Shown here in pieces: positions 1 through 64,000 of a stretch of 64,000 bases of DNA. The stretch is from Ministeria vibrans ATCC 50519. Its lineage: Eukaryota; Protista; Filasterea. Under the pieces are notes generated by a model. The model ran no database searches. It was not told the origin of the DNA and worked only from the letters and a program-made list of their open reading frames with translations. The stretch lies in assembly GCA_943704425.1 (NCBI GenBank), contig CALSCP010000692.1, forward strand, positions 10,589-74,588, given 5' to 3'. The stretch's first letter is position 1; every line of letters begins with the position of its first letter. Position numbers and translations under genes: made by a program.

Positions 1-491
<491 letters not shown>

Positions 492-974
492 GTCTGATCT
501 AGAAGCAGCAGAGAATTGGAAATATTATAATTAATGTATTTTCGAAGTTTGAAGTTTGAACTTTCAAGGACTCGACTCATAAAACCACCTTTTTTCTTCT
601 ATCTATTCATCAATGGCGTAATTTGGCTCCTATTGGCTTACCATGCTGTTCACTCTGGTGTCTGCTTGATTATACCGCGATGCCGGGCAACGTGTGGAGC
701 CATCATAGGGTGGATTATGAATAGATGGACTGAAAAGGCGGTTTAGATATGTAATGCCATAGAGCCCAACTTGAATTTCTTAGTCATTTGTGAGTCAAAG
801 GAATCGGGTTGAAACGGAAAATGCAAAAGACTAGAGGCCCCATGAGGCATGAATCCATATAACTATTAACTTGAGAGGTCACCTGTACTGTCCTGCACGC
901 GCAATACAGAATACCAGAGAGGGCAATCGCAGTCGATGAAAATTCGCATGTTTATTAAATGTTTCAAGTTCGTC

Positions 975-1212
975 TCAATGGCCCGCCTTAACATCAATGA
1001 GATCCTCCTGCGCGGGAAATTCCTACGCGAAAAGTAGCTGTGAGCAACGACAAAAAAGTATCAAACGCAGAACAATCGACGAACCTTAATGGCGGCCTCA
1101 ATGGCATCGCGCTGGAGCAGAATAGCACAGGTGTATTGCAGAGCCCTCACCTAAAGTCATGTCAGCGACACACACACACACATACACACATACACACATA
1201 CACACACACACA

Positions 1213-1251
<39 letters not shown>

Positions 1252-3319
1252 CTACCTGTCCACCGGGCTTCAAGAGACGACTGCCCATTCCAAGGAAGCA
1301 GTTGTCGGTGAGGTTGTTGAGGGGCTCTCCCTCCCGGTCGACCACCGTCACGTCCCCGCGCAGAATATACAGCGCAAACGACGCCTTGTGCTCTGCCGAG
1401 CCCGTCGACAGTATCACCGCCTAAAACATGCAGAGAGATTGATTGGGCGCACTGATCATGACAGGCACCTACACTCACCTCTGCTTCGTATTCATGTGCG
1501 ACTGTCATGTGAGCGAGATAGTGCAGGAAGGATGGGGAGCACTTGCGGAAGGGTGGGTAGGCGGAGTAACGCTCCATCAGCACCTCAGGCGATAGTGCGC
1601 CCTACATTAAAATCCATTTAGGTATTTACCTCTCTCTCCATCTCTCTCTTTGTCTAACCTGATAGCGATCGAGCAGTTCCATGTTCTGCTGACGCCACAC
1701 AACCTCGCGTTGGCGAGCCATTGCCATCGTCTGTAAGCGCTCGTCCTCGTGGCTTTCCAGCACCGCCATTAGTGCCTCCCTAATACCATGTCACTCAGCG
1801 TCACGCACACGGCACACATGATTGATTTTAGCGTGTTGTTACCTTTGCAGCTCAAAGAGTGTACAATAGTCGACAGTGGTGAAGTTTGCGCGTCTTTTTG
1901 CGCCCAAGAAAAGGCCGTCAAGGCCAAAGGCCACGCCGTCGCCCAGCTGGGCAAACACGTCGGCATCGTCGTCGCTGATGACGTCCACCTTGCCGCGAAT
2001 GATGAAGAAGGCGCTCTCTCCGCTGTCTCCGCGCCGACAAATCTATACGAATTTGTGAGTCACTGTGTCGTGCCCCTCTTGTGTCACCCTTACTTCTGTT
2101 CTCGGAGCGTATGTGATCGGCTCCGAGGTGCACGCCACGTCCGCCAAAACTCCCTTCTTCCACTTGTGAAACAGCGGTGCCTAACGCATAAAAAGAACCA
2201 ATTGATCACGCCTACTCCGACCTGTTTCTACTCTTTCTAGGATTGTCTTGTTTGTGTACAACGAAGCTTTTGCCCTAGCTAGGGGCACTTCCAAAAATAA
2301 ACAACATGTTTTTAGTCCTTCTTACTCGAATCAAGGCTGTGTAGGTGCACTCAGAGGCAAGCAGACCTGGCTCAAAGAGGTTGTCAGTGTCGGTGTAGCC
2401 TCGTTTGGTGCACCATGACAACAGGTCTTTGTTCTGCTCCATCACACAATAGGATTAGCGCGGCAGTCGAACTTCTTGCACACGATACTCTTACATCCAG
2501 CTTGAACGGACCCAGTTCGTGGTGTAAGTCGGACTTTTGCAGGAGAATGAGGTCGCAGGGCGTGAGAGCACGCACCGCACAAATGGCGGGCACGCCAAAC
2601 ACAGCCGACAGCTCGCCAAAGAAATTGCCCTGGCCCGCCTGAAAGAGCGTGTGCTTGCCGTCGGGGTGGATCATTTCAACGAGGCCGTGCCGAATCACAT
2701 AGATTCCCGACAAATTGTCTCCCTTTCGTATGATGTGTTCGTTTGCATGGGCCGACGTCTGTCGCAAACAGCAAACGAGAAAACAAAAAACCCGACAGTA
2801 TCAGCTCGAAAGAAGCAAAACTGACAGAAATGAGTCAGCAAGAAGCAGCACTGCCCCCATGCAGGGGTACAGTGCGCTGCCGAGCGACGCTGATGGGCGT
2901 GGCAGTCAAGCGATTCTTACGTGTGGCGCCGACCCAACCATTCGCAGGAGGATGTCGTAGACCTCGCGCTTTGTTCTGAGCGGCACAAGAAAGTGCAAAG
3001 ACATGCATGCCTGCAGCGAGCAAAGAACGGGACAAAACAGCACAAGGTGAGCAAGACTGCAAAAAAGTATCTCTATGGCAACCACCAAAAGCCAAAAAGG
3101 GACAACCCCCATTAAACAAACAAGAAGAGCCCTGCGAACCTGCGCCATCTGTGGATACGTCAAAGGATGCATCTTGGTGATGTCCGTGTTCATCGACAAC
3201 ACATCGCGCACCTGCAAACACAGCACGTCAATATGTGGGCAGACTCATCGACGATCAGCGGCGTGTACCTGCGCCTGGTACATGATGTCGGGCACTCTCT
3301 TTGATGCTCCACAACCCAT
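975..3319 (-). CDS. Multi-exon protein with three tandem cyclic-nucleotide-binding (CNBD-like) domains and an N-terminal MGCGAS acylation motif
   Basis: ATG at 3319 gives MGCGASKRVP. CNBD1 IIRKGDNLSGIYVIRHGLVEM...FFGELSAVFG; CNBD2 ICRRGDSGESAFFIIRGKVDV...AFGLDGLF; CNBD3 ASFALYILRGDVTVV...FLG. Inferred last exon ends FPAQEDLIDVKAGH*. Confidence 0.75.
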
Positions 3320-3546
3320 ACTGAGGAGTGACGAAAATGCTCAAAATTTCTGTATTATTTTTTTTCTTTGGAATTTAAGACTTGACAGAATACTCATTCG
3401 TAATTGCTCAATGGACAAAGCTGCTGGCAGAGTACGTCAAGTCGAGGCACCAATCAATATCCAACCTTCATTCGATCATGCAACTGTTACGTGTCGATCT
3501 CATGTCAAACTAGACTAATTTAAGTCTTTATTCAAACCTTTGGTGT

Positions 3547-4834
3547 TTATTCCTTCTTCTCTTGCTCCTCCAGAATACTGCCGAGGGCGGTGGCAAACGA
3601 GTAGACATCAGCAAAGGTATTGTACAGCGGACAGGGAGCCTAAGCACACATACGAGTAAGTACACAAGACAGAGATCATATATGTATCGTACAACGCGAA
3701 TGACGTGAGGCTCACGGACATCACACACAAACCCTCTGCGGTCGAGAATCGCATGGACGGGCCGCACATTGGGCCCAATCTCAATTGACAGCTGACAACC
3801 CCTCTACGTGCAAAACAGACAATCCAGCAATCAGTGCATATGAGTGCGTGTGGCTGTGCATGAAACCTGCGCTGGGTCTGAGGGCGTGATGATGCGGTAA
3901 CGGCCAGCCACTTGGGCCAGGAGCAGCGCCTCAAGGTAGCCAGTAAGCAAACGCGACTTGGCGGTGAGAGCAGCCATAGACGTGCGGTCAAAGATGTCGA
4001 GGGAGGCGCGCAAAGAGACCGTCTGCAGCACTGGAGGGTTGCTTAGCTGGTACCGACTGGCATCCGCAATCGCATCAAACTCTAGGGAGAGACAAAGGAG
4101 AAAGAAACAAAGTGATAGAGAGAGAGAGAGAAAGTGATAGAGAGAGAAAGAAATAAAGTGATAGAGAGAGAGGGAGAAAGGAGGGAGAGAGAAAGAAATA
4201 AAGTGATAGAGAGAGAGAGTAAGGAGAAAGAAACAAAGTGATAGAGAGAGAGAAAGTGATAGAGAGAGAAAGGAGGAAAAACAAATTGATAGAGAGAGAG
4301 AAAGGAGAAAGAAACAAAGTGATAGAGAGAGAGAAAGGAGAAAGAAACAAAGTGATAGAGAGAGAGAAAGGAAAAAGAAACAAAGTGGTAGAGAGAGAGA
4401 AATGAAAAAGAAACAAAGTGATTTTGAGAGAGACAAAAGAGAACGAAACAAAGTGATTGTGTGTGTGTGTAGGAGATAGGGTTTTAGGGTTAAAACAGTG
4501 CCTCATTGTGCGTGTCTTTGCATACCGTTGATCATTTGAAAGCGATTAGTTGGGTTATTGCCCCACCAACCCGCAAACCTAAGAGGACCGATCAGAGTAA
4601 GAACGCGCACACAACACACATTGAGAGACTGACATGGGAAGGGACTGTGCAAAGTGGTCGCTGTGGAGGAATGCGCCAGCAATGCCCCCAGGCCCACTGT
4701 TAAGGTACTTGTACGAGCACCATGCGGCAAAGTCAACGCCCCACTCGTGCAGCGACAGCTGTGCATTGCCCACTGCATGTGCTAGGTCAAACCCCACTCG
4801 CGCACCCTACAGCATCATATGAGTGTAAGTGTAA

Positions 4835-4865
<31 letters not shown>

Positions 4866-5920
4866 AATATGTGTCCCTCTCGCTGTCTCTTACCGCGCCC
4901 TTGGCTGCTGACGTGATTGTCTTCATGTCAAACAACTGTCCGGTGTAGTACTGCACTCCACTGAACATGACCAGTGCCAGTGACTCACGGTGCTCCTCAA
5001 TCAGTGCCACAATGTCCTATCACCCCACTCCAATCAATGCAACTCTCTTGATTTTCTCTCTTACTTCGGTACGCAGGGTCTCTTCGCCCTCGCGTGGCTT
5101 TGCCAGAATCATTGAGGTGCTTGGGTCCAGCTTGTGAAATCGAATCTGACTCTCAATCGCATACTACTCAAATCATTTCTGAAAAGGGTTCAAACACACA
5201 GCGTGTTTCTTACGTGGTCCGACGGGAATGCATGTTCCTCAATGATGATCTTGTGGCGCTGCGGCGTTGGCGCGTAGAACGACACAAGCATCAGATGCAG
5301 ATTGGTCGTGAGTGAGTTCATAATGACCACTTCGTTGGCACTCGCACCTGAAACAAACCCAACGTGTGTCTCATGTCTCTCCTCCTCCCCTCTCCCAAAA
5401 CTCACCCACAACACGGCCCATGCTCTCACGGCAAATCTCCCCAATGTCAACCCACGGGCGTGGTCGTCGGCTGTCAAAGTGGCCAATGACACCGCTGCAG
5501 AAGAACAACGGTCAGACGGACAGCCCTCTCACTTCCACATGCGACCCGCTTACAGCTTGCTCCACTTGTCAAGTTCTTCGTTGACCATCGCTGCAGTGCC
5601 CCGTGGCTGCAGACCCAGCGAGTTCCCGCACAAGTAGACACAGTGGCGTTCTTTGTCGCTGGTGTTTTCCGCTTCTGTCGAACGCAAAGCGCGTTTCAAT
5701 GGTGCGATGCCACACGCCGCGACCGTCTTACCAGGTACATCGGCCGCCTTGGGGATACAGAAGTCCTCGCGGAACGGGGCAAGCGGGTCCTGCTTGTCCA
5801 GCAGCGACGCCAACGCACAGTCGGTGATCGCCTGCACACAGCGAACAAGAGCTCAGCCGCCATGCCGTTCCATCAAATTCTTACCAGATTGTGCTCACTC
5901 GCGATATCACGCACACTCAT
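3547..5920 (-). CDS. KYNU: Kynureninase (PLP-dependent)
   Basis: Spliced motifs [79 protein letters not shown] (PLP lysine), APCPLYNTF. Confidence 0.95.
4085..4456. repeat. Intronic minisatellite, ~35 bp unit AAAGAAACAAAGTGATAGAGAGAGAGAAAGGAG, about 10 degenerate copies
   Basis: Directly visible tandem array inside a KYNU intron; the same unit recurs in other introns of the window. Confidence 0.9.
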
Positions 5921-6032
5921 TGGAAAGAAAGAAGAGCAGGAAAAAAGAAAAAAAAAAAAGGAAAGAATAACTAACTCCCGTTTCATAAAAGAATAAAAAA
6001 ATCCGTTCTTTATCCTTTCAAAAAAGTTTAGA

Positions 6033-7280
6033 ATGTCTGAGAAACAACCGCTACTCGGAACTGGGCAACCGCCGAATGGGGGTGGGGGTGCGAGCGGGGC
6101 AGTCGAGCCGTCAGCGCCCCCTGCGCCGGGCGACTCGGCCGAGCTGGCTGTGGCCGAACTGCCGCCCGCGTACGAAGACGTCTACTCGTACCAGCCGCCC
6201 ACGCACGATGTTGTCGTGCCCATCCACTCCACCAGCGGCTACCCACGTAAGGCTCTTTCCCGTCCGTCGACCCCCCTTCCCCTTTTGTCTCCCACACCCG
6301 TCCTCCCCCCCCCCGCCCGCTCCCTCGCGTCGTCCATCCCCCGTCCACGCCGGTGGCTAGTGCAGCGTGGATGTGGCGCGGTCGTCGTGCGCCCTCTGTA
6401 CTGCTGAACGGGGCGCTGGTTGTCGTCCAAATTGGTGATTCCCCAATGAGTGTGTCATCCCGCTCCTCTCCTGCGTAGAGATCACGCCGCCCTTCCAAGA
6501 AGTCGTAACGGGCCCCACATACCAAGCGAATGGAGGCCCGCCAGCGCCGGGGGTGCCTGCGGGCGATGTGCTTGCCGTTGCTTGCGAAGGGTGTCAGAAG
6601 GTCACAGAGTGCTTCTCCCTCTCGCCCCGCTGACAGGCTTGACTTAGGTGGTCACTTACCCTCGTGGACGACGCATTGTACGGTGTAGCTGCCAGTACAT
6701 GACGCCCGTCATGGCACCGCCGCCGTCCAAAAAGTATTTTCGCTGTGCCTGTCGTACTCTCTGCACAGTCTCCGTCAACGCCAGTGCCGTGCGCTGTCCC
6801 CGCTGCCGCGCCACGACCATTATTGGACCGCCTCCACTGGGACAACGGAGAGCACGATGCGGGTAAGAGGGATGGAGAGAGAGAAAGGTGAACTCATATG
6901 TCTTTGCAGTGGATGCAACACGCTTGTGGTGGCACCTGTGCGACGCTCCGCCGCCGTATGCCCTGTCTGCCGCGTCTCAGTCATATTTGATCCATTGCTT
7001 TTTGGTCGACGCATGCGACGTTATACTGTTCTCGGTACGACGTTACGTCTTCGTACTTGAAAAATACTGCAGATGGACTCAGCATACACACACATACGTA
7101 GGATTTGTTTTGGTTGCCATTGGGATTGGAGTGACTCTGGGGGTCTCAGCTGGCACGGACGACACGTTTGGGCCGGTGGAAGTGTTGGGAGCAGTCCCCA
7201 TTGTGCTTGGCGCTATCTTTTTACTCATTGCGCTCGTCATGTTCTCGCGCAAGAAGAGCGAAGCGATTCCAGAAGCATAA
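6033..7280 (+). CDS. TMEM55: TMEM55 / PIP4P-family lysosomal membrane protein
   Basis: N-terminal acidic dileucine EKQPLL, PPAY (PPxY) motif, Cys-rich TPVMAPPPSKKYFRCAC...RCPRC region like TMEM55 TPIKNPPPGKKYVRCPC, and two C-terminal TM helices. Confidence 0.8.
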
Positions 7281-7452
7281 TCCCTCTCTCTGTTCCCTGT
7301 GTGTGTACACTACTTACTCTCAATGTTGTATCAGTCCACTTTGATTAAGCATTCTGCTCTGGTATTGCCATTAAGGGAGTGAGACACACATAGACACACG
7401 CTCATGCATGTACCATTTTTTGTTATTATGACAATAATATTGCTTAATATTG

Positions 7453-10358
<2,906 letters not shown>

Positions 10359-10934
10359 TTCGATCGGCAGTCAACAGAGTCAGCGGCGATGCAGATACAC
10401 AGGGTGTTTGGTAGCTGGTTGGAAGGGGCGCGAGTGTGCAGAGGCAAGATGGATTTGGGAGAGAGGGTCGCACGAAGCGAGCAAGGTGAAGGAAAGCGAT
10501 TGATCATTGAATTTTGAAATGAAATTAATCAATCACACGTGAAACACGCCATGTCTCAAGATGACTAGAGAGCAAATTGATCTGACGGAAAGGGATAATC
10601 AAAGCCGTGAGTAGCCGTCACACTATTAACAACGTTTATCAAGAAATGGCATGACTCATTGTTCCGCCCACCTTTGGAAGTAAGCGGGAACGTTCTCATG
10701 CTCATACAAAATCGACATTTCTCTCTCAATCGCACTCTCGCTCTTTCCCTCTCTCAGCATTGCACTCCGCACACACTCGCTGTACACACCCCTCCAGTTC
10801 AACGCCAAGACGGTACTCGTAAACTCGGACGAGTGTCGAGTGCGCAGGTGAGCAGGCAGATTGCTCGAGTTTGCCTGACTTGAACTTATTTAGTGGTTTT
10901 GGTTTATGGGCTTCTTTCGGGACATTCTCGTCTT

Positions 10935-11032
10935 GAAGTCTACAGAGTACAGACTACGGCGGAAGTATAGTGCTGCTCTTTGTTTGTATATAGTTTGTTT
11001 TGACATTGAGTACAGCTCTCGATTCTCTATTT
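10935..11032 (-). repeat. Dispersed intergenic repeat, copy 1
   Basis: Reverse complement reads AATAGAGAATCGAGAGCTGTACTCAATGTCAAAACAA...AGAGCAGCACTATACTTCCGCCGTAG; similar sequence at ~54908, ~60565 and ~63851. Confidence 0.75.
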
Positions 11033-11131
11033 ATTTTCTTATTTAGTGAAGATTGAAGAATTTTCCATTTAAGACTTAAGTAGTTATTAGTTAAGTTTTA
11101 ACTTTCTTTCGTCTCTTCACTCAGGACCACC

Positions 11132-11847
11132 ATGGACACAATCACCTCCATGGTCATCGGCAACAAGGTCGACTCCATGACCAAGGACCTTGGCTTTGGA
11201 GGCAAAGACGAAGAAGACGATCCGGTAAGCACTCTGCTCCCACTGCCTCTCCCTTTGCTGCAGTACCACGGAAGGCACCCTCCCACCCTCCCTCTCGCCC
11301 CCCCCTGTCCCTGGCGACGACCTGCTTCCACCTGCTTCTTCTGCTGTTCGCGAATCTTTGTCTTCTTTTGTGCTATTGCCGTCCAACCTCTCCTGCCGAC
11401 GCGTCTCATCCTCCTCGGTGGCCTACCAATGTGGGTACAGAGGCAGACGACTCTTTTACTCCATCGCACTCTCGTTTTCTGTTGTTTTGTTGTCGTCATC
11501 GAACTTTTGTCTCTCTCCGCTTGCGCAGCACAAGGCGGAGCAGGACACTCTGAAGGGCAAGAAGAAGCGCGAGGCGGAGGTAAGAGGGCTTGCCAAGCCG
11601 CGCGCCTTTACTCACCATGGTGTTGTTGTGCATTGGACAGCAACGCAAGTACGCCGAGCAAGAGGCGGCACGCAAGGCCAAGCACGCCAAGGAGAGGGAA
11701 TCGCGCGAAATCGAGCGACAGAAGATCAGAGACAAGTACAATCTGAAAGGGGCTGGGAGACAGCCTGCCAAGAAAGCATCGACCTCGGCGCCCGCTCCTG
11801 CTGCTGCTGCTGCCCCCGCAAAGGACGACAGCTGCTCCGTCATGTAA
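11132..11847 (+). CDS. CPLX: Complexin (synaphin) with C-terminal CaaX box
   Basis: Three exons splice to MDTITSMVIGNKVDSMTKDLGFGGKDEEDDP|HKAEQDTLKGKKKREAE|QRKYAEQEAARKAKHAKERESREIERQKIRDKYNLK...DDSCSVM*. The central helix resembles complexin RKAKHARMEAEREKVRQQIRDKYGL. Confidence 0.88.
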
Positions 11848-11904
11848 CCAATAAAAAAAATGTTCCAAAGGATTGTGCGCAAGAACTGTGTTTCATGTTT
11901 CTTT

Positions 11905-13398
11905 TTAATTGGCTCCAAGAGGGTCAAAGGGGTCGTCGTCGTCGTCGTCAAAAGGACTCTTCTCGGCAAGTGGGTCGTGGGCAGCATCAACTACTTCCGG
12001 CTCAGACACCGGCAGCGCAGGGGTATCTTCTGCTGCCTCCACATGCGGCACCACGGCCTCCTCCTCCTCCACCTCGACCTTCTTCTTCTTGCCCTTACTG
12101 CTCTTCGCACTGCTCTCATGGCTCTCCGCCGTCGTGACTGCCACTGCTGTCTTCCCGCTTTTCTTCTGCGCTCGCAGTGTCGCAGTCAGTTCCTCATTCC
12201 GGCGACATTCCTAAACATCCCACAAAACCAAGTTAATCTTATCTCTCAGTTTATGAGGGGGAGGGGGTACCTCTTGGAAGTCACGGACAGTCTTGTAGTA
12301 CTCGCGTTGCTTGTCTACCAGAGCCAAATAGGTCGCATTGAGCGAATCCCGACGTGTCTTCTCAGTGCCCTGTCGTGTCTCAACCTACTCCAAACATACA
12401 CCGCGTGAGACCACACAAAACGTGTGTGTGTATGAGTACCTTCTCAAGGTTTCCGCGCACACCCGCCACAATCTGCTCAAACTGGCGCATAAATGTATCG
12501 CGATTGGCATTTGACGACATGGCCCGTCCAAAGTTGTCGTGGATCGAACTCAACAGCTCTATACACACACACACACACAATCACACACACACATTGGGGC
12601 GTTAGGCTACAGACGCGCCCACTACCTGGCTACATTGTACCTTGTTCCTTCTCCATGTACCGCTTTGAGTCGTCCAATGTGTTGTAGAACGTGTAGTACT
12701 GTTTTGTCTCACTCAATTTCGAGGCAATCTATGCAACACACACACTCACATTTTCAATCTCTTTCTCTCTTACGATACACGCCCTTACCTGATTGTACAG
12801 CTCCACAAAGCGCTTCTGGTACTGTGCCAGTTCTGCGCGCGAAGGAATCTCATCAATGTGGCGCTGCACAAGCACAATCTCGCGCAACTTGCGCCCCAGC
12901 AGCACACGGATCTTCTGCAACTTCTCCTGGTCCTTCTCGTACTGCCGTTGAATCATGAGAATGCGCGCCTGTTCGTCTCCTTCGCCCGTCAGTGCGTCGG
13001 AGCGCATCTTGTCAATCTCTCCTTCTAGACGCGCCTTCTCCTCGACACACGACCGCTTGAATTGCCCTTCGCTTTCCTTCAGCGACTCGTTCATCGCAAT
13101 CAGACTCTTGAGCTTGCTGATAATCGCGCGGTTCTCTTCCGTCTCCAGCGCATCAAACTTGGCCATTTCGCGATCAATGCGTCCGTTGTAGTTGAGGGCC
13201 TTGCGCAGCTTCTCCTGCGCCGCCTCAAACTCCGCCATGACACTCGCATGGGCCTCGCTCACGGCCGTCAGTCGCTTCTCACCCTTGCCCACCTGCTTTT
13301 CCAGCGACGCCACTGCCCGCTTGTGCGCAGACGCACCCGACGTGTCCGCAGTCTCAAGCTCACCTGATGGAAACAAAAGTGAGTAAAAACATGCGAGA

Positions 13399-13436
<38 letters not shown>

Positions 13437-14859
13437 CACACACACATGACAAGAAAATGAAACACCACCAACAAGTCGCACAACAGCAACAACAATGACA
13501 ACGCCAACAACACCACACAAACATCACCATCCACAACAACAACTACCAACAATCACACCTTGGAGGGCCTTGTAGCGGCTCATCATCTCACGGATGGCAT
13601 CGCCCTGCACACCCACAGCACTGCGCCAATTGTCACCCAGCGAATCACCCTCTTCCGTCTGCGCCAGTCCCCCCATGAGTGCCTGGATGCGCTCGGCCTC
13701 GGCCAGAGCCTCTGCGCTCTCCTTGTTGGCATCTTCGTCTCCTTCCGCCCCCTTCTTCTTCTTCTTCTTCTTGCTTCCACCATCGTTGTTGTCGTCCCGC
13801 CCAATGCGGTACCGGTGGCCATACTCGAGCAGCGTTGTCTGCACGCGCGTCGCCTCGTCGCCCTTGTTGCGGGCCGCCCGTGTCACGTTCGACGTGGGCT
13901 GCCGGAATCGACGCTCCGCCTTGTATGAAGACTAAATGCGCGTGTAAGTATCAACGCGCAAATCACAACCTCCCTTTACCTTGACGGTGGACACGGCCGA
14001 CATGGCCGATGGTTTGCGCGTGTCAAACTCAATGTCCTGTGGCAACTGGCGGTGCTTGTTGAACTGCGATTCGCTGTACTTGCGAATGTAGTCGCCCATC
14101 TCGGCTCGCGTCTCAATGACACGCTTGACAAGCCACTGGATCACAGGGAAAATGTGAATGTAATCCAAACCTTGGATCTGATGGGGCTCAATGCGGTGCG
14201 GGCACTTCATGCGAGGCAGCGCAGCGACAATCTTCTCAGTCAGCGCACTGGAGGAAGCGAAACAGAGAAAGAGAGAAACAATCAAGTGAGACACTGGATT
14301 CATATATATATATAATAATAATAATAATAATAAATTATATAATTATTATGATTATTATAATAATATTATTAGTATTATAGACAAAGGGAAAGAAGAGAAA
14401 AACAAACGTACATCTTTTGACCGATGGTAGAGTTCTCTTGGAAGAGCAGGTCGACGTCGAGGTCGACCTGGGACATGGTGATGGACCAGGACATGCCCCC
14501 CACGACCTGCACGCGGCAAACGCCAAGGAGGGGGCGGAGAGAGTGAGCAAAGACGACGACGCTTCGCATTGCTGCGTCTCCCTCACCTTGTCAAACGGCT
14601 CCAAGCCATTGATGCGCGCACGGAAGTAGCCCGCGACAAGGAGCAGCTCAATGATTTCGTTGTATTTGACTTCTTGCTCGGAATCAGCACGCACCTGGCG
14701 ACGACAGAGGCGCTGATGAGCCCAGAGAAAAGAGAAAAAAAAAAAAAAAAAAAAAAAACTTTGTCTCACATCAAATTCACGCTCTTTTCCGTCCGCATCA
14801 ACGTCACGCTTGATCTTGCCCTTCGCGGGCTTCAACTTGACACCGGCAAACACAGACAT
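11905..14859 (-). CDS. CCDC93: CCDC93 (CCC/Commander complex subunit)
   Basis: [95 protein letters not shown]. Confidence 0.95.
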
Positions 14860-15414
14860 TTGCAATTTTTTTGTTGTTGATTAGTGACTGGCGATTTTTT
14901 TCAATGATCATTCAAACGAGTTCGACTGTTAATTTGATTAATAATCTCTAATCTCACTATTCTCTCTCTGTCGCGCTCTACCGGCCAAGTATGCTACACT
15001 TTGTCCACACTACCATCGCTTAAGAACCGTTGCGCGCCCTCTCATTCCCTCTATTTATTTTTCTTTGACGTGAATCATGATCATTGCCAAAACCCCTTCT
15101 TTAACGGGTCCTCGTCCGTCTCCTGTCAGCCCTACACGCACCACAGCACGCAATATGCCCACTGCCGGCCACGAGACGTGTTTACTGTTCCCTGGAGAGT
15201 CAGGGGGCGTTTCAGAACGTTCGTCTCTCTGTCGCGTCTTCTTTCGCTCCTCCTCCTGGCCCTGCGCCGCCTCTCAACGCTGCTGCACCCCTCCCCGCAA
15301 CATACCCCACGTGATAGTCAATGCAGCGGCGTGGCTTTTGCCTGCGCCATTGAGACGAGAAGGCGAAAAAGTCACTAAGAGCGTTTTTTTTTTCTCTTCT
15401 TTTTCACACAAGAC

Positions 15415-18400
15415 ATGAGCGGCAGCGACGACGATGCTCCTGTGGGGCCTGTGGGCGACAGCGACGACGATGCGCCCGTTGGGCCTCCGCCTGCCGACTC
15501 GCCGGTCGCCCATTACGACGACGACGACGACGATGATGACGAGGAGGAGGAGGAGGATGGGGTGAATCCTCTGGCGGCACTCGTAGCGGGACCGCTGGCG
15601 GACGACGACGACGACGACGAGGAAAGCGATGGAGGCGAATACGATCCGACCAAGGGTCGACGCGGTAGGGGTGGTGCCGACGACGACGACGACGATGCCG
15701 ACGACGACATTGACGACCCAGAGGACGACGACGATGGTGATGGTGATGACGACGACGGCGCCAAGGCAGACGACGACCATGATGAGGATGAAGATGATGA
15801 CGACGATGAGGGACCCGTTCGACGAAAGAAGACGCATGCACAAAAGAAGCGCAGTCGTCGTGTGATTGATGATGACGACGACGACGATGATGACGAGGAA
15901 GAAGAGGACGTTGGCGAGGGCGACAAGGACGACAGTTACAACGAGCGCAAGCGACGCCACGAGAGCGACGGGAGCGAACTGGACTCTGATGACCTTGAGT
16001 TGATCAAGGAGGCACAGGAGAAGGCGCTGGTACAGGAAGGACGCTCACGCAAGCGAGCCAAAGACACAGAGAAGAAACAGAAGAAGAAGAATAAGAAGCA
16101 GAAGACGGCCAAGACAGCCAAGCTGAGTGCGTTTGCGCAACAGTTTGTCGAGAGCAGTGCGAGTGTTGACAAGGGCGACGAAGACACGGAGAGTGGTGCG
16201 CCGCCGAAGAAGAAGAAGCGACGCCGCGACGACTTTGTTGCCGACTCGGATGAGGATTTGGAAGAGGACGACGATGATGCACTGGCGCGATTTGAAGCGT
16301 TTGACGAGGAGATGGCTAGCGATGAGGAGGACCTGTCGCCGCCGGGTTCCGACGAGGAGGAGGACGACGAGGAGGAGGGAGGCGACTCGGATGGCGATGG
16401 GGGCACAGCGGCACTCTTGGGTGGGAAGTCGAAGAAGAAGAAGAAGAAGGCGACGGGGGCTGCTGCACCGCCGGCGTCGTTGCGTGTGGATGACGAGTTT
16501 GGTGACTTTATTGAGCACGATGGGTCTGAATCGGAGCACTCCGAGGACGAAGAGATGGACGATGGTGTTCGCTTTGAGGTGGATATTCTGAAAGAGGGCC
16601 AGAATGAGGCACTGGGCATTTTCGGGGAGCTGTATCATGGACTGCTTGACGGCGCGACCGCCTTGGATGCGGATGTGGAGGACGACTTTGATGACGGCGA
16701 CTACGACCGACTCAACGAGGAGGACGAGGAGATTATCGAAGAGGGTGGTGACGACGCTGACGCGGCCACGGCACGGATGGCGGAGCGACAGCGAAGGCGC
16801 GAGGAGCGTCGCAAGGAGCGTGCGATTGGGCTCGAGCAGGCGTACGAGCCGGCCGAGCTGGTGCGCTCGCTGATGACCGCGTCGGACACTCTCATTCGTG
16901 CTACTGATTTTCCCGAGCGACTGCAGTCGCTGCAGAAGCTGCGTCAGACACACACAGAGGCGCATGGTGCGGGCTTTGCTGAAGAAGCCGAGTGGATCTA
17001 TGTCAATGGGTTTGGGGGGCGACCCAAGAGTGACGATGGCAGTCGACGGGCGGCGCGCTCGCTCCACCGCGACGTCCGCTCGTTCATTGTGGACATCCGT
17101 GAAGGATCTGCCTCGGGTGCCGTCAAGGGCATTACCAATGCGCTACGGCTCATTTTCCAGGACGGCTTTGAGCCGGCGTTTGTGGCGACATACCGTGTCG
17201 ACGACCTCCTCGACCTGGCACAGTCGTACCACAGCGAGGTGTTGCCCACCGAAGACATCATGTTGCGACTGTACGTGATGCTTGACTGGGACGAGCGCTT
17301 TCTGCGACTGCACGCTGGCAAGCGACGACTCCTTCAGCTGTGCGACCAGGTGCGCGACTCGCTGCTTGAGGCTGAAGCCTACGATGGCGCTGATCGCGTA
17401 GTGGTCGAAACGACGCGACTGGCACTGCAGGATGACGCAGAGGAGCAGGCACACCTGGCCAACGGCGGCATCGAAGTGGACCACGAGCTGGCCGACATGG
17501 AGCAGCGCATGGTCTTCTACTTTGCCGATCGCATAAACACAGCCAAGAAGGGGACTGGCCAGCACCAAATGCCCGCCCAGCACACCAACTACCGACACTG
17601 TCTCTCGTCGGGCGTCGGTGCCATCACCCGCCACTACGGCATTCCCGTGCACAAGCTCGGGCGCAACATTCTGCTGGGCAAGGCGCGCCACGAGATTGAA
17701 GAGAGTGAGCAGGACCCCAACGATGTTGCCGAGGAGTTTGTCGACCCAACGGTTGAGATGCGCAAGAGCTCTAAACGTGTGCTTGCTATGGCACGGTACA
17801 TGGTTGCGCAAGAGATTGTTTTTGATCCAAACATTCGCGCGGCGGCACGCGATAGTTTCTTCGACCTTGGCTCGGTGACGGTGCGCGCCACGGCCAAGGG
17901 ACTCAAGGAACTCGACTCGCACCACCCTTACTCGGCATTTGCCTTTCTCACCAACAAGCACCTGGACGAGTTTAAGGACGACCAGTTTCTTCACATTTTG
18001 CGTGCTGAAGAGCAAGGTCTTGTCAATGTGTACGTGCGTGGCGAGCGTCTGCTGGCCGGTGAAGATCCTGCCAGTCCTGCTGTCGCGTCGCGCTGTCCCG
18101 AGTTTGTCGAGCGTGCCTTCCGTGTCTACCACGAGACGGAGCTTGACCTGTGGAACCCCGAGCGACGTGCAGCTCTCGAGAACGCTATTGTGTATGGTCT
18201 ATTCCCGCAGTTTGCTCGCGAAGCACGCATGGCACTGCGCAAGCGTGCCGAACTGCACGTGCTGCATCAATGCTTTGTCGACATGCTCAAGCGTGCCATG
18301 AGCCCGCCTGTGCCTCGGACGCTTTTGCCGCTTCGCAGCGATTTTGGTGGTGACGAAGTGGCGTACGACGCGGAGTTGCGCGACTACGAGTCGTCCGTGT

Positions 18401-20810
18401 GCGGCACAGTCGCCGGCTGTTTCATTGGCGACTCGCGCACCCCAACTTTCCTTGCCTTCATCAATGGCAACGGTGTCATGATGGACTTTCTCAAGCTCGA
18501 CTACCTGGCCAAGGGACGTGCGGCGGGCGCTTCGAAGCTCGAGTCGGACGAGCGCCGACTGCGTGAGTTCATTGAGGCGAAGCGGCCATCGGTGGTCGCT
18601 GTTGCCGCCAACAATTTGTCGGACCGTCGCATCTTTGACCAGATTGCCGGCATTGTTGGATCGGTCAACGACCTGAAACGACACGAGGCACGCGAACGCA
18701 AGCAAGAGATGCTCGATGAAAAGCGCGAGGTGGACGCGGCTGCGTTGAAGCGCAAGAAGAGCAAGAAGAAGGCGGGCGCAGTGACTGCCGAGCTGAACCC
18801 GCTTGACTACGAACTGCAGCCCGAAGACAACGCAGGCTTCACGCCCATGCAGGTACGCTGGGCTGACCCCTCGGTCCCCAACATCTACGGTCAGAGTGAG
18901 CGTTCGAGCAAGGAGTTTCCGCAGTTTCCGCCGGTGCTGTGTCGTGCCATTTCGGTTGGGCGTGTCGTGCAGGACCCACTCTTTGAGTACGCGTCGTTGT
19001 CGAACATTGACCACGAGCTGACGGGCGTCAAGGTGACGCCGCTGCAGAGCCTTGTGGGTGAGGAGCTTGTGGAAGAGTGGTTTGAGCGGGCGCTGGTGAC
19101 GGCTGTGGCGCGTGTCGGTGTTGACTTCAACCATGTCCTGCGTTTCCCACATCGCGAGGCAGCGCTTCATCTGGTGGCCGGGTTTGGGTTGCGCAAGGCA
19201 CAGTACCTGGCACGTGGCGTGCAGCAGCGACGTCAGCCTATTCGCACACGACTTGAGTTACGTGCCACACCAGGCGTGGGCGAGTGTGTGTACCGCAACG
19301 CGGCGCCCTTCCTCAAGATTGTGGCTCCAGCACACTCGCACAACGACGACGATGACATGGACGAGTACGAGATGGAGGGTGTCGACGACGGTGACATTGT
19401 GTACGATGACGATGACGATGACGATGCCGACGACGACGACGACGGCGAACGAAGACGCGCTCGACGACGGAATCAGCAGCGACAGCGGCAACGGCAACGT
19501 GGTGGTGACGAAGATGAGGGTGAGGATGATGGTGACGGCGATGAAATTGTCGTGCCTGAGCCACTAGGGTACACGGAAGAGGAGGAGGAGTACTTTGCAG
19601 TGGTGCACAACGACGAGCTAGACCTGAATGACATTGTGGAGAACGAAGAGCTGGTGAAGGACGCGGACGACGACGAGGACAACGTGAACTTTGTTGAGCA
19701 CCAGCAGTTGTTGGTGGAGAAGCGCAAGCGACTGGCCGAGTGGGAGGAGCGCGAGCGGGCGCGCATTGAGCGGGCAGAGGCGATTGAGATGGCGCAGGAG
19801 CGACTGCGGCGGCGACGCGAGCGCAACGAGGAGCTCGAGCGAGCGAAGCGTGAGAAGCGCCTGATTCACTATGTGGACGTGCTCGACCAGACGCGAGTGC
19901 CGCCCGAGGCGTACGATTATGCACGTTTCATTGCGAAGAACGCGGTGGAGTCGAACGAGACGGCGGACGACATTCGGGACGATCCGAGCAAGCATGTGGC
20001 GCGTCTGTTGGCGTCGCGCAGTGACGACTCGGGAGCGCGCGAGATTCTGCGTCTGTTTGACTTGGCGGACATGGCGCTGAACTACCTGCGACAGAAGAAT
20101 GTGGTGCAGCTGCTCGAGTTGATTCGTGAAGAGCTGCGCGATCCGTTTCGTGATCCTCGTCGACGGCTAGAGGATGTTGCGGGTGAATTAGGGGCGCCCG
20201 AGTCGCGCACGGGCAACCCGTATGCGTCGGTGGGAGCCGAGCGGTTGTTGACGCTCTTCACGGGCGAGACGCTGGCGACGTTGTGCAAGGGACGTGTGGT
20301 GAAGGGCACGGTGATGCGGTTTAGTCAGCGTGACAAACCGACAACGACGGTGCGACTCGACTGTGGACTGCAGGGCATCATTCCATTGTCGAAGCTGAGT
20401 CGCACGCGTCTCGCACACCCCGAGGAGCGTCTGTCGATTGGGCAGGTGGTTGAGGCGCGCATTGTCGAGCTGGATCCGGCGCGGATGTTGGCGGTGCTCG
20501 AGTGTCGCGGGGACACCATGGCGAACCCACCACCCGAGATGGCACCCGTGCGCGACGCCATCTACTATGATGCGCCGGCTGAGGAGGCGGCACGAGCGTC
20601 GGCGCGGGCCAAGAAGGAGGCGCAGCACCAAGCCAAGATGCGACGGTACAAGAAGCGACCGATTGAGCACCCTCTCTTCCGCAATGTTTCGCTGGCAGCC
20701 GCACTTGCACTGCTTGAGGACCCTTCGGTTGACGCGGTGTTTCGTCCCAGCAGTAAGGGGACGGACCATCTGACAGTGTCTTGGAAGGTAAAGCAAAAGA
20801 GGGGAAAAAA

Positions 20811-20862
<52 letters not shown>

Positions 20863-22011
20863 CTGACAATGGTTTTGTGTGTAGTTCGCTGAAGGTGAGA
20901 TTGTGCACGAGGACATTCAGGAGCTGGACAAGGTCAACGATGTGGTGTTGGGGCGTCGACTGCGAATTCTAGACGAAGAGTACGAGGACCTCGATGAAAT
21001 TGTGGTCCGCCGCATTCAGCCGTCCATTGCCTTTTCCAAGGCTATTTGTGGTTATAAGGTAGGGAGTTTTTTTTTTTTTTTCGTCTGTGTGAGTATGTCT
21101 GATGCGAATGGCTGTGTAGTATTTCCGATCGATGCAACAGAGTGAATTGAAGAAGATGATGGAGAAGGAGAAGTCGCAGTACCCATCCAAGACACCGTAC
21201 TACTTTATCATTGATCGAGTACGCAATTATAATAACATTTTTAGTGTGGAGTGAGTGATTGACTGTGTGTGTGCATGTGTAGGGGCATCCCAAGTGCTTC
21301 TCGCTCGGGTGTTTACCGTCGCGACGAGTGCGATTTGAGACGGTGCGAGTGACTGCGGACGGGTACCGGTACCGTCAGGAGCTACACACATCGCTGCAGA
21401 AGCTCGTTGGGTATTTCAAGCGCAACATTAATGTGGCGCCACCGAAGCGCCCTACGCCTGCCGTGGCCTCTGCTAAGCCACAGAGCACAAACAACGCAAT
21501 GGATGATGTGTCGATGGGTGGAGGATCGAGTGTGGGAGCATGGAGTGGTGGTGGAGCGAGTAGTGGGGGTGGTGGTGGCTATGGGGATGGGAGTGTGCGA
21601 CGACCAAGTCGCTTTGATGTGGGTGCGCCTCCGTCCGGTACACCTTCGTACTTTTCGGATTCGTACGGCGGTCGGCAGGGTGCTGGTGCGGGTGCGCCTC
21701 CACCCATGCACCCTCCACCGTCGTCCTACCTGCCGCCGCCGCCACAGCGTCAACAGCAGCAGCAACAACGCCCGCCATCGTCGTATTCGACAGGTGGTGG
21801 GCAACAGTACGGGCAAGGGACGGTGGGCTACGACCCGTACGCCAGCCAGAGCAGCTTCTCTCTGCCGCCTCCGCCCCACCAGTACGGCGGTCCTGCTCCG
21901 CCCTCAGGTGCTCCTGCTCCGCCCCCCTGGCGCAGTGGCGGTGCCCCTCCTCCTCCCGCCCCGCCCGGCTGGGTCAAGGAGGGTGCTTCCTCGTCAAAAC
22001 CCCGTTATTGA
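15415..22011 (+). CDS. SPT6: Transcription elongation factor / histone chaperone SPT6
   Basis: Acidic N-terminus, YEPAEL...DTLIRATDFPERLQ, YqgF region (RAISVGRVVQDPL), HhH (VAGFGLRKA), LDQTRVPPEAY, S1 domain, tandem SH2 (RPSSKGTDHLTVSWK; YEDLDEIV), P/G/Q-rich tail; ~5.4 kb first exon. Confidence 0.96.
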
Positions 22012-22052
22012 CGTAGGGCCCCTTGTGTGTGACAGACAGAGAGAGTGAGCGA

Positions 22053-22084
<32 letters not shown>

Positions 22085-22170
22085 TAATGAATTACTTGTT
22101 TCTATGTTTAAAGAGGACGAAAAGGGTCCAGTTATAATCATAAGAATAATCATACAGGAATGGAGGTGCT

Positions 22171-23887
22171 TTATTTTGTTTTGGTTTTTGATGGACGGGG
22201 CTCGAGAATGCGCTTGCGGGACTCAATGGCCCGTTCAATGTCAGCTTCAAGGCGCTTGCCCAGGGGACGGCCTTGACGTCGCCGTTGCTAAATACGAGAG
22301 CGAGAGAGGGTGTGCGTGTGAGTGAGGAGAGCGAGTGTGTGTGTGTGTGTGCGTGTGCCAGAGATTTCCAGTACCAGATAGCGGAGGTAGCAACGCTCGA
22401 CATCACAGTCTGCGGCAAAGAGAGCCGAATCGAGGATATCCGGGTTGGGCTGCGGCTCTTGTGGTGATGGTGATGCTGATGGGGCAGTCATGGGTGGCGG
22501 TGGAGTGGGCTCTGTGTCGGGGAGTGCGCGAATGGCCTCGCGCAGAAGCTCAGTGCGACTGTGGCGGAGTGCTGCGAGTTGGGACTGGGCAGTGCGGAGT
22601 TGGTCGAGAATTTGATCGTCGGCGGGAGGGTAGCGCAGTGTTTGACCGCACTTGCGAGCGAGAGAGGCAAAGACATCCTTGGAAGGGTCGGTGGAGGCGG
22701 CGGCAGCAAGAACACGGCGCATGGGCTCGGAGGAGGCCTTGAAGACGCGCGCCTGCTGGGCGGGAGTGGACGCGGAAATGGACGGGAGGGCGGCGTGGAG
22801 ACGGGCGTAGACGGCGTCGAAGGAGTGGTGTTCGGTGTCGGCAAGGGATGGATCGAGCAGACCGGCCTTGGCGCACTCGGCTGCGGCCTCGGCTAGGTCG
22901 AGCGTAAGACGGGCCTGGCGGTAGGCTGGCTGGCCGCGCGCTGGCAATGCAGGCACTTCAAGCCAGGCGTCAAGGGGTTCGTCGAGGCTGTCGACTTGAT
23001 CGAGGGTTGGAAGGGCCGTAGATGGTGCAGTGGATGTGGAGTTGGGGTGGGTAGTGGCAGCGGTGGTGGTCGTGGTAGTGGTCGTGGTGGTGGTGGGCGG
23101 CGGGGGAAGGGCGTCGATGGAGACCCAGAATTCATGGAGAGGACCAGCAAGAGATGGGAGCTGAATAATCATACAAAAAACAACAGAAATAAGTACAAGA
23201 GGGGTGTGCACAGTGAGAACACATGCATTAAGGATAATGATAATAAATATCTTACTTGGCTGATGGGCAGTGGCGCCTGGTACTTGTCGTCATCGTCGTC
23301 GTTGTCGTCCTTGCGCGTCCTTGCTGTTGTTTTTGCGCGCTTGCTGACGCGCGTCTCCTGTTGCTTCTTGGCTGTGGGAGGCAGTGGGGGAGGGATGAGC
23401 ATCTGGACGCCTTCTAAGGGGCGTTTTCGCGGACGGCCGAGCGGGCGCCCCTTGGAGCCGAGTCTCACGCCTGGTGCGTACATGGGCAGAGCCTGCGGAA
23501 GCGACGAGGCCGGGATCGCCGACGATTGGCCCCGGGTGGTCCAGCGCGCGGGCCCGTCGCTCGAGAGCCAGTGGGCGACGCGGTTCTACGAGTGAGAGCA
23601 GTTCAGTGTTTCGCTGACAAGCACATCAGCCAAAAAAAAAAAAAAAATGAATGGTACCTTTTCCTGTACGGCGCGACTGTAGTTGGAGACGGAGACAGCA
23701 TGCAGGGCTTCGACTTCAGCGCGGAGTGCAACGAGTTGGTCTGTGGATAAACTGAGAGAGAGAGAGAGAAGTTAAGAGTTTGAGTTTATGATTGGTCATT
23801 CCACCTTTCGCCATTTGCAGCGAGATGCAGTGTGGGACAGCACTCGGACGTGGGTACGACGTTAAAGTCCGGAAGTGTTGGGTCCAT
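22171..23887 (-). CDS. TADA3: Transcriptional adaptor ADA3 (SAGA/ATAC HAT module)
   Basis: Spliced MDPTLPDFNVVPTSECCP...QLVALRAEVEAL; HEFWVSID (cf. NRFWASVE); SFDAVYARLHAAL (cf. PFGALTQRLLQAL); DDQILDQLRTAQSQLAAL (cf. EDEVLAELRKRQAELKAL); C-terminal AADCDVERCYLRYL|QRRRQGRP; AT-hook-like GRPRK. Confidence 0.75.
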
Positions 23888-24531
23888 CACAAAAAATAAT
23901 AATAAGAAAAGGGTGAAAATAGATCATTAATTCACTATAAGTTTATTATATTATTATTATCAATAAAATCAATAACTGAAAAATTTTACTGCATCTCGAC
24001 CGCTGATCGGGTTCTTCATTGAGTTCGTTCTTCATGGGGAACAATACAATAATAATAATGATATTATTATATTATTATGATAAAAAAAAAAAAAAAGAAA
24101 TGGGGCTCACTAATGTGCCTCCGATTTATGCCACCACTCTGCTCCCGTGTAGCACGGAAGGAGGGCATTAGCATACCGGAGCGACGCGCATCTGCGCGAT
24201 CGCCTCAGAGAGACACACCGCCAACCGATTTCATTTTGTGCCTTTGTGGTTTATATTGTGAGTGGATGTTCGACCAAATGATGACAGAGCATTTCTAAAA
24301 ATAATGATTTAATTATATTAACAAAGACAGAGTCTATTCAGTGCCTCAGTCTTGACTCTTGAGTCTATACTTTGGCATATGCTATGGCCTATGGCCTATG
24401 GCCTATAATTGCTATCCTGAGACCTAATTCGGACTTGGTTCAATAATCATTTCAGTATGATAATAATTATTATTAATTTGTATTCATTCAAACATTTATA
24501 TGATCTAACGTCGGTCTGCTGTGCGTACATA

Positions 24532-26073
24532 ATGAGACTGCGTAGCAAGCTCAGTCAGTCCACAAGCCCTACCTTTTCGGTGTATGGGGGCAATGATTTC
24601 GGCGAGGGTGGAGAGGGAGAGCAGTTTTCGTGCGACGTGATGAGTGTCGCTGCTGGAGCGACTCACACCCTTGTCCTGTGCCGGGACGGGCGTGTATTAT
24701 CGCGTGGCTCCAACTCCAATGGACAGCTGGGTCGACGAGGTGACGAGAATGCCTCGTTTGAGAGTGTTGAGGTTGAAAGTGAGATTCGAGCGGTTGCCAG
24801 TGGCAACCGATTCTCGCTGTTCCTCAGTGCGGACGGACGTGTGTTTGGGTGTGGTAACAATGTGTCGGCGCAGCTCGGGTTCTTTTTCGGCGACGAATGC
24901 TACTGTGCGGCTCCACAAGCGCCCAAATTCTTGCCACACTTTCGTCGGCCTGTGCGTTCCATTGTGTGCGGCGCTGATTTCTCAGTCTTCGTCATGGACG
25001 ACGGCCAGCTGTATGCCTGCGGTGCCAATGCCTACGGACAGCTGGGGCGCGGTGTACGTGAGCCTGCACAGTTTGTGCCGCGACCGGTAGAGCTGGACAT
25101 TCCTGCCAATGACGCAGTGACTCAGCTTGCCTGCGGCCATCGGCATGTGCTTGCACGCACCGCCAAAGGTGCTCTGTACACCTGGGGCTACGAGCGAGCT
25201 GTTTCGGCAGTGGTCGGTGCTATCCATCGGCCAGACGGGGACCTACCACGACCAAAGCGGATTGATCATGACGGGGGTGTTGGGCGTCTCCCCCACCCAA
25301 TCTCATGTGTTGCCGCTGGAGGCTATGTGTCTCTTGCGGTGTGCGGAGACGACCGGTTGGTCTATTCGTGGGGTCAGGGAGACCATCACGTGGGTGGGCG
25401 CAGCGACAAACGGCCGGTGTGTGTGCCGCTGCTGCGTGACATTGTATGCGTGGATGCGGGTGATGCATTTGCTGTTGCTCTTGACGCACATTCGCGACTC
25501 TTTGTCTGGGGGAGAAACTGTGCGCGACTCCTCACCGACGTGTCGCCGTCCAAGCGACTTTACGAGCCGGTGCAATGTGCGGTGGATGGCCCTGTGACGC
25601 GCGTGTACTGTGGGGCATGGCACTGTGTGATTCAGCACAGCACGACAGTGGGGTGCGCATTGTTCGCAGTCAAGAAGCAGCCACAAAGTATGAAAATGAT
25701 AACTCCTTCACCTCGAAGCGTGGGTGAGGCAAATGAGCAGCCAGAAAAGGTGATGGATCAGCCACGAAGCGATTGCGGCGCAGTAGTGGCGCGACCCGTG
25801 TCGACTACAGGGGCGCGGACACGACTCCTGACGAAGCGATCGTCGGTTGATGAAGATGGCACTGAGAGTGTGGTGACAGGGAGCAGAGTGCGGCGGAGAC
25901 GCTCAGAGAGTGTCACGAGTGGTGGCAGCTCTGGTGACATGGAGAGTGCGCCAGCCGAGCCAGTGCTTGTTCGTGCCAAGCGACTGTGTGCGCCTCAGTC
26001 GCCAAGCCCCGCTGAGAAGCGTCTGAAGAATATCAGCCGCATTTTGAAGGAGATTGACGCCGAGCTGGAGTGA
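24532..26073 (+). CDS. RCC1/BLIP-II beta-propeller repeat protein with a disordered basic C-terminal tail; intronless
   Basis: Repeated VAAGATHTLVL..DGRV..GSNSNGQLG, CGADFSVF..DGQLYACGANAYGQLG, ACGHRHVLA motifs; first in-frame ATG in plausible context at 24532. Confidence 0.9.
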   Translation: MRLRSKLSQSTSPTFSVYGGNDFGEGGEGEQFSCDVMSVAAGATHTLVLCRDGRVLSRGSNSNGQLGRRGDENASFESVEVESEIRAVASGNRFSLFLSADGRVFGCGNNVSAQLGFFFGDECYCAAPQAPKFLPHFRRPVRSIVCGADFSVFVMDDGQLYACGANAYGQLGRGVREPAQFVPRPVELDIPANDAVTQLACGHRHVLARTAKGALYTWGYERAVSAVVGAIHRPDGDLPRPKRIDHDGGVGRLPHPISCVAAGGYVSLAVCGDDRLVYSWGQGDHHVGGRSDKRPVCVPLLRDIVCVDAGDAFAVALDAHSRLFVWGRNCARLLTDVSPSKRLYEPVQCAVDGPVTRVYCGAWHCVIQHSTTVGCALFAVKKQPQSMKMITPSPRSVGEANEQPEKVMDQPRSDCGAVVARPVSTTGARTRLLTKRSSVDEDGTESVVTGSRVRRRRSESVTSGGSSGDMESAPAEPVLVRAKRLCAPQSPSPAEKRLKNISRILKEIDAELE

Positions 26074-26204
26074 ATCAATGTATAAAACTAAAATAAATTA
26101 TTATGATTATATTTTTGTACATAGTTGTCTTACACTTCAGCTTGATCACTGCGTCTTATCACACATTTGTCTACTACAAAAGTACAATTCATCTGAATTG
26201 AATC

Positions 26205-26873
26205 ATGCTGTCGGCAAGCGCCCCCGCCGTCCCGCAAGTTCGCGTGGTTGGTGATCCAGTTTTGAGGCAGATCGCAACTCCCGTGCCCGACAATGGAAAG
26301 GTCCCTGGCGAAGTTGTCGCCGCGGGAAACGCCCTCATGGCTCGACTGGCACTGTTTCGCCACGAGCATGGCTTTGGTCGCGGCATTGCTGCGCCCCAGT
26401 TGGGCTTTTCAGTGCGTTTGATTTGTCTTGATCTTGGACGCGGTCCCTTCCTCGCCGCCAATCCTGTGCTAACGCCCACGCGACAAGACAAGTTTTCGCT
26501 GTGGGACGACTGCATGTCCTTTCCCGACACTCTCGCCGCGGTGAATCGCTTTGAGAGTGTCCACGCGACCTTTTGCGACCTGCAAACGGGCGAGCGCGTC
26601 AATTTGCGACATTGCTCGCGCGACCTGAGCGAACTGCTCCAACACGAGTGCGATCACCTCGACGGCGTCCTGAGCCTCGACATTTGCTTTGCACGTGTCC
26701 TAAAGAGCGAGTACGCACAGGATCGGGCGCGCTACGACGCCATGGTCACTCCTGGCTACTCCATCACTCCCATCTGCAGCTCCGACGCTTCCTCCGCGGA
26801 GCGCTACCCAAAAGTCCCGCCACAATTTTGCAAAGAGATTCTCGTAGACACGTCAACGCTCTGCAGTCAGTGA
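26205..26873 (+). CDS. def: Peptide deformylase, atypical motif-2 type; intronless
   Basis: GDPVLR; motif 1 GRGIAAPQLG; motif 2 WDDCMSFP (canonical EGCLS); motif 3 QHECDHLDG. Confidence 0.9.
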   Translation: MLSASAPAVPQVRVVGDPVLRQIATPVPDNGKVPGEVVAAGNALMARLALFRHEHGFGRGIAAPQLGFSVRLICLDLGRGPFLAANPVLTPTRQDKFSLWDDCMSFPDTLAAVNRFESVHATFCDLQTGERVNLRHCSRDLSELLQHECDHLDGVLSLDICFARVLKSEYAQDRARYDAMVTPGYSITPICSSDASSAERYPKVPPQFCKEILVDTSTLCSQ

Positions 26874-26938
26874 AAGTGTAAAATGAGTATAATGCATCAT
26901 AATTAAAAGCTGAAATGGACTTGAGAGGGTGGCGTGTT

Positions 26939-28089
26939 TCATTGCATGAGCGCATCGACGACCGTCTTGACATTAAAGTTGCGCAGCGCGTCGTAAGTCT
27001 GACCGGTGCCCACAAACACAATGGGCTTCCCACTGGTGTACGTCATGCTGATGGCGGCGCCCACCTTGTCATCAATGGTGTCAAACTTGGTCAGCACAAT
27101 GCCGTCGATGAGGCGCGGGGCGGCGCTGCTGCTCCCGTACGTCGACAGCGCACGCGAGAACTTGCTCAGCTGGTCGACAGCCTCATTGCCCACCAGTGCC
27201 TCTCCAACAAACAGCACCAAATCGGGCGAGTTCATCCCCACCAGCTTTGCCAGCGACCGCATCAGTGGCTCGTTGTCCTGCATTCGTCCTGCAGTATCCA
27301 CCAACTACAAACGAAAAAAAAACGCGCGTGTGTGTGTGTGAGTGAGAGCGCAAATAGAGTGCATGTACATCAAGTCAGCCTCAACAGAGAGCAAGAAAGA
27401 AAAGAGAGCGAGTGATACGCACACACATGATATGGACTTCACAAAAAAGTGCGTTTTAAGAGGCGCACGTACCACCACGTCCCGACCCGTTTGGCGCGCA
27501 TGCACAATGGCGTCCTTGGCCACATCCGCTGCGTTCTTGCCATAGCCGCTCTCATAGAGCGCGACGGGCGCCGCATCGGGATCCGCACTTGCATTGTCAA
27601 AACCAACAATCTTGTTGAGGCTGTTCTTGTGAGTCATTAGCTGTTCCACTGCGCCCGATCGGAACGTGTCGCATGCAGCAATCAACACTCGCTGCTTCTT
27701 GTTCGTGAGCCAATATGCAATTTTGGCCAGGTTGGTGCTCTTCCCAACGCCATTGACACCACAGAACACAATCACATACGGACTACATACAATACACAGT
27801 CATGGAAGTTAGATTACACTTGTTTGCAGTAGTAGGATTAGGGTGAAACGTTTAAGCTCAAGGTGTGTGTCGATACCGTTTTTGCTCTCGAGCGGCAATG
27901 ATACCTCTGAGGATATCGACGCGTTTGCTTGGCGACAGAATGCGAGTAAGACACTCACTGACAGCATCGCGCACAGTCGTCTGCACGCTGGTCAATGTGG
28001 GGGCCTGTTTGCCCACCAGCGACGCACTCACCGACTTGCACAGTGCCTCGGCAATCTCAGCAGCAACATTCTTCCCCATCAAACTCTCC
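26939..28089 (-). CDS. SRPRA: SRP receptor alpha, C-terminal NG GTPase half
   Basis: [69 protein letters not shown]. Confidence 0.95.
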
Positions 28090-28099
28090 CTATAAGATA

Positions 28100-28268
28100 A
28101 GAATGAGCACCAATCACTCACTCTCTCTATCACTTTGTTTCGTTCTCCCTCCTTTCCCTCTATCACTTTGTTTCTTTCTCCCTCCCTCCTCTCACCATCA
28201 CTTTGTTTCTTTCTCCCTCCCTCCTCTCTCCTTCTCTTTTTTTGTTCACTCTCTCGTTCTCTTTCTTT

Positions 28269-28338
<70 letters not shown>

Positions 28339-28345
28339 CTCTCTC
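28100..28345. repeat. CT-rich minisatellite / (CT)n / (AT)n block at the SRPRA-NUBPL junction
   Basis: Contains CTCTATCACTTTGTTT units and TTTTTTGTTCACTCTCTCGTTCTCTTTCTTTAACTCTCTC, near-identical to ~48699-48745. Confidence 0.85.
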
Positions 28346-28350
28346 TGTAG

Positions 28351-29453
28351 TGAATCTTGCCATTGCGCTCTCTCAACGCCAGAAGCGCGTCGGTATCTTG
28401 GATGCCGATGTTTTTGGTCCATCTATACCAAAGATGATGAATCTCTCAGGGAAACCAGCCGTGACAGACCGTAAGTAGAGCGTTTGTGTTTCTGTGCGTC
28501 TGACTCAACTGTGTGTAGAAAAACGAATGGTCCCTTTGACCAACTATGGAATTCAATGCATGTCAATGGGATTTATTGTAGCCGAAGATGATCCCATTGT
28601 GTGGCGCGGGCTAATGGTACACCAGCATCAAAACGATCCATTCATTCATAGTCACTTTCTATGTTCTGTGTGGATCTGTCTGTTCGTATGTGTGTTTGTT
28701 GTTGTTGTCGCAATACACAAAGGTGATGAAGGCCATCGAGCAGCTTGTGCGGCAGACGGCATGGGATGATCTGGATCTGCTTGTCATTGATATGCCTCCC
28801 GGTACGCAATTGAACAGGACACAAAGGAAGATCATCTCATGTTGTCGATCGTAGGCACGGGCGACACTCAATTGACCATCGCCCAACAAATTCCCATTGA
28901 TGGTCAGTATATTGTTTTTGTTTCTAATTCTCTTTGCGTTTTTGACAATGTGTTATATAAAGGAGCACTCATTGTGAGCACTCCACAGGAAATTGCATTG
29001 AGTGATGTCACGCGAGGCATTGAAATGTTTCGGAAAATGGATATTAATGTACGAAGCAAAACCAATCCATTGAATAGTCTAACCCGTTTTTTTTCTCTTT
29101 GACGTGTAGCTTTTGGGAATTGTACAAAACATGAGTTTGTTTGTGTGTCCAAAGTGTGGCACAAAAAGTCACATTTTTGGGGAAAACGGATGTGAGTGGG
29201 TTGCGAAGAAATTCAATGTGAAACTGATTGGTATTTACATAAAGAGAGTGACGAAAACGGAAAGTAAAGCTTCTTTATTGGTCTGTTTGTTTTAGGGGAC
29301 ATTCCGTTGAAAATTGGTATTCGGGAGTGTGCTGATGCAGGAACACCCGTTGTGGTGGCGGGCAATGCTGCGGAATACGCTCAGTTGGCTGAGAGTGTTT
29401 TGGCTGAGATGCCCAAATGGACTGATCCGTTTGCACCCACGAGTGCCCTGTAG
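28351..29453 (+). CDS. NUBPL: NUBPL/Ind1 Mrp/NBP35-family Fe-S P-loop NTPase, 5'-truncated in this sequence
   Basis: NLAIAL...[66 protein letters not shown]. No Walker A (GKGGVGKST) exon found upstream. Confidence 0.9.
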
Positions 29454-29727
29454 GACTGTGATTTTGATATGGTCTTATTTAGTGCGATTGCTGGATGCGG
29501 TGGCAGTGTGAAACAAAAAAAGAGAAACAATGAATTGACTTAATGTAATATAATGGATTTGGAATCCGTACTCAAACGATGACTGTACCGATTAAAATTT
29601 GTAATAGATTTGGACTCTTGCGTGCTCTTCTTCAGTATGTACACTGGAGAGTGTGCAGGGTGAAACAAAGGAAGAGAGAGACATTAATGTGGCTGTGGTT
29701 TGTACATTGAATGATACACATTGTGTC

Positions 29728-29926
29728 TCAAAGGTCCTCCTCAGGAGCGCGTTTTCTCTTCTTGCGCTTCTCGGCGCGCTCCACCTCTTCTTCGTCGATG
29801 AATTTGCTCAGATGTTCTTTGAGGGAAGGGTTCTTGCGGGCATTGAGCAGAATATCCTCTGACTGGATCGTCATTCTCTTTGCGTGTCTACACATAAACA
29901 CACACACACAGTCATGTCAACCAGAA

Positions 29927-29973
<47 letters not shown>

Positions 29974-30372
29974 GACTCATTCAGAGCACTGCATTGGGCA
30001 ATAGAATACACCCCCGTCCCATACAACCCCACCCCACTCGTGTGCTCAGTAGAGAGCGAGCGAGAGAGAGCGAAAGAGTGTCTAATCTTCCGTCGACCAT
30101 TTTTGACGGTTCTCTTTTTTACTCTCTCTCTCTCTCTCTTTTTTTATTTCTCTTTCTCTCTGTTGTCACCTTGCAAACGCCGCGCTGTCCTTAGCAAGGC
30201 GCTCCATCTTCCTATTGGACACTTCTGCAATGGCTGCGACGGCCGCATCGCTGAAATCCACATCCAGACTCAGCGCAAGCGCACGACACAGCTCGCCCGA
30301 CGCAAAGTGGATGGCCGCACGCACCCGCTCGCGGTCCCCCATATCCCGCATCCGCTCGTCGTCGTCTGACAT
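29728..30372 (-). CDS. CENPS: CENP-S / MHF1 histone-fold protein
   Basis: RERVRAAIHFASGELC...FSDAAVAAIAE...LAKDSAAFAR|HAKRMTIQSEDILLNARKNPSL. Confidence 0.92.
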
Positions 30373-30458
30373 GTCCGCGAGTCGGTAATGCAATTTATTC
30401 AAGAAATGAGTGAATTGTGAAAAATTGAAAAACAAACATTCAATGTTTTGTTTATTGA

Positions 30459-30929
30459 TTATTCGGCCTTGGACATTTTGGGGGCAGTCTGTCCCTCACC
30501 CGAGTCCTCAGCCTTGCGCTTACGACCGCCACCGCCACCACCGCCACCGCGTCCACGGCCACCACCACCACGTCCACGACCGCCACGGCCGCCACCACGT
30601 CCGCCGCGTCCCCGGCCACCACCACGGTGTCCTCCACGGGGTCCCGAGTCCGCCTTGCGCTTGCGTGACTCAGCCACCTTGCGCCAGTACTCGCGCTCCT
30701 CATCGCCCGTCACCACCGTCAACGTCGCCTCTTCTCCACGCACGCGACACTCCTTCCCATCACTCGTCAACTCACGCACTGCCTTGGCCGCCACACTCTC
30801 TTCCTCGGCCTCACTCCCTTCCACCTGCCTGAATCGCACATGGCCTTCCGTCTCTCCCCGGTTGAAATCAATCCATCCAATCGTTCCGAACCGCCCGAAA
30901 ATTTCCTACACAGCCACACCAAAACCATC

Positions 30930-30967
<38 letters not shown>

Positions 30968-32326
30968 ATGAACTAAAGTTACCTTGATGTCTTCACGCGA
31001 GCACTGATCGCCCACTCCAGAAAACTTCACAACACAACCCGGCTCAATGGCAACCTCAGGCTCAGTCGCCTCCCCATCATCATCAGCAGCAGCAGCAGTG
31101 TCGTCCGCGGGACCCGCGTCATCGCTCGCGTCCTTTGCCTCAGTACTCTCTGTGCTCTCTGTCGTGCTGGTCGTGGCTGTGGTGGTGCTTGTGGCGCTGG
31201 CGGGTTCTTTGACTGCCGACGCAGCTTTCGTCTCCTTCTTCTTTTTCCGCTCCTCTCGCTCGTCCTTCTTTGCCGTTACATATGCCTCCTTCATCATTGT
31301 AAGCAACGTACGTTCGCCGCACTTGAGTGGCTCTGTCGCAAGCTTCTCCGCTGCCTCGACCGTGTCCACCTCGACAAAGATGGAGCCCTTGAAGTCTTTG
31401 GTGTCAAAGCGACGTCGCATGCGGATCGCCTTGACCTTCGCCAGAGGTGCGAAAAACTCTTGAAGTGTGTCCAGGGTCGAGTCAGTCGGAAATCCCTTCT
31501 ACAGAAAGGGTAAAACTTGGTATGAGCGACAAACCCACACACCACACACTCATTATCACACACACACACAAGACTCACACTCACTCACACTCACTCACTC
31601 GCGTAAACCTCCCTTGCGCCTGTCACACAACTTACCACATAGACCGTGCGCTTGTCAAAATCGGCATCCTCAACCTGCGCGTTGGTGCGCCGCACCGCCG
31701 TATCTGTATCGTTCACCTAAAGAACCACAGCGACTGAGTGTGACTCTGTGACACTCAAAGTTCGCATCGCTCTCACCTCAATCAGTCCCGAAGTACTCGT
31801 CTTCAGCGCTGCCACGATCACAGCAGCATCATCCGACAGCTGCTTCAGACGGTTGAAACGCAGCAGAATATCGATGCCAACCCCTACAGCGATGTTTTTT
31901 CGTGTTATTGCTCATTTCACTTGCACGACAAATCGTCGACCCAGTACGCTCCACGACGCCCAACGCATCCCTTCACCACCCCCACCACCCCGAACCATCC
32001 CATATGCTCGTGTGCAGGCGAACTGGACCCGCTGTCTCGGCAAGGGGCCGACGAGATGCGTTGAAACAGCGACGACACGTGTGACGACGAAACGGGACGA
32101 GAACAATAATAAAACCCCTCCTCAGCTTACATCCGTCGGCATTCTCGGCAATGCGCTCTTTCATGTACTTGTCCTTGCGCAAGTTGGAGTCACCAAAGTA
32201 GTACTACAGCAAAAGACCACAAAAGTAAAGTTCAGCTCAAAGGCCAAACCGACTCTCGGCAACCCAACACCAATAGCATACCTCCACTTGCTGAACAATC
32301 TTCTTTGTCGTTGCTTCGTCAGCCAT
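30459..32326 (-). CDS. SSB: La autoantigen (La motif, RRM1, RRM2, RGG-rich tail)
   Basis: IVQQV|EYYFGDSNLRKDKYM, LLRFNRLK, RTVYV|KGFP, FKGSIFVE, SREDIK|EIFGRFGTIGWIDFNRG, RGG repeats and an RKRK NLS. Confidence 0.93.
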
Positions 32327-32373
32327 GTTGATGTTGAATAAAATATTCTGAAATTATTAATGATGATTGAAAT

Positions 32374-33909
32374 ATGAAAAATATTTTTACTCGATATCAT
32401 ATGAAGAGAGCCCGTTCGCCCGAGCTCACATCTGCGGTCCATAATGGCAATGACAAAATAAATGACGACGACGATCGGTTTCACGCGCCATACACACAAT
32501 TGGTGAATCGGTATTTTGACTGCGCTGAATTTGATGGAGACGGATTTGTCTCGCTGAAGGACCTCGAAGCGGCCGGCGACAACGCCCTTGTGCGCATTGT
32601 TGCTCTCTTGGTACACGTTGAGCCTCCGCGAGAAATATCGGGCGCCGCTGGCTGTATGACTGTGTGGCGTCTGGTCGACTCTTCGCGTCTTGAACCCGTT
32701 CGATTGGCGCTTTTTGGCGCTGTCTGGTCGGGTGCGGCTCGTCCCGGGCAGATTGTCACGTTGAGCAGTGCACGAGTCAACATGTTTCAAGGGAGCACAA
32801 GTTTGAAGGTGGGCGAGCGCGCGGGGCTGCAGCTGGCTGACTGCACGCTTGCGCACTCGCGCGCACAGAGCCTGCTGCGTTGGGCCCAGACGACACACGC
32901 CCACTTGTTTGACGAAAAGCACATTCAGTGGGCGGATTTGTGTCAGAAGAGCGTGGACGTGAGATTGGCGGAAGCCCAGCCGGGTCAGCTTGTGAATTGC
33001 TTGGTGCTTGTGAGCGGTGTGCTCAAAGACACGCCCAACATTAATATGCGGCTCGCTGCGCCTGGCGCCGAAAAGATCACGCGCGTCCGCTTGCTTGTGA
33101 GTGATCCATTGCACGGTGTGCCTCATCCCATTCCGTTGGTTCTATGGGGTCGTGCCCGCGACTGGCACGCCCATTTTTCCAAGGTACTCGTCGCGACAAA
33201 CAGCAGCAAAACTGTGTACTATCGATTCGTGGCGGTTCTTGTGGAAGGCGACAGCTCACAGGCTGGCGCACGTGCCCTTAGACTACACACACTCCCAACG
33301 AGTTCGTTTTGTTCCGCCAAGCCAGAAGACGTGTGCACCAGCGAGGCGCTCACGAGCGACCCTGAGCCGCTCACTTCGTTCGCCTCGCTTCACGATGACA
33401 CCGTATTCAGTGGCCAAGTGACTGTGCTCGCCAAGATTTACCGTGTTGATCGTGCCGTGTCACGTGCGAGTTTATGGCGCGAATCTTGTAGCGACATTTA
33501 CATGGGTTGTGTCGAGTGCGCGCGTCCCCTCGAGCGCGATCCCAACCGCATTGTGAAGCCCTGTCGCCACTGTGTCTCTGCCACCCTCACCGAGAGCACT
33601 TCCTTCTTTTCGCCACTCCTTCTGACACTCAACAGCACCCATGAGTCCCCCGAAAAGATCCAAGTGCGCGTTGAACCTGAATCAGTGGCTTTGGTGCTCT
33701 CACTCGAGCGAGTCACCGCTTCCCAACTGCGCTACAATCCTTCGTTACACAACACTCGCGCAACCCGACACAATCGCACAACTCTGCCGGTTCCCGACCA
33801 TTTGTTTACCACTGTTGCACTCTTCACACTTGACTGCGTGACCATTCAAGATGACAATGGCGCGATCAAAGCGCGCTCCATTGAATGCATTCACAAGCGA
33901 ACACTCTAA
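32374..33909 (+). CDS. SHLD2: Shieldin complex subunit 2 (FAM35A)-like triple OB-fold ssDNA-binding protein; intronless (alternative start 32401)
   Basis: LLRWAQTTHAHL, LAEAQPGQLVNCLVLV, LVLWGRARDW, LRLHTLPTSS, SGQVTVLAKI and YMGCVECARPLERDPNRIVKPCRHC align in order with recalled SHLD2 LLAYVSSKHSYL, LEHLQPDVLVHAVLRV, LVLWGPGAAW, LELHTTPWSS, SGVVLIKAQI and [25 protein letters not shown]. Confidence 0.8.
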   Translation: MKNIFTRYHMKRARSPELTSAVHNGNDKINDDDDRFHAPYTQLVNRYFDCAEFDGDGFVSLKDLEAAGDNALVRIVALLVHVEPPREISGAAGCMTVWRLVDSSRLEPVRLALFGAVWSGAARPGQIVTLSSARVNMFQGSTSLKVGERAGLQLADCTLAHSRAQSLLRWAQTTHAHLFDEKHIQWADLCQKSVDVRLAEAQPGQLVNCLVLVSGVLKDTPNINMRLAAPGAEKITRVRLLVSDPLHGVPHPIPLVLWGRARDWHAHFSKVLVATNSSKTVYYRFVAVLVEGDSSQAGARALRLHTLPTSSFCSAKPEDVCTSEALTSDPEPLTSFASLHDDTVFSGQVTVLAKIYRVDRAVSRASLWRESCSDIYMGCVECARPLERDPNRIVKPCRHCVSATLTESTSFFSPLLLTLNSTHESPEKIQVRVEPESVALVLSLERVTASQLRYNPSLHNTRATRHNRTTLPVPDHLFTTVALFTLDCVTIQDDNGAIKARSIECIHKRTL

Positions 33910-34006
33910 CGCACCAAATGATATGACTGTACACTGTATATTAATAATTTGTATTCGTATGATTTTAAATGTATATGAAATGACGTGTGCGTTTGCGTTG
34001 ATCATC

Positions 34007-36157
34007 TTATGTTGTAGCAAGTTCGCTCTTGTACTGCCCAAGTGCACCCTCCAACACGGACAGACGAAGCCGCTCACGCTCCTTTTCGCGCTGCAATTCC
34101 ATCTCAGCCGACTTGAGGCGCGTTTGCACTGCGCACAGTTCGCTTGTGAGCGCGCTCACTTGCGCTTGAGCGCGCGTCAAGTCTCGTTTTCCATCACTCA
34201 CATGCCCCTCCAATTCCCGCACCCGCTCCTTCTCGGTCGCTTCCGCCTGTCGCACCGCCTTCAACTGCTCCCTCAAAACCTCCACATCCCCTTGTGCGCG
34301 CACCAGCTCTCCTCTCACACCCGCACTCTCGCGTTCCAGCGCCTCACTCAGCGTCACAGTACTGCGCGTCTCCTCTCGCAACCGCTGCTCAATCTCAACC
34401 AGTTGTGCTCTCTGCTCCCGTCCTTCCTTCTGCACTCCACTTAATTCGCTGCGAAGCGCATCCCGTTCCATCTCAACCTCTGACAGTCGCTCTTTTAATT
34501 CCTACCAGAAAGAATGAGTGAGTGGAGGTATATTTTGTTTGTTTTTGTTTGTTTGTTTGTTTGTTGCGTTCGACTCACTTGAACAAAATGTTGAAATTGC
34601 GTCTTGACAAGTTGAGTACTCTCAAGGGCACGCGATTCGCACCCTCGACGCAATTCATCAAGTTCCGTCCGATGAATCTGCCTCAGGTGCTCCAGTGCGT
34701 CCTCAGCTCGTCCCAATTGCTCTTGCACAACCGCAGTGCGTTGCATCTCTTCGCGCTGGCGCCGCGCCAGCTCAGTGGTGTGTGCCTCTTGTAGCTCCTG
34801 TAGGCGTACTGCCCACTCTTTAGCGCGCTCCTCACTCAGACGTTCTGCTTCCTTCACTTTGGCCCCTTCTCGCTCTTCGACTCGTCGCACTTGCTCTGCA
34901 GTGCCCCTGAGCTCACTTTCGGCAGTCTCTGCGCGCACATCTGCATTGCGATAGTTTGCCTCCGCCTCCAACATGCGCCGTGTCAGCTGCTCCTCGCGAC
35001 CCCGCTGCTTCTCCATCAGTTGGGTGCACACTTGTCGCTCGTGTGCCACCAGCCGCTGTGCGTCCAGCACCTGTGCTTCACACGTGAGCTTCACCTGTGC
35101 AATGCGTTCGTCCATGCTGCGATGATGACGCTGAGCACTCTCCAGTGCGTCGCGTGCGCCGTCTCGCTCGCCCACTGCCGCGTCTCGCTGCTCGCGACAC
35201 TCGCCAAGCTCTCGTTCAAGTCGCTCCACACGATCCTTTAGTGTTTCGGACTGTCGCTGGCTGATGCACAGTCTCTCTTCGTAGCGTCCCTCCATTTCTT
35301 TGACGGACATTTGTTGTGTCGAGCGATCGTGCGCCAGTCGCTCATTGACACTCGCGCTTGCCTTGTGTCGCTCAAGCGCCTGTTCGATGGCCACCAGCGT
35401 GTCGGATGGAACGTTGTTTCCTTTGAGGTTGATTGATTTCAGCGGCGACGTGCAGTTGGCGCTGGAGAGCACTGCGAGCAGCTCTCGTGCGCCCACCAGA
35501 CCCAAGTTGTTCCAGGCCAGGTCCAAGGAGTGCACCGAGCGATTGCGAGCCAAACATGTTGCCAATGTAGTGTCTGCACCCAGACTGGTGTTGCACAAGT
35601 TTACACGTCGAAGAGATGATGAAAAAATGCCCTAAAATATAATTATTATTTTAATTACAATGATTGAGATTGACACAATACTAGATGATACGAATTTGTT
35701 TGTGTGTGTGTGTGTGCAAAACGAATGAATTTACATGAAAGAGAACTCTGGCTGCGTCTGGATAGAGGCCGATGGGGTTATCATCAAGAGTAAGGTGGCG
35801 TAGAACGGTGTTTCCTTCCAGGTGGCGCCCGAGAAGCGCCAGGGACGAGGTGAGTTTCAACGCCGTGAAATTCAAATTTGTAACTGTTGCGTTGCGACCG
35901 TCGAGAAACCCGATGAGGTGCGCAAAGGCCCGATCGTGCAGCGAGCAGTTGGTGATGGACAGGCGACGGATGTGGATGTCGTGTGCAAGGGCTTCGGCCA
36001 CAGCCTGCGCCTCTCTGGTGTCCAGTGACATTTTAGTCAACTCAAGCTCCGCGCGCGACTCAGATGCCGCTCGTTGCGCTGCATTTAAAACTTCGGAGTG
36101 TGGTGCTACGCTGAGATCGCGGCAAGCCTGATCGTATCTACTCAGGAACACGTCCAT
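34007..36157 (-). CDS. LRRC45: LRRC45-like protein (N-terminal RI-type LRRs plus long coiled coil; centriolar)
   Basis: MDVFLSRYDQACRDLSVAPHSEVL resembles LRRC45 [24 protein letters not shown]; LRRs LDLAWNNLG and INLKGNNV; ~400 aa coiled coil. Confidence 0.8.
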
Positions 36158-36263
36158 GACAAGTTGAAAAAAGGTTGAAAAGAGTGATAATCCGTAATCG
36201 TTTACTATCGTTAATTCGTTATCGATTATCGAAACTTATTCGTTTGCATTTTATTTTCTCACT

Positions 36264-37662
36264 ATGGCGTCAACTGCTGCGCCTTCTTCAAACGCACCTG
36301 CATGCACCTACGGTTCCAAATGCACGAGGTACATTGTTCCAGGTCCGACTTTGTGATCACTTACTCAACCCGCTTTGGTAGAAAAAACCCACAACACTTC
36401 ATCGACTTCCTGCACGTCTGTCCCTTTGGTCTGCAGTGCTACCGCAAGAACCCAGACCATTTGAAGAACTGGCAGCATCTTGCAAGGGCTCCGGCCACCG
36501 CAGCGAGCTCGATAGCGCTCACAGGTTTGAAACCAACTTTTGGGTTGTTCCAACGACTGATTATCTTTCTTTTCCTCCCGTCAGGCACAAAGAGAGCGGC
36601 CAGCGACGACGACGATGACGATGAAAATGACAAAACAGATGTAGATGACGACGATGATGATAGCGACGGCGACGGAGCTTCCGCGACGACAGCAGGGCCA
36701 CCCGCCAAGAAACGGGCTCTGACTGCCCCCGCATCATCCACACCTGTGCCTGCTGCTGCTGCTGCTGTTGTTGTTGTGTCTGCGTCTGCTGCTGCTGCTG
36801 CTGCGTCTGCTTCGTCTAGCACCACCACCACTGCCTCGACTGTGAAGAGTCTCTCTGATGTGGAAGCGTCCGCTCTGGGTGTCGTGACTGTGCCACAGTT
36901 GGAGAGGAATGCGCCTCAAGATTTGGACAAGGGCGCAACTCTCATGGTCACTGGCTCGGGCGCTGCTCCTTACGAAGTCAAGGTACGCCTATCTACGTCC
37001 ACCGCTTTACAACAAATAACTCACACGTATAGAATTCGAGCGGCGCCTACACGTGTACGTGCCAGGGATGGCGTTTTCAATCCAACGCAGGGAACCTTCG
37101 AACGTGCAAACACATCAAAGTGAGTCATACCCTCACATCTTTTATAACAATCGATACGCAGCACCCGCTATTGATGGCCTTAGCTTGTGCTGTTTTATAG
37201 CCTTGCATTATTAACAGAATGTACCTCTTTTGTGTGTTTTAGGCGCTGCGCACACCCGCACGCGAGACAGACCGCATCGGGCGGGCGACAACCAGCAGTA
37301 GTGGTGGCAGTGGAGGTGGGGGGAGTGCCCGTGCTAGCTCCGTGGTCAAAGTGGGTGTGCCTAAGCTGCTCTTGGCTCACCCGTATGACAAGGACAAGCA
37401 CGACGTCACGGACTGGTGGTGGAGCGAGAAATACGATGGTACTCCAACGCTAACCCTGATTGTTTTTTTTACCATTATTCAATTTATTTTTTCTTGTCTT
37501 TTATTTGTCTCTCTTACCACACTTTACTTTATTCTTTCTGTAGGGGTTCGTGCTTACTGGGATGGCAGATCACAGCTTGTGTCGCGTCTTGGAAATGTCT
37601 TTGATGTCCCTGACTTTTTCAAAAAGTCCTTTCCTACAATGTCAGAAATTCACAACGACGCA

Positions 37663-37740
<78 letters not shown>

Positions 37741-38394
37741 CACAATCACTGATATTCTTTTTTTTTGTATTTTGGTAGACCACTTGATGGAGAGTTGTGG
37801 AAGGCACGAGGGGCATTCCAGACAACGGTGGGAGTGGTGAAGAGTGGGGGGTTGGTGGACGAGTGGAAGCAGCTCAAGTTTTTGGTGTTTGATGCGCCTG
37901 AGGAAGCGGGGACGTTTGAGGAGCGCATGGAGCGTGTGAAGCGGGTGTGTTCGGGTAGTGGTGCGGCGCATGTGGTTGTGGTGGAGCAAACGCGCATTGC
38001 TGGTGGAAATGCAGCAGTGGATGGTGTGCTGAAGAGCGTTGAGGCGCAGGGTGGCGAAGGCATTATGCTGCGCCAGCCCAAGTCGCTCTATGAGGGCCGT
38101 CGCTCCAATACCTGTCTGAAGGTGAAGAGTTTCAAGGATGAAGAGGCTCGCGTGGTGGGTCACACCAAGGGTACGGGTCGTCTGGTGGGTCTGACAGGTG
38201 CGCTTGAAGTCGAGTTGGCCAATGGCAAGCGATGCAAGGTTGGCACGGGCTTCTCCGATCAACAGCGACGCAACCCGCCCAAGATTGGTGCCATCATCAC
38301 CCTCAAGTACTTTGAGCTGACCAACGGCGGTATCCCTCGATTTCCCGTGTTTGTTGGTGAGCGTACCGATGCCCAATGGCCCCCCAAAAAGTAA
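36264..38394 (+). CDS. ATP-dependent DNA ligase (minimal bacterial/viral-type) with two N-terminal PBZ fingers and a SWIM-type zinc finger
   Basis: PBZ1 CTYGSKCTR|KNPQHFIDFLH; PBZ2 CPFGLQCYRKNPDHLKNWQH; SWIM YTCTCQGWRFQS...RTCKH; ligase motifs I SEKYDG|VRAYWDG, III LDGELW, IIIa FLVFDAP, IV GEGIMLR, V LKVK, VI PRFPVF. Confidence 0.92.
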
Positions 38395-38574
38395 ACACAA
38401 AAATACTCAATCGTTATGAAGTTCAATTCAAAACAAACCAGTGAAACCACAAAGAGAATAAGAGATAGCAAGAGTGAAGAGAGGGAAAGAAATCAATCCA
38501 TCACATTTCACAAGGAAAGTTACTCAAGTCACTGAATAGTGAATAAGAATGACTCAACTCACAACTTTTTTGTA

Positions 38575-40877
38575 ATGAGCACCTTGCTCAATGTACTTGT
38601 CTTGGCTTTTGCTTTGATTTGCAGCACTGATGCGCTCCACGACAATGTATCAATAATAACAAAATGATTGTTTTGTGTTGTGTAATAATATATAATAATA
38701 ATTATTTATGATCTTTTTCCGTCTCAGTTCTTCGCTCGTCCGAGCGCTCCCTATGGACTTCTCGCGAACCTGCTGCCGTCCCCCGCACTGGGAATGCCAC
38801 TGAGTGCCAACGTCGAGCTTGCCTTTGTTGTGGGCGACGCGTCTGGCTGTGATGCGGTCAATCAGCTAATGGTTGCCTACCAAGTTCTGGTGGCGTCTTC
38901 GCTGAGTACGCTCGCCAGCGACACTGGAGACGTGTGGGACTCGGGTCGTGTTGAAAGCGAGGTCTCCTACGGCATACGGCTGGCGAACAAAGATCGGCTG
39001 GGCCCAGCAAAGGCGTACTATTGGAAAGTGCGGACGTGGAATCGTGATGGACAGCAACACACTTGCACTTCGGCGTACTCGGCGCCACCGGCCGTCCTGG
39101 TCACAGCGCCGGACACCAGCTCGTCCGCACCCACCAAGGCTGTGTGGTCCTCGTCGAAAGAGGCGTTGTCCTTTGTGCGCCTGCGCACTGTTCTGGACGG
39201 TGTTCCGCTCGGCAACGACTCACTTGTGATGGCCACGGCGTTTGTGACAGGCCGCCACGGCGACAAGCTCCTTGGGGGCTACCGCCTGTACGTGGGTCAG
39301 ACCATGGTTGCAACGGGACCGGGGCGCGCCGACTCGCCTAGTGCGTTTCCCTTTGACGCCGTCAATGTGACAGAGGCAGTGTCGAGCGCCATCGCTGCAG
39401 ACCCCGCCCACGCTCTTGTTATTGGTCTGCAGGGCTACGGTGGTGCCCTGTGGCTACAATTGTACCTGGACTATGCCAGTGGCAAGCGCGTGATGGTGAG
39501 CACGGATAGCGAGAGTGACTGGAGTGCGCGTGATGCCAACGACTACTTTGTGCCAACTCTGTCGACGGCCAAGGCGTACAAACAGCCACGCGAGTACATT
39601 GACGCGCGCGCCATGTCCCCAACCGCATGGCTGTGGAGCAACTTTACACAGGATCACAGCTGGTCCCAGGCGACTACTGTCGATTCACCAATGCCCTTTT
39701 TGGCACCCCTTATCCCTAAAACGACACGACCTATCGCAATGGGAAAACAGTCAGTCGCGCGACGAACTCTCATCCGTGACACAACAACAAGCGCTGCTGA
39801 TCGCCATTTGATTGATTTTGGCAAAGAGCTACAAGGGGGGATTGTAGTTCATGCGCGAGGGGCGACCCAAGGCCAGCGACTGCGCATCACACTCGGCGAA
39901 GAACTGACACTCAATGGGACGCGAGTGTTGTCGCCCATGCGCACAGGAAACACCTTTGAGTCTGTGTGGACACTTGCACAGGGAGACCAGACTATTACGG
40001 CGCATGAAGTGAGACGAAAGCCGACAGTGGCAGAGAGAAAGAGAGGAGGAGGGAGACCAAACTGATAGAGGTGAGTGTACTCATCTTTCTCTTTATTCTC
40101 TCTTCCTTTTCTAGTACATGGAGTTTCGGTATGCACAAGTGGAGATTGAGCAAGTGCCGTCGACGTGTGGGGTTGTGGATGAGAACAGTGCGCTTGAGTT
40201 GCGCTGCGACGACAACGATGCGCTGATGGATGAAGTGGTGTTTGCTTCGTATGGGACGCCACAAGTGGAGATGGAAGGGACAGAGTGCAGTGGGACAGTG
40301 ATGGAGCGCAATGGGACGTGTGATGCGCCTGAGTCTGTACGTGTGGTGGAGCATGAGTGTGTGGGACGCAGTGCGTGTTCCGTCGTTGCGTCCAATGCGG
40401 TGTTTGGCGGTGATCCGTGCCACTTGACGCCCAAACAGCTGGCCGTGAAGGTCCGCTGTAAAAAGAAGCAGAGACAAACCGCTGGTTTGCTCGCGTTGGA
40501 CTTTTCTGCCTGGACAGTCCACTACCCATTTGATGAGAATGACTCGTCGTTCCACAGCGACAACGCATTGCTCAATCGAGTGTATACTCTCTGTCGCGAC
40601 ACACTGCGCATCACATCACTCGACACGTTCACCGATAGCAACACGCGCGAACGACTGCCGTACGAAGCAGACGGACTCATCAACGGCCTTGGGCGCAGCT
40701 ATGTGCAGCGTGAGTATGCCTGGCAACGCCACTCGTACGCCAATGTCTTCCAGAACCCAACGTGGCCCACTGTAAGCAGTAACAAAAGAGATAAAAAACG
40801 TTATTATTATAATCGTGACTGACTCTCTCTCTATCACTTTGTTTCTCTCTCTCTATCACTTTGTTTCTCTCTCTCTT

Positions 40878-40923
<46 letters not shown>

Positions 40924-41173
40924 TGTTTTTCTTTTGTCTCCTTTTGTTTTGTTTCTTTCTCCCTCCCTCTGTATCTCTCTTAGGAGTGGCGGCAGATGGA
41001 CAGTCTTCTGGCTGACATGGACTATATGTCAACGGGAAACCTTGTGCTTGCACAGGAGTACTACGAGACACTGCGCAACTACACAATGATGGAATACATG
41101 ACAGACAATGTAAAACACACCTATATATATGCACGCACACACACACAAACAAACAAAGAAAGAAAAATACATC

Positions 41174-41218
<45 letters not shown>

Positions 41219-42274
41219 CACATCTACGCTCACCGCTTTTTTTGCTCTTGTCCCAGCTTGTTGACTGGCACAACCATCCGCACGCCACCCGTGACATTGT
41301 CGACTGGCCTCAGGCAAGTCGCGATGGTTATGTGCTCACCGATGTCAATACGGTCGTCAATGCGTTTGCAGTGGCCTCACTGCGCACTCTTTCTCGTCTC
41401 GCCACTCAAATTCCCCAGCGCCACTCTGATGCGTCGCTTCTTGAGCTCCAGGTACGTATTTTTTTACTCTCTCGCTGACACTCACTTTTCTGTGTGTGGT
41501 ATTTAGGCCAATCGGACAGTGGAAGCAATGACGAAAGCGCTGTTGAACGCGACTGAGTTGTTGTTTTGCGATGGACTCTGTTCCAATGGCACTGCCGCGC
41601 ATCTGTCGTGGCATGCCTCGTTGTTTCCTCTATTTCTTGGTGTTCCATTGCGCACCGACACGACGCTGAAAGAGTCCCTTTTTAAGTATGTGTCGTCGAG
41701 GGGTATGGTTGGCAGTGTGTACGCCGCGTTTGCCTATGTGAATGCACTTTATGGACACACTGAGGACCACGGTCGGGCGGCTCTCGACGCCATGTTGTCG
41801 TGTGACGAGAACTCGTGGTGTCACATGCTCAACGATGGAGCAACCACAACGGAAGAGGCGTGGGATGCGAGGGAGAAGCCTAATGAGTCATGGTCGCATC
41901 CCTGGGCCACTGTGCCTGTTTCTGCCATTCCCTCTGGCCTTGTGGGTGTCCGTCCGCTTAGACCCGCCTTCTCCGAGTTTCTTGTGCGTCCTCAATTGGG
42001 CTCGAAGCTCTCGTTGGTCACCGCACGCATCCCTTCTTTGTCTGCGGGCTTTATCGACGTGACAGTGCGTCAGGAGAACACCACCTCGATGGACATTCGT
42101 GTCTCGGTCGCCGCCAACACTGTCGCGCGTGTCTGTCTGCCACTCTATGCCTCTCCCGCGTGTCTTCGGGTTTTCGTCGACGGAAGCGCGACCAGTGGGC
42201 ATATCGATGGTGACTATGTGTGTGTGTCGCTCGGCTCTGGCGATCGCCACGTCTCACGCGCCAAATGTGCATAG
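38575..42274 (+). CDS. Secreted GH78 alpha-L-rhamnosidase with an inserted SUEL/Gal_lectin domain
   Basis: Signal peptide MSTLLNVLVLAFALICSTDA; AYQVLVASS...DVWDSGRV; YYWKVRTW; IDFGKELQGG; YMEFRYA; TDSNTRERLPYEAD; GATTTEEAW; SWSHPW. Confidence 0.9.
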
Positions 42275-42499
42275 ACACCATCAAGCAACAACCGCGCGAC
42301 ATTGAACACTGTACTAAAGAGCAAGCTTTCTGACTTTCTGTTCCGCTGGTTCCGCTTGATAGCTTCACCTTTGGAGTGCGATCAACGAATACAACTGTGA
42401 AGCTCTAATTATCTAATAATAAAAGTTATGACTGAACTTCACTTCACTTTTCTCGATCCTCTTTTTTTTTTCATCTTCTCAACACCCAACTAAAAAACC

Positions 42500-44068
42500 A
42501 TGCCTACTCCCTCTGTTACTGCTGCTGCCGGTTTTGACGCCGAGAAGGACGCCGAAGTGCTCCGCAAGGCCATGAAGGGTACATTTAAAGGAGATCTCGC
42601 CTGTTCGCCCATTCCCGCCGCCCCTGCGCGCCCCATGCTTGCCTCAGGGTCGTGCGTACCCTTTTACTGACGCCATGCTGCCGTTGACGGGCGTTATCGC
42701 GAATGATTTGATCTCTTTTTCGCCGACCGGTCTTTTTTTTTTTTTTTTTTTTTTTTTTTTCTCTGATTTGTTTGTCATCCTACGCAAAAAATAGTGTTGC
42801 GTGCCGCGTGCGCACCCGCCGTGGTGGCTACGCTGTGCTGTAGCATTCCCTTCGTGTGCCGTGCGGTTCCAATTTGATGCGAATAGAGTGGAATGAGAAT
42901 TTTTCGCACTTTTTTACGTTTTTCCTTTTGTTTGTCTGTTGTTTGTCTGTTGTCACTACGACACAAAAAAAAAAAAAAAAAACCNNNNNNNNNNGATTCC
43001 TCTGGCGCGACATCGCGTATGAAATCGACCAGAAGAAGGCCGAAACTTGTTTGTGTGCACCACTAGGCCTGGGCACGGATGAGAAGGCGATTATTCAGTG
43101 CGTGTGCCACCGGTCGAACGAACAGCGTCTGGAGATCATCAAGATGTTCAAGACAATGTACGGCAAGGATCTGATCAAGGAGCTCAAGAGCGAGCTGGGC
43201 GGCCACTTTGAGGACCTTATCATCGGCTGGATGATGCCCAAGTACGATTTCTTGGCCTGGGCTCTGCACGACGCGTGCGCCGGAGCCGGCACGACGGAGA
43301 GCACACTCATTGATGTGATTTGTGGCGCGTCGTCCGAGGACCTTAAGCTTATCATTCAGGCGTACAAGGACCTTTACAACAAGGACCTCGAGAAGGTCAT
43401 CACGAGCGAGACCTCGGGACACTTCAAGTAAACGCGCAACGGAGAAGAAGGAATATACCCTCATGCTAATTTTATTGATGCTTTTAGGCGCATCCTTGTC
43501 TCGTCGCTCCAGTGCAACCGCTCGTCGTCGACGGATGTGGACCCGGCCAAGGCTCATGCCGAAGCCGAGGAGCTTTTCAACGCTGGTGAGGGCAAGCTGG
43601 GCACAGACGAGAGCTGCTTCAACCGTCTGCTGTCACTGCGCTCGTGCGCTCAGCTCGACGCTACCTTCAACGAGTACGCCAAGCTGTCGGGATACGACAT
43701 TGAGCGCACCATTCAGCGTGAGATGTCGGGTGACCTTGAGAAGGCCATGCTTGCTGTTGTCAAGTGCATGCGCAACCGCGCCGAGTACTTTGCCGAGCGC
43801 ATCTACCAGAGCATGGACGGTGCCGGCACCAACGACAAGGTACGAGTCATCACACAAAACCAAGAGGGAGATACTCATTATTTTCATTTTCTCTTTTTAC
43901 CTGATTGTGTAGGCACTGATCCGCCACGTCGTCTCGCACGCCGAGGTTGACATGGAGGACATCAAGACTGAGTTCATGAAGAAGTACAAGAAGTCGGTCA
44001 GCAAGATGATCGAGAAAGACACATCGGGCGACTACAAGCGCGGCCTTATTGAGATTGTCGGCCAATGA
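42500..44068 (+). CDS. Annexin (four-repeat core, short N-terminus)
   Basis: FDAEKDAEVLRKAMKG|LGTDEKAII, KSELGGHFE, GAGTTE, GEGKLGTDE, SMDGAGTND, DTSGDYKR. Confidence 0.96.
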
Positions 44069-44135
44069 TCAGTACATCGTACATACACTCTTTGTCTTTT
44101 TTTGGAATTGTTATGTGTTTGTATGAGAGAAGGAT

Positions 44136-44645
44136 TTAAAGAGGAGTGAGCACGTAGAAGCCCACGTCGTGTGGCACAATGGGCACCAGGAAGGAGTCTG
44201 TGGCATTGTACAGGTCTGTGTGGGCCCACACGTCGCGCACTCTGTACGTGGTGTGCGCAGGCAGACCCAGCATGGCCCATGTGATGAGCACCGTCTGCAG
44301 TGTCTGCGTGTCCGTGTTGATGGCAGCCACTGCATGACGGTTCTTGGACAAGGGACCAGCCCACACCTATAGACGGAAGGAGAGGGTTATGCCGTGGGTG
44401 TGTGTGTGTGTGTAATTGTCAGGGTGTGTGGCGTACCTCCCATGATTGCGATGGAGGGGATGTGCCAACCAGAGTGCCTAAAAAAGTGAAAAGGTCGTTA
44501 GTCTGCGCGCGTGCGCATTATCACTTTGTTTCTTTTCTCCCTCCTTTCTCCTTGTCACTTTGTTTCTCTCCCTCTTCTCTGTCTATCTGTCTCTTCTTTA
44601 AGTACCTTGAACACCCAGATTGTCTTGATTCACCGCAATTGCTGC

Positions 44646-44717
<72 letters not shown>

Positions 44718-45959
44718 AACAAAGTCAGCCCTCTTCGATCTTTGCTCTCGCAACCAAAATTAGAATTTTCTTACCTTCCTTGTTTGTGAGAATATTGAGT
44801 GTAGACTGGGATGTGTTAGTGATGTCAGTTCCAATGATAAGCGGCGCCTTGACAAGACACCACAAGCTGAAGTGGACACGGCTCTCGCTAACACTCAGCC
44901 CAGGATTGCCCACTTCAAGCATGTCAGGGTCTAAAAGGAACACACACCATCGTCATATACACACACACACACTTGCTTGTGTGTGGTACCGTTGAACCCG
45001 CCGGGAGCAGCTGATGAGGCAAATGCGTTGTTCTGATGCACCTTTTGCATCATACTCACCCATGAGTTGGTGATGTCGCCTGTGGTGCGCCACATCTGCC
45101 GAGAGAACACACACACAAAAAAAAAAAAAAAAAAACGACACAAACACATCACAAGTCAGGGAAATCAGAAGAGTCATCAGGATGTCGTAATTACGTTGGC
45201 AAGATCAGGTACCGCCGTGGGTCCGTGAATCGAGTAGTAAATAGGGCGTCCGGTGGCATTGAGCGCGTCGCGCATTCGAGGATAGCTCGAGTTGACCGAA
45301 CCGCACGAGTCGAATTTCAGATAGTCGACGCCCAAGTCTGCGTAATATTGCGCATCATACTGCTCAAAGCCGGCCGAGCCGTCGTCGTTTGACTTGTCTC
45401 CACTGTTGCAACATTGCGTTTTGGATGCGCTGGAATAGATGCCAAACTTGAGCGCACGGGCGTGGACGTAGTCGGCGAGCCCCTTGAGCCCCGACGGAAA
45501 GCGAGTGCCGTTGACCACTTGCAGACCCGTCGCCGGATCCCGCTTGCCTGTGGTCCAGCCGCAGTCAATGTTCACGTACTCGTATCCTGCATCGCGCAGT
45601 CCGGTGGACACAAACGCATCGGCAATCCGCTGTAAACAAACAATGTTTGTTGACAGTCCCATCATCGCAAACCATGTACCATCATAAACGTCTCTCCATA
45701 GCCACACGGAGCTCCCGGCAGCTTGGGTGTTCCTTTTGAAGTGCATCCTCTGTATGGAAAGAACGCGAGAGAGAGGGAGAGAGCGCGTGAGAGAGATTGA
45801 GAAAGAGAGAGTGAGAGAATGTAAAGGGTTGTGATAAGAATGCTCTCCGCACCGGCAATTCCAGGGATTAAACCCCATGGGAGGCTTTAATAATCCATTG
45901 TTCAGACCAAACACAACAGCCACGAGGGAGGAAATGATCACAAGCGTCGAGGAGCCCAT
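44136..45959 (-). CDS. GH27 alpha-galactosidase / alpha-N-acetylgalactosaminidase, secreted or lysosomal
   Basis: Signal peptide followed by [16 protein letters not shown]; [10 protein letters not shown]; DYLKFDSC (nucleophile Asp); WRTTGDI; DPDMLEVGN; C-terminal VRDVWAH. Confidence 0.94.
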
Positions 45960-46602
45960 CAGACGATCATTCACCAAAATAAATAATATTAGTGGTAATA
46001 TTTGCGATCAAATATCAATGAGAGACTACTGAATCGACTGAAGAAGAAATGGAGGACTCTTTAGAGAAGAAACCGTCAGTAATGGGGAAGTGGCGTATTC
46101 ACAGAGTGGTGAACTGGTGATCTCTCTCTCTCTCTCTCTCTTTCTCTTGAACTCTCTCTCTCTCTCTCTCTCTCTATTCAATGGTGGTTAAAATTTCATC
46201 CGTCTGATCAGTGGCATTGTTGGTCGCAACGCGCACGGGACTTCTAGTTACATTAGTACAGATAGCCAGTGATTAGCCACTTAACACTTTGCTGGCAGGG
46301 CGCAACAAGTTCTCGCTCGTGCCCTCCTCGTGTTGGTGGGGTGGGGTGTCTCACTCACTCGCCTTGCACACACAGCCATGACATGGTGGCAAACCCTTGT
46401 CGCTACTTAACTGGCACTGCAACACACGGTTGGCGACCACCATTGGGATGTTCGCGGTACACTAGCGCGCACACACGCCCGCATGGGCGTGATTTCCATT
46501 CCTTTTTTTTCTTCATCCAATAGATAAGTAATTCACTATTTACAAAATCAAATCAAAATACAATAGATACAGTATCACATGCGGATATAGGTATACACGA
46601 AT

Positions 46603-47346
46603 TCACATAGAGTAGACTCGAACATAGAGAGGAACGCCTTCCACACTGGACGGGACAGGGACAGTGGTGAGTCCTGCCTGTAGGTTGACGTGCAGACAGG
46701 TGTGTGAGCCTGACATGGTGGAGCTGGTGTCCAAGAGCTCGCATGAAATGTCGTTCCCCAATGCTTCCAGGGCACCCACCACGACGCCGGCATCCATTAC
46801 TGCCGGTAGAAGCAGCTCCAGCCGCGTGTTGGTCGGCACAAGCGTCCGCTTGGTGACATGCTTGGGATGAACCAGCGCCAGTCCGATCTTCTGCGCTGCC
46901 TGCTCAAACAGCCACAGGCGTCCTTCGTGGGAGTTGCCAGAGCGCTGGGTGAGGCACAGCCGACTGGTACGGACGCTGGCTTGCGGAGACGGGAGAATCT
47001 TGGCTGCACCCGACTTGAACATAATGTAGTTGTCTGCGTCGCGACGATTTGAGCAGGAAGGATCGTATATGAACACGCTGGGCGCTCCACTCGGTGCGTA
47101 GAGCGTCTGCCGAGTCGGTAAATGCTCGGAGAAGGTCGCAAAAGCAGCCCGTAGATCGGGATGGCGCGAGAGAAGCGATGCAAGTGTAGAGACGACACTG
47201 TCGTCGTCAAACCACTCTCTCTCCTCATCGGTCGACGACAGCAGCGTTACAACGGTGATTTCATCCTCTGTACACAAACATGTCCCGCTGTCCAACGCGT
47301 GGTTCGAGTGGCAGTCAGAGTGAGTGTGAGACGACCAATCGTCCAT
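46603..47346 (-). CDS. Hypothetical protein, 247 aa, intronless
   Basis: ATG-initiated ORF with coding-like GC content and AT-rich flanks; no family recognised. Confidence 0.55.
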   Translation of the reverse strand: MDDWSSHTHSDCHSNHALDSGTCLCTEDEITVVTLLSSTDEEREWFDDDSVVSTLASLLSRHPDLRAAFATFSEHLPTRQTLYAPSGAPSVFIYDPSCSNRRDADNYIMFKSGAAKILPSPQASVRTSRLCLTQRSGNSHEGRLWLFEQAAQKIGLALVHPKHVTKRTLVPTNTRLELLLPAVMDAGVVVGALEALGNDISCELLDTSSTMSGSHTCLHVNLQAGLTTVPVPSSVEGVPLYVRVYSM

Positions 47347-47648
47347 AATGCTAAAAAAAAAAATAATAATTAATATACGAAACTCACCAACTCAAATTGG
47401 AAACGTGTGAGTAGAACCGACCGACGACGCGACTCCATTCGCGTCGCAGCTCCACACTCTGATGGCCAACGAGCCATTGGCAGTCAAGCATCAGCAGCCG
47501 CGGGCGAGGTTCTTCTTGCGACGCTGTGGTGCGCTCGTTCGGCACACGATAAGACGCAGGCGAGCTCGCCCTTCGCCACGTTTTTGCGGGCGAAATTGAC
47601 GATTTCCATAATAACACACTAGCAACAGTCTGATTTCGATATTTTGCT

Positions 47649-48630
47649 ATGCTTGCACTGTACATTGTACTGTGCGGATTAGTAGCGGCCATTGATGCAG
47701 CGACAATCACGAGCGTGCCGGCAGGCGAGAGTGGCATTCCAGTCAACGTCACATCATCAAACCTGCAGGTCGCCTTCAAGGTTTGCGAGGGAGACGCTAT
47801 GGCATCAGTCATAGCACCAACGGGGGCGATTGTTGTCACCCTGTCGCGTGAAGAGGTCTTCGAGGCCGACTATCTTCAAGTAAGATCAGGTACCTTTCAG
47901 ACTGATTTTGACACGTGTGGTTTAGAACGGAATATATGTACTGATGATCACAAGTGTGTCTGGTGCGAATGTTACGGTCAATACAACTACGACGAGTGAG
48001 CAATGGGAGTACCCCGTTCTACCTGGCGACACGAGCGTGACTGCGACCGCCACCAGTGCGACGAGCATGAGCGTGAGCTGGGCCGCGGCGACGGGTGACG
48101 ATGTCGTGTACTGTGTGTACTGGCACGAGGAGGATGAGCATATGGACAGCGATGCACACGGCAGCAGCTGCTCAACCCACTTTGGTGACGAGCACACAAG
48201 CAGCATGTGCACCAATGCGACGAGCGTGACGCTGACGGGCCTGCACGCGGACAGCGAGTACCATGTCGATGTCGTTGCCAAGCGTCAAACGTACACACTG
48301 GCGTACATGTCGGCCGTTGCGACAACGCTTCACGGCGAGACGGTGGTACTTCAGAGTGGCATGGCCGGCGTGTTCAACATCAGTGGTGGTGACGAGCTGG
48401 ACATTGTGGTGGACGTGGGCACGAGCACCAGTAGCCTCAAGGTGCTCGTTGAGGGCTGCAGCGTCGACGTGGCATGGCAGCTGCTGTCGCCGACAAACGC
48501 CGTGCTGCAGGCGATGGGCAACGTGAGCGCGGTGGACACGGACCACGATCACGACCACGACCACGATCGTCGTCGCGACGATGAGCACGACCACGATGAC
48601 GACGATGATGAGCACGATCACGAGCATGCG
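47649..48630 (+). CDS. Secreted NDNF/Nord-like FN3 protein with a His/Asp-rich tract, truncated at an assembly gap
   Basis: Signal peptide; GIYVLMITS...TTTSEQWEYPVLPGD...VSW...YCVYW...LTGLHADSEYHVDVVA...LAY resembles NDNF GLYQLDLLS...TTTPESDQPYPELPYD...LAW...YCVVI...VSDLKPDTQYYFDVFV...TAY. Confidence 0.7.
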
Positions 48631-48639
48631 NNNNNNNNN
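48631..48639. other. Assembly gap (N-run); other gaps at 42985-42994 and 54799-54808
   Basis: Runs of n in the sequence. Confidence 1.
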
Positions 48640-48648
48640 TCTTTCTCC

Positions 48649-48694
<46 letters not shown>

Positions 48695-48776
48695 TATCTT
48701 TTTTTGTCCACTCTCTCGTTCTCTTTCTTTAACTCTCTCTCTCTCTCGCTCTCTTTCTTTTCCTCTCGATCTGTAC

Positions 48777-49800
48777 TTGGTTTTCTCCATGACTGGGCCC
48801 AGATCCTCTTCGGTAATCTCTCCGCCAAGTCGCAGTGTCTTCTGGATGTACTCAAACACACCCCACCCACTACAAAAAAAAAAAGAAAAAAAATACAGTC
48901 ACTTACAACATTACATATACACCCACACAGACTTCAGGCGTCGCGGTCGTACGATGATTTCTTAGCAGAGGACTTGCTCACGTCGGATTGTGATGGAGTG
49001 TACTCGAGGTCTTCCACATCGCCCGAGTGCGACACTTTGGCGTTTGGGTCGAGGTACTCCTTGGTAGACGTGCCTTCACCGACAATGACGGATTTGGGTT
49101 CGCGTTCGATGGGTTTGATGCGGGAGGTGCGCGACGAAGAGGGAGAGGGTTCTTCGGACGTGCGGCGTTGTTGCGCCTGTTCGCGTCGTTTCTGCTGCAG
49201 GATCTGTTTTGGGGTGAGTTTGACGGCAGGAGAGGCAGGAGCACTTTGTGGAGTTGCTGCTGCGGCTGAAGGGGTATCTGGCGTGGCGTTGGTGGTGCTG
49301 TGGGGGGAGGCAAGCGGTGATTTGGCATGGTCATCCACTGTCGACGTGGCGCGGCCCTTTGAAGGCGCCCCAGCGCGGTTCTTGCGCTCCTGAATGTGCT
49401 GCATCTCAGCCGCCTCCATGTCGTCGACGAACTGGTCGTGGAACCGGTCGCCAAGGGCAGCAGGATCGTCGCGAGCAACGGGGTTGTTTTCGTCGAGGAC
49501 GGCCGCGACCCGTTCGCGCGTCTTGTGCAGCAGCGTCTCCACGTAGGGGACCTTGGTGCGGAAGGTCGAGGCAAACACGGCAACAAAGAGGAGGCCACGG
49601 GCGTTGTCGAGCACGTAGCGCAGCGTGTCGTCCTTGGTTGCGAACGTCCCGTCGCTGTTTCCGCCTCGCTCGACGGCCCGCGCGGGCGCCAGCAGCTCCG
49701 CCATCAGCGCATTGACAGGGTCGCCCACGACGCTCATCTCGCTGTTGTACTCGTACAGTACCAGACCCGTACGAGTGCACACCACAAACTTCGAAAGCAT
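48777..49800 (-). CDS. SRPRA: SRP receptor alpha, N-terminal half (SRX longin domain plus linker)
   Basis: MLSKFVVCTRTGLVLY...PVNALM..LL...ERGGN...LRYVLDNARGLLFVAVF matches the SRalpha SRX domain; exon 2 ends ...EEDLGPVMEKTK at a GT donor (48776). Confidence 0.9.
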
Positions 49801-49994
49801 GACAAGAAAAATTGAATAATAATTGAATACGTCGTAATCATCATTTTTAGTCTTTCTTTCATTCTGTGATCTTCTCGCCAGTAAACATCACTTATCCGTC
49901 GTTTGTCATCACTTTCACACTTTGCGCTCTGTCGTGACCTGTGGCGCCTCTCTTTCGTGTCTCACGAAAACATCTTTTTTTTTTTGTGATAGAC

Positions 49995-50906
49995 ATGAAG
50001 CAGAAGCATTTCATCGATGCTCACAAGTCCATGACATTCTTTGTATGTCTTGGACTGATGCACCACTACAACCAGTGGGAAAACACAACGCTGTGGGTGT
50101 GTAAGGCTTCACGCAATCCCGCTCGCTCTCTCTCTCTCTCTCTGTGCCCTCCCCTCGTGCCCCATTCACGCGGAGAGCGTGTGCACTGGGCACATGTTCA
50201 CATGTTGTGCCAATGCGCAGTCATCCTTGCCCGAATGGGACGCACTTTTTTTCAAACCAGCTCAAAAACAACACAAAAGAAAGCAACATACACAAACACA
50301 CCACATCACATCCAACGTCTGTTTGTTTCTCTTAGACACGGCTCTCCATGGCACGTACGGTGTCTTGTGGACTCTCAAGAGCCAGATCTTCCCGGACAAG
50401 CAGTGGGAGCAGGAGTGCTCCATCTTCTACGGTCTCTACATGTTCTTCGGTCTGCTGCTCTACTGGGCCTCTCCGCTGCTGATTGCTCTGCAGGGAGCTA
50501 ACCTTGTCGTGCCCCCGGCCTTCCTCTGCGGCATCATTACCATGTGGGGCATTGGCGTCTTCTACCACTTTACCTCTGACATGGAGAAGGACATCTCACT
50601 CAAAGTACGAAAACCAATGCCCAACTCACTCGCTCACTTGCCCACACCTCTCAGCTCAACCCCGGTAAACTGTTTACCACGGGCCTGTGGGCGCGCTGCC
50701 GCAACCCCAACTACTTTGGCGAGCTGCTCATCTACCTGTCGTTTGCTCTGCTGCCCGGCTCGCCCTACCCCCCGCTCTTCCTGCTCGCCTTTATCCTCAT
50801 TGTGTGGGTCCCCAATATGCTTAAGAAGGATCGCTCGCTCTCTCGCCATCCCGGCTACGCCGAGTACAAAAAGCGCAGTAGCATTCTCATTCCGCTCATT
50901 CTTTGA
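49995..50906 (+). CDS. DUF1295 / steroid 5-alpha-reductase-like (ICMT/ERG24 clan) membrane protein
   Basis: YTALHGTYGVLWTLKSQIFPDKQWE, SDMEK, LFTTGLWARCRNPNYFGELLIY, KKDRSLSRHPGYAEYK. Confidence 0.85.
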
Positions 50907-51126
50907 GCAGAGAACGAACATGTAGACCAAAGAAAACGGAGAAACCTAATTGAAAACTATATGTGTGTGAACTGCCAAGTGTGAGGAAATCCAAAATGCT
51001 GTCATTTATTGATCTGTGTGTTTTGCTTAATGCTTCACTGTCGATGAGTATGAATATATAATTATCTAATATTATATAAGAAAAATACTAGTTTACATGT
51101 TCAATGTTTACAAAAACGATCAACGG

Positions 51127-51810
51127 TCAAAGATTGTCATTTTCTTGGCCGGGCATGACACGACGCCGACGGTCGGCAATCTCCTTTGCACGCGCGCCCG
51201 CCAGCACGGGGTTTGTGTCGCGGTCGGTGAACTTGAAGGCGGTCTTGAAGCGGCCTGCGAGGCGGTGGCGGGGCGGAGTGCCTTTGCGGCGGATCGTCGT
51301 GCGGATCCTGCTTGTCATCCCGACGGAGGTGCGCGCCACGTCGGGGCTGACACTTGCCGACGACATGGGCGAGCCGCTTGGCGTCGACGCGGATGCGCTT
51401 TGGGGCGTTGCCAGGGCGTGCGGGGCGGGCGGTTGTGCCCAGCCGGCGTTTGGCGACCGTTGATCGCCGTCTGGCGCTCGCAGGTCTATTTCAGGCTCGG
51501 TCTTTACGCGAACTGCGGCATGTGCCCCAGGTGTAGCTGGTTCGCTTGACGGCGGCATGTCTTGCAAGGCAGAAGAGTGTGTTTGGTGGGCGTCGCTCGT
51601 TTCGCCTCTGGCCACCCTGTCCTCCACAAGGCTCTTCTGCGGGCTTTGAGGGCGGCAATCCTCTTTTCCGTGCGTATCGTGTGATGGAGAGGCAGAAGGC
51701 AGGCCGCTAGAGATGCAGAAGACGAGTTTCAGCCCTAACGGCCATTTGCATCGTTTTTTTTTTCAATCTTCTCAATCGCACTTGTCGGACGGTGCGTCTT
51801 CGCTGGACAT
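51127..51810 (-). CDS. Hypothetical low-complexity protein, probably two exons
   Basis: MSSEDAPSD can splice (GT-AG) in frame into ORF 51127-51627; S/P/T-rich with a basic C-terminus and a VKTE SUMO-type motif. Confidence 0.45.
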
Positions 51811-52557
51811 GCTGGCAGGCAGGGGGCACTCACAAAGGGGCGTGTATCTGTATTCCACCGGGAAAGGGACCGCAAGACGATGGGAGAGCGGTGCAGGGAC
51901 GAACAGCGTTTGAATTTGGCGCTGTCTCAAAAATATTGTCAAGAGAAAAATCAAACATAATCATCACAATTGACTTTTACAACTCGCCGATCCAAAGAAG
52001 AAGCTTTTTGAGCCATCAACCCAGGGAAGGGATTCGAAGTCTGTTAGTACTCATATTTCATAATAGGCTATAGATATTAGATAGAGCTAGTACGAAGGAA
52101 GCGGGCAAGCCGGCTACCAACTGCGAAAGGTCATTGATTCACACAGAATGATTTCAATTTTGAAGATCTTCAATATGTATAAATACTGAACAATGTAGCG
52201 CGTCATGGGCACTGAGTGAGACAGTCAAACTGCTCACTCAAACAGTTAGGGAGTGGGCCCAGTGTAACGCACATCATTGCATTGTAGAGGAGGTACACAT
52301 TTGTTGAGATCACTGAAGTGAAATTTGAAAAGTTTACTCCAACGAGAAGAAATGAATAATAATACAATAAAGTTATGAAGAGCAATGCAATGTTTCCGCC
52401 ATTGGCATTGTAGTTGAAATAGGAATAAAATAAGAGTTGAAGACGTAATAATAGTAACAACAGTAATAATTGAAGTGAGAAGTTTAAGTCCAGGAACCTG
52501 ATTGGAACATCAAAATAAATTATTTGGTCACAATTAAAATTAGTATTTTAATTCCAC

Positions 52558-54240
52558 ATGAATTACGTTGTACTGCTGGCCATTGTTGCGTCAGTCGCGT
52601 TCGCAACACCTCCCACGAGGTCTTTGTCTGGCGTTCCCGCAAAGCGCTATACGTTTCTGCTGGGCACTCACACGCACCGGGGGCATTTAATGCCGACGCT
52701 GTGGCTTGCAACCGCGTTGGCAACACGCCACAATGTCGCAGTCGCAACGGCGCACTCTTTCATCTCCGACCCTCTGTTCAGCAAAGGAAGCGAGTATGCT
52801 CATACCGCCCTTGTGGATGCCACACACTTGGACAAGGTATGTTTTTCAAATATGTCTTCGAAGCGGTTCAAACCGTTTCGATTGTTTCTCTACAGAGCCA
52901 ACGACTCCACATTTCTGCCACGCGTTGTAGAAATGGCAGAAACTGACGATGTCATCGGACTTATGAAGCTCTCGATGAGTCTGTCTCTCGATCGATTTGA
53001 GGAGCAGTTGGCAATCCATCGTGAGTACATTGCCCGCAAGAACCCCGACGTGTGCATCTATGATGTCACAAGTATCGCTACACTCGTTGCATGCCGCACA
53101 GCGGGCATTCCCACCATTGCAATGTTTCCTTCAAGTATTTGGTCAACGACGCTGGACAACGTGCCGCTGTTCATGTCTCCACAAACAATGAGCCACCGCT
53201 CGATGCTCACACGTCTGGTGCAAAAACTCTCCCTCTTGGCCATCCACTTGGATCTTCCTGGTTGGCTTGGCGGCGTACACGAAGCTTTGGCGGTCGCAAA
53301 CGTTGAAGATTACAACCAGTTTGGCTTTGCCTCCATGATGGACCGATCGCTTGTGCTCGTGACTTCCTTTTACGGATTTGACTTTCCCACTGCTCTACCG
53401 GCAAACCACGTTCTTGTGGGCTCCATGCAGCCCGACGAGTACCCCACACCCAAGGATGCATGGAAGGCACTGCCCGACGAGATGAAAGAGTGGCTTGACA
53501 ACTCGCCAGCCGACTACCCCAACGGTGTGGTCTTTGCCTCGTTTGGCACGTCGGGATTCCTCTTACCGCACCGTGTCCTCGAGTTTGTTGAAATGGTGCG
53601 GCGGATTGGTCGCACGCGCGGCCTGCGCGTCCTGTGGAAGCTCGATCCGCTGCAGGAGGAGGTCATTGGCAAGGGCGCCGGCCATAGACCCGACAACCTG
53701 CGCATCGTGTCGTGGATCACACCGTCGCTGTCCAGCATCCTGGTCCACCCCAAGGTGCGCGCCTTTATTACGCATTGCGGCTTGACGGCACCCTTCCAGG
53801 GCATGTTTGCGGGTGTGCCCATGATTGGCGCGGGAGCCATTGGCGACCAAATGTACCGTGTGCACCACCTTGAGCACGCGGGCATTGGGCGTGCTGCTCC
53901 CTTTCCGCTCATGGCCGACTCGTTGGCGCTCGCAGTGGAGCAAGTGGTCGACAATGAGGTTGAGCATCGAAAGGCGATTGCGCGTCTTGTGGACATCTAC
54001 GCACACAGTGGGCTGGGGGTCAAGCATGCCGCCAACATTGTCGAGCGCGCCGCCACGGTGGGCATCGACCACTTGCTGACGCCCAACCGCAACGTTCCGG
54101 CGTACGAGCGCCTTGGTCTGGACTTGCTTGTGGGCGCTCTCTTCGTAGGAGTGTTTCTGGCGCTCATGGTACCCGTGGGCTGCCGTGTGTGTGCGCGCCT
54201 CATTTGTGGCCGCGGTGGTGGAAAGATCAAGAAAGAGTGA
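52558..54240 (+). CDS. UDP-glycosyltransferase (GT1, ER-luminal type); intronless
   Basis: Signal peptide, GH catalytic motif, ASFGT, signature W...ILVHPKVRAFITHCG...GVPMI...GDQ, C-terminal TM helix and dilysine KIKKE*. Confidence 0.92.
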   Translation: MNYVVLLAIVASVAFATPPTRSLSGVPAKRYTFLLGTHTHRGHLMPTLWLATALATRHNVAVATAHSFISDPLFSKGSEYAHTALVDATHLDKVCFSNMSSKRFKPFRLFLYRANDSTFLPRVVEMAETDDVIGLMKLSMSLSLDRFEEQLAIHREYIARKNPDVCIYDVTSIATLVACRTAGIPTIAMFPSSIWSTTLDNVPLFMSPQTMSHRSMLTRLVQKLSLLAIHLDLPGWLGGVHEALAVANVEDYNQFGFASMMDRSLVLVTSFYGFDFPTALPANHVLVGSMQPDEYPTPKDAWKALPDEMKEWLDNSPADYPNGVVFASFGTSGFLLPHRVLEFVEMVRRIGRTRGLRVLWKLDPLQEEVIGKGAGHRPDNLRIVSWITPSLSSILVHPKVRAFITHCGLTAPFQGMFAGVPMIGAGAIGDQMYRVHHLEHAGIGRAAPFPLMADSLALAVEQVVDNEVEHRKAIARLVDIYAHSGLGVKHAANIVERAATVGIDHLLTPNRNVPAYERLGLDLLVGALFVGVFLALMVPVGCRVCARLICGRGGGKIKKE

Positions 54241-54907
54241 AGGATGAAGAAAGGATGAAGTTATTGAAGGATCGAATTTGAAGTCATGAACTGAAACATT
54301 ATTTATTTTTTGAGTGCATATCAACAAAATCAATTCTATGATTATAGGAAGATTATAGTAATAATAATAAAATAATATGAAGAAGAAGAAGAAGACATTT
54401 CCAAATTATTATCAATCACAAACGAAAAGCGACAACACAAACAGCTCAGAACCACTTTCTAAGCTACAGAAGCGTCGAGAGGAAACCTAGACAGGTTGAC
54501 TGTTGGCCAGACAAGTGACGCAATAGGCGAACTATAGGCACCAGATGGACACCAGATACCATATCCCTGAGAGGGACATAAGGCTCTGCCAGCACAAGGG
54601 CCGGCACTAGGTGGGAGGAGCAAGCTCCAGCACCTTTTTGGGGGAGGGGGTGGTATAGTGGTGCTTCAGTGGTGGACTACCGATACATTCTGATCGAGGG
54701 CGTCGTTGTGTGACGGACAGACTGCTGCTTTGCGCCTCGAGGCGCGGATGTGAGAAAGGTTACTCACTTAGGTTAGTGGTTGCATGGAGATGTGTATANN
54801 NNNNNNNNGGGGGGGGGAGGGGAAGACGGGGAATTTGGGAAGGGGATATGTAGAAGATATATCATGGAAAAAGAATTATAAGAAACTAAGAACAAAAATA
54901 AATTATC

Positions 54908-55010
54908 GAGAATAGAGAGAGCTGTACTGAGTGTACTCTTGTGTACTCAATGTCAGAAGTCAAAACAAGCAAAAAACAACGCACCACTTCCACCGTAGTC
55001 CGTAGACTTG
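54908..55010 (+). repeat. Dispersed intergenic repeat, copy 2
   Basis: GAGAGCTGTACT...GTACTCAATGTCAGAAGTCAAAACAAGC...CTTCCACCGTAGTCCGTAGACTT. Confidence 0.7.
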
Positions 55011-55197
55011 TATTATATATAATCTATTTTTGCATTTTGCAAAAAATACGTTGACAAGACGATTCTCAACGAATTCTCAACTCCACTTTTTATATTCCTA
55101 AAAAATAGTTTTGAAACAATTCCAATCACTCATTTTTCCCCCATTACTCATTGCTATAACCCACACCAAACGAAACCACCGCATACCCACCCCCAAA

Positions 55198-58100
55198 ATG
55201 GCGCGCTTCAGGACGATAGATGGTGACATTCTCGCAGAGAGCGACAATTCAACCGCCATGCTCATTCCGCTGAACGACCTCCTGGCCCACCGAATGAACG
55301 ACGACGCGCTCCTCTACACCGCCCTGGACGTACCTCCCATTGCCCACATGTTGTACTCGGTCATGACGCTTGTGCATCGCATCCTCGAGCGAAGTGTCCG
55401 TCTGATTCTCGTCGAAACCGACGAAACGCCGCGCTTCCCCTTTCTTTACTCCCTGCTGCTCCAGCACCTCAAAGACCACGGCATTCCTCGCTTGTCGATT
55501 ATCAAAGCGTCATCTCTCCACGACCCGGATCTGTGGGCGCTCATCGAGCGCGAAGACGTTGCCATGACGGCTGCGTGCGACGACAACAAAGAAAGCATCG
55601 CGTTTGCAGAGCTTTCAATCCATCACGGCCGCGACGTCGCCTTCCTCAACGCCTCTCTCGACTTGAACACCCTCCATGGGTTTACTGCAAGCTCTCATCG
55701 CAACAAGGCCCGTTTTGAGCAGCGCTTGGAGGAAGTCGCCTCGAAGTATCATCATGACGAGGAAGCGAGCGACAGAACGGCGATGAGGCAACATCCACGC
55801 CTCGACGGTGCATCCTTGCGCACGCACCTCGCGGCTACTGCGGCTTCTGCCATTCTGTCGCCTACAAACGCCGATTTTGCGCGCGCTCTCTCAGTTACTT
55901 TGTCACTTCTTGACGACACCAGCGAGCGCGGCTGGACAATTCTCCAGCGTATCAAGTTCAGCCAGTCCATCAATGAGACTCCCGTTGAGACCATCTCACT
56001 TGCGAAAAACTTTTTCAGTCAATGGTCTGCGGCGATTGATCTGGATGCTTTGCAGCACGTCGACAGCACGGCCATTGCAGATTTCATCGACACACGTCTC
56101 TTCCTCGCAGTTCTTGCCCATCTCGCTCATGACCATGTCGCGACTCTCACCATTCCTCCCTTTGCCTTTTCGGTCTGGGCCCATTATTTTGCTCTCGAGC
56201 CTTTGCTGGTGCCGCTCCAGCACCTCACGGCCGAGCATACGGGAGTGCCAACGACTGCACTTTGCTCTCCAAGCGAGACCCTTGCGTCGACCATCACTTC
56301 TTCATCCCTCTCATTTACACACATTCCGTTGTGGCTGTCGCTCGTCCAGCACTGCGAACTCTCACCTAGCGTGCTTGCCTCGCTCGCCCAAGTTTGGGGC
56401 GACATTCTTACTCCCGCGGTTCTACCGCGACCCGCCGGAAAAAGTGCGGCGGCCGCCGACCCACCCGCGACCCCGGACGCGTGGGACGACAGTCCAGCGT
56501 GCACCCCCATGTCGGAAGCAGGCACAAGTGCGCCTCTGCCGGCATCGTACAGCGTGTACCGCGACTCAATGCACTGGCACTCCAACAAGCCACTGACGCC
56601 CTTCTCGATGTACAAAAAGACACAAGAGGAAAAACGTCGCGAACGCCTGGCTGCGATTCAACACTTCGCCGACCTCTTTTACACCACCTGGCACCAGAAA
56701 CACGACATTGGCAACGCCAAATACGACAGAAGTGAGCTGTGCGAAAAACAACGTGTGTTTTATCGCCAGAAAGCCACCAAGCTTGTCGATGCAGAGGGTC
56801 AGAAGATGTCCCGCTGGATGACCCGCTATGCACAGGCACTCGAAGGGTCCACTGCGCTTGGACAGCGCACCAATGTGACCTATGCTTCCTCCAAGAAGCG
56901 TGGTGCGACAAGTACCAACGTCAAAGTGTCACGCACCGCTCGCGAGATTGTGAAGGAAAACACAGTACGTGCGCTCAAGAAGAAGTGCGATGAAATGTTG
57001 GGCAGAATGAGTCGCAACAGCCGTGAGTCGTCCGTCGGCAATGCATCCTTTGTGCACTTTGCGCAACTCGCTACGCTGTTGAAGGACTGCATCGACAACC
57101 TCGACCCAAACGAAGGCGCAGCAACACGCACACGCGCTGAGCTCGACGACTTTCTTGTGCACCTGTCCGCCTCGCTGCGTAAGAGCCTGCAGCACCAATT
57201 GAAGTCGTCGGTGAATGTGGCAGCTAAGTCGTCGTCATCGTCGTCCTCGTCGTCGTCGTCGTCATCGTGTGCACTGGCTCGCTCAGCGGATTACATGGTG
57301 TTTTTGCGCGACTCCGTCATGCCCCTGTGCCCTTGGTCGGAGCGTGCGAGCATTGCTGTTGCTGAAACGGTAGCTATGTTGGAGCATAGTGCGCCACACG
57401 AATGGCCCGCTGGCGCATCCTTTCGTGCAATTCTGATGCGCGCTCCAAACGAGAGTGCCTCGGCGCTGCAGGAGAACATTTGGGCAAGCATGCAGTTGCG
57501 CCACATGGGCGCACTACTGTCGCGCGTGCCCTCCGCAGCCGCAGTTGCAGGCGGCGCCGAGCCAGTGTCCGAAGCAGACCCACGCGTGAAGATCAAACCT
57601 GACCGATGGCAGCGCGATGTGCTGGACTGCATTGACGCGGATCACTCGGTGGTTGTGTGTGCGCCCACGTCGTCCGGCAAGACGTTCATCTCCTTTTACG
57701 TCATGGAGCGCGTCTTCCGTACGTACAAGGATCACAATGATGGTATTGTAGTGTTTGTGGCGCCCACTAAGGCGCTTGTGACGCAGACGGCAGCGCAGGT
57801 GTACGCGACGTTTGACAACGACAACGCTTGGGGCATCTTCACACGCGACTACCGCTACAACCTTGAGACTGCGCGTGTGCTTGTATGCGTACCACAGACG
57901 CTGCATATCCTGCTTTTCTCCTCTAATGCACCCGAGTGGCGTAAGCGCATCCGCCGTGTTATCATTGATGAGGTGCACATGGTGTCGGCGTCGGCGGCGC
58001 TCAAGGCGGCAACTGGCGATGTGTCGCGCAGTGCGTCCAGCGCCGAGTGCATTGAACAAATTGTGCGCGTGCTCCCCCCCACGTGCCCTATTGTCGCTCT

Positions 58101-60519
58101 CTCGGCGACTCTGGGTAATCCTAAGGAGTTCCGCGAGTGGCTGGCAAAAGTGCGCGCGCGCCAGGGCGACACCAAAGAAGTGAAGTTGGTGGAGCACGAT
58201 GAGCGATACAGCTTTTTGCGTACGAGGCTCTTCAAGGCGTCGCCACAGCCTCTTTCGTTGGTACACGGGGGTCAGGCGCCTCTGCCGGGACCCGTACCAC
58301 GTCCGCTCGCCGCCAACACAACCAGCGAACACGCACATGCGCTCCCGTCGCACGATGACGCGGCCGTGTTTGTACCGGTCCATCCGCTCGCGTGGGCGCA
58401 CACACAGACAGCAGCCAACGCGTCCATTGACTACTCCACCATGACGATGGAGCCAGCGGACACGCATGCGCTCTATGCGCAGATGCTGACGGTGCGTCCG
58501 GCGCTCGAGTCGCTCAAGGGCCCCCTGGCACCCGCCACGTTCTTTTCTGGGACACCGTTTGTCGACAAGCCACGTACAACGCAGTACACACGCGCACTCA
58601 CACTCGAGCTTTCTTCGTGGCCCGTCGCCGAGACTAACAAGGTCATTGAGCATTTTCGGACGGCCATAGAGGGAGTGCACTCGACGACGGTGCACCAAGT
58701 GGTACCCAAGACGGAAGAAGGCGACGACCGTGCCACGCGCGAGATTGCGTACACTGACCGGGACTACCCGCACGCTGTTGTGCGGGAGCTTGTGGATGCA
58801 CTGGCGCGCACCCAGCGCTTGCCGGCAATTCTGTTTGGCTGGAATCGACGGCAACTGACAAGTCTGGCCAGGACACTGACGGAAGGTCTCATTGAAGCGG
58901 AGGCGCGTGCAGGTCTGACACCGCGCGAGGAAGAAGAGCAGCCAGCGGGAGTTCGGGGTACAGGCAAAAAGGGCGCGTCGTCCTCGAAGGAGGAGAGCGA
59001 GCGAGAGGCAGCCGAGGATCGTGGGGAAGGACTCGGGGTGGCACGGCAGGCCAAGTATGCACATGCAAACTACACATATGCGTCGCAGTCGCTGTCGCCG
59101 AGTGAGTTTGATGAGATTGTGATGGACATTGGCGGACGCAGTATGTTGCTGGAGATGCGGCACAGCGGGATGGAGAATCTTCAATTTGCAATGTTGCACC
59201 GTGGCATTGGGCTGCATCACTCGGGGCTGAGCCGCCACTACCGCTCGCTTGTCGAGACGCTCTTTCGCCGACGCTACGTGCGCGTGCTCTTCTCGACGAC
59301 AACGCTTGCGCTTGGCATCCACGCGCCCTGCCGCACTACTGTCTTCATGGGCGACTCGCGCTTCCTCACACCCATCAGCTTTGCACAGATGTCGGGACGT
59401 GCGGGACGTCGCGGCTACGATGTGTGTGGCCATGTGGTTCTCGTGGGCCTGGGCTTCTCCAAGATGCGCCGGCTGATGCGTGCGCCAGTGCCGCGCGTAA
59501 CGCCCAATGCGACGGGCACACATGCAACGCTTATGCTACAGGGACTTCACTTGGCACAGCCGCAGGCGCCAGACTCGCGAGAGGCCATCGAACGGCTGGC
59601 GATCATGATGGCCACGCCAATGGGCCTTGTGGTGGGCCAGACGGGAACATCACAGGAGATCGCCACTGAAGAACTGCGCTCGGCACTGCTGCTCAGCCAG
59701 GCACGTCTTGTGCTCAGCTACTTGCACCGCGCTGAGATTATCACTGACGATGGCGTGCCGCGGGGTCTCGCTGCGCTTGTGACCCACCTGTGGTGGACGC
59801 ATCCGCGTGCGCTCATCTTGGTCGAGCTCATGCGTGAGGGGGCTCTGGACCGTCTCGACCAGGACACACTGCTTTGTGTGCTCGCTCGCATCTTCACCGC
59901 CCGTCGTCTCCACCCAAGCTTCTTAGAAGGAGAGTCAACCAATCTGCGCGCCCTGCCCTCACTCCCGTTGCGTGTCCACGAGTGCCTGCGCACTTTCAAT
60001 GAGCGTGCACGCTCGCTCACCATCGCGTCCCTGCGTGAGTTTGAACGTGCAATGGGGGCGAAAATTGACGTAGGCCATCGCATCCCACTGTCATCGGTGA
60101 CGGTTGGTCGCGAATCATGCGCGGATCAGTTGTCAGGCGGGGTGTTGTCCCCTCTGGTGGCGCTGTCGGGTCTCAATGGCGACTCGGCGTCTCTTGCGAC
60201 TGTGCTCCCGCACCTGCGTCCCGGTCTGCACATTGATGAGTCGCTGCTGCCCTCGTTTGAACTTGACAAGCCGAGCACTCACTGGTCTGCTTACGCCGTC
60301 GACTTCTTCCGCCATGGCGACCTGAACCTGCTCCAGTACGAGAACGGACTGCGCGACAGCGAAGCATACAATGCGCTCGACGACTTTGCCAACATTTTGC
60401 GCGCCATTGCACAGGCCATCGTGGTGTGCGTCGATGCAGCGGAACGCAGTACGCTCGAGACGGACATTTGCTCGATTGCCGATCGCTTTTACGACAAGCT
60501 GACGAGTCGTCGTGCGTGA
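55198..60519 (+). CDS. DDX60: DDX60-like Ski2-family DExH RNA helicase; intronless
   Basis: PDRWQRDVLD, APTSSGKTFISFY, FVAPTKALV, WGIFTRDYR, IIDEVH, ALSATLGNP, RGIGLHHSGL, TLALGIHAPCRT, QMSGRAGRRGYD; family-typical HWHSNKPL and C-terminal AYAVDFFRHG. Confidence 0.9.
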   Translation: MARFRTIDGDILAESDNSTAMLIPLNDLLAHRMNDDALLYTALDVPPIAHMLYSVMTLVHRILERSVRLILVETDETPRFPFLYSLLLQHLKDHGIPRLSIIKASSLHDPDLWALIEREDVAMTAACDDNKESIAFAELSIHHGRDVAFLNASLDLNTLHGFTASSHRNKARFEQRLEEVASKYHHDEEASDRTAMRQHPRLDGASLRTHLAATAASAILSPTNADFARALSVTLSLLDDTSERGWTILQRIKFSQSINETPVETISLAKNFFSQWSAAIDLDALQHVDSTAIADFIDTRLFLAVLAHLAHDHVATLTIPPFAFSVWAHYFALEPLLVPLQHLTAEHTGVPTTALCSPSETLASTITSSSLSFTHIPLWLSLVQHCELSPSVLASLAQVWGDILTPAVLPRPAGKSAAAADPPATPDAWDDSPACTPMSEAGTSAPLPASYSVYRDSMHWHSNKPLTPFSMYKKTQEEKRRERLAAIQHFADLFYTTWHQKHDIGNAKYDRSELCEKQRVFYRQKATKLVDAEGQKMSRWMTRYAQALEGSTALGQRTNVTYASSKKRGATSTNVKVSRTAREIVKENTVRALKKKCDEMLGRMSRNSRESSVGNASFVHFAQLATLLKDCIDNLDPNEGAATRTRAELDDFLVHLSASLRKSLQHQLKSSVNVAAKSSSSSSSSSSSSSCALARSADYMVFLRDSVMPLCPWSERASIAVAETVAMLEHSAPHEWPAGASFRAILMRAPNESASALQENIWASMQLRHMGALLSRVPSAAAVAGGAEPVSEADPRVKIKPDRWQRDVLDCIDADHSVVVCAPTSSGKTFISFYVMERVFRTYKDHNDGIVVFVAPTKALVTQTAAQVYATFDNDNAWGIFTRDYRYNLETARVLVCVPQTLHILLFSSNAPEWRKRIRRVIIDEVHMVSASAALKAATGDVSRSASSAECIEQIVRVLPPTCPIVALSATLGNPKEFREWLAKVRARQGDTKEVKLVEHDERYSFLRTRLFKASPQPLSLVHGGQAPLPGPVPRPLAANTTSEHAHALPSHDDAAVFVPVHPLAWAHTQTAANASIDYSTMTMEPADTHALYAQMLTVRPALESLKGPLAPATFFSGTPFVDKPRTTQYTRALTLELSSWPVAETNKVIEHFRTAIEGVHSTTVHQVVPKTEEGDDRATREIAYTDRDYPHAVVRELVDALARTQRLPAILFGWNRRQLTSLARTLTEGLIEAEARAGLTPREEEEQPAGVRGTGKKGASSSKEESEREAAEDRGEGLGVARQAKYAHANYTYASQSLSPSEFDEIVMDIGGRSMLLEMRHSGMENLQFAMLHRGIGLHHSGLSRHYRSLVETLFRRRYVRVLFSTTTLALGIHAPCRTTVFMGDSRFLTPISFAQMSGRAGRRGYDVCGHVVLVGLGFSKMRRLMRAPVPRVTPNATGTHATLMLQGLHLAQPQAPDSREAIERLAIMMATPMGLVVGQTGTSQEIATEELRSALLLSQARLVLSYLHRAEIITDDGVPRGLAALVTHLWWTHPRALILVELMREGALDRLDQDTLLCVLARIFTARRLHPSFLEGESTNLRALPSLPLRVHECLRTFNERARSLTIASLREFERAMGAKIDVGHRIPLSSVTVGRESCADQLSGGVLSPLVALSGLNGDSASLATVLPHLRPGLHIDESLLPSFELDKPSTHWSAYAVDFFRHGDLNLLQYENGLRDSEAYNALDDFANILRAIAQAIVVCVDAAERSTLETDICSIADRFYDKLTSRRA

Positions 60520-60564
60520 GAATACAATAAAAACTTAATTATTCTTAGTCTTGATAATAAAATC

Positions 60565-60655
60565 AATAGAGAATCGAGAGCCGTACCCAATGTCAGTTGT
60601 CAAAACAAGACTAATAGGCTATATACATTATACAAAACATAGAGCAGCACAATAC
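60565..60655 (+). repeat. Dispersed intergenic repeat, copy 3
   Basis: AATAGAGAATCGAGAGCCGTACCCAATGTCAGTTGTCAAAACAAG...AGAGCAGCACAATAC. Confidence 0.75.
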
Positions 60656-60736
60656 GTTATACGAGTCATGATAATAATGATCACAGTCACAATGATTCAC
60701 TTTTAAAACCTTGCAACTTATTCATTTTTACTTGCC

Positions 60737-61413
60737 ATGTCTAAGTTAGTGCGACTCATCCGAACGACCGTCGTCAACATCTGCGAAGACTACGCGACAG
60801 TCTTCAAGGAGTTTGTAGAAGACGCTCGCGAGGCGCCTCTCAAGTCGCTGGTGTACGCAGCGGCCGTCGGCGGACTGGGCGGACTCATTGCCACGCGCCC
60901 AACGCAAGACGATCTCCACACGGCTCTCACTAGCGCAAGCTGCGCGCTCGCACTTGTACCGCGCTCGGCAAGGAACCCGCGCGCCGTCAAGTACGTCGAG
61001 CGGGCCCGTGAGCTTCAGGGGGCGCGACGGTTGCGCTACCAAAATTTGCTCTTTGTGGCGTTGCTCATCGAAGAGAATGTCGCAGACGAGTGCAAGAACC
61101 CCGCTGTGCTGGCGGAGGCGCGCCTGCAGTGGCACGCGTTCGACTGGAAGGCGTGGTGGGACGAGCGGGTCGTCGACATTGGCGTGGCTGGCAAGTGGCG
61201 CTATCTTGAAGAAGCCATGGTGCGACTCAAAGGCCCTCCCTCTCATGATCGCTCTTCTGTCATGCTCACTCTCTCATTTTTCCATTTTTCGTTCTCTCTT
61301 TCTTTTTGGTTCAGGTTGAATTTGAAACACACGAGAACGATTTTGATCAGACCATTGCGCTGGTTGTGCCGACAGGAATTGACATGGATAAAGCGAGACG
61401 TCCTCGCGTGTAG
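60737..61413 (+). CDS. TIMM29: Mitochondrial TIM22 complex subunit Tim29 (C19orf52)
   Basis: EDYATVFKE...AREAPLKSLVY, LALVPRSARNP, RRLRYQNL, ERVVDIGVAGKWRYL...M|VEFETHENDF align with recalled TIM29 RDYAEACRD...ARARPGRAAVY, LLLLAPATRN, GRLRYVNL, RVLDVGFVGRWWVL...MRDCDINDDEF. Confidence 0.85.
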
Positions 61414-61502
61414 AGCAAGAAACTAAGTTGATTGTATCATTGTATAATAATAATAAAAAAACTGTACCAACTATTCAAGATCAATGTTTCAGTTTATTGC
61501 CT

Positions 61503-63691
61503 TCAGGCGGTGTAGACCTGGCCCAGGAAGCGCACAATAAACTGGTCGACGACACCGGCGCCCTCGGGCAGCTGTGCGAGCATACCGTACATGGCAGCAG
61601 TGCCGGCGTGTGCGCGACGCTGGTCTGCGCGCACCGTCTCGACGGCCGTAGCAAGATCCTCGAGAAACTTATCGCAGACCTTTGCGTGAGGAGGCATCAC
61701 AGTCAAATGCAGACAATTGGGTCTCTGCTGGCGCTCCATGTGCCAGCCGTTCTCCTCGAGCGCATCGGCGACCGCAAGGATGTCGACCTGTGCGTCGTGC
61801 GACTCGAAGGCAATCAGTGTCATGTCGGGCTCGGCGACCAGACGCAGTCCAGGCACTTTGGTGATGCCTGCAACCAGACGCTTCACTGTGTCCATCACCT
61901 GTACAAATCACATGGTACGAGGAGTAAGAAAGTGAGCACAGTGTGATTGTGACTGTGTGTGCGTGTTTGTGTGTCATTGTGGCGTGTGTGTGTGCGTGTT
62001 TGTGTGTCATTGTGGCGTGTGTGTGTGCGTGTTTGTGTGTCATTGTGGCGTGTGTGTGTGCGTGTTTGTGTGTCATTGTGGTGTGCGTGTGTGTGCGTGT
62101 CTGTGCTGAGAAGTGCGTCCGTACCAGCTCGGCTGTCTTAAGATAGCCGTCTTCGCCCATGGCCAACATGGCTGCGTACGCGCCTGCAATGGGTCCTCCA
62201 CCCCGCGTGCCTAGCATCGACGGAGACCCAAACAGACCACCGGGCCAGTCCCCGTACGCAAAAAACTGGAACTGGCGGATTTCGGCACTGCGGTACAGCA
62301 CCACAGACGCTCCTTTGCTTGCAAACCCATACTGAACACACACGAGTGAGTCAGTCAAACAAAACAAAAAAAACAAAAAAGTCAATCAGCGTGTGGCGTG
62401 TACCTTGTGCATGTCGGCACTGATGCTGGTGACACCGTCGACGGCAAAGTCCCACAGAGGGACGTCGTAGCCGAGCTTCTTGACCCAGGGCAGCATGAAC
62501 CCGCCGATGCAGGCATCGACGTGCAAGGGGAGACTATGCTCACGCGCCAGAGCCGCCAGGTCAGGAATGGGGTCGACGACGCCATGTGGATAGGAAGGAG
62601 CACTGCCGCAGATGAGGATGGTGTTGGGGGTGATGGCGGCGCGGACAGCAGCGACGTCGACACGTTTTGAGGCGAGCACAGGGACATGGACAATGGTCAC
62701 GCCGAAATAGTGAGCTGCCTTCTCGAACGCAGGGTGGATGGTAATGGGCGCAATCACTTCGAGCGCCGCCTGTTGCAGATGCGGATACAGTGCACGTGCC
62801 CGGTCACGGTACGTCTATAATATTGTTGATCAGTACACGAGGGAGTTGACAAACGCACGCATATTACTTTGATGGCCATGAGAATCGATTCGGTGCCACC
62901 CGATGTCATCGTTCCAACGCAGTTATCATCGCCGTGGAGCATGTTGACACTCATGCGCACCACATCGAGTTCCATGCGACGCAGCGCAGGAAACGCCATT
63001 GGGTTGAGTGCGTTCTCGTGTACAAAAATCTGTGTTGCCTGCTCCATGAACCGACTGTACTCGTCGCTCTGTCCGTACATGTACGCCCACGCATGCCCTA
63101 CACACCCCACGGCACCATTGTCAACACCGCCACCACTCGATGATGGCTGTGCAGCCCCCACCCCGCCGCCCCCTTACCGCCGTGCCCGTCAACGTCGGCT
63201 TCGCGGAAACGACGCAGCTGCGCCAGAAGCTCCTCCTTGTCAACGCCCACCGCCGGAATCTCCGAAACACCCGCTACACACACAAACACAAACAGACAAA
63301 CGCCACGGAGGCGCACTCAGTCACACACCGCACACCATCCACCCTCCCCAGTCGTGTCGACCGTACTGCCCACAGTGTTGCCCTTGAAAAACTGCTCTAC
63401 GGCACTGCGCGCCTCCTGACCAGAAGAAAAAAAAAACGGAAATTGGGAAAAAACGCAAAGGAAACGCACAAGAATGCCGGTCGCAGGGCCACAGCATTGA
63501 CGTACCTTGTCAAGCTCTTCGCTGATCTTGGCGGCGGCGCCTGGAATGGACTGGACAGCCGCAAAGAGCACTTTGGTGATCGTCTTGCCAATGCCTCCGT
63601 TGCGGACGATTTGGCGCAGGCCCAGGATCAGAGCAGCCCCTGCAACGACGTGCTCGGCCACCATGGCCATGCCCACCCAGTTAACAGGCAT
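61503..63691 (-). CDS. SGPL1: Sphingosine-1-phosphate lyase (PLP-dependent)
   Basis: N-terminal TM helix, ENALNPMAFPALRRME, TSGGTESILMA, HPAFEKAAHYFG, HVDACIGGF, SISADMHK|YGFASKG (PLP lysine). Confidence 0.94.
61945..62100. repeat. Intronic tandem repeat, ~33 bp unit TGTGTGTGTGCGTGTTTGTGTGTCATTGTGGCG, about 4 copies
   Basis: Directly visible in an SGPL1 intron. Confidence 0.9.
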
Positions 63692-63850
63692 TTTTTAGAA
63701 AAGAGAAGAAAGAATTGTTTATGTTGAATCACTTTAATCAGTTTGTTTAAGTGGAATCGAGGTCTACATTAGGATTGTATCGCCCAGAGTGGGTAAAGTG
63801 GGAGATCGTGTCGTTCGTCAGTACAGAGAACAAGAGGAGCCTGTAGCGTG

Positions 63851-63909
63851 AGTCTACGGCGGCAGTATTGTGCTCCTCTTTGTTTAGTATCTCGTCTTGA
63901 TGTGACATT
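63851..63909 (-). repeat. Dispersed intergenic repeat, copy 4 (partial)
   Basis: CTACGGCGGCAGTATTGTGCTCCTCTTTGTTT...TGACATT matches copy 1 CTACGGCGGAAGTATAGTGCTGCTCTTTGTTT...TGACATT. Confidence 0.7.
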
Positions 63910-64000
63910 AACTTAGCGATCAAATGCCAAATGGATCAATGAATAAAAATGATCATTTCCAATCTTTTTTGACTTCTCCCCCCCCCTCCCCCCCCCCGCC

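Follow-up and report, generated by a model that had tools for sequence, protein, structure and literature searches.

Does the genome of a protist encode a relative of the DNA-binding module of SHLD2? SHLD2 has been reported only in vertebrates (PMC6003645), shieldin as a whole is presented in the primary literature as an innovation of vertebrates, and our literature search turned up no account of SHLD2 outside that group. According to PMC11616998, which cites Setiaputra and Durocher 2019, shieldin orthologues are missing from yeast, fly, worm, zebrafish and frog. In human SHLD2, the OB region of about 480 aa (PMC6003645) binds single-stranded DNA (ssDNA), the third domain, OB-C, binds SHLD1, and CTC1 is predicted to bind OB-C (PMC10398656). 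The question is raised by an open reading frame (ORF) at 32374–33909 on the plus strand of the window, by which we mean the whole 64,000-nucleotide stretch of DNA analyzed here. Judging from sequence comparison, we propose that this ORF may encode a highly diverged relative of SHLD2's OB module, without the N-terminus that recruits REV7/SHLD3, a reading to which we assign a probability of about 0.5. Because the literature confines SHLD2 to vertebrates, many losses would be required if the ORF is SHLD2.

The evidence that carries this reading is a profile match in the C-terminal part of the protein. In a search of all Pfam families, SHLD2_C (PF15793) was the sole significant family for the ORF (E = 1.6e-9, 37.9 bits), exceeding its curated gathering cut-off of 27 bits. 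The matched stretch covers aa 357–441 (33442–33696, plus strand) and positions 20–99 of the 166 in the profile. When the C-terminal piece was searched alone, the score rose to 40.3 bits, and a six-frame scan of the 29.7-Mb genome at E≤1 returned no PF15793 match other than the ORF (39.7 bits). The domain call itself is not new, since the ORF lies above the Pfam gathering score and automated annotation would name it 'SHLD2_C domain-containing'. The C-terminal 40% of the profile (positions 100–166) is unmatched by the ORF, which sets it apart from human SHLD2 with its SHLD1-binding OB-C.

Much of the score comes from a zinc ribbon, YMGCVEC-x14-CRHC, formed around Cys379, Cys382, Cys397 and Cys400 (33499–33579, plus strand). 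A 37-aa piece containing only the ribbon (aa 372–408) scored 27.6 bits and aligned without gaps to SHLD2_C positions 38–67; thus, the spacing of the ribbon equals that of the SHLD2_C family. Pieces that split the region scored 18.6 bits (aa 341–396) and 28.3 bits (aa 379–511), and the flanks before and after the ribbon gave no score against SHLD2_C when tested alone. Overall, 30 ribbon residues contribute about 70% of the SHLD2_C score.

As controls, we searched other ribbons in the same way. The ribbon of the host RPA1 (Cx4C-x13-CxxC) did not match SHLD2_C at E≤10 and instead matched Rep_fac-A_C (94.7 bits) and, weakly, generic zinc-finger families. Two further stretches of the window with CxxC-x14-CxxC spacing, at 6905–6970 (plus strand) and 44174–44239 (minus strand), were searched as 37-aa pieces and matched generic zinc-finger families only, with no SHLD2_C match. 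In contrast, the ORF ribbon did not match any generic zinc-finger family. Since neither RPA1 nor the two control ribbons of identical spacing reproduce it, the SHLD2_C match reflects more than cysteine spacing alone. As measured by these profiles, the similarity to SHLD2_C is real but narrow, and the case for SHLD2 rests mainly on about 80 residues.

The remainder of the protein is not recognized by the SHLD2 models. Neither SHLD2_OB1 (PF21669) nor OB_SHLD2_2nd (PF22779) matched the ORF at E≤10; in the rest of the genome, SHLD2_OB1 matched nowhere and OB_SHLD2_2nd gave a single match (E 0.5). The initial annotation had picked out three sequence blocks in the order of the SHLD2 OB-A/B/C region. 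All three are present: LVLWGRARDW at aa 255–264, LRLHTLPTSS at aa 302–311 and YMGCVECARPLERDPNRIVKPCRHC at aa 376–400, the last with three residues, rather than one, between the first CxxC and the leucine. The third block is tied to SHLD2 through SHLD2_C, while the first two lack such a tie, neither of the models for the preceding OB domains giving a match. The same division applies to the overall SHLD2-like reading of the initial annotation, which gains from a score above the SHLD2_C cut-off and from the uniqueness of the PF15793 match in the genome and loses from the failure of the OB1 and OB2 models and from the predominance of the ribbon in the score.

The ORF can be divided into three putative tandem OB domains preceded by an N-terminal tail of at most 58 aa. 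Putative OB-A (aa about 59–160; 32548–32853, plus strand) appears RPA/SSB-like. Residues 61–145 matched REPA_OB_2 (PF16900) at 17.1–17.8 bits (E 0.003–0.005), below the cut-off of 27, and a PDB sequence search weakly aligned residues 74–152 with Sulfolobus SSB chains (E about 0.05). The alignment pairs F114 and F138 of the ORF with W56 (LTLWG) and F79 (TTAF) of Sulfolobus SSB, two residues that stack on ssDNA, so that two aromatic positions are kept. Putative OB-B (aa about 196–312; 32959–33309, plus strand) holds both the LVLWGRARDW and LRLHTLPTSS blocks and has a pI of about 10. It had no match in Pfam or PDB sequence searches, and its assignment as an OB fold is suggested by its position, its length and a strand-like pattern of the L-V-L-W-G type. 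An alignment of OB-B with an OB domain of the host's own RPA1 was in register and non-significant. Putative OB-C (aa about 341–511; 33394–33906, plus strand) contains the inserted zinc ribbon and is supported by the SHLD2_C match; a PDB sequence search with this domain returned no relative. AlphaFold2 run without an alignment gave unusable models, with a mean pLDDT of 34.5 for the full-length protein and 30.3 for the C-terminal part.

Taken as a whole, this layout suggests a compact, stand-alone RPA70-type protein with a short N-terminal tail, three putative OB domains in tandem and a four-Cys ribbon in the third, and the protein is probably an ssDNA binder. It resembles SHLD2 in having three tandem OB-type domains (about 450 aa in the ORF and about 480 aa in the human protein, PMC6003645) and in carrying a CxxC...CxxC ribbon within the third, with spacing identical to that of the Pfam profile. 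It differs from SHLD2 in lacking the disordered N-terminus of roughly 420 aa and the REV7-binding segment, and in the failure of the SHLD2_OB1 and OB_SHLD2_2nd models. By profile comparison, SHLD2 is the closest known family on account of OB-C and its ribbon, and specific shared ancestry is plausible, with chances that we would put at about even. Because SHLD2_C matches and the OB1, OB2 and N-terminal regions do not, and because SHLD2 partners went undetected in the draft genome, we file the protein not as SHLD2 but as an orphan RPA70-like multi-OB member with a SHLD2-type third domain.

The missing N-terminus could not be accounted for by an upstream exon. The initial annotation had described an intronless ORF of 511 aa without the long N-terminal part of SHLD2, and both descriptions held. 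The frame runs for 511 codons plus a stop without an internal stop, is present as a single copy in the 29.7-Mb assembly and, at this length, is not expected to have arisen by chance. RNA run X6 contains two unspliced, identical contigs that cover the ORF (32410–33204 and 33178–33944). In the same run, the neighboring minus-strand gene is represented by spliced contigs that define GT..AG introns at 31499–31635, 31713–31772, 31883–32129 and 32204–32281, so run X6 contains RNA-derived sequence. The unspliced contigs across the ORF, in a run in which the neighbor is spliced, thus indicate that the ORF is intronless. RNA depth in run X6 was 6–10 over the ORF versus 3.5 for an unspliced contig across a neighbor intron, a difference of 2–3 times, and expression of the ORF is likely but low.

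The ATG of the neighbor lies at 32326 on the minus strand, divergent from the ORF and 47 nt from its ATG across an AT-rich spacer (32327–32373), and the spliced neighbor transcript in run X6 extends to about 32362. This arrangement leaves no room for an upstream exon, and the protein is therefore compact and without a long N-terminus. Additionally, no splice joint entering the ORF was seen among the run X6 contigs. The G+C content of the first nine codons (27 nt), which fall within the AT-rich divergent spacer, is 18%, versus about 50% over the 100 nt that follow. Based on this drop in G+C and on the position in the spacer, the true start is probably Met10 (32401–32403, plus strand). An antisense ORF of 321 aa overlaps the 511-aa frame.

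We considered whether the protein could instead be an RPA70-like paralogue confined to this lineage and not specially akin to SHLD2, in which case the SHLD2_C match would reflect a similar ribbon on a common DBD-C scaffold. That the ribbon supplies most of the SHLD2_C score and that the SHLD2 OB1 and OB2 models fail is what such a paralogue would predict. However, the SHLD2_C match reaches significance and could not be reproduced with ribbons of equal spacing, and we regard a paralogue of this kind as the leading alternative, possible but somewhat unlikely. RPA70 (RPA1) itself resembles the ORF in having tandem OB domains whose last member carries a zinc ribbon, and OB-A of the ORF is weakly similar, below the cut-off, to REPA_OB_2 and, also weakly, to archaeal SSB. 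The ORF differs in having no Rep_fac-A_C match and no N-terminal protein-interaction OB, and in the spacing of its ribbon (CxxC-x14-CxxC versus Cx4C-x13-CxxC in host RPA1).

Language-model neighbors in the ESM Atlas place the ORF among multi-OB ssDNA binders. For the full protein, a POT1 cluster came first (0.94), followed by an unnamed plant cluster, MEIOB, CDC24-OB, CTC1, SPIDR and SHLD2 (rank 22), with nearly flat scores of 0.92–0.94. For aa 330–511, the first Pfam-bearing neighbors, and thus the first named ones, were RPA1 DBD-C (Rep_fac-A_C) clusters (0.91), and these were followed by POT1, a mixed CTC1/SHLD2 cluster, SPIDR and MEIOB. These neighbors confirm the multi-OB ssDNA-binder class and do not favor SHLD2.

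The most concrete form of the paralogue explanation is a telomeric G-strand binder that replaces POT1, in the manner of Teb1 or of a three-OB POT1, and caps TTAGGG overhangs together with CST. Human POT1 OB3 also has a four-Cys zinc site. The ORF is comparable to POT1 and Teb1 in size and multi-OB layout, and the top rank of the POT1 cluster for the full protein, together with POT1-related clusters for the C-terminal part, points in the same direction. Moreover, TTAGGG arrays occur at contig ends in the host genome (391 matches versus none for a control pattern), the POT1 model PF02765 has no match in the genome, and CTC1-like and TEN1-like genes are present. In contrast, the ORF does not match POT1 (PF02765), POT1PC (PF16686) or Rep_fac-A_C even at E≤10, the language-model scores are so flat over six families (0.92–0.94) that POT1 is not singled out, and a POT1 gene could have escaped detection in an assembly that is still a draft (2860 contigs). 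If the protein does substitute for POT1, this organism, whose repeats are TTAGGG, would have a telomere end-binder of a new type.

We also searched the host genome for possible partners and paralogues of the SHLD2-type protein. The 29.7-Mb assembly is a draft in 2860 contigs, and spliced genes (RPA1, the HORMA genes and MEIOB) were searched exon by exon; an absence given here means 'not detected' in this draft assembly searched by exon and is not proof of absence. RIF1 was found (94.6 bits), while REV7, SHLD1 and 53BP1 were not detected in the draft assembly. The only HORMA genes found were MAD2 and a HORMAD1-like gene, so that REV7 was not among them; SHLD1_C (PF15021) had no match in the genome, and there was no clear candidate for 53BP1. 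Two weak Tudor candidates for 53BP1, one a Tudor+PHD protein and the other a VWA/DUF4537 protein, were rejected. The setting differs from that of vertebrate SHLD2 in that SHLD1 and REV7 were not detected in the genome and in that the host is a marine protist. Of the CST components, a CTC1-like ORF of 863 aa on contig C1704 (CTC1 model, 29.9 bits) and a TEN1-like gene (27.5 bits) were found, and STN1 was not detected in the genome with two models.

On the reading of the ORF as a divergent SHLD2 OB module, we propose the following mechanism. OB-A and OB-B would grip ssDNA through aromatic and basic residues; F114, F138 and the W258/W264 block are the aromatic candidates, and OB-B is basic (pI about 10). 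The zinc ribbon would stiffen OB-C, which could serve as a docking surface for a partner. Because the N-terminal region that provides REV7-mediated recruitment in vertebrate SHLD2 is missing from the ORF, the protein would not be recruited in this way and may act directly on 3' overhangs or ssDNA gaps, without REV7. Candidate collaborators are RIF1 or CST, the latter represented by its CTC1-like and TEN1-like genes.

A stronger version, true orthology of the ORF with the SHLD2 OB module and a shieldin-like role in end protection in a non-animal protist, is tentative and in our view rather doubtful. If it holds, the ssDNA-binding core of shieldin would be ancient and would at first have functioned independently of REV7, SHLD1 and SHLD3, possibly together with RIF1 and CST, and the REV7-recruiting N-terminus would have been gained later, in the lineage towards vertebrates. 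That the DNA-binding core of shieldin predates animals, as the initial annotation suggested, is a hypothesis. A protist protein above the SHLD2_C threshold, in a genome with RIF1, CTC1-like and TEN1-like genes, is a concrete candidate with which to test whether the OB module for end protection existed before the complex did.

An improbable alternative is that the ORF is a diverged orthologue of a known three-OB protein other than SHLD2, such as RPA1, MEIOB, CTC1, SPIDR or RADX. The generic multi-OB language-model neighbors and the weak REPA_OB_2 match in OB-A would fit this explanation. However, canonical RPA1 is encoded on contig C31, where REPA_OB_2 scores 115.9 bits and Rep_fac-A_C scores 92.1 and 44.9 bits in two exons, and the genomic Rep_fac-A_C matches are confined to this contig. 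A MEIOB-like gene lies on contig C141 (OB_MEIOB_N, 40.5 bits), and the CTC1-like ORF is separate as well. Identity of the ORF with RPA1, MEIOB or CTC1 was rejected because each has its own gene in the genome, and comparison of the ORF with the host's RPA1, MEIOB-like and CTC1-like proteins detected no similarity. For these three families the explanation is largely refuted. As for SPIDR, its model DUF4503 had no match in the genome.

Profile searches agree with this conclusion. The outcome that the initial annotation had named as refuting the SHLD2 reading, best profile matches to RPA70, MEIOB or CTC1, did not occur: Rep_fac-A_C (PF08646), OB_MEIOB_N (PF24903), CTC1 (PF15489) and DUF4503 (SPIDR) all lacked a match to the ORF at E≤10, as did the POT1 models. 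MEIOB and CTC1, which are RPA70-like multi-OB ssDNA binders, occur among the language-model neighbors of the ORF, and they differ from it in having their own genes on C141 and C1704, to whose products the ORF is dissimilar. With RPA1, MEIOB-like and CTC1-like genes encoded elsewhere, the ORF represents a fourth RPA70-like lineage in one small genome, and this is so whether the protein proves to be a SHLD2 orthologue or a POT1 substitute.

Searches for homologues of the ORF returned little beyond the Pfam match. A phmmer search of 1.84 billion representatives found no full-length relative. It returned only a 93-aa fragment that is 99% identical to the ORF and a fish protein of the intermediate-filament type, which was rejected as spurious because only a repeat of 41 aa was matched. 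A word-index search with the whole protein and with aa 335–460, a scan of metagenome contigs for relatives and an exact-protein look-up each returned nothing.

Lastly, we asked whether the locus belongs to the host. The contig from which the window is taken exceeds 74 kb, is densely packed with genes and shows short GT..AG introns in the neighboring gene. The SPT6 encoded in the window is only 21–27% identical to its best matches, which are from animals and fungi, and its identity to the animal proteins listed does not exceed 27%. Animal contamination, which the initial annotation had raised as a possible objection, was rejected on the basis of this SPT6 divergence, the organism-labelled sequencing runs, the introns and the 29.7-Mb assembly. 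A Helitron-type RPA-like gene was likewise rejected, as the ORF is single copy and there were no transposon genes among the window ORFs scanned. It is thus highly improbable that the ORF is a chance frame, a pseudogene, a Helitron-borne gene or animal contamination: the low depth in the RNA run, the lack of database homologues and the overlapping antisense ORF would speak for such an origin, but they stand against a 511-codon frame with a significant domain match, present once, with no transposon genes nearby among the ORFs scanned, on a gene-dense contig.

No light-harvesting-complex (LHC) genes were found in the genome, and the host is a marine, apparently heterotrophic protist of a poorly sampled lineage. 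The locus is present at 96–100% of its words in organism-labelled runs that come from two studies, as well as under a second label, and it also occurs in algal-culture and seawater metagenomes. Runs X17–X19, which have small shares of these words, contain short fragments that differ by no more than one letter and represent the same organism rather than relatives.

TTAGGG telomere arrays are located at contig ends of G000, the draft genome assembly of this organism, with 391 exact 24-mers compared to 0 for a control pattern (for example, C235:3-104, C1076:2-97 and C1142:1-24, where C numbers denote contigs). Despite these arrays, no match to POT1 (PF02765) was detected in the assembly. RIF1 was found at C1367:6658-7497 (contig stretch L013; 94.6 bits), a CTC1-like 863-aa ORF on C1704 (L018:1398-3986, minus strand; 29.9 bits) and a TEN1-like gene at C783:6851-7181 (L019; 27.5 bits). 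STN1 was not detected in G000 with either model used, PF10451 or PF09170.

As a candidate for 53BP1, we considered an 873-aa ORF on C386 (L016:3050-5668, minus strand), in which a Tudor domain of the Crb2/JMJD2A type precedes a PHD finger and which weakly matches the 53BP1 Tudor model. Because a Pfam scan of this ORF returned no BRCT family, it was rejected as a canonical 53BP1. Additionally, two components of the protist's meiotic toolkit are encoded in the assembly: a MEIOB-like gene at C141:41542-41826 (L010), which scores 40.5 bits on OB_MEIOB_N, and a HORMA gene resembling HORMAD1 on C2082 (L004).

Upstream of the 511-aa ORF, a divergent gene lies on the minus strand (region 31400-32373 of the window). 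Spliced RNA-derived contigs in sequencing run X6 define four short introns of the GT..AG type in this neighbour (31499-31635, 31713-31772, 31883-32129 and 32204-32281). Its ATG (32326) lies 47 nt from that of the 511-aa ORF, and therefore the 5' ends of the two genes must nearly touch or overlap. A 321-aa antisense ORF (32161-33126, minus strand) overlaps the 5' half of the 511-aa ORF's gene and was interpreted as a frame that stays open by chance on the strand facing a coding sequence.

Two further CxxC-x14-CxxC stretches in the window, at 6905-6970 (+) and 44174-44239 (-), served purely as controls and gave weak RING/zinc-ribbon-like and DUF7564-like matches. Lastly, the window carries an SPT6 gene as a single 1815-aa ORF (15415-20862, plus strand). 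Its protein is just 21–27% identical to the best database hits (cnidarian, insect, mollusc and fungi), a low sequence identity that points to an isolated and poorly sampled host lineage.

What the first reader, a model, noticed from the sequence alone, without database searches (positions are those of the whole stretch)
36264..38394. PBZ-PBZ-SWIM fusion to a bacterial-type minimal DNA ligase: a possible PAR-recruited repair ligase independent of LIG3/XRCC1
Seen only after splicing: two APLF-type PAR-binding zinc fingers (CxY/FGxxCxRKNPxH...H), an acidic/Ala-Ser linker, a SWIM finger (CxC...CxH) preceded by GSGAAPYEVKN, and a short ligase (SEKYDGVRAYWDG ... PRFPVF). It lacks the N-terminal DNA-binding domain of LIG1/3/4. 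Known: PBZ fingers bind poly(ADP-ribose) at breaks, and the SWIM + WxxSEKxDGVRAYWDG ligase architecture resembles small bacterial ATP-dependent ligases rather than eukaryotic LIG1/3/4. Inference: a horizontally acquired ligase that gained introns and was linked to PARP signalling by domain fusion, convergent with LIG3-XRCC1. The acidic stretch might bind histones as in APLF.
Basis: partly seen in the sequence, partly recalled or inferred. Interest (0 to 1): 0.8.

Follow-up and report, generated by a model that had tools for sequence, protein, structure and literature searches.

The report
PBZ–SWIM–Lig E DNA repair ligase
This is a real seven-exon eukaryotic gene for a small bacterial-type (Lig E) DNA ligase carrying two poly(ADP-ribose)-binding zinc fingers; PBZ-bearing ligase E was described in 2023, and the only little-noticed part is a SWIM-like zinc module that this ligase subfamily shares with many bacteria.

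Summary
Window 36264-38394 (+) splices through six GT-AG introns into a 1602-nt, 533-codon frame. It encodes two back-to-back PBZ fingers, an acidic and Ala/Ser/Thr-rich linker, a SWIM-like CxC…CxH module and a complete Lig E-type ATP-dependent ligase. It has no LIG1/3/4 DNA-binding domain.

Exons 3-7 map end to end onto a SWIM+ligase profile built from homologues, so the splice model rests on homology, not only on splice signals.

Eukaryotic "ligase E" with PBZ domains was published in 2023 (PMC10665377). Proteins with the same PBZ–SWIM–ligase order are already in databases for Capsaspora, Salpingoeca, Pigoraptor, chytrids, Mastigamoeba, Diplonema and a mollusc.

What I found in none of the ligase papers read, nor in three SWIM word searches: the ~65-aa SWIM-like module plus Lig E core is one conserved unit. 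It is widespread in Myxococcota, Planctomycetota and Verrucomicrobiota, there often with a C-terminal WGR domain.

The genome holds PARP1-like and PARP2/3-like genes, PARG, LIG1 and two LIG4-like genes. No LIG3-type ligase or XRCC1 was detected.

Most likely function: a PAR-recruited nick-sealing repair ligase (inferred, untested). It is a new member of a known kind. The scan's index held no such finding on other DNA.

The parts
36264..36328 (+). Exon 1: start codon and the first half of PBZ finger 1 (CTYGSKCT, from 36303)
   Evidence: splice model, GT donor at 36329; partial PF10283 hit, model positions 2-10.
36382..36524 (+). Exon 2: the rest of PBZ1 (to 36415) and the whole of PBZ2 (36419-36478)
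   Evidence: PF10283 E 6.3e-13, two stretches; genome scan hit at the same coordinates; aligns across both fingers of the S. rosetta orthologue P0020.
36585..36982 (+). Exon 3: acidic tract (36605-36676), KKR NLS-like patch (36698-36721), Ala/Ser/Thr-rich linker, and the first strands of the SWIM-like module (36908-36982)
   Evidence: translation; the exon tail maps to profile positions 5-29. Exon 2, intron 2 and exon 3 lie in one open frame (ORF 36302-37123).
37033..37119 (+). Exon 4: zinc-ligand core of the SWIM-like module (YTCTC...RTCKHIK)
   Evidence: PF04434 E 0.021, below the gathering score; home-built profile positions 30-58, E 8e-13; only hit of the bacterial module profile in the whole genome.
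37243..37438 (+). Exon 5: end helix of the SWIM module (to about 37281), Gly/Ser linker, start of the nucleotidyltransferase domain (from 37357) with motif I SEKYDG; catalytic Lys codon at 37429-37431
   Evidence: NF006592 positions 24-53; profile positions 61-124.
37544..37640 (+). Exon 6: VRAYWDG...FPT, continuing the nucleotidyltransferase domain
   Evidence: NF006592 positions 55-84, E 1.6e-6; profile positions 126-154.
37779..38394 (+). Exon 7: motifs III-V (LDGELW, FLVFDA, EGIMLR, LKVK), the OB_2 domain (38167-38364) with motif VI PRFPVF, and the stop codon at 38392-38394
   Evidence: PF14743 8.5e-26 and PF01068 6.9e-5. NF006592 1.4e-68, positions 86-282; best PDB matches are Lig E 4D05, 8U6X and 6GDR.
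37641..37778 (+). Intron 6, containing a (CA)n microsatellite at about 37665-37741

Best explanation
The locus is one nuclear gene of a eukaryote. It encodes a member of the eukaryotic 'ligase E' family, in the subfamily that keeps an N-terminal SWIM-like zinc module directly upstream of the Lig E catalytic core (nucleotidyltransferase plus OB_2).

Proposed mechanism:
1. DNA breaks activate the genome's PARP1-like and PARP2/3-like enzymes, which make poly(ADP-ribose).
2. The two adjacent PBZ fingers at the N-terminus bind the polymer and concentrate the protein at the break.
3. The long disordered acidic and Ala/Ser/Thr linker, which carries a KKR patch, acts as a tether and probably as a nuclear import signal.
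4. The Lig E core, adenylated on the Lys of SEKYDG, seals the nick with ATP.
5. The ~65-aa SWIM-like module is an independently folded zinc domain on a flexible linker. It is inherited together with the core, and I take it as an accessory substrate-sensing or DNA-binding module for a ligase that has no LIG1/3/4-type DNA-binding domain.

Shown here: gene structure, domain identities, catalytic motifs, family placement, and the presence of PARP and PARG in the genome.

Known from the literature: Lig E cores seal nicks without extra domains, and a PBZ-bearing ligase E is radiation-induced and raises radiotolerance.

Inferred: PAR-dependent recruitment, nuclear location, the role of the SWIM module, and substitution for LIG3/XRCC1.
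For: - Splice model with six GT-AG introns and an intact 533-codon frame.
- Collinear, abutting coverage of NF006592 by exons 5-7, and of a SWIM+ligase profile by exons 3-7: positions 5-29, 30-58, 61-124, 126-154 and 157-358.
- PBZ at 6.3e-13. PBZ2, the linker and the start of the SWIM module lie in one uninterrupted open frame.
- The same domain order in Capsaspora KJE92270.1, S. rosetta XP_004993722.1, S. infusionum, Pigoraptor, chytrids, Mastigamoeba, Diplonema and Gigantopelta. The choanoflagellate proteins have the same 21-residue back-to-back PBZ pair.
- The closest solved structures are Lig E.
- In the careful tree the window sits among SWIM-bearing eukaryotic sequences. It lies outside the bacterial clan (99/96) and outside the C-terminal-PBZ clan (99/96).
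- SWIM module: only Pfam SWIM is hit, in 22 of 29 bacterial modules and always below threshold. 25 of 30 protein-language-model look-alike clusters are SWIM. AlphaFold gives pLDDT 88 for a three-strand, zinc-knuckle, helix fold. In a full-length model the module is separated from the core by a 30-residue stretch with pLDDT below 50.
- Fusion partners of the SWIM–Lig E unit elsewhere are all damage-response modules: WGR and BRCT in bacteria, FHA+PBZ in Diplonema, and Pol beta palm/thumb in a metagenome protein.
- The genome has PARP1-like, PARP2/3-like, two PARG loci and an APLF-like FHA–PBZ protein. It has LIG1 and two LIG4-like genes, but no XRCC1_N and no ligase-linked zf-PARP.
- Literature: PMC10665377 (A. 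vaga and Mortierella ligase E induced by X-rays, improves human cell radiotolerance, PBZ domains noted). PMC7470946 and PMC6144786 (Lig E seals nicks with a minimal scaffold).
Against: - There is no transcript evidence. Exon 1, and therefore PBZ1, rests on splice signals plus the PBZ pattern and the choanoflagellate alignment only.
- Intron 2 is 60 nt, in frame and stop-free, so it could be retained.
- PBZ1 has Thr where APLF has the second PAR-contacting Tyr (recalled from the APLF literature, not checked here). Neither finger has the [K/R] three residues before the first Cys of the published consensus (PMC4030884).
- PAR binding by any ligase E PBZ has not been tested, including in PMC10665377.
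- The SWIM call is below Pfam's threshold and has no structural match. The module is not markedly basic, so DNA binding is a guess.
- The absence of LIG3 and XRCC1 comes from exon-wise scans of a fragmented 2860-contig assembly.
Confidence: 0.7

Rival explanations
1. It is a repair ligase of the same family, but the PBZ fingers do not act through PAR-dependent recruitment. They could be degenerate, bind another ligand or partner, or regulate the enzyme. The enzyme then works constitutively, for example in base-excision or replication-associated nick sealing beside LIG1.
For: PBZ1 departs from the APLF-type consensus at one aromatic position, and both fingers lack the upstream basic residue (consensus from PMC4030884). 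PAR binding is untested for any ligase E. Many SWIM–Lig E proteins work without PBZ.
Against: PBZ2 matches the consensus fully, and Pfam scores it at 6.3e-13. PBZ has been added to this ligase family in different positions and lineages, N-terminal and C-terminal, which argues for selection of the PAR link. PARP and PARG are present.
Confidence: 0.15
2. The SWIM-like module is not an accessory DNA or substrate sensor. It is instead a protein-protein interaction or autoregulatory domain, and recruitment and DNA binding rest on PBZ and the Lig E core alone.
For: SWIM domains in other proteins mediate protein contacts (general knowledge). The module has no net positive charge (alignment A2). Canonical Lig E and the C-terminal-PBZ clan work without it.
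Against: The module is invariant in its zinc ligands and is kept with the core across at least seven bacterial phyla and several eukaryotic supergroups, whatever the other fusion partners. That fits a role tied to catalysis or substrate rather than to a lineage-specific partner.
Confidence: 0.1
3. Gene-model artefact: the PBZ exons belong to a separate upstream gene, or the region is bacterial contamination or a very recent transfer.
For: There is no RNA evidence. The ligase core is about 53% identical to bacterial proteins.
Against: PBZ2 through the start of the SWIM module is one open frame. Four introns interrupt the bacterial-like SWIM+core region. GC content matches the neighbouring sequence. 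Orthologues in other eukaryotes have the same order. The window lies outside the bacterial clan. The neighbouring genes are eukaryotic.
Confidence: 0.03

Closest known systems
Eukaryotic DNA ligase E (AvLigE of Adineta vaga, MvLigE of Mortierella verticillata; Nicolas et al. 2023, PMC10665377)
   Same: NT (PF01068) plus OB_2 (PF14743) Lig E core in a eukaryote, fused to PBZ fingers, and proposed as a horizontally derived DNA-damage ligase.
   Different: In AvLigE and MvLigE the PBZ fingers are C-terminal. In my tree the C-terminal-PBZ proteins form their own clan without the SWIM-like module. The window protein has N-terminal PBZ plus SWIM. The paper mentions N-terminal PBZ for three animals only and never mentions SWIM.
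Database orthologues: Capsaspora owczarzaki KJE92270.1, Salpingoeca rosetta XP_004993722.1, S. infusionum, Pigoraptor chileana, Thoreauomyces, Irineochytrium, Mastigamoeba balamuthi, Diplonema japonicum, Gigantopelta aegis
   Same: N-terminal PBZ(s), linker, CxC…CxH module and Lig E core in the same order. The choanoflagellate proteins share the back-to-back PBZ pair and an acidic linker.
   Different: Only about 45-53% identical in the ligase part. The number of PBZ fingers, the linker length and the acidity vary. Diplonema adds an FHA domain.
Leaderless bacterial NT–OB_2(–WGR) ligases of Myxococcota and Planctomycetota (noted in PMC7470946 and PMC8455567)
   Same: The same SWIM-like N-terminal module, flexible linker and Lig E core. 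About 50-53% identity to exon 7. The module profile recognises exon 4 at 8e-13.
   Different: These are bacterial and intron-less, with no PBZ. About 40% of them carry a C-terminal WGR and a few carry BRCT. Neither paper mentions the N-terminal module.
Canonical periplasmic Lig E (Psychromonas 4D05, Alteromonas 6GDR, Neisseria; PMC6144786, PMC10799422)
   Same: The catalytic core. These are the best solved-structure matches, at E 6e-42 to 2e-36. NF006592 is above its cut-off.
   Different: They carry a signal peptide and no SWIM or PBZ, and are proposed to act on extracellular or periplasmic DNA. The window protein has no leader and carries nuclear-type targeting modules.
LIG3-alpha/XRCC1
   Same: Functional analogy only: a nick-sealing ligase brought to breaks through PAR, with an N-terminal zinc module tethered in front of the catalytic region.
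   Different: A different ligase lineage. LIG3 has zf-PARP, DNA-binding domain PF04675, OB PF04679 and BRCT. None of these is present here, and PAR is read by PBZ in cis rather than by XRCC1's BRCT.
APLF
   Same: PBZ fingers plus an acidic tract.
   Different: APLF has FHA and Ku-binding modules and no catalytic domain, and its fingers are spaced apart. The genome has its own APLF-like FHA–PBZ gene elsewhere.

Membership tests
Lig E-type ATP-dependent DNA ligase (NCBIfam NF006592 / PF01068+PF14743) | Nucleotidyltransferase motifs I, III, IIIa, IV and V, and OB motif VI | tested here: met
   SEKYDG, LDGELW, FLVFDA, EGIMLR, LKVK and PRFPVF can be read directly in exons 5-7 and align to the family consensus.
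Lig E-type ATP-dependent DNA ligase (NCBIfam NF006592 / PF01068+PF14743) | OB domain of the OB_2 type (PF14743), not PF04679; family model above its cut-off | tested here: met
   PF14743 at 8.5e-26. NF006592 at 231 bits against a cut-off of 200 on exon 7 alone, with exons 5-7 collinear on the model.
Canonical bacterial Lig E | N-terminal periplasmic leader and no appended domains | tested here: not met
   The N-terminus is a PBZ pair, and a SWIM-like module precedes the core.
Eukaryotic ligase E with PBZ (PMC10665377) | Lig E core encoded in a eukaryotic nuclear genome and fused to PBZ | tested here: met
   Six spliceosomal-type introns, PBZ and ligase in one model. Placed among eukaryotic sequences in the tree.
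Eukaryotic ligase E with PBZ (PMC10665377) | Induction by DNA damage and contribution to break ligation | not testable with these tools
   Needs expression and activity assays.
PBZ zinc finger (PF10283) | C-x5-C-x6-H-x5-H with Cx[F/Y]GxxC and basic residues after the second Cys | tested here: met
   Both fingers fit. PF10283 at 6.3e-13, above the gathering score, on exon 2. Departures: Thr instead of an aromatic residue after Cys2 in PBZ1, and no [K/R] at position -3 in either finger (consensus from PMC4030884).
PBZ zinc finger (PF10283) | Binds poly(ADP-ribose) | not testable with these tools
   Needs a biochemical assay.
SWIM zinc finger (PF04434) | CxCxnCxH signature with flanking strands and helix | tested here: met
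   The sequence reads C-T-C-x14-C-K-H. The ligands are invariant in 29 of 29 aligned modules. The predicted fold is three strands, a knuckle and helices, with pLDDT 88.
SWIM zinc finger (PF04434) | Pfam model above the gathering score, or a structural match to a solved SWIM domain | tested here: inconclusive
   14.8 bits against 19.6 for exon 4. 22 of 29 bacterial modules hit SWIM only, all below threshold. 25 of 30 ESM-Atlas look-alike clusters are SWIM. No PDB match: Foldseek E>1 and best VIA Z 2.5.
LIG1/LIG3/LIG4 | N-terminal DNA-binding domain PF04675, OB PF04679, and for LIG3 zf-PARP and BRCT | tested here: not met
   No PF04675 in any exon. PF04679 appears only as a sub-threshold 14-residue trace. 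No LIG1/3/4 chain among PDB matches at E<=0.001.

The most novel reading that the evidence does not exclude
The ~65-aa SWIM-like zinc module may be an undescribed, obligate accessory domain, a nick or DNA-end sensor or a clamp substitute. It would define a leaderless 'SWIM–Lig E' subfamily shared by bacteria and eukaryotes. Lineages have then bolted different break-targeting modules onto this unit: WGR or BRCT in bacteria, and PBZ, FHA or Pol beta in eukaryotes. In organisms such as this one, which lack detectable LIG3 and XRCC1, it would be the PAR-directed single-strand-break ligase. That would be a second, independent invention of the 'zinc finger + ligase + PAR reader' solution.
Probability: 0.3. 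Interest if true: 0.6.

Novelty: new member of a known kind. Interest (0 to 1): 0.4.

Why it matters
It adds another unicellular eukaryote to the list of lineages that wire a bacterial-type minimal ligase into PARP signalling. Here this occurs in a genome where no LIG3 or XRCC1 was detected.

It also points to a conserved zinc module in front of the Lig E core that the ligase papers I read do not mention. Three full-text searches pairing SWIM with DNA ligase, PBZ or ATP-dependent ligase found no paper describing it.

If that module senses nicks or DNA ends, it would explain how a 'minimal' ligase is made efficient inside cells. It would also give a compact, engineerable ligase scaffold.

The main claim, a PBZ-fused ligase E in eukaryotes, is already in the literature, so the finding is mostly confirmatory.

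Tried and rejected
- **Joined protein.** All searches used single exons by reference or database orthologues.
- **Identifying the organism.** Holozoan-like hints come only from other first-stage notes.
- **Conserved bacterial neighbours of SWIM–Lig E.** All-against-all comparison of flanking ORFs in 58 loci gave only lineage-restricted synteny and no universal partner.
- **Solved relatives of the SWIM module.** A profile against PDB sequences gave only chance hits such as a MASP-1 sushi domain. Foldseek gave E>1. The VIA wide search gave a best Z of 2.5, to Rieske ferredoxins. This is not evidence of a new fold.
- **Docking of the SWIM module on the ligase core.** The full-length AlphaFold model only shows a disordered 30-residue linker and pTM 0.67.
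- **Rooting the tree with canonical periplasmic Lig E.** I could not obtain such sequences. A class-wide genome search from a MAG labelled Alcaligenaceae returned matches in open frames of about 340-640 aa, longer than canonical Lig E and so probably the leaderless type; I did not inspect them for the SWIM motif. The direction of the inter-domain transfer stays open.
- **LIG3.** The two extra PF04675 ligase loci both match LIG4 far better than LIG3.
- **Literature.** Searches for SWIM+DNA ligase+PBZ (0 papers), SWIM+ATP-dependent DNA ligase (nothing relevant by title or abstract) and ligase E+PBZ (only the 2023 paper) gave nothing further.
Full report
**What is there**

Reading 35900-38800 and translating it gives a seven-exon model on the + strand:
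- E1 36264-36328
- E2 36382-36524
- E3 36585-36982
- E4 37033-37119
- E5 37243-37438
- E6 37544-37640
- E7 37779-38394

All six introns (50-138 nt) are GT…AG. The frame is intact over 1602 nt, which is 533 codons plus the stop. GC content (0.51-0.54) is like the rest of the window.

Every search used single exons by reference or database orthologues.

**Domain checks, exon by exon**

- **PBZ.** Pfam finds PBZ (PF10283) in exon 2 at 6.3e-13 with two stretches, and the first half of a PBZ in exon 1. Spliced, PBZ1 reads CTYGSKCT|RKNPQHFIDFLH. PBZ2, CPFGLQCYRKNPDHLKNWQH, follows one residue later.
- **SWIM.** Exon 4 gives a weak SWIM hit (PF04434, E 0.021, below the gathering score).
- **Ligase.** Exon 7 gives DNA_ligase_OB_2 (PF14743, 8.5e-26) and DNA_ligase_A_M. 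NCBIfam places exons 5, 6 and 7 on positions 24-53, 55-84 and 86-282 of NF006592 (PRK09125, the Lig E equivalog). Exon 7 alone scores 231 bits against a cut-off of 200.
- **No LIG1/3/4 features.** No exon matches the LIG1/3/4 DNA-binding domain. The best solved relatives of exon 7 are the Lig E structures 4D05, 8U6X and 6GDR, then Chlorella virus ligase. No LIG1/3/4 chain matches at E<=0.001.

All nucleotidyltransferase motifs and OB motif VI are present. The motif I lysine lies at 37429-37431.

**Support for the splice model and the fusion**

I built a profile from 182 homologues, running from the SWIM motif to the end of the ligase, without the window sequence. It is covered by the exons in order and without gaps:
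- E3 tail: positions 5-29
- E4: 30-58 (E 8e-13)
- E5: 61-124
- E6: 126-154
- E7: 157-358

PBZ2, the linker and the first strands of the SWIM module lie in one uninterrupted open frame (ORF 36302-37123). Intron 2 is in frame and stop-free, so the PBZ part cannot easily be a separate gene. Exon 2 aligns across both fingers of the Salpingoeca rosetta orthologue.

**Relatives**

An exhaustive search with exon 7 found 10,351 relatives, the best about 50% identical. Scanning the top 150 for motifs shows two main eukaryotic architectures:
- Ligase first with C-terminal PBZ and no SWIM motif.
- N-terminal modules, then a CxC…CxH motif 60-100 residues before motif I, then the ligase.

Fifteen representatives have N-terminal PBZ + SWIM + ligase. 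The named ones are Capsaspora owczarzaki (KJE92270.1), Pigoraptor chileana, Salpingoeca rosetta (XP_004993722.1), S. infusionum, the chytrids Thoreauomyces and Irineochytrium, Mastigamoeba balamuthi, Diplonema japonicum (with an extra FHA domain) and the mollusc Gigantopelta aegis. Exidia and Planoprotostelium have SWIM + ligase without PBZ. One metagenomic protein is Pol beta palm/thumb + SWIM + ligase.

Pfam does not call SWIM in any of ten such proteins at E<=0.01. That may be why domain-based drawings omit it.

**The SWIM–Lig E unit is bacterial as well**

- A word search with the Pigoraptor protein returned 5489 hits. All of the best 119 carry CxCPAWRNQ…RTCKH at about residue 31. About 47 also have a C-terminal WGR and five have BRCT. 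The named sources are Nannocystis, Labilithrix, Polyangiaceae, Myxococcaceae and a Burkholderiales MAG.
- A scan of GTDB species genomes found at least 587 stretches. All of the best 80 have the module in the same ORF as the ligase: Myxococcota 37, Planctomycetota 28, Verrucomicrobiota 7, then Acidobacteriota, Pseudomonadota, Armatimonadota and Cyanobacteriota.
- The module is about 65 residues, M.DL.DGES.E..GSG..PY.LKN.GGVYSC.CPAW…RTCKHL..LRGD.AE..R.G. The window sequence DLDKGATLMVTGSGAAPYEVK|NSSGAYTCTCQGWRFQSNAGNLRTCKHIK|ALRTPARETDRIG fits it over its whole length.

**Is the module a SWIM domain?**

- 22 of 29 bacterial modules hit Pfam SWIM and nothing else, all below threshold.
- 25 of 30 ESM-Atlas look-alike clusters are SWIM clusters, with a score of 0.93.
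- AlphaFold gives a confident small fold (pLDDT 88) of three strands, the CxC knuckle, and CxH at the start of a helix pair.
- No solved structure matches.
- In a full-length Nannocystis model the module is folded but separated from the core by a 30-residue stretch with pLDDT below 50, and pTM is 0.67. That suggests a tethered module.
- In the window's own genome the module profile hits only this gene.

**Phylogeny**

A careful IQ-TREE analysis used the exon 7 region: 61 rows and 204 columns.
- The C-terminal-PBZ, SWIM-less eukaryotic proteins form one clan (99/96).
- All 18 bacterial sequences plus one unnamed protein form another clan (99/96).
- The SWIM-bearing eukaryotic sequences lie unresolved between them, and the window sits at the base of this group.

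One transfer between the domains therefore suffices. The tree is unrooted, because I could not obtain canonical Lig E sequences, so its direction is not shown.

Four introns interrupt the bacterial-like part of the gene, and orthologues occur in Opisthokonta, Amoebozoa and Euglenozoa. It is therefore an old resident gene, not a recent import.

**Genomic context of the pathway**

The assembly is 29.7 Mb in 2860 contigs.

Present:
- A PARP1-like gene (zf-PARP, WGR and catalytic domain collinear on C1877).
- A PARP2/3-like gene (C2175) and further PARP catalytic domains.
- Two PARG loci.
- An APLF-like FHA–PBZ protein and an E2-like PBZ protein.
- One LIG1-like and two LIG4-like ligases.
- A second, divergent NT–OB_2 ligase.

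Not detected: XRCC1_N, or any zf-PARP outside the PARP1-like gene.

Absence in a fragmented assembly scanned exon by exon is only suggestive.

**What is already known**

- Nicolas et al. 2023 (PMC10665377) described eukaryotic ligase E, its likely horizontal origin and its induction by X-rays in Adineta vaga and Mortierella. They also showed improved radiotolerance of human cells expressing it. They noted PBZ domains: C-terminal in rotifers, Thecamonas and Mortierella, and N-terminal in three animals. PAR-dependent recruitment was not tested there, and SWIM is not mentioned.
- Williamson and Leiros 2020 (PMC7470946) noted a delta-proteobacterial and Planctomycetia NT–OB_2–WGR cluster linked to fungal enzymes, again without the N-terminal module.
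- PMC8455567 noted leaderless Myxococcales sequences grouping with fungal ones.
- No paper in the searchable library combines SWIM, DNA ligase and PBZ.

**Verdict**

The acidic tract is recurrent (S. rosetta, chytrids) but missing in several orthologues. The histone-binding idea has no support beyond analogy.

The residual novelty is that the SWIM-like module and the Lig E core form one conserved unit across bacteria and eukaryotes. Different break-response targeting modules have been attached to it repeatedly. What the module does remains an open, testable question.

Noticed in passing
G000:C1837 (L002:386-1743, + strand): A second, divergent NT+OB_2 ligase gene in the same genome. Motif I reads YVSRKIDGVRAV, PF01068 scores 8.8e-11 and PF14743 scores 6.8e-7. 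It has low-complexity inserts and at least one intron. It may be an organellar or Lig K-like paralogue.
   Followed up: partly
G000:C238 (L003:1498-2979, - strand): An APLF-like protein: N-terminal FHA_2 (5.6e-5), long acidic and Ser/Thr tracts, and a C-terminal PBZ CMYGTKCYRKNPQHLVDFAH (4.6e-13).
   Followed up: partly
G000:C31 (L004:1114-1593, + strand): A ubiquitin-conjugating (E2-like) fold fragment fused to a PBZ finger (UQ_con 8e-5, PBZ 9.5e-12). It may be a PAR-directed E2.
   Followed up: partly
G000:C2781 (L013) and G000:C636 (L014): Two distinct LIG4-like ligase loci. Both match PDB LIG4 far better than LIG3 or LIG1. There is one LIG1-like locus on C642. No LIG3-type ligase or XRCC1_N was detected.
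   Followed up: partly
window 37665-37741: A long (CA)n microsatellite inside intron 6 of the ligase gene.
   Followed up: no
P0010 (metagenome) and P0026 (Diplonema japonicum): Other fusions of the SWIM–Lig E unit: DNA polymerase beta palm/thumb + SWIM + ligase, and FHA + 2 PBZ + SWIM + ligase.
   Followed up: partly
P0003 (Pigoraptor chileana) and P0006 (Capsaspora) in the tree: The two filasterean PBZ–SWIM–ligases sit next to the bacterial clan, with weak support. P0003 is 52-59% identical to its best bacterial matches over the SWIM+ligase region. This hints at more than one transfer, or at uneven rates.
   Followed up: no
window 35681-36157 (- strand) and 36158-36263: A divergently transcribed leucine-rich-repeat gene ends about 106 nt upstream of the ligase start codon, so the two genes share a short AT-rich promoter region.
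   Followed up: no
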